Shown: in pieces, positions 1-24,176 of the stretch
Layout of the letters: every line of letters begins with the position of its first letter
How positions within the stretch are numbered: the first letter of the stretch is position 1
Source: Promethearchaeota archaeon
GTDB lineage: Archaea; Asgardarchaeota; Lokiarchaeia; Sigyniarchaeales; SOKP01
Assembly (NCBI GenBank): GCA_048941265.1
Contig: JBHLNT010000057.1
Coordinates: forward strand, 1-24,176
DNA: 24,176 bases
Direction: 5' to 3'
The notes under the pieces: model-generated
The model's input: the letters and a program-made list of their open reading frames with translations, nothing else
Database searches by the model: none
Told to the model about the DNA's origin: nothing
Program-made: the position numbers and the translations under genes

Positions 1-1545
1 GCTGGACCAGGGGGATACCATTCAGCCATTCGAGCAGCTCAATATGATGCTAGGGTTGCTCTCATTGAAAAGGACAGAGTGGGAGGGACATGTTTAAATA
101 GGGGTTGTATCCCAACTAAAGTTTTATTTAGTTCTGCGAAATTGATTGAAAATATTGAACAAAATGCCAAAAATTTTGGAGTCGATATTGTAGGGGAAGT
201 GAAACCTAATTTTGAAAATGCGGTTAATAGGAAAAACTTAATTGTAAATGAGTTGATATCTGGTATTGAAGCACTCATAAAACAAAGAAAAATCGATTTG
301 TTTTACGGATTTGGGAATATAATCAGGGGTTCTATAGATAAGGGCTTTGAGATTGGTATAGAAGGGAAAGATATTAAAAAAATCAAAGCAAAGCGTATAA
401 TTATCGCAACAGGGTCAAAACCAGCAATAATTCCATCATTCAATATTGACCATAAGTATGTTTTAACTAGTGATGATATTTTATCATCACAATTTAAGAC
501 AATTCCAAATACTTTATTAATTATTGGTGGAGGTGTTATTGGTTGTGAATTTGCGAATATATTTAGACATTTTGGTTCAAAAATAATAATGTTAGAATAC
601 TTACCATCAATTCTAGCTGCCGAAGAAACTTTAGTTGTTCGTGAGTTAAAAAAAAAATTTAATATGTTAGGGATCAAAATTCATGAAAATCAAAATGTAT
701 TAAAAATTGAAATTTGTAATTCAAAAGTAAGAGCTATAACTTGTAATTCTAACATTCCTCCTGAACAAATCGATTCTACTGAGAAAAATGTTTTTGAGGC
801 TGATCTTTGCCTTGTAACTATTGGAAGATCTTTCTGTACTGAAAGGTTAGGTCTTGAAAATACCAAAATAGAATTGGACAAAAGAAGAATCGTTGTAAAT
901 CCCGCAACATTAGAAACTGCTGAAAGAGGGATTTACGCAATAGGAGATGCTACAGGGGGATTGCTTTTGGCTCATGTAGCTAGTTATGAGGGAGACATCG
1001 CTGTTTTCAATTCCTTGAGCAGTATTGGTGGATTCGATACATTTCCTGTTGAAACAGATTATTTAGTCATTCCATATGCCATATTCACTTCCTATGAAAT
1101 TGCTTCGGTAGGATTTAAATCAAAATTTCTTGAGGATAGAGATGTAAAAATTAGAACAGGACGATTCGGTTATGCTTCCTTAGGTAAAGCAAAATGTATG
1201 GGAGAAAAAGAAGGATTTTTAATGATAATTGTCGATGATGAATCCGATGAAATATTGGGTGCTTCTTGTATTGGAGTGGCCGCACCTGAATTAATCGCAG
1301 AACTTGCTCTTGCTATGAATAATGGTTTAAAAATTCAAGAAATAACGGATACAATTCATAGTCATCCTACATTATCCGAACTGGTATTAGAAGCTGCTGA
1401 AGATGTTGATGGTTTATCAATACATCGTGCAAGACGTCGTATTAAGCAAAAAATAGATTTGAAAGAAGATATGATACGACACTTCGCGAAAAGCGAGAGA
1501 TTAAAAAAATATGGATTAATTAAATTAAAGATGCCATCAGTATAA
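1..1545 (+). CDS. lpdA: Dihydrolipoamide dehydrogenase (E3), 5'-truncated by the window edge
   Basis: Frame is open from base 1 (AGPGGYHSAIRAAQ...LIEKDRVGGTCLNRGCIP), so the ORF-track start at 79 is internal. Motifs: end of the FAD-binding GxGxxG, redox disulfide GGTCLNRGCIP, IATGS, NAD-binding IIGGGVIGCE, YAIGD and C-terminal HPTLSE. Confidence 0.95.
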   Translation, partial: AGPGGYHSAIRAAQYDARVALIEKDRVGGTCLNRGCIPTKVLFSSAKLIENIEQNAKNFGVDIVGEVKPNFENAVNRKNLIVNELISGIEALIKQRKIDLFYGFGNIIRGSIDKGFEIGIEGKDIKKIKAKRIIIATGSKPAIIPSFNIDHKYVLTSDDILSSQFKTIPNTLLIIGGGVIGCEFANIFRHFGSKIIMLEYLPSILAAEETLVVRELKKKFNMLGIKIHENQNVLKIEICNSKVRAITCNSNIPPEQIDSTEKNVFEADLCLVTIGRSFCTERLGLENTKIELDKRRIVVNPATLETAERGIYAIGDATGGLLLAHVASYEGDIAVFNSLSSIGGFDTFPVETDYLVIPYAIFTSYEIASVGFKSKFLEDRDVKIRTGRFGYASLGKAKCMGEKEGFLMIIVDDESDEILGASCIGVAAPELIAELALAMNNGLKIQEITDTIHSHPTLSELVLEAAEDVDGLSIHRARRRIKQKIDLKEDMIRHFAKSERLKKYGLIKLKMPSV

Positions 1546-1636
1546 AGGCTTGACACTTCAAGAGATATATGTATAGAATAGAATTAAATTGTTTGAAATA
1601 ATTAAAAGTAAATAAAAAAAAGTTGGAATTAGATTT

Positions 1637-2371
1637 TTAGTCAACTGGAGACACTTTATAGTTTACAAAAATCAGAATGAAAAACACAGCAGCAGGAGGA
1701 AGAAATAATAGAGTAATGATTCCAGTTATTTCATGTATTCTATAGAATATTTCAAGCATAATCACTCCGATATTAACTATAAACGCTCCCGTTAAGGCCA
1801 TAATGTAGCTTGGTTTTTCGAAAATTTTCCATGTCGTGAACCCATAAAGCATCAATCCTCCTATGATAATTATTATTGCCCATATTGGTACTTGAGCGCT
1901 CTGAAACAACTCTGGTTCCCTAATCGCAGCCTCAACCATTAAAAAGAATAATGATCCCGAAAATAGCATTAACGATAAATTCAATGCTCTACGATTTTCC
2001 AAATCCTCTCGGCTGTAATAAAAAGCGATAATCATCATAATAAAAAACGTAGCTGTAGGATATATTATATATATGCTAACCCAACTTGCCCAATAAGGTT
2101 CCATCAGAGCAAAAAAAGAAATTATCAGCATTTCACCTATAATAACGACAATAGTTCCTATTAATTCCATTTTAAAGCCTTCTACAAGGAACATTCCTAA
2201 AACGTACACTACTAAGCCCGCTAATATTATATAAATCCCATAAATCCATAAATTCTCTGGAGTAGGTGGAAATACTATTACTATGTTTATTAGGATAATA
2301 ATAAAAACTATTATATTCGCAATTCCAGTATAAAGCAAAACTTTTCTTTTATCAATATTCATTTTCTTCAC
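1637..2371 (-). CDS. Uncharacterised polytopic membrane protein (~8 TM, two internal repeats)
   Basis: 244-aa ORF made almost entirely of hydrophobic segments with short loops. GTG start at 2371 or ATG at 2362. No family recognised. Confidence 0.8.
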   Translation of the reverse strand: MKKMNIDKRKVLLYTGIANIIVFIIILINIVIVFPPTPENLWIYGIYIILAGLVVYVLGMFLVEGFKMELIGTIVVIIGEMLIISFFALMEPYWASWVSIYIIYPTATFFIMMIIAFYYSREDLENRRALNLSLMLFSGSLFFLMVEAAIREPELFQSAQVPIWAIIIIIGGLMLYGFTTWKIFEKPSYIMALTGAFIVNIGVIMLEIFYRIHEITGIITLLFLPPAAVFFILIFVNYKVSPVD

Positions 2372-2527
2372 TAAGATGGATTAATTACTAATAATAGAAA
2401 TATTTAGATAATTAATTTAAAAAATTTTTGATTATAAATTTGAATTTAAATTTAGCTTATTCAAAAACTATAATAATTATTTATTAAATACCTATTAAAG
2501 CTTTATCTCGTACTCTCTTGTTATTAT

Positions 2528-3592
2528 TTATAGCCACTTTTTTCTCTTAAAGAATAAAATCATTACTATTGCTATAATAGCCATAACTACTATTAATATT
2601 GGATAAGCAGCGGGAACTTTTAGCTCAGGCATATATAAAAAGTTCATTCCATAAAAACCAGCTAGAAATGATAATGGAATAAAAATTGTCGAAATAATTG
2701 TCAACACTTTCATAATTTCATTCATCTTATTACTGACACTTGAAAGGTACATATCAAGCATACCTGATATTATATCTCGGTAATCTTGCATAGAATCATA
2801 AATCCGAAAGATATGATCGTAAATATCTCTAAAATAGATTCCCAACTCATCTCCGATAAGGGGAGATTGTTCACGCTGTAATTTATTGATAACTTCTCGC
2901 AAAGGCCATACCGATTTACGTAATTCAGTTACTTCTCTTTTTAATTTATAAATTGTTTGTAGAGTTTCAATCTGAGGGGCTTCTATTAACTCCTCTTCTA
3001 TTTCTTCTATAATCTCTCCTATATTCTCTTGAACAATAAAGTAATTATCAATAATTATATCAATTAAGGCATAAATTAAATAATCTGCTCCCTTAACACG
3101 AACTCTTCCCATGGGTGTGGTTATTCTTTCTCTGATCGATTTAAACAATTCAGTATCTTTTTCTTGAATTGAAATAACCCAATTTGGACCTAAAATCAAA
3201 CTTACTTGTTCAGTTGAGAATTCTCTGTTTTCATTCCAAATTAGTTTTTTCAAGACAATATAAATATATTCTTTGAAATCCTCAAATTTAGGGCGTTGAT
3301 AAGGATGAACAATATCTTCCAATACAAGAGGATGGAGATTAAACTGCTGACCAATCTCTCTTATAATTTTAGTTTTATGGATTCCAAGAATATTAATCCA
3401 TCTAATGAATGAATCTTTGATATCTGACAGATCTTCATCTATTTGTTTAATTTCTTTTACACGATATTCATCTTCATTATAGTCAATTATTTTAATTATA
3501 GTTTCTAATTCTATGGCTTCTTCCGTATATATAATTGTTCCTGGAGGAAGACCTACTTTTCGAGAACTTTTAGTTAACCGTTTTCTTATCAT
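2528..3592 (-). CDS. corA: Magnesium/cobalt transporter CorA
   Basis: GLPPGT N-terminus, LHPLVLEDI and QRPK motifs, two C-terminal TM helices with the signature YGMNF, and the basic tail FKRKKWL. Confidence 0.96.
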   Translation of the reverse strand: MIRKRLTKSSRKVGLPPGTIIYTEEAIELETIIKIIDYNEDEYRVKEIKQIDEDLSDIKDSFIRWINILGIHKTKIIREIGQQFNLHPLVLEDIVHPYQRPKFEDFKEYIYIVLKKLIWNENREFSTEQVSLILGPNWVISIQEKDTELFKSIRERITTPMGRVRVKGADYLIYALIDIIIDNYFIVQENIGEIIEEIEEELIEAPQIETLQTIYKLKREVTELRKSVWPLREVINKLQREQSPLIGDELGIYFRDIYDHIFRIYDSMQDYRDIISGMLDMYLSSVSNKMNEIMKVLTIISTIFIPLSFLAGFYGMNFLYMPELKVPAAYPILIVVMAIIAIVMILFFKRKKWL

Positions 3593-3740
3593 AATTTTAT
3601 CTTTTTTTACTTTTAAATTGGTTTAAAACCTATTAATTACTTATTCCTAACTTTAATAAAATTTTCGATAGAGTATTTTATTTAGTTAATTTATAAGCAA
3701 TTAGTTAAAGTTTTAAAAATACTAATAAATTAAATTTCAT

Positions 3741-4673
3741 ATGAGGAAATCTTTAAAGATTTTATTTGAATTAATAATTTTCATAATAATTGTAGGAATC
3801 GGATACTGGGTATATTTTTATTCTGGATTAAATCAGTTCCTAATTAACTTAATACTCATAAATATCTTTGTTTATTTGCTGAGAACCATTTTAATAGGAT
3901 TATCAAATATAATAGTTAAATCAAGATATTTTAGATATACCTTTGCTCTTATAGTTAATGTTATTTGGGTAGCATTTATTTTTTCTTTGCTACTGTTCAT
4001 ATCGCCAACTTTTACCATTGCAATCATCTCATTCCTCTTAATAGCAATTTCATTAACCTTCTCTGATATTATAAATAATATTGCTTCCGGAATAATTTTG
4101 ATTTCAAAAGAAGATGTTGAAATAGGTGATTTAGTCGAGATAAACAATATCCAAGGAATTGTCCAAGAAATTAATTTAAATTACACTATAATAAAGGAAT
4201 TGGATGGTGTCTTAACATACATTCCAAATAAAAATGTGTATAATGCATCGGTAGTAAAATTTACCCATAGGAGAGTAAAGGAGTTAGAATTGTTCAAAGA
4301 TAGAAAAGATATAAAAAAGAATATCAAAGAGTTTAGTAAATTAATAACTAAAGGAGAGAGAAGGACAATTTTTACTAAAAGTGTTGAGATTCTCTCAACA
4401 ATAAATCCTGAGAATCTCGATAATCTCCTCTCCCCAGTGTTTGATAAATATGAGCATCTTTTTGGGCAAAGACCAGATTATTTAGTCGATACAACTACAT
4501 TTGATCGTTTAAGGATAATCTTAGTAATAATGGCAAAATCTCCTAATTTGGTTTTAGAATATATTGATGCCTTCTTAAGAGATATTCTATATAAATTATA
4601 TCCAAATGAAATTTTCATAGGGTGGAGATTTGGTGAGCAGAGTAATAGTAAAACAAATATAGGTGGTGAATAA
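3741..4673 (+). CDS. MscS-family mechanosensitive channel protein (paralog 1)
   Basis: N-terminal TM helices, then NNIASG and the MscS middle beta-domain pattern IGDLVEINNIQGIVQEINLNYTIIKELDGVLTYIPN. Confidence 0.88.
   Translation: MRKSLKILFELIIFIIIVGIGYWVYFYSGLNQFLINLILINIFVYLLRTILIGLSNIIVKSRYFRYTFALIVNVIWVAFIFSLLLFISPTFTIAIISFLLIAISLTFSDIINNIASGIILISKEDVEIGDLVEINNIQGIVQEINLNYTIIKELDGVLTYIPNKNVYNASVVKFTHRRVKELELFKDRKDIKKNIKEFSKLITKGERRTIFTKSVEILSTINPENLDNLLSPVFDKYEHLFGQRPDYLVDTTTFDRLRIILVIMAKSPNLVLEYIDAFLRDILYKLYPNEIFIGWRFGEQSNSKTNIGGE
4662..4669 (+). promoter_or_regulatory. Shine-Dalgarno-like GGTGGTGA coupling the two MscS genes
   Basis: Lies in the last codons of paralog 1, 9 nt upstream of the ATG at 4679. 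GGTGA is the common archaeal SD core. Confidence 0.55.
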
Positions 4674-4678
4674 AAGAA

Positions 4679-5554
4679 ATGGCAATATTTATCACCGATT
4701 TTGAAGCTGCTGTATATATTATAATTATTGGTATTATTTTATATATCCTAAATAAAATGGTATTTTTTATTCTTTCTCGAATAAGAAGAGTCTCGGCTAA
4801 ACAAGAAAATAAAATTGGCTTTGTTCTGAGTTTAATATCATTTATTATCATTGTATATCTTATTATAGAGGGATTTCCCGCTTTTGAGATGATCGATCCG
4901 ACTTATGCAGCAATCCTAACCGGTGCAATTAGTACCTCCTTAGCATTTGCTTCCCGAGGTATTTTTTCTAATATTGTTTCCGGAGTCGTGCTTATGATAA
5001 TTAGTCCAGCTGATGTAGGTGATATAGTTAAAATTAAGGGAATTAAGGGAATTATTCGACAAATAACTCTAACAAATGTAATAATTGAAACATTTGAGGG
5101 ATTAATTGTACAAATATCTAACACAGAAATAATCAATTCTACTATTATAAATTATACTAAGAGAATAGGACGAATAAAAGATTTCGAGGCATTTAAAAGA
5201 GAAGTAGCATCCCCTCAAGTTACTGGATTAGCCCGGATTGAAGAAGTCGATAAAAATTATCTAAGAAAAATGTTCGATGAAGCATCAAAAACACGTAATC
5301 CCATTATTCATAAATACACTTTTAAAATGGAATTTTCGTATAAAGCTTTTCGTTCCAAATTAGCCGAAGTGGAAAACTTATGTGTTAAATATAGAGAAGT
5401 TTTTGGTGCTAAGCCATGGTATGGTATTGTTGATTTCGGAAATAAAATTATGGTTAAATTCAGTATTTTAACATTAGACTCAACGACAATTATCAATGAC
5501 CAACCTAAATTCGCTAAGGACCTGTATAAAATCATTTTTCGACAAGGTAATTAA
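4679..5554 (+). CDS. MscS-family mechanosensitive channel protein (paralog 2)
   Basis: Three TM segments, SNIVSG, and the beta-domain pattern VGDIVKIKGIKGIIRQITLTNVIIETFEGLIVQISN...INYT. Starts 5 nt after paralog 1. Confidence 0.88.
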   Translation: MAIFITDFEAAVYIIIIGIILYILNKMVFFILSRIRRVSAKQENKIGFVLSLISFIIIVYLIIEGFPAFEMIDPTYAAILTGAISTSLAFASRGIFSNIVSGVVLMIISPADVGDIVKIKGIKGIIRQITLTNVIIETFEGLIVQISNTEIINSTIINYTKRIGRIKDFEAFKREVASPQVTGLARIEEVDKNYLRKMFDEASKTRNPIIHKYTFKMEFSYKAFRSKLAEVENLCVKYREVFGAKPWYGIVDFGNKIMVKFSILTLDSTTIINDQPKFAKDLYKIIFRQGN

Positions 5555-5593
5555 TTTACTAATTATTTTTAATCAGATGATTTTTCTTAATTA

Positions 5594-6694
5594 TCATACG
5601 AGGAATTTACCTTTTTCATAAATTAAATTTCCGTCAGCAAAAATTTGTCCTTCTTCTCGCATATCGCAGAGACAATCCCAATGTATTGCGCTACGATTCT
5701 CACTTCCAGTCTCAGGCCAACCATTCCCCAATGCCATGTGTATTGTACCTCCGATTTTTTCATCAAATAACATATTTTTAACAAATTTTTTCATGTTATA
5801 ATTGGTAGCAAATGCCAATTCTCCAACTCGTTCAGCTCCGGGTATTTTAAGAATAGTTTCTAAGAGTTCTTGACCCTTTTTTGCTGTTCCTTTTATAACT
5901 TTCCCATTTTTAAACTTTAAAACTATTCCTTCAATTTCCCTTGATTGATAGATACCCGGAAATGAAAAGCTAATCTGACCGTTAATAGAATTTTCGACAG
6001 GACCAGTAAATATTTCTCCATCCGGCAAATTTTTCTTTCCATTACAATTTTCCCATTTCCTTCCCTTGACAGACATTTTTATATCCGTGCCTTCTCCAAC
6101 AATATGGATTTCATCAATTTTTTCTAAAAAATTACAATACTTTTGTTGATCTTGCGAAACTTTCTTCCATTCATCAATAGGGTTATCTTTATGAAGTAAA
6201 CATGTTTTTTCAATAAGATCAGCAAATTCTTCCTGACTCATGCTCGCTTCCTGAGCCATACCGATAGTAGGATAAGGTAAAACGACCCATTTTAATTCTC
6301 CAGTACCTTGTCTCCCGAAAAATGTCTTCCAAAATTCTGCTTGTGCAAGCTGAGCCCTCTGAATTCTTTTTGGATCGATATTAGAAAGTTCTCGTGTATT
6401 TGTAAGCCCTCGGATCCGAATAGCAATGTCGAAATTTTTGATATAATATAATTCAAAAGGATTTGAATAATCCAGTTGATGATCTTGAGCTTCTTTATAG
6501 AAAATAAAATCTTGCCCCGGAACCATGATATTGGTCATAGGATGACCACCAGCACGAAGAACTTCCCTATAAATTTCATTCATTAGCGGTATTGTTTCGG
6601 CAGAACCCTGAATTAACACAGATTCACCTTTTTGAACCTCGACGCTATAATTTACACATAATTTAGCCTGCTTAGATAAAAACCTGAATGTCAT
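5594..6694 (-). CDS. Aminopeptidase, peptidase family M29 (aminopeptidase II/AmpS type)
   Basis: M29 metal-binding motifs NLPDGEIFTGP, VGELA, LFDEKIGGTIHMALG and NRSAIHWD. ATG at 6694 preferred over TTG at 6715. Confidence 0.92.
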   Translation of the reverse strand: MTFRFLSKQAKLCVNYSVEVQKGESVLIQGSAETIPLMNEIYREVLRAGGHPMTNIMVPGQDFIFYKEAQDHQLDYSNPFELYYIKNFDIAIRIRGLTNTRELSNIDPKRIQRAQLAQAEFWKTFFGRQGTGELKWVVLPYPTIGMAQEASMSQEEFADLIEKTCLLHKDNPIDEWKKVSQDQQKYCNFLEKIDEIHIVGEGTDIKMSVKGRKWENCNGKKNLPDGEIFTGPVENSINGQISFSFPGIYQSREIEGIVLKFKNGKVIKGTAKKGQELLETILKIPGAERVGELAFATNYNMKKFVKNMLFDEKIGGTIHMALGNGWPETGSENRSAIHWDCLCDMREEGQIFADGNLIYEKGKFLV

Positions 6695-6835
6695 CTTTTT
6701 CCTAACCTTTTTCAATTTGATATTTGATTTTATTAATGATTTAACTCTTAATTCAATAATGTAATATATATTATTTCATTATATACTGCTTAAATTTCTT
6801 CTTGAATTGTTTTTTAAAATAATATAGAATTAGAA

Positions 6836-6931
6836 CTATAATCCTAATTCTCTTAATTTGGCTTTAATTTCTGCGGACTTTTGAGAAGTGATGTCATATA
6901 ATCTCCAAAAAATTAATGTTCCAATCGCCAT
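6836..6931 (-). pseudogene. C-terminal remnant of an MFS/GPH-type (MelB-like) sugar transporter
   Basis: Manual translation gives MAIGTLIFWRLYDITSQKSAEIKAKLRELGL*. This resembles the last TM helix plus the Y-x-(I/L)-T amphipathic tail of glycoside-pentoside-hexuronide transporters. An in-frame TGA lies at 6935-6937 and no upstream gene body is present. Not in the ORF track (31 aa). Confidence 0.6.
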
Positions 6932-6955
6932 AAATCATACGGAAACGTATGATTT
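6932..6955. repeat. Perfect 10-bp inverted repeat with GAAA tetraloop
   Basis: AAATCATACG-GAAA-CGTATGATTT, read directly from the sequence. Confidence 0.85.
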
Positions 6956-7120
6956 GAGAATTTCATCGATTTTATCTTAATTTCAATTGATAAATTGAAA
7001 TCGTCAATCGCTCTTTAGATTGTGTAGTTAATGTAGACCTTAATTTAATTAAAGTCCAATAATAAGTTTACTTTTTACCAGTTATACGAGCCAGTTCCTA
7101 ATGTAATCTTTTTTAAAAGT

Positions 7121-8836
7121 CTATAGAGGCGCTAGAGATTTCTCTTTCTTTTCTAATTCCATCTCTCTTAACTTTCTTCGAAAAATTTTTCCTATAGGAG
7201 TTCTTGGTAATGATTTTATGAACTCCACTTGACGCGGATATTTATATGCTGCCAATTTATCTTTTGACCACTCAATGATCTCACGTTCGGTAATATTTTC
7301 ATCCTTATAATCTTTTTTAAGCACGATAAAAGCCTTGATCGTTTCTCCTATGTTCGGATCTGGCACACCAATTACACCTGCTTCTAGAATTGCTGGATGT
7401 TCCATCAATTTTTCTTCGACTTCTTTTGCCATTACTTTATATGACTTATATTTAATCATATCTTTTGTGCGTCCTTCGATATAAAAATAGCCATTTTCAT
7501 CCATTCTGCCCAGATCACCTGTTCTTAACCATCCATTTACAACATCTTTAGCCGTTTCTTCTGGTCTATTCCAGTATCCTTTCATTACTTGAGGCCCTTT
7601 AATTAAAATCTCACCTATCTCTCCTGATTTAAGTTCTTCTAAGGTTTCTGGATTTGCAATAATAACATCTGTGTCTATAACTGGTACTCCTATACTTTCG
7701 GGATTAATCTCTGGCAACCAAGGTAATGAACCATGGGACATCATTGTTACTTCGGTAAGTCCATATGCTTGACCAACTTTAATGCCTACAACTTCTTCCC
7801 ATCTTCTGGCTAAATCTGGAGCAAGTGCTGCTGAACCAGAGGTTGCAACCTCTATACAAGATAAGTCTCGTTCCGTAAAGTCAGGATGATTGATTACCAT
7901 TTGAAACATGACAGGAACAGCCACAAAGACTTTAATACGATATTGTTCAATTGCTTCCATAACATCAGCTGGATCAAAAGGCAACATCAAGAGCATCCAA
8001 GCTAGATATAACATTATGTTTAAAACAGTAAATCCCATAGCATGGCATAGCGGTAAAACACAAAGATTTACTTCATTACCTAAGCTCTCTTCCATTGCTT
8101 CAAAAGTGTCGTTATTCGCAATAATAGCTTGAAGTGCGTTAAAAACTAAATTATTATGAGTCAACATTACCCCTTTCGGTAGGCCTGTAGTACCTCCTGT
8201 AAATAACAATGCCGCAATATCATTAACAGGATCAATATCCACATCTGGAGGTTTTGGTGCTTTATCATTAATGAAATCATCAAGGACAATAGCATCATCT
8301 TTTGACGTGTCAGTTGCAATTAAAATTATATGGGGTACTTCTATTTTTTGTCTTGTTTTTTTAATTATTCTATAATTGGCTTTATGAGCAAAAATCACTT
8401 TAATAATTCCTGTTTCACGAACTATATGTATTACATCTGATTCTGTTAGAAGAGGATTGATAGGTACTAATATAGCTCCTGTTTCTAAAACTCCTAAATA
8501 GCAAAATAAAAATTCAGGACAATTTCCAGACATTATCCCAACAGCATCCCCTTTCCCAACGCCTAATTCGTGTAACGCATTTGCAATCCGATCAGCGTAA
8601 TACCCTAATTCCCGATAAGTATATTTCTTATCTGATGCTTTATCATAAACACACACATTATTAGGATATTTATTAATTGCTGTTTTAATAAACTCATGAA
8701 CTGGGATAGGTTCAAAACGTAATGATTTTCCTACTTCTGGAGTTCGATGTTTAAACCAAGGTCTATTTGGATTCACCCACTGCGACTCGTGCTCATAATC
8801 TAACACTGGTTTCCATTCTGAATAATCTTTCATCAT
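7121..8836 (-). CDS. fadD: Long-chain-fatty-acid--CoA ligase (AMP-forming, ANL superfamily)
   Basis: AMP-binding P-loop LFTGGTTGLPKG, QAYGLTE, GWLRTGDLG, hinge GRTKDMI, and catalytic lysine region PRTPIGKI. Confidence 0.92.
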   Translation of the reverse strand: MMKDYSEWKPVLDYEHESQWVNPNRPWFKHRTPEVGKSLRFEPIPVHEFIKTAINKYPNNVCVYDKASDKKYTYRELGYYADRIANALHELGVGKGDAVGIMSGNCPEFLFCYLGVLETGAILVPINPLLTESDVIHIVRETGIIKVIFAHKANYRIIKKTRQKIEVPHIILIATDTSKDDAIVLDDFINDKAPKPPDVDIDPVNDIAALLFTGGTTGLPKGVMLTHNNLVFNALQAIIANNDTFEAMEESLGNEVNLCVLPLCHAMGFTVLNIMLYLAWMLLMLPFDPADVMEAIEQYRIKVFVAVPVMFQMVINHPDFTERDLSCIEVATSGSAALAPDLARRWEEVVGIKVGQAYGLTEVTMMSHGSLPWLPEINPESIGVPVIDTDVIIANPETLEELKSGEIGEILIKGPQVMKGYWNRPEETAKDVVNGWLRTGDLGRMDENGYFYIEGRTKDMIKYKSYKVMAKEVEEKLMEHPAILEAGVIGVPDPNIGETIKAFIVLKKDYKDENITEREIIEWSKDKLAAYKYPRQVEFIKSLPRTPIGKIFRRKLREMELEKKEKSLAPL

Positions 8837-8987
8837 ATTTTCGTCTAAAAATTGCTAAGGTAGAGAATAGAATATTATACTAATAAATATTTTGCAAATC
8901 GAAAAAAAACCTAAAAGAATTAGTGAAATTGATCTTTTTAGAAGTGATTAGAAATAAATTTATGTTTTTAAATTCTATATTTAATTC

Positions 8988-9755
8988 ATGCCAGTTTATG
9001 TTGAAAAAGACTATCCTATTTACACTGTCGTACTCGATAATCCTGAAGTGAGGAATGCTGTGGATGGAATTACTGCCCAACAGCTTGCTGATGCATTTCG
9101 CGATTTTGAAAAAGATAAAAAAGCACTAGTGGCAGTATTATGGGGCACACATGGAACTTTTTGTTCAGGAGCTAATTTAAAAGCAATTACAGAGGGCCGT
9201 GGTAATAGAATTGATAAAGAGGGTGATGGTCCAATGGGCCCGACTAGAATGCGACTTTCAAAACCGGTTATCGCGGCTGTAGCAGGATATGCTGTTGCAG
9301 GGGGTCTTGAGCTTGCTTTATGGTGTGATTTACGTGTAGTTGAAAGAAATGCCATTTTTGGAGTTTTTTGCCGCAGATTTGGGGTCCCTCTTATCGATGG
9401 GGGAACAGTTCGGCTCCCAAGACTTATCGGATTAAGTCGAGCTCTGGAGATGATATTAACAGGTCGTCCAGTCACAGCACAAGAAGCGCTTGAATGGGGT
9501 TTAGCCAATCATATTGTTGATGATGGGAAATCAAGGATAGAAGCCGAGAAATTAGCAAAACTTATTGCTGAATTTCCTCAAATATGCATGAGAAATGATC
9601 GAATGTCTGCTTATCAACAGTTCGGAATGAGTTTAGAGGACGCAATGACCAATGAATTTGAATGGGGTTTAAGAACCTTAGCGAGCGGAGAATATCTGGT
9701 AGGAAGTAAAGAATTTACAGAGGGTAAAGGTAAACATGGAAATTTTGGTGAATAA
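8988..9755 (+). CDS. Enoyl-CoA hydratase/isomerase (crotonase superfamily)
   Basis: PEVRNA, FCSGANL, KPVIAAVAGYAVAGGLELALWCD and LPRLIGLSRALEMILTG. Divergent from the acyl-CoA ligase. Confidence 0.93.
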   Translation: MPVYVEKDYPIYTVVLDNPEVRNAVDGITAQQLADAFRDFEKDKKALVAVLWGTHGTFCSGANLKAITEGRGNRIDKEGDGPMGPTRMRLSKPVIAAVAGYAVAGGLELALWCDLRVVERNAIFGVFCRRFGVPLIDGGTVRLPRLIGLSRALEMILTGRPVTAQEALEWGLANHIVDDGKSRIEAEKLAKLIAEFPQICMRNDRMSAYQQFGMSLEDAMTNEFEWGLRTLASGEYLVGSKEFTEGKGKHGNFGE

Positions 9756-9769
9756 ATAGTATTAAAATC

Positions 9770-10669
9770 TTATCTTCTTAATTTTTTGGTCATTTGGTAA
9801 AAAACGGGAGAAATATAAGCACCTATGCTTTTAGAATAAAACTTAATAGTATTCCCTACAACCCACATAATTGTACATGTTTCTAATCCACTCTGTTTTA
9901 TATCCCACAAACACCACTTTAATAGTTCTGAACCTATCCCTTTTCCTTGTATTGTATATAATACTCCAGTGGGACCAAAAGCTCCCGGAAATTGTAATCC
10001 ATGAGTTGCCCATCCAATTATTTGACCCTCTTTATTTTTTGCAACAAAAGTAGGTGGAGGATTGATCTGTAAACTCATTAGAACCTCTTCAGGCCAGGAA
10101 CTATCACTGTAATTATCCCTCACAAATTTTAGTAGTTCCTCAAAATCTTTAGATTGAACTCGTTCATAGTGATATTCTTTCTTATCAGATAAAGGTTTTA
10201 AATCTAAGTTTTTTAATGGTACTGTTAAGTTCTGACGCGTTTCTATTAATTTAAATCTATTCTTTTTAAGAAAGAACAATAAATCTGTATGACGCACATC
10301 CACACCGGTCAACCAATAGTTAGGGGGACTTGCTCCAAAATTTATATAATTAATCCTTTCATTCTTAGTTTTAACTCTATTAATAATTTCTTGAAGCATT
10401 TTCTTGCCAATTCCCTGCCTTCTAAATACCTTTTCAACGATAAGAGCTTTTATACAACAATATTCCGCTCGATTTACAGCAATTAAAGTGGCAATAACAT
10501 TATTTGTATTAGAATCTGCTAATATTAGTGTAAGATCGGGGTCAAAGTCTTTATCCCCAAATGTTCCCCTTCGAAAATACTCCAAAGGTATTGAATAGAA
10601 AAGTTCGTTTCTTTTAAATAACTCATAAACGTCTTTTAAATTTGCTTGAGTTAATGGTTGGTAATCCAT
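9770..10669 (-). CDS. Tandem (double-domain) GNAT N-acetyltransferase
   Basis: Two acetyl-CoA-binding motif A copies, FRRQGIGKKML and IQGKGIGSELL. ATG at 10669 (MDYQPLT) preferred, because the ORF-track start at 10759 overlaps the GH4 gene. Confidence 0.88.
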   Translation of the reverse strand: MDYQPLTQANLKDVYELFKRNELFYSIPLEYFRRGTFGDKDFDPDLTLILADSNTNNVIATLIAVNRAEYCCIKALIVEKVFRRQGIGKKMLQEIINRVKTKNERINYINFGASPPNYWLTGVDVRHTDLLFFLKKNRFKLIETRQNLTVPLKNLDLKPLSDKKEYHYERVQSKDFEELLKFVRDNYSDSSWPEEVLMSLQINPPPTFVAKNKEGQIIGWATHGLQFPGAFGPTGVLYTIQGKGIGSELLKWCLWDIKQSGLETCTIMWVVGNTIKFYSKSIGAYISPVFYQMTKKLRR

Positions 10670-10688
10670 TTGAATTATACTCACCAAT

Positions 10689-12011
10689 TTATTTAAATTG
10701 AGGCAAAAATTCCTTCTGAAGGGAATACATCTCATTGAAAATGTTATCTGCCATTTCAAAACTACCTACATTCGGATCTACGGCTAAAGCAGCAATTGCA
10801 TATTCTTTAGATCTTTTTAAAACAGCTTCAACGCATAAATCTTGAATTGTTGCTTCGATCCGAAGTAAGGCAGCAATATTTTTAGGTATATTTCCTATTT
10901 TTACTCCATGAACACCCTCCCCATCAACAATGGCAGGACCTTCAATGACTAGATCTTGCGGGAGATTATCTATGAGCCCTTCGTTAGGGATATTTACAGA
11001 ACTCTCATATTTCTTTTTATCAGTCAAGATTTCTTCTATAATCGGAATTGCACGTTCCCCTGATGGGGCTCCAAGCAAAATGCCCCTCTTAATATATCTA
11101 TTCTTTTTAAGTCTTTTGTAGCCTATAGAAACCCGATAAAAAATAGCTTCTCCGAAATCTTCTGTTCTGTCAATCCAATCAATCATATCTTGTTCTTTGG
11201 TAAATTCTTCCCCAAACTGTAAATATTCTCCCATATGATTATCACCGGCATGTGGAAAATATCCAAATTTTTTGTATACTTCAAATGTTAAAGTAGAAAA
11301 CATGAACCTATCCTCATGTTCTTTGAAATAATCTAAAACTTTTGAGTGGAATTGAGGCATTAAATCTTTTCCAGAATTCCACTCTTCCAATCCTAACAGA
11401 AATCCAAAATGATTTAGTCCTACTACTGTCATTTTTAAGGCCTTCAATTTCATATTTAGTATTTTGGGAAAATGTAAGTTAAAAAATCCTATTTGATGAC
11501 ATAATCCTATAAAATTAAGTTTTTGTGTAGACCTTTTAATAGCTAGACATACTCGGGACATAGGATTTGAAAAATTAATGAAAAAAGCATTTGGACATAC
11601 TTTTTCGGCATCTTGGGCAATATCAATTATTGGAGGGATGATTCTAAATGCGTGAAAAGTCCCTCCTGGTCCACCACATTCACCTAAAATTTGTGTTGAT
11701 CCATATTTCCTCGGTATTTCCCTGTCTTGACGCCATAAAGGATATCTTTTTCCAACTTCGATAGAACTAATTATAAAATCTGCATCCTTAAACGCATCTT
11801 TTCTTTTTGTTGTTCTTTCGATATTGAATTTATTGTTTCTCATTTGATTTTCCTTGATGCATAGTTCATATATCATCTCCAGTTTTTCCTTATCTATATC
11901 ATGGAGAGTTATTGTAGAACCAGTTAAAACTTCACTGAAGAACAAATCATTTATAGTTGCAGGACCAAATGAAGTCGACCCCGCACCGACTAAAACGATC
12001 TTCTTGTCCAT
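10689..12011 (-). CDS. Glycoside hydrolase family 4 (NAD+/Mn2+-dependent alpha-galactosidase/glucosidase-like)
   Basis: Rossmann motif KIVLVGAGS, GECGGPGG, INFSNPM, metal ligands GLCH and GLNH, and NIPNEGLIDNLP. Confidence 0.93.
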   Translation of the reverse strand: MDKKIVLVGAGSTSFGPATINDLFFSEVLTGSTITLHDIDKEKLEMIYELCIKENQMRNNKFNIERTTKRKDAFKDADFIISSIEVGKRYPLWRQDREIPRKYGSTQILGECGGPGGTFHAFRIIPPIIDIAQDAEKVCPNAFFINFSNPMSRVCLAIKRSTQKLNFIGLCHQIGFFNLHFPKILNMKLKALKMTVVGLNHFGFLLGLEEWNSGKDLMPQFHSKVLDYFKEHEDRFMFSTLTFEVYKKFGYFPHAGDNHMGEYLQFGEEFTKEQDMIDWIDRTEDFGEAIFYRVSIGYKRLKKNRYIKRGILLGAPSGERAIPIIEEILTDKKKYESSVNIPNEGLIDNLPQDLVIEGPAIVDGEGVHGVKIGNIPKNIAALLRIEATIQDLCVEAVLKRSKEYAIAALAVDPNVGSFEMADNIFNEMYSLQKEFLPQFK

Positions 12012-12150
12012 AATTCACAAAATTTAATAATTTTAAATGTTGAAAATTTTCATTTTAAATATATTTTATTGGCATAGGAGAAGAATCATTTTATTTCCCC
12101 TAAGATAAATAAAAATTAATAATAAGAATAAATAATATGATTGAAACCAT

Positions 12151-12564
12151 ATGATAAAATTTGAAGAATTAAGGGTAAAAACTCCTAAAAGAGAAGTTCT
12201 TATTAATATCACTAGTGATATTATTAACATCGTGCGAGGTAGTTCTATAAATGAAGGAGTCTGCAGAATCTTTGTTCCTCATACTACTGCAGGCATAACA
12301 ATTAACGAAAATGCTGATCCTGCCGTTATGAGTGATTTTATCAATTTTTTAAAAATTTTAATCCCTCAAAGTGGTGGTCAATATTCATTTAGACATATGG
12401 AAGGGAATTCTGATGCTCATATAAAATCTAGTTTAACTGGTCCATCCTTAGATATTTTAATTCATAACGGAAGGCTGGTTCTTGGTACGTGGCAGGGTAT
12501 CATGTTTGCTGAATATGACGGCCCCCGAAATAGAAGAGTCTATATTCAAATTCAAGGAGAATAA
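12151..12564 (+). CDS. yjbQ: YjbQ/UPF0047 family protein (secondary thiamine-phosphate synthase)
   Basis: HTTAGITINENADP, EGNSDAHIKSSL and LGTWQGI..EYDGPR signatures. Confidence 0.93.
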   Translation: MIKFEELRVKTPKREVLINITSDIINIVRGSSINEGVCRIFVPHTTAGITINENADPAVMSDFINFLKILIPQSGGQYSFRHMEGNSDAHIKSSLTGPSLDILIHNGRLVLGTWQGIMFAEYDGPRNRRVYIQIQGE

Positions 12565-12608
12565 TATAGCTTTAAAGGGAGGAAAAAGAGATAACTGTAT
12601 ATAGATTA

Positions 12609-13073
12609 ATGGAACCCGGAGAAGAAAATGAAATTTGTGATCTTATAATTCAAACTTTTAACAAATTCATAGCGCATCTTTACCCTCAAAGAGGGGTAAG
12701 ACATTTTTTGAGGTATGTTAAACCACGTTTATTATTACAGCGATCTCATGCAAACCATTTTGTTATGGTTGCAAAAACTCAAGAAAATATTGTTGGAATG
12801 ATTGAGGTTCGGAATTATGAGCATATATCTTTGTTCTATGTTCTCAAAGAATTTCAAATGAAAGGTATTAGCAAGGAATTACTGCGCAGATCCGAGGAAA
12901 TCTGCCTAAAAAATAAGCCTGATTTAGAACAAATAACTGTTAATTCATCGCCTAATGCTATACAAATATATAAAAAATTAGGCTTTAGTAAAGTTGGCTC
13001 AGAACAGTTAAGAAATGGTATTATTTTTACTCCAATGATTTATGATTTAAAACAAATAAAAAAAAATACGTAA
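12609..13073 (+). CDS. GNAT family N-acetyltransferase
   Basis: IVGMIE, HISLFYV, motif A FQMKGISKELL and NSSPNAIQIYKKLGF. The real start may be at 12591 (see findings). Confidence 0.88.
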   Translation: MEPGEENEICDLIIQTFNKFIAHLYPQRGVRHFLRYVKPRLLLQRSHANHFVMVAKTQENIVGMIEVRNYEHISLFYVLKEFQMKGISKELLRRSEEICLKNKPDLEQITVNSSPNAIQIYKKLGFSKVGSEQLRNGIIFTPMIYDLKQIKKNT

Positions 13074-13102
13074 TTCTAAAGATTTTTAATCATCCTAATT
13101 TA

Positions 13103-13489
13103 TTAATTACGATTTGCAAAATTAGTTTTATAAAATTCAAAAGCCTCTGCTGTGGCTTTTTTGATTTTAGAAGAATCCTCCTCTTTTAGTAGAATTCTGG
13201 TTAATTCAACTTCCAAGTTTTCCATTATTTGTAAAACTGCTTTCATCTTACCTGCTGGAGTTTCATTTGCCAATTCGTCTATCCCTCTTTTATTATCTAC
13301 TTGCCATTTAGATATGGCTCTCCATGAAAATCCTTTCATTGCCATTACACTCATGGGTATATATTTACAAATTAAAGGTGCAATAGCAGCGACTATACGT
13401 CTCTGATATTTTTCTATTCGAACAGCTTTAAAATAGGTCTCAGCTTCTTCTATACTACTCTTATTGAAATTATTTTCGTTAATTGTCAT
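13103..13489 (-). CDS. Hypothetical soluble, probably helical protein (128 aa)
   Basis: ATG-initiated ORF with normal protein composition that fills the gap between neighbouring genes. No family recognised. Confidence 0.7.
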   Translation of the reverse strand: MTINENNFNKSSIEEAETYFKAVRIEKYQRRIVAAIAPLICKYIPMSVMAMKGFSWRAISKWQVDNKRGIDELANETPAGKMKAVLQIMENLEVELTRILLKEEDSSKIKKATAEAFEFYKTNFANRN

Positions 13490-13601
13490 AATACCACGTA
13501 ATTTTTATCCCCAATTTCTATTAAAGTTAAAGCAAATATAATAGAATTTTTATTTAAAATTATCTAAAAGCATAAAATTTAGATTGAAAATGAATTTTAA
13601 A

Positions 13602-14117
13602 TTATTTGAAAAAAAATTTTACATTTCCTTCACATTTCTCTCCAGATGCCATTAAGCATCGTTTTATTCGAGGTTCAATCTTATAATCCAGTTTTAATGC
13701 ATCAAGCCAGCATTTTACACGATAAAGAACTCCACACTCGTATTGATCAGCAACACCTATTTTTTTCATACCTTCATATGCAAAACATTTATGCATTTCC
13801 CAGTGCATAAGGTTTTCTTTTGGGAAACTATATTCGAAATTCATGAAATCACCTTTAACAATACTAAATGAATCATCGATGAATTGTTTCAACTTGTCAA
13901 AAGTATCAATTATTAAATTTTTTTTGCCAAGTGCTTTTTGAATTCGAGCACTTTCTATTGGCGCAAGAGATTTTATCGCAGACTTGTTTAGTTTATTGGC
14001 CGTCTTGATCCCAAGAGATAGATATGCATTTAGAAACCACATGCCATCATGCGTCATCCAATTTTTAACAAGAAGCTCCTTAAGCTCTTTTTTATCTAAC
14101 TTTTCAAATAAAGTCAA
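13602..14117 (-). CDS. DUF6125-like protein (W-x-x-H-D-G-x-W-F family, cysteine-containing, possibly V4R-related)
   Basis: KNWMTHDGMWF motif and C-terminal cysteines (HKC, YECG, KRC, EKC). TTG start preceded by AGGATGGT. Family assignment is from memory. Confidence 0.65.
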   Translation of the reverse strand: MTLFEKLDKKELKELLVKNWMTHDGMWFLNAYLSLGIKTANKLNKSAIKSLAPIESARIQKALGKKNLIIDTFDKLKQFIDDSFSIVKGDFMNFEYSFPKENLMHWEMHKCFAYEGMKKIGVADQYECGVLYRVKCWLDALKLDYKIEPRIKRCLMASGEKCEGNVKFFFK

Positions 14118-14387
14118 TATATACCATCCTTTTTTTGTTTATCAATAAGTTTTGTATATCATCTTTTAAATCTCTTTGATTGAATATAGATACTTTTATT
14201 TTTAATAATTTCCGATTGTTTACAACTATAATTAAGTTGATGAAGAAAGATTTTCAACTTTAATTATGAACCTTTATGGAAAGTAAAATATAGAAATAAT
14301 AAATGACAAATAAACTATTTCTTCCCAAATTTTTTTTTATTTTTCATTATTTAGATTTTAAAATGATGAAATATTTTTCAACAAAAT

Positions 14388-15866
14388 ATGAGTACTCATT
14401 TTATTCACGAGATATTAAACCCTAAAAGTGTTGCAATCTACGGTGCGAATAATTCTGGAGCATCTTTAGCTTGTATTCAACTAATGAATATGATAATCTC
14501 GAAATATGACGGAAAAATTTATCCCATTCATTTAAGTCTCGATTCAGTAATGGGTTTTAAAGCTTATAAGAATATTACTGAGGTTCCAGAGACTCCGGAT
14601 CTTGTTATAATCGTTTTACCACCTAAAATTGTCCCTGAAATCTTTAAAGAATGTGGTGAAAAAGGAGTGAAAAAAATTATCCTCATTTCTGGAGGATTTA
14701 GAGAATTATTAGATGATAGAAACAATACACTTACAGAGGAAATTTGCGAAATTGCAGATAAATATGGGATTCGATTTATTGGTCCAAATTGTTTAGGAGT
14801 GTTTAATAATTGGTTAGATCCTGAAAATGAGAAAAAAGCATTTAATATCTCTATCTGGGAAAAAATAAAGCGTAATAAATTTTCAATAGCTTCTCAAAGT
14901 GGAACTCTATCTAGTCACATCTATTTTGATCCAGAGAATTTAGATTTAGGTTTAGGAAAATCAATCTCGGTTGGTAATGAAGCAAATATTGATATAGTAG
15001 ATTGTTTGGAATATTATAAAGATGATGATCAGACTGAAGTGATTGGACTCTATATTGAAGAAGTTAAACAAGGTAAAAGATTTTTAGAATTAGCCAAAAA
15101 AATTACACCAAAAAAACCCATTATTGCCATATATGGTGGGGGTTCAGAGGCTGGAAATCGCGCTTTAACAAGTCATACTGGTTCAATTGGCGGTAATGGT
15201 AAAATTTATGAGGTGGTATTTAAAGAATCTGGTATTATACAAACAGATAAAGTTCAAGATTTCTTAGATATTGCTCAAGTATTAATAAGAGGGATACTGC
15301 CAAAAGGGAATAGATTAGGGATCATAACTAACTCCGGAGGTCCTGGAGCTATGCTTGCTAATAATGCCGAAAAAAATGGATTAATTGTACCAGAATTTTC
15401 AGATGATTTACAAGAAGAATTAAAAAGTATGTTACCACCTATAGCCAGTTTTAAGAATCCGGTAGATGTAACGTTTGATATGAACCTTCCTTATTATTAT
15501 ATTACATTACCAGAACTTTTAATGAAATCTGGTGAAGTGGATGTTTTAATTCAATATGGGGTGGTAGGTTTTCAAGATGTAATGGATCATTATCTTAAAT
15601 ACGAGCATATTGCTTCCCATGCTGATTTTAAAAAACAAAATCTTGAAAAAAGTGCAGAGTTAAACAAAAAATTAATTCAACCAACGATCAATAATTCATA
15701 TAAATATTCAGTTCCAATCTTTCACATCAGCCCCCAGAGTTTTAATAGTTTTTGGTCTAAGAAGTTAAGGGAAAATGGTGCCTTTCTTTTTAGGTTATGG
15801 GATAGACCCATTCCATGTATTAAGAAATTATGCGAGTATGCCGAATTTCGAAGAAAACAGACTTAA
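14388..15866 (+). CDS. acdA: ADP-forming acyl/acetate--CoA ligase alpha subunit (paralog 1)
   Basis: PKSVAIYGA, GPNCLG, SQSG, GNEANID, phospho-His motif SHTGS, TNSGGPG and NPVD. No ATP-grasp domain. Confidence 0.9.
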   Translation: MSTHFIHEILNPKSVAIYGANNSGASLACIQLMNMIISKYDGKIYPIHLSLDSVMGFKAYKNITEVPETPDLVIIVLPPKIVPEIFKECGEKGVKKIILISGGFRELLDDRNNTLTEEICEIADKYGIRFIGPNCLGVFNNWLDPENEKKAFNISIWEKIKRNKFSIASQSGTLSSHIYFDPENLDLGLGKSISVGNEANIDIVDCLEYYKDDDQTEVIGLYIEEVKQGKRFLELAKKITPKKPIIAIYGGGSEAGNRALTSHTGSIGGNGKIYEVVFKESGIIQTDKVQDFLDIAQVLIRGILPKGNRLGIITNSGGPGAMLANNAEKNGLIVPEFSDDLQEELKSMLPPIASFKNPVDVTFDMNLPYYYITLPELLMKSGEVDVLIQYGVVGFQDVMDHYLKYEHIASHADFKKQNLEKSAELNKKLIQPTINNSYKYSVPIFHISPQSFNSFWSKKLRENGAFLFRLWDRPIPCIKKLCEYAEFRRKQT

Positions 15867-15916
15867 ATTTGCTTTTATTATAAAAATAATAGATTTCTGA
15901 TATCTTAATTTAAAAT

Positions 15917-16138
15917 ATGACAAAAACGGTCTCTAATTCCCAGGTAGCAGTATTAAATGTTAAAGCATGTTTAGGATGTGGGAAATGTATTGATAAATGT
16001 CCAATGGAAGCTATACCTCAAAATCTGATTGGACTTTTTTCACATTTACTTAAAATAGATAAATCTAAATGTACTGGATGTGGTGAATGTATTTCATTCT
16101 GCCCTCATCAGGCGATTAAATTAGTAAGATTAACTTAA
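15917..16138 (+). CDS. 2x[4Fe-4S] ferredoxin
   Basis: Two CxxCxxCxxxCP motifs, CLGCGKCIDKCP and CTGCGECISFCP. Confidence 0.92.
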   Translation: MTKTVSNSQVAVLNVKACLGCGKCIDKCPMEAIPQNLIGLFSHLLKIDKSKCTGCGECISFCPHQAIKLVRLT

Positions 16139-17571
16139 ATATTATCAAACTTACATTTATTAGAAAACCGATAAATATTATATAATGCCTTAGCGGCAAG
16201 TTGTTCATTCGGATGTATTGAAATCCCTTTCTTATTCATATCATTTATTATTTTAGGAACATTTTTTGCTCTTATCTGAATAAATCGTTTGATATTACCA
16301 CTGAAAGAATCCCGCGAAACATTCACATCTATGCCAGATACAAGAGCAATTGGTTTAGAAATTTTTTCTTGTAATTTAATTAAGTCCTTGTATCGAGGAT
16401 TTAACATCGACAACCAAATAAGTATCATATCAACGTTAGGATCCATTCCTACTATTTCATATGCGTTTTTCTCCAACATTGGATCAAATTGTACTTGAAG
16501 ACTTAAATCTATAGGGTTTGAAATACTTGAACCGAATTCAGGTATTATTTCTTGGAGTTTCAATTTTGTGTCATTTGTCAATTCTGCCAACTTTAGATTA
16601 TTCATCTCACAAGCATCAGCCGCCGATACGGCGGGTCCTCCTGGTCCTGAAAGAATAGCTACTCGACAATTTCTTACTGGAATAGGATTGATAAATGCCT
16701 GGATCATACTAATCATTTCTTCCAAATTATAGACCCTGATCACCCTATATTGATCAAATACATTATTCCATAACTTATTATTTCCACATAAAGACCCTGT
16801 ATGTGAGTGAGCTGCTTTTGAACCGGCGGGCGTGGCCCCAGCCTTCCAAATAATTATAGGTTTTTTTATTTTTTTTACCAAATTAATGAATCTTCTTCCA
16901 TCATTAACCCCTTCCATATAACTGGCTATGATCTTAGTGTTAGGGTCATCTCCGAGATATTCTAAAAAGTCATTGAAACTCAAATCAATACCATTACCAT
17001 AACTTATGGCTTTTGAAAAAAATATTCCTTTCAACATAGCTAAAAAACCCATAAGATTGGCGATTGAACCACTCTGGCTAACCAATCCTAACGGACCCGA
17101 TTGTGTCGGTAAGGCTGGAAAGAACGAAAGTTTTGAACTGGGACAATATAATCCCATGCAATTTGGTCCAATTAATCTTATTTTATATTTTCGAGCAATT
17201 TTCAATAATTCTTCTTCAGCACTTTTACCTTGTTCATTTTTTTCACCAAATCCAGCTGAGAAAATTATTACTGCTTTCACTCCATTTTCCCCACATTCAA
17301 CAATGATATCTCGAACGAATTTAGGATGAGTGGAACAGATCACTAAGTCTACAGGCTCTCCAATAGATTTCAAATCTGAGAAAACAGGTATTCCCATAAT
17401 TTTAATATTAGGTTCAGATACTCTAGGATTTATGATAAATATCTTAGGAAATTCTTGATCAATAAAACCTTGTAGTAAAATATTTCCCAAACCACCTTTC
17501 CTACTCACACCATATATTGCCAGAGACTTAGAATGGAAAATATCATCAATTTCTGAGAATAACTCATTCAA
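16135..17571 (-). CDS. acdA: ADP-forming acyl/acetate--CoA ligase alpha subunit (paralog 2)
   Basis: SKSLAIYGVS, GPNCMG, SQSG, GNGID, SHTGS, SGPGGPA and NPIDL. TTG start. Its stop overlaps the ferredoxin stop (TTAA, 16135-16138). Confidence 0.9.
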   Translation of the reverse strand: MNELFSEIDDIFHSKSLAIYGVSRKGGLGNILLQGFIDQEFPKIFIINPRVSEPNIKIMGIPVFSDLKSIGEPVDLVICSTHPKFVRDIIVECGENGVKAVIIFSAGFGEKNEQGKSAEEELLKIARKYKIRLIGPNCMGLYCPSSKLSFFPALPTQSGPLGLVSQSGSIANLMGFLAMLKGIFFSKAISYGNGIDLSFNDFLEYLGDDPNTKIIASYMEGVNDGRRFINLVKKIKKPIIIWKAGATPAGSKAAHSHTGSLCGNNKLWNNVFDQYRVIRVYNLEEMISMIQAFINPIPVRNCRVAILSGPGGPAVSAADACEMNNLKLAELTNDTKLKLQEIIPEFGSSISNPIDLSLQVQFDPMLEKNAYEIVGMDPNVDMILIWLSMLNPRYKDLIKLQEKISKPIALVSGIDVNVSRDSFSGNIKRFIQIRAKNVPKIINDMNKKGISIHPNEQLAAKALYNIYRFSNKCKFDNI

Positions 17572-17934
17572 TTAAATCCAACCTTTTTATATATGGTATA
17601 AAACATAAAAAGAATAATTTTTTCGTAAATAAAAATACTTTTAAGATAGAAATCCTCAAAAGATCTAAAACAAGATATTTTATATAATGATGTGACTGAA
17701 TTGATTTCAGATTCAATTGAAATGTCTCTTTTAGAATTGGTATAAAATGAACTCAAATTATTTTTGTCGAAAGTTCATTTATTATTAATCACTTATTTAT
17801 TTTCTAGTTTGCCATTAATATCAGAAGCGATTAATTAGGATCTATTTTATTATTTTCATTTTAATAATAAAGTAATTAAAAAATGACAACTATTTAATTT
17901 TTAAAAGAAATAGAAAAAATTATTAGATGATTAA

Positions 17935-18483
17935 GTGGATCATTTAGGGGATAATATAAACGTGGATGAAGAGAATTGGCATTATGTAAAAATTTCGAAA
18001 ATTGATAACAAAATAATTAAAAAATTAGTCAATAATTTAAAATTAAATCTATCTGAAGAGTTTTTTCTCTCCCTTGAAAGTTTATTAAAATTAGGTAAAA
18101 AAGCAGAACCAGAGCTTACAGCTGCAATAAACGAAATGGATGAGCAACATAAATTCAAAAAAGAAATATTTAATGCCCTAATAAAGCATATAAAAACAAA
18201 ACAATCTAAGAATCCAAAGATTTTTCAGTTATATCATCCAGATTTCGAAATTAGAGCCCGGGCAGTAATGGAATTAGGCAAAGAAGATAATATAAATAAT
18301 TTAAAATTTTTAATGCCATTGGTTATGGACCCAGATGATTCAGTACGATGGGCAGTTATTAATTTATTAATCAATAAGTATCTAAACAACCCATCAGTTT
18401 ACAAAAAGCTAAAGAAACATGTAGAAAAAGAATCAAATCCCATAATTCGTAAAAAATTAATAAAAGTCTTCGAAGATTTCTAA
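17935..18483 (+). CDS. HEAT/PBS-lyase-like repeat protein
   Basis: Repeats LYHPDFEIRARAVMELG, LVMDPDDSVRWAVINLL and KESNPIIRKKLIKVF. GTG start. Confidence 0.8.
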   Translation: MDHLGDNINVDEENWHYVKISKIDNKIIKKLVNNLKLNLSEEFFLSLESLLKLGKKAEPELTAAINEMDEQHKFKKEIFNALIKHIKTKQSKNPKIFQLYHPDFEIRARAVMELGKEDNINNLKFLMPLVMDPDDSVRWAVINLLINKYLNNPSVYKKLKKHVEKESNPIIRKKLIKVFEDF

Positions 18484-18484
18484 T

Positions 18485-18736
18485 CTAATAATATCTTTTA
18501 TCATTATCTAATTCATGATGAGGTTTACGCTTTTCATCCTTAAATTCCTGAACTTTCTGTCGAAATTGCTTGCGTTTCTCTACAATTCCAAGTCCACTGT
18601 TGTCTAATAATTCTTGTAATTTTACACTATACTCCTCAACAGAAAGTTTAAGATCGAAAATGGAATCAAAATCAACTTTTTGAGCTAATTTTTCTTCATC
18701 ACTAATTTTTCTCTCTTCCCTCTCATCTTCACTCAT
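18485..18736 (-). CDS. Small, highly charged hypothetical protein
   Basis: ORF from ATG 18736 (MSEDEREERK...), or TTG 18763. E/K/R-rich and helical-looking. Convergent with the HEAT gene, 1 nt apart. Confidence 0.65.
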   Translation of the reverse strand: MSEDEREERKISDEEKLAQKVDFDSIFDLKLSVEEYSVKLQELLDNSGLGIVEKRKQFRQKVQEFKDEKRKPHHELDNDKRYY

Positions 18737-18943
18737 TCGAACATCATCCGCTTTTCTTAACAATCTTGAATAATAGTTATTTTAATATTATGGAATTACG
18801 TTATTCAAAATATAGGTTTTTATCCTAATATAATCGAATATAATTCTTAAGATTTATCTTAGAATTAAGGCTTTAAAATATTTTCCATTGGTTCGAGATA
18901 GTTCTTAAAATGAGTACCTCACTTTAATAATATTTATAACCCT

Positions 18944-19534
18944 TTATTGCCGTTTGGTTTTGTTATAGTCTTTTCTAATAATGTTAGATAAACCATTCCT
19001 TAAAGTATATAAACTGATGTCGATTCTATTATTTTCTAGAGTAATATTAGGGACTCTATTTTTTTGCTCTTGTAAAATATTATTAAAATCAAAGTCTTCG
19101 TCCTCGGGGGAGCTAAAAAAAATATGATATAACGTACCTATTTCAAACTCTTCTATTTCACTTTTAAACAAATTTCTTAGGATTTGGTCATATCTCTGAA
19201 AAAATAGAAAAATGCAAGCATCTACTGCAATTTCATAATCCGGAAATTGGGCATTCCCCAAGTATTTAAGATAATGAGAGCGCATTTTATTCGCTCTAAT
19301 CCATTCAAAAGCAAAGTCCAAGAGTTCTCGTTGTATATTTAATTTATCCTTATAATATTCAAGGACAATGAGGACCTCTTGCATTGTAGTACCTATTGAT
19401 TGACCGTTCAGGAATTTAGCTATAATTTGAATAGGAGTAAAACCTTGAAATTGGTTGGCAATTCTTTCATAATAACTATATAATCTATTTTTGTCAATTT
19501 TAAAGATTAGTATATATTCTATATCTTCAATCAT
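18944..19534 (-). CDS. Uncharacterised array protein B, copy 1 (all-helical, ~196 aa)
   Basis: Paralog of the ORFs at 20773-21831 and 23040-23624, sharing KID..RL...YERI.NQ, KFL..QSIG, LD.AFEW.R, AQ[FY]P, D.CI..FF..YD, LY..FFS and TLR.GLS..I..DY. ATG at 19534 follows GGTGGTGA. Confidence 0.88.
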   Translation of the reverse strand: MIEDIEYILIFKIDKNRLYSYYERIANQFQGFTPIQIIAKFLNGQSIGTTMQEVLIVLEYYKDKLNIQRELLDFAFEWIRANKMRSHYLKYLGNAQFPDYEIAVDACIFLFFQRYDQILRNLFKSEIEEFEIGTLYHIFFSSPEDEDFDFNNILQEQKNRVPNITLENNRIDISLYTLRNGLSNIIRKDYNKTKRQ

Positions 19535-19538
19535 GGAT

Positions 19539-19546
19539 TCACCACC
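19539..19546 (-). promoter_or_regulatory. Shine-Dalgarno-like GGTGGTGA overlapping the stop of A1, for B1
   Basis: Minus strand reads ...GGG TGG TGA ATCC ATG. The same 8-mer occurs at the MscS junction. Confidence 0.55.
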
Positions 19547-20600
19547 CAAAATCAAGGTCGTTTTTAATTTTTTCTAGTTCTTCATCTGAAAGCGTATCCC
19601 AATTATCGAATGGGTTGATTTTTGAGTTGATTTTAATGATAGATTTTTCCATATTCTTATTCTTGTCTAAAATAAATCTTAATTGTTTCTTGTAGAAAGC
19701 TAAATTATGTGCTTCTTTAATAAATTCATTTTCTGAAATCAAAATGACACCAAAACTCCGTTTTGTCTTATCTTCCAAGAGAAATTCTTCTAAATAAATA
19801 ACTTTTTTTTTTTGATTGCTTAACCTTATTAATCTGATATTAGGATAAATGCTAGTTTTGTTGAATAAAGTTAATGTTTCATTTATTCGATTTTCATAGT
19901 AAGTTGGTAATATAGACATTACATAAAAAGAAGGAATAAAATCTAATGAGGCAAATCTTAGTGGATCGTCTACATCAAATGTATAAAGATTTGAAACGAC
20001 ATTAGCGATCTTTGGTTCAATAGTATTTCTCCTTTCAATGAATCCTACACAGCTATATTTTTGTTGCTCCTCCCAATACATTTTCCTTGCGGATCCAAGA
20101 AAATAATTAATCACATTAACTCCACGTTTTAATTCTTTGCGGATAAAATCTTGAAACTCAAAATTCTCTCCCTTAATTGATTCGTTGGCAATTTTCCCTT
20201 GAACGATACCTGGATGGATGAAAGTTGTGACTAAATTATGGATAATTTTAACATCTTCAGTATAGGGAGATCCAATAATAGCAAAAAGGTTTGAAACTCC
20301 CCCTTCAGTTTCAATAGAGGAATTTACACTAAAGAAAGATTGTAACAAATCCACATCAATTGTCCTTTCTTGATGTTGAGATAAGAAAGCTTCAAGTAAT
20401 TCGATTTTCCAACCTTTTCCAATTTCTATTTTGGAAGTCAAAAATAGGGGTCCTAAAAACCGTAATGAAAGCATTTTTAATTGTTTACGATTTAATTCAG
20501 TTAAATCTTTTTCCACACTCTCTGATAATTTAATATTATCAAATACTATGTTATTCTCATCTGAGTAGAATAGCCCTAAGATTAGATCTGTAGTTTTCAT
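19539..20600 (-). CDS. Uncharacterised array protein A, copy 1 (353 aa, alpha/beta, possibly double longin-like)
   Basis: Full-length paralog of 21839-22870 and 23647-24176, sharing ILGLF.SD, FLGP.FL, LQSFFS.NSSI, GVSNLF..IGSP.TED, RK.YWE.Q, DPLR, IPS[FY]Y.M.ILP.YYEN.I..TL.LFNKTS, YLEE[FY] and S[FY]G.IL. The fold is inferred only. Confidence 0.88.
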   Translation of the reverse strand: MKTTDLILGLFYSDENNIVFDNIKLSESVEKDLTELNRKQLKMLSLRFLGPLFLTSKIEIGKGWKIELLEAFLSQHQERTIDVDLLQSFFSVNSSIETEGGVSNLFAIIGSPYTEDVKIIHNLVTTFIHPGIVQGKIANESIKGENFEFQDFIRKELKRGVNVINYFLGSARKMYWEEQQKYSCVGFIERRNTIEPKIANVVSNLYTFDVDDPLRFASLDFIPSFYVMSILPTYYENRINETLTLFNKTSIYPNIRLIRLSNQKKKVIYLEEFLLEDKTKRSFGVILISENEFIKEAHNLAFYKKQLRFILDKNKNMEKSIIKINSKINPFDNWDTLSDEELEKIKNDLDFGW

Positions 20601-20772
20601 TAGAATTGTTTTGTTAATGATCTGATATAGTTAAATCGCCTATATATATCATACTAATTTAAATCATATTTTAAAGTTCCTAAGGTTTAGAAAAAACCAA
20701 ATTAGTTTTTTATTTAAAATTTTAAATTGAAGTTTAAAATACCAAAAATCATTTATTACGTAAACTTCGTTT

Positions 20773-21831
20773 TTATTTAAATAAATTGCTATAAAAATCT
20801 TTTAAAAAATCAGTAAGTACCGGTTTTAAATCATTTACCCAAGCAGCTCCATCTAGTCGTTTATTTTGATTTACTGAACGAAATTCTTTGATTGAGTCTG
20901 AAATATTGTTTTTTAGAATTTCAATAGAATAGGATGATTTTATCCTTTCAGTTAGTCCTAAGTTGATGTATTCAGCCAAATTATTAATTAATAAAGGTTC
21001 GAATTCCTCGAAAATGTAAAATGTTCCAAATTTAAAATATGAATTTAAGAAATTAGTAATCGAACCCTCCAATGTTTTTGGTTGGATTTCTAACTTATTA
21101 AAACAATAAGTCTTAATTATTCTTTCGATGTTAGTACCATTAAATTCGCAAGAAGTTTCAGGAGTCTGCGTAATCTGGGTCGAAATTTCAGAATATTTCG
21201 TTTTTTCTTCTTCTCTTCTCGCAAATAATACATTTTCATAATCCTTTACTATAATATTAGATAATCCTTCTCTTAATGTCATAATTCTTGTATCTATTTT
21301 AAGAGAACCAGAGTAATGGGTTGGAATATTATGGATATGGTGCTGTATTATATCTTCTATTATAAGATTCTTTTTATCGAAAGGACTAAAAAATATCTCA
21401 TAAAGCGCACTAAAATTATATTCACGAAGCTCTTTTTTAAACAATTTCCTAATAAAATTATCATAGTCTAAAAAAAACCGATAGATGCAATCATCAATTG
21501 CTAAACATAAATCATTATTTGGGTATTGTGCTCTTATCAGATATTTTTTGTACTCTAATCGTATTTTTTGAGCCCTTAACCATTCAAAAGCTAAATCCAA
21601 TAATCTTTTTCCAGCGAAAATTTTATCTTCAAAATATTTTAAGGTATTATAAACCTCATCAAATGATGCACCAATAGATTGATTGTTTAAAAATTTTGTA
21701 ATGGTATTAATTGTCTTAGTTTCTCCTTTACTCTGATTTTTAATTCGTTCATAATACTTTAATAAACGCTCTCTATCGATTTTATAGATGTCTTCATATC
21801 TCGTATCATTCATATTATTCAAAATTTCCAA
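20773..21831 (-). CDS. Uncharacterised array protein B, copy 2, with ~150-aa C-terminal extension
   Basis: Residues ~15-198 align with B1 and B3 and are followed by a further ~150 aa. TTG start at 21831 or ATG at 21813. Confidence 0.88.
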   Translation of the reverse strand: MEILNNMNDTRYEDIYKIDRERLLKYYERIKNQSKGETKTINTITKFLNNQSIGASFDEVYNTLKYFEDKIFAGKRLLDLAFEWLRAQKIRLEYKKYLIRAQYPNNDLCLAIDDCIYRFFLDYDNFIRKLFKKELREYNFSALYEIFFSPFDKKNLIIEDIIQHHIHNIPTHYSGSLKIDTRIMTLREGLSNIIVKDYENVLFARREEEKTKYSEISTQITQTPETSCEFNGTNIERIIKTYCFNKLEIQPKTLEGSITNFLNSYFKFGTFYIFEEFEPLLINNLAEYINLGLTERIKSSYSIEILKNNISDSIKEFRSVNQNKRLDGAAWVNDLKPVLTDFLKDFYSNLFK

Positions 21832-21838
21832 ATATTTT

Positions 21839-22870
21839 TCAATTCTTACTATTATCGAGAATTGCTGATATATGATTAAGACCCTCGTCAGTTTGAGTTT
21901 CCCACTTCTTAAGTTTAAAATTCACATTGAAGAGTTTTAAAATTTCACTTAATTCTTTATTCCCATCTAAAATTAACCTTAAATTCTTTTTAAAGAAAGA
22001 AAATTTTTTAGGTGTACTTAATATTTCATCAACCTGTACTAAAATTGCCCCATAACTTCTCTTAGTTTTAGCTTCAATATGAAATTCTTCTAAATAAATT
22101 ACTTTTTTAGTTTGATTACTAAGATCAATTGATCTAATATTAGCGAATACGCTAGTCTTATTAAACAGTTTTAAAGTCTCACCTATTAGATTTTCATAAT
22201 AATCTGGTAAAATACACATGATATAATATGAAGGTATTAAATTTATCGCCTTTTTCCTTAAAGGATCATTTTCATCATATGTATATAAATTTGATACTTT
22301 ACTTCTTTCTGTAATAATTCTTTCAATTAAACCTACACAAGAGTAGTTATGTTGTTTTTCCCAATAAATCTTTCGTGTAGATCCAAGAGAATAATCTATA
22401 AGATGAAGCCCTCGAATTAATTCTGATTTTATAAATTTATGGAAGAGAAATTTATTCCCTAAAAGATCTTCATTCACAATTTTACCTTGTAGTATGCTCG
22501 GATGGACAAATTTTGTTAGGATGTTATAAATATCTTTAATATCTTCGGTGTGTGGACTTCCGATTAAAGTAAATAGATTAGAGACTCCTTCTTCGGACTT
22601 TATCGATGAATTAAGACTAAAAAACGATTGTAAAATATCAGAAAGCCTCCCCTGATAATGAGACAGAGAAGATTCAATTTTCTCAATCTTCCAGGTATCT
22701 CCATTGCTACTTGCTGCAGTTAAAAAAATAGGCCCTAAAAACTTATACGAGAGCATATTAAGTTGATTTTTACTCTCTTCAGATAAATTTTCAGAAAATT
22801 TGATATTATCATAAATTAAATTATCTTTATCAGAAAAGAACAGTCCCAATATTCTTTCGTCGTCTTTCAT
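21839..22870 (-). CDS. Uncharacterised array protein A, copy 2 (343 aa)
   Basis: Colinear with A1 from the N-terminus (ILGLFFSDKDNLIYDNIK) to the C-terminus (WETQTDEGL). Confidence 0.88.
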   Translation of the reverse strand: MKDDERILGLFFSDKDNLIYDNIKFSENLSEESKNQLNMLSYKFLGPIFLTAASSNGDTWKIEKIESSLSHYQGRLSDILQSFFSLNSSIKSEEGVSNLFTLIGSPHTEDIKDIYNILTKFVHPSILQGKIVNEDLLGNKFLFHKFIKSELIRGLHLIDYSLGSTRKIYWEKQHNYSCVGLIERIITERSKVSNLYTYDENDPLRKKAINLIPSYYIMCILPDYYENLIGETLKLFNKTSVFANIRSIDLSNQTKKVIYLEEFHIEAKTKRSYGAILVQVDEILSTPKKFSFFKKNLRLILDGNKELSEILKLFNVNFKLKKWETQTDEGLNHISAILDNSKN

Positions 22871-23039
22871 TTGAAGATTATTATAATTAAAGTCTTTTTA
22901 TCCCTAATTTGCTAGTTAATTAATCAATAAATTGTATAATTTTAAGTTTAAGTTTTTAGAAAATGTACTTTTTTTTTATAGAACAAATTTTCTTTAGTAT
23001 TTTACACTTTCTCACGAATTTTATTTATAAAAATGAATT

Positions 23040-23624
23040 TTATTTAACATAATCTTCTTTTATAACTTCTGATAGGCCATTTCGTAAGGTAATTATACTT
23101 GTATCGATTCTTTTAGTTTCTTTAAAAAAAGTAGGAACGATGCTTTTATGTTCTTCTAGAACTTTAATTATATTGATATTTTTACTGTCTGGGCTAAAAA
23201 ATGTTTCATAAAGCGCACTTATTTCATACTCTTTTATATCTTTTTTAAGTATTTGCCTAAGTCGCTTATCATAATGTAGGAAAAAGAGAAAAATGCAATC
23301 ATCAATAGCTAAATCTAAATTCGGATACTGTGCTTGATTAAGGTGTTTTTTATATTCTAAACGGATACTTTGACCTCTTATCCATTCAAAAGCTAGATCT
23401 AACACACTAACATTTTCGCTTATTTTCTCTTTATAATAATTAAGAACCATTAAAACTTGACCATATGAGTTTCCAATAGATTGGCTGAGTAAAAATTTTG
23501 CTATTATTTCAGTTTGAGATAAGTCGGGCGATTGATTTCTAATTCTTTCATAGTGGGTATTCAAACGTTTCTCATCTATCTTATAAATTTGATGAAATTC
23601 TTTATTTTCCATATTAATACTCAT
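23040..23624 (-). CDS. Uncharacterised array protein B, copy 3
   Basis: All B motifs are present. ATG at 23624 or 23612 preferred over TTG 23657, which overlaps A3. Confidence 0.87.
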   Translation of the reverse strand: MSINMENKEFHQIYKIDEKRLNTHYERIRNQSPDLSQTEIIAKFLLSQSIGNSYGQVLMVLNYYKEKISENVSVLDLAFEWIRGQSIRLEYKKHLNQAQYPNLDLAIDDCIFLFFLHYDKRLRQILKKDIKEYEISALYETFFSPDSKNINIIKVLEEHKSIVPTFFKETKRIDTSIITLRNGLSEVIKEDYVK

Positions 23625-23646
23625 TATTTTCAAATTTTTACTAGAT

Positions 23647-24176
23647 TTAACAATCAAAGCATTTTTTTATATTATCTAAATCTTCTTCTGATTCAGTAGG
23701 CCAACTTTCGAATACGAAATTTTCATTTATAATGAAAAGAACATCTCTTAGTTCCTTATGGGCGTCTAAAACACTTCTTAAATTTCTTTTAAAGAAGGAT
23801 AAATTTTTACCTTCCTCAATATTTAGAACCTCAGGTATCAAGATAACACCATAGGACTTCTTGATACCCTCTTCAACCACATATTCTTCTAAATAGAGAA
23901 CTTTCTTTTCTTGATAACTCAATTTGATGGTTCTAATATTTGAAAATACACTTGTTTTATTAAATAATTTAAGCGTATCATTAATTAAATTTTCATAATA
24001 TTCAGGCAAGATGCTCATAACATAAAACGATGGAATATATGGTAAGACATATTTCCTTAAAGGATCCTCTCTATCAAATGAATAAAAATTAGAGATTCTG
24101 TGTTTTTCATCAATGATTCTCTCTATAATTCCAATACAGTAATATTTTTGCTGTTCTTCCCAATAAACTTTTCTTG
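23647..24176 (-). CDS. Uncharacterised array protein A, copy 3, 5'-truncated by the window edge
   Basis: The frame stays open beyond the ORF-track start (24018) to the window end. Manual translation RKVYWEEQQKYYCIGIIERIIDEKHRISNFYSFDREDPLRKYVLPYIPSFYVMSILPEYY matches A1 and A2. Confidence 0.88.
   Translation of the reverse strand, partial: RKVYWEEQQKYYCIGIIERIIDEKHRISNFYSFDREDPLRKYVLPYIPSFYVMSILPEYYENLINDTLKLFNKTSVFSNIRTIKLSYQEKKVLYLEEYVVEEGIKKSYGVILIPEVLNIEEGKNLSFFKRNLRSVLDAHKELRDVLFIINENFVFESWPTESEEDLDNIKKCFDC

Follow-up and report, generated by a model that had tools for sequence, protein, structure and literature searches.

Mon1-Ccz1, the Nprl2-Nprl3 pair of GATOR1, folliculin-FNIP and bacterial MglB are longin/roadblock regulators, and the longin domain has the order beta-beta-alpha-beta-beta-beta-alpha-alpha. 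These systems are heterodimeric GTPase regulators (PMC12290439; see also PMC3747258 and PMC9481161), and a GP motif before the second strand marks the longins that act as GAPs (PMC12290439 section 2.4). A second group of described systems comprises stand-alone tandem PAS/GAF sensor modules that bind a separate partner, for example DhaR(N) with the helical protein DhaL (PDB 4lrz), tandem-PAS FixL and the LOV-PAS proteins. A third comparison is offered by the expansions of cognate pairs in two-component and toxin-antitoxin systems.

The locus described here shares some features with each of these. As in the expansions of cognate pairs, a two-gene unit (A-B) appears to have been duplicated whole and its partners co-diverge. 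Unlike two-component and toxin-antitoxin systems, however, A-B carries neither a histidine kinase or receiver domain nor a toxin or antitoxin domain, and in contrast to toxin-antitoxin cassettes the proteins are much larger and the locus is chromosomal and syntenic, with genes under strong purifying selection. Like PAS/GAF sensors, A is predicted to have two alpha/beta domains in PAS strand/helix order followed by long helices; unlike those systems, A-B lacks a kinase, DNA-binding or other output domain and is restricted to one family of Asgard archaea. We consider it likely, with a probability of roughly 80%, that A pairs with B in a soluble heterodimer of the cytoplasm, encoded by a tandem array of paralogues.

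Organization of the A-B array

The window, that is, the whole 24,176-nt stretch of DNA that was analyzed, is the entire contig JBHLNT010000057.1, and the contig end falls inside the array. The features are as follows.

23647-24174, minus strand: A3, C-terminal 175 codons, frame open at the window and contig end (A-family HMM positions 168-341, E 3.8e-78)
23040-23612, minus strand: B3, core only, 190 aa from the probable ATG at 23612; ORF open up to 23657 (core HMM E 2.6e-86)
22871-23039, minus strand: spacer B3/A2, 169 nt, AT-rich
21839-22870, minus strand: A2, 343 aa (A-family HMM E 1.9e-161)
20773-21831, minus strand: B2, 352 aa, with core at 21235-21813 (E 1.3e-81) and extension ext1 at 20779-21147 (E 3.9e-51)
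20601-20772, minus strand: spacer B2/A1, 172 nt, AT-rich
19539-20600, minus strand: A1, 353 aa, complete
18944-19534, minus strand: B1, core only, 196 aa from the probable ATG at 19534; ORF open up to 19555 (core HMM E 1.1e-79)
18764-18943, minus strand: spacer B1/C, 180 nt, with in-frame TAA stops
18485-18763, minus strand: C, 92-aa ORF (ext2 HMM E 2.8e-18)
17935-18483, plus strand: HEAT-repeat gene (Pfam HEAT_2 E 2.9e-9), a convergent flank that is not claimed as a member of the system

The start assigned to B3 probably gives the same 190 aa as in database protein P0121. A first-pass annotation of this DNA had reported at least three intact A-B units. Three units are present and the frames of A3, B3, A2, B2, A1 and B1 contain no internal stops, but only A1 and A2 are complete A genes, A3 being cut by the contig end. 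Apart from the missing half of A3, the array probably does not continue off the window as had been suggested: because an A3-type unit comes first after the flanking genes in G215 (a genome of the same genus, locus L032), a contig of the window's own genome (C357) begins within the flanking gene c4, and there are no extra A or B copies elsewhere in that assembly, the sequence most likely represents an array of three units, not more. The lengths of the two A-B spacers agree with the earlier estimate of ~170 bp, and the conserved blocks quoted for A and B are visible in our alignments. The level of divergence agrees too: B1 and B3, put at ~48% by manual alignment, are 47.6% identical over 191 columns by BLASTP, while B1/B2 and B2/B3 give 46% and 52%, A1/A2 gives 54%, and the A3 part is 53-54% identical to A1 or A2. 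Spacer B3/A2 has a mean column identity of 64% to the other two spacers, a value that carries little weight in AT-rich DNA. Two further points of the earlier description needed to be amended. B1 and B3 consist of the ~190-aa core only, but B2 adds a conserved extension of about 150 aa (ext1), and the designation as a two-gene module overlooked the third gene, C, which lies outside the region then described.

The HEAT-repeat gene is a conserved marker of the downstream end of the array, as the same family is also found 3' of B in 12 further loci (13 counting the window).

One might argue from the AT-rich DNA (~27% GC) and from a contig that ends within the array that the ORFs are not genuine genes or that the array is an assembly artefact. 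This is extremely unlikely given more than 220 A homologues and 41 B cluster representatives in independent data, dN/dS values far below 1, confident predicted folds of A and B, and identical gene order in G215 and G223. The junctions are also bridged by contigs from other public runs. Logan contigs of run X1, which is possibly the source sample, span HEAT-C-B1-A1-B2 (4446 nt, 0 differences) and the A2-B3-A3 junctions (1471 nt). Contigs of run X2 span HEAT-C-B1-A1-B2 (3054 nt, 6 differences) and the B2-A2 junction (523 nt).

Linkage, co-inheritance and age of the A-B pairs

In 31 of 32 related loci, A has a B core 3' of it in the same orientation (11 of 12 fetched by A matches and 20 of 20 fetched by B matches). 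In the exception, L028, A is followed by an unrelated coiled-coil-like ORF without B, and this locus counts against the proposed heterodimer. A occurs in 16 of 40 genomes of one GTDB family and in 0 of 161 genomes of other families of the phylum, and B occurs in 65 of 120 genomes of the same family. All 16 A-positive genomes are also B-positive, and B is reported for none of the 20 genomes listed without A (12 of these 20 are explicitly listed as B-negative). Among the genomes searched, the module is found in one Asgard archaea family only.

The phylogenies of the two proteins agree. In a comparison that took in paralogues from single genomes, the B tree recovered 13 of 14 well-supported splits of the A tree, and the A tree recovered 11 of 11 of those of the B tree, with no strongly supported conflict; when labels were shuffled, 0.11 splits were shared on average and at most 2. 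The first-pass annotation had proposed that A and B are obligate partners and named co-occurrence, tree congruence and dN/dS as checks. Linkage, matching presence, agreeing trees and a complex model that passes its controls (see below) support the proposal: A and B behave as such partners.

The paralogue types are shared among genera. A1 falls in a clade (support 98) holding copies from four genera, A2 falls together with G223 and a genus g2 clade (support 99), and B3 groups with B3-type proteins of G215 and G223 (support 98-99). The A3 part and the A that comes first in the G215 array are 84% identical in amino acids. B1 is the fastest-evolving copy, with a terminal branch of 0.96 in the B tree. 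Judged from these groupings, the paralogue types predate the genus splits, and the duplications are old, as had been supposed, because the types are common to several genera. Values of dN/dS against G215 are 0.18 for the A3 part, 0.11 for B3, 0.13 for A2 and 0.08 for the B2 part, which indicates that all tested copies are under purifying selection. The whole A-B unit was probably duplicated in tandem ahead of the genus splits, and the window's own genome has retained three diverged units and C, each under purifying selection.

Copy number per genome ranges from 1 to 3, and the copies are scattered over at least 10 contexts. In G057 and G019 the HEAT and Ras genes are adjacent and A-B is absent, an empty version of the site; at this conserved place in the chromosome the module is thus polymorphic for presence or absence.

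Predicted structures of A and B, and the gene C

A and B had been called unrecognised families, and by sequence and predicted structure they indeed resemble no characterised protein. Neither has a Pfam, NCBIfam, PHROGs or PDB-sequence match, and Foldseek returned no match at E<=0.001 for A or B in PDB, nor for B in BFVD. No TM segment is expected in the A and B products, in line with the earlier reading, because none of the six (A1-A3, B1-B3) has a 19-residue Kyte-Doolittle window >1.15.

The model of A1 (pLDDT 85.9, pTM 0.87) predicts a single globular protein in which two PAS/GAF-like alpha/beta domains, each a beta-beta-alpha-beta-beta-beta-alpha-alpha unit, are linked by a long helical hairpin. 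PAS/GAF/Cache-type sensors, including 4lrz_H, make up 25 of the 44 listed Foldseek matches to A (by entry title), but all have E above 1e-3 and the best PAS match has a TM of 0.35. Invariant polar residues of A include T114, E115, Q134, R172, R190, E271, E272 and R308.

B2 is predicted to be all-helical (pLDDT 91.7), with a fold for which no relative was detected by the model searches; B is like DhaL in being helical and in its predicted docking on the helices after A's first domain, but it matches neither DhaL nor any PDB chain. Invariant polar residues of B include R23, Q27, K39, E76, R84, K89, D104, D115, R119 and E128. To a core of ~190 aa, B proteins add up to two modules, ext1 (about 125 aa) and ext2 (~60 aa), and they fall in three length classes.

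C is a homologue of ext2, the C-terminal module of the longest B proteins. It matches long B forms in 9 of 9 BLASTP comparisons (best E 3e-14), and all 13 of its phmmer matches among 190 fetched proteins are B-family. C and B1 share a reading frame, and a profile match at 18770-19528 crosses 5 TAA codons. G223 (L031) and G202 (L037) likewise have ext2 as an ORF of its own, and against G223 C has a dN/dS of ~0.09 with dS near saturation. On sequence grounds, C is a third component of the system, with ext2 as a separate gene in the window.

The A2+B2 complex model scored 0.80 (runs 0.81, 0.80 and 0.78) compared to 0.00 for the best of 3 controls, with contact agreement between runs of at least 81% and a partner pLDDT of 80. 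Among solved complexes 58 of 80 attained this mark, against 2 of 110 mismatched pairs, counts that hold only roughly because our own alignments were used. The predicted interface involves A2 residues 117-161, including invariant Q128 and near-invariant P124, G129, R153 and G154, and B2 residues 103-121 and 168-184, including invariant D113, near-invariant I116 and P170, and variable positions. That A and B bind each other in the cell is what we infer from computed properties: their linked genes, shared inheritance and divergence, purifying selection, confident folds and this interface.

Possible functions of the A-B pairs

Our tentative preference, at somewhat less than even odds, is that A, with its tandem PAS-like domains, and the helical, modular B form a sensor/adaptor heterodimer in the cytoplasm. 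B is predicted to dock onto the helical hairpin of A. We further infer sensing and all downstream steps: the PAS-like domains of A, acting as sensor or adaptor, would bind a ligand or partner, a signal would travel via the hairpin to B, the variable tail modules of B would engage downstream targets, and paralogous pairs would form separate channels. Several findings weigh against this reading. A-B has no significant sequence or structure tie to PAS or any other sensor family, the predicted interface is no more conserved than the remainder (0.69 vs 0.64 in A, 0.61 vs 0.61 in B), and nothing in the proteins can be singled out as ligand-binding residues, an output domain or a target. The module is also missing from about half of the family genomes, and presence/absence at a fixed site is no less typical of accessory or conflict genes than of core signaling.

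It could be speculated that A-B is instead a lineage-specific GEF, GAP or scaffold for small GTPases, in which, on the model of the eukaryotic longin/roadblock heterodimers, both domains of A would be longin-like platforms partnered by the helical B, and each paralogous pair would serve its own members of the enlarged GTPase repertoire of Asgard archaea. Besides the predicted two-subunit complex and the longin order of both A domains, the weak Foldseek matches to A include NPRL2 of GATOR1 (probability 0.47), and the small GTPase and roadblock genes that the first pass proposed to look for do lie beside the module in some related genomes. At the main conserved site, A is divergent from the gene of a Ras-family GTPase (Pfam Ras E 9.4e-46), which forms a pair with the 321-aa gene c4. 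In the clade formed by G217 and genus g4, a Roadblock/LC7 gene (Pfam E 4.4e-17) precedes the module by 139-203 nt in the same orientation. In G202 (L035), the module is directly preceded, again in the same orientation, by a Ras gene and an ORF without assigned function, with three Gtr1/RagA-type genes within about 4 kb. Such genes occur within 1.5 kb in 3 of 11 contexts (own-genome background 0.078, P 0.049) and within 3 kb in 4 of 11 (P 0.034), a borderline enrichment over contexts that we grouped post hoc. Chance neighbors are common, however, because Ras-like ORFs (82) and Roadblock-like ORFs (14) abound in the window's own genome, and the other 7 contexts have neither gene type within 3 kb. 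The Ras-c4 pair also occurs without A-B, and c4 is found in 101 of 120 family genomes, A-B-negative ones among them, and is therefore not phyletically coupled to A-B. Both A domains lack the GP motif, and A has no arginine finger at the position that defines GAP longins (PMC12290439 section 2.4). There is no Pfam longin or Roadblock match, the profile comparison of A with Roadblock gave a probability of 0.1%, and B is all-helical rather than a second longin or roadblock protein. The authors of PMC10933270 report that in the cultured Asgard strain MK-D1 GTPase genes generally do not share operons with their regulators. We consider this regulatory role unlikely and a tie to small-GTPase/Roadblock signaling a weakly supported possibility.

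Another possibility is that A-B(-C) is a conflict system, either antiviral or toxin-antitoxin-like, diversifying under pressure from mobile elements. The patchy distribution of B, the filled and empty versions of the site and the variable, scattered copies would fit, and one copy has a TPR-TIR protein (TIR_2 E 7.8e-19) as its neighbor, another an IS605 OrfB/TnpB gene. Nevertheless this is decidedly unlikely, and the toxin-antitoxin/defence candidate raised at first pass gained no positive support. PADLOC gave no consistent match for 8 proteins (B1 against Cas6b, E 7.4e-5 over 63 residues; two others against unrelated models, E 0.004-0.005), PHROGs and a viral structure library gave none, and A, B and C contain no nuclease, protease, NTPase, TIR or pore-like domain. 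A and B far exceed the usual size of type II toxin-antitoxin partners, and dN/dS values of 0.08-0.18 give no hint of diversifying selection. The old paralogue types follow the genera in their inheritance, and the neighbors are mostly metabolic genes in conserved synteny. Metabolic neighbors (M29 peptidase, amidohydrolase, xylose-isomerase-like TIM barrel and HpaB-like in several contexts) would suit a housekeeping-type accessory complex, such as a two-subunit enzyme, assembly chaperone or structural element, in which the many invariant charged and other polar residues of A and B would form an active or binding site. We find this doubtful as well, since no cofactor, nucleotide or catalytic motif is recognised, no metabolic neighbor recurs across contexts, and few enzymes are retained in the form of three diverged pairs of paralogues that carry modular tails.

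Variable residues lie at the rim of the conserved predicted A-B interface, a feature also seen in expansions of cognate pairs.

Layout of the array

The source bin of the window is 5.0 Mb in 361 contigs and 91% complete, and the window (GC about 27-33%) is one entire 24,176-bp contig. Its first 18 kb hold ordinary chromosomal genes; from 18485 to the contig end all genes lie on the minus strand. In this second part, genes for two partner proteins, A and B, recur as three units and are followed by a small third ORF, C.

Features of the window
First 18 kb: genes for a pyridine-nucleotide disulfide oxidoreductase, CorA, an M29 peptidase, an AMP-binding ligase, an enoyl-CoA hydratase, GNAT acetyltransferases, a GH4 glycosidase and a small HEAT-repeat protein
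3741-4673 (+) and 4679-5554 (+): two tandem MscS-type mechanosensitive channel genes, 5 nt between
14388-15866 (+) and 16135-17571 (-): two convergent paralogous genes (CoA_binding_2 + Succ_CoA_lig), similar to the ADP-forming acyl-CoA synthetase alpha subunit
18485 to contig end (-): array, in transcription order A3, B3, 169-nt spacer, A2, B2, 172-nt spacer, A1, B1, 180-nt spacer, C
A3 (-): 175 codons, cut by the contig end
A2 (-), 343 aa; B2 (-), 352 aa; A1 (-), 353 aa; C (-), 92 aa

The first-pass annotation described at least three intact units with uninterrupted frames. Three units are indeed present and no array frame is interrupted, but A3 is cut by the contig end. The A copies are 53-54% identical to one another, and BLASTP gave 46% for B1/B2 and 52% for B2/B3; for B1/B3, estimated earlier at ~48%, it gave 47.6% over 191 columns. 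Junctions between units were bridged by contigs from other public runs and the same gene order occurs in two genomes of the same genus (G215 and G223), so the array is not an assembly artefact. When aligned, the spacers had short AT-rich blocks in common, identity in such DNA being uninformative. A scan for sigma-70 promoters and terminators was given no weight because it is inapplicable to an archaeon.

Modules of B and the origin of ORF C

When 1.84 billion cluster representatives were searched exhaustively with the B profile by HMMER, no more than 41 proteins reached E<=1e-3, and 39 of these also passed E<=1e-10. These fall into three length classes: the core (about 190-205 aa), the core with a first add-on module, ext1 (about 335-365 aa), and the core with ext1 and a second module, ext2 (420-445 aa). 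B2 belongs to the second class and nine representatives to the longest; none of the 41 matches exceeded 445 aa.

ORF C matched the ext2 tail in all nine of the longest B forms (BLASTP best E 3e-14) and was itself matched by the ext2 HMM at E 2.8e-18. With phmmer against all 190 fetched proteins, C gave 13 matches, every one to the B family. Free-standing ext2 ORFs also lie downstream of B in G223 and in G202, a genome of another genus. Because C is a stand-alone ext2, as also found elsewhere, it is part of the system, and the downstream boundary previously drawn at 18944 moves to 18485.

B1 and C share one reading frame with in-frame TAA stops between them (18764-18943), and the B profile aligns across this spacer through five TAA codons. 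At the level of sequence this suggests, short of proof, that C derived from a long B by loss of ext1. The spacer may be the remnant of a formerly continuous long B, or the shared frame may be due to chance (1 in 3).

Apparent kinship of the B2 extension to the N-terminus of A2 (BLASTP E 0.028) was rejected, as hhalign of A against ext1 gave a probability of 0.1%. Kinship of the B core with ext1, of A with c4 (a 321-aa flanking gene product) and of c4 with Roadblock was likewise rejected (hhalign probability <2% each).

Distribution and linkage of A and B

Database relatives of A number at least 223, all from Asgard bins and either unnamed or called "hypothetical protein". Whole-genome searches found A in 16 of 40 genomes of its own GTDB family and in none of 161 genomes from 26 other families of the phylum; B occurs in 65 of 120 genomes of its own family, spanning 11 of 13 genera. 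The submitters' names on A homologues range over Loki-, Hermod-, Thor-, Hod- and Odinarchaeota; the genome searches assign every A match to a single GTDB family, and these names are probably loose labels.

The pairing of A with B proposed in the first-pass annotation held up across genomes. All 16 A-positive genomes were also B-positive, and none of the 20 listed A-negative genomes was. A preceded B in 20 of 20 loci fetched by B matches, and a B core followed A on the same strand in 11 of 12 loci fetched by A matches. The exception, L028 (L028:568-2734, minus strand; G186:C256), holds the sole A copy without B; this A has 378 aa, and an unrelated coiled-coil-like ORF of 307 aa, rich in lysine and glutamate, lies where B would be expected. 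It was rejected as a diverged B, having no similarity to the B core, ext1 or ext2. A search for A fused to further domains or in longer forms found none, which is weak evidence.

Shared history and selection

Maximum-likelihood trees of 33 A-B pairs were congruent: the B tree reproduced 13 of 14 well-supported A splits and the A tree 11 of 11 from B, without supported conflict. With shuffled labels, the two trees had 0.11 splits in common on average. The A1 clade (support 98) contains copies from three other genera (G240, G252, G132, G109, G104, G202 and G207); A2/B2 group with G223, G215 and a clade of another genus, and B3 falls together with G215 and G223. Two or three paralogue types occur at dispersed sites in several genomes. 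Since the array units belong to different old types and genomes with several types exist, the duplications took in the whole unit and are older than the separation of the genera.

The dN/dS values relative to G215, a check called for earlier, were low: 0.18 for the A3 part, 0.11 for B3, 0.13 for A2 and 0.08 for part of B2. For C against the G223 ext2 ORF dN/dS was about 0.09, with dS close to saturation. B1 is the fastest-evolving copy (terminal branch 0.96 in the B tree); A1/B1 have full-length intact orthologues at 86-91% identity (P0002-P0005).

A stable site with and without A-B

The array occupies a chromosomal site whose gene order is conserved: an HpaB-like gene, c4, a Ras-family GTPase gene, sometimes a TIM-barrel gene (xylose-isomerase-like), A-B, a convergent HEAT gene and an amidohydrolase gene. 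In G215 the TIM-barrel gene is directly followed by an A3-type unit and then an A2 type; the order in G223 is B3, A2, B2, C, HEAT. In the window's own genome the c4 orthologue is truncated at the start of contig C357 (C357:4-672, L055) and is followed by the HpaB-like gene, and the assembly holds no further A or B copies. The synteny with G215 and G223, the start of C357 and the absence of other copies make exactly three units most likely, rather than further units past the contig end as had been supposed. The assembly gap most likely contains the remainder of A3 and the Ras gene as well as the beginning of c4, and may also include the TIM-barrel gene.

Two A-B-negative genomes have empty sites. 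In G057 (L053, G057:C66) HEAT lies beside Ras with a 279-nt gap, and in G019 (L054, G019:C127) the order is HEAT, TIM barrel, Ras; at neither site did A or B give a match at E<=1e-3. The c4 gene occurs as a single copy, in 101 of 120 family genomes. Given these empty sites and the near-universal c4, A-B is an accessory module, present or absent at a site that is itself stable. Copies are also found in about ten further contexts.

Predicted structures and the A-B complex

The model of A (pLDDT 85.9, pTM 0.87, alignment of 67 sequences) has two alpha/beta domains, each with the order beta-beta, helices, beta-beta-beta, helix, helix. By DSSP of the model, domain 1 comprises strands 7-13 and 20-25, four short helices within 27-56, and strands 65-75, 88-98 and 101-111; domain 2 comprises strands 182-193 and 202-206, helices, and strands 251-262, 265-276 and 279-289. 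Two long helices at 117-167, following the first domain, form a hairpin. As read from secondary structure only, A fits the PAS/GAF strand order, a five-stranded antiparallel sheet with beta-beta, helices, beta-beta-beta. By title, 25 of the 44 Foldseek rows listed for A were PAS/GAF/Cache-type sensor proteins and one was NPRL2 of GATOR1; none in the PDB reached E<=1e-3, and the best PAS row (7jl6_A) had probability 0.54 and TM 0.35. At E<=1, Pfam gave no family for A1 or A2; none of the 67 A members matched a PAS/GAF family, and a profile search of PDB sequences with A found nothing relevant.

A physical interaction had been proposed for the cognate pairs. For A2+B2, the one pair modelled, the interaction score was 0.80 (runs 0.81, 0.80 and 0.78) compared to 0.00 for the best of three controls. 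By a calibration whose counts are rough, the alignments being user-made, 58 of 80 solved complexes attained the 0.80 mark, as did 2 of 110 mismatched pairs. Contact agreement among the runs was at least 81% and partner pLDDT was 80. The model thus supports binding of A to B. The predicted interface places the A hairpin against the B helix with the A-x-D-x-C-I motif and the B P-T...T-L-R segment; among its residues in A are the invariant Q128 and the near-invariant P124, G129, R153 and G154. Invariant and variable interface residues are mixed, and their mean conservation is not above that of the remainder of either protein. All products are predicted to be soluble, with pI near neutral.

Searches of A, B and C against Pfam, NCBIfam, PADLOC and PHROGs gave no consistent family, also when Pfam was run on 67 A and 43 B members. 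PDB sequence profile searches with A and B returned chance-level rows only, and B matched nothing at E<=1e-3 in the PDB or BFVD by Foldseek. For neither protein did the protein Atlas yield a usable lead (scores <0.9), its B model being poor (pLDDT 0.45). A TetR-family identity for B, raised by weak structure rows, was rejected, as TetR_N was absent from 43 members; the Foldseek rows for SlmA and CecR had E 4-9 and TM 0.10-0.20, and the Atlas row came from this poor model. Full-text searches found no paper on A/B; Asgard protein-cluster tables in supplements of PMC12962969 and of a 2026 structural-clustering preprint may list them.

What the module may do

We tentatively read A-B as a signalling or adaptor heterodimer, with a probability of roughly 40%. 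A would be a PAS-like sensor or platform and B a helical partner seated on its post-PAS helices, the optional B tails (ext1, ext2/C) could form a variable output or targeting end, and paralogous A-B pairs might serve as separate channels.

It seems unlikely that A-B(-C) is, more specifically, an Asgard-invented control module for small GTPases, with A as a tandem longin/PAS-like platform and B as a new all-helical fold. Duplication of the unit would then have given cognate paralogous pairs, each dedicated to its own GTPase from the enlarged Asgard repertoire, with the B tail modules (ext1, ext2/C) as targeting elements; if true, the module would be either a distant cousin of the longin-based GEF/GAP heterodimers of eukaryotes or a parallel to them that arose independently in prokaryotes. 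The search for small GTPase or roadblock neighbours proposed in the first-pass annotation did find them: in 3 of the 11 locus contexts a Ras, Rag-like or Roadblock gene lay at most 1.5 kb away, compared to a measured background of 0.078 (P 0.049), and in 4 of the 11 at most 3 kb away (P 0.034), a borderline enrichment in contexts grouped after inspection. However, such genes are common in the window's own genome (96 Ras-like or Roadblock-like ORFs), and the flanking Ras-c4 pair is also kept where A-B is missing. According to PMC10933270, GTPase genes of a cultured Asgard strain generally lie outside the operons of their regulators; gene order is therefore a weak guide either way. The proteins themselves also argue against GTPase control. 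GAP longins of the FLCN/NPRL2/SMCR8 type, as described in PMC12290439, have a GP motif in the loop preceding longin strand 2 or at the start of that strand, beside an arginine finger. In contrast, the 67-protein consensus of A has no G-P between strands 1 and 2 of either domain; its sole conserved G-P (G50, P51) lies behind strand 2, and the invariant R190 is in strand 1 of domain 2 with no GP alongside. Nor did A match Robl_LC7 in Pfam or, by hhalign, an alignment of 14 Roadblock ORFs (11 from its own genome, 3 from loci; probability 0.1%).

A conflict or defence system would fit the patchy distribution and the empty sites, but we consider it distinctly improbable, as selection is purifying and domains and databases give no positive support. 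Among 8 proteins searched against PADLOC-DB 2.0, the B paralogues had no model in common and A and C had no match; stray matches were B1 to Cas6b (E 7.4e-5), B2 to PDC-S32 (E 0.005) and the database protein P0156 to HEC-01B (E 0.004). Unlike the small partners of type II toxin-antitoxin systems, A has 343-353 aa and B 190-445 aa, and only one of 43 B members matched a toxin or antitoxin domain (ParE-like toxin, E 0.03). An enzymatic, chaperone or structural role is also unlikely.

Genes beside individual copies

At L019:10421-11930 (+) and at 11 other loci, c4 comes next after the Ras-family GTPase gene (179 aa, Pfam Ras E 9.4e-46), on the same strand. Ras-c4 is a conserved pair of a GTPase and an unknown partner; c4 has no Pfam family, and its N-terminus appears winged-helix-like by eye. 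Small neighbouring ORFs (c51, c58, c57, c128, c102, c154 and c67) did not resemble Roadblock, Ras, A, B or c4 in profile comparisons, and a 121-aa ORF in L050 (c186) was discarded as antisense to a Roadblock gene.

One A-B copy lies in a GTPase-rich cluster (L035, G202:C2:30000-44000; L038, G207:C84); besides a Ras-like gene, the cluster includes three genes of Gtr1/RagA type, the one tested having Pfam E 1.7e-18, and an ORF of 126 aa that looks response-regulator receiver-like by eye. Directly upstream of another copy, in the same direction, is the gene for an 834-aa TPR-TIR protein (L042:3076-5580, plus strand; G252:C1), which matched TPR_12 (E 5.6e-22), TIR_2 (E 7.8e-19) and ThsB_TIR (E 5.7e-6). 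An IS605 OrfB/TnpB-like gene (L046:8385-9575, minus strand; G206:C47) lies downstream of a further copy; it matched OrfB_IS605 (E 2.3e-16) and the Cas12f1-like TNB domain (E 4.6e-12), and is the sole mobile-element gene seen adjoining the module.
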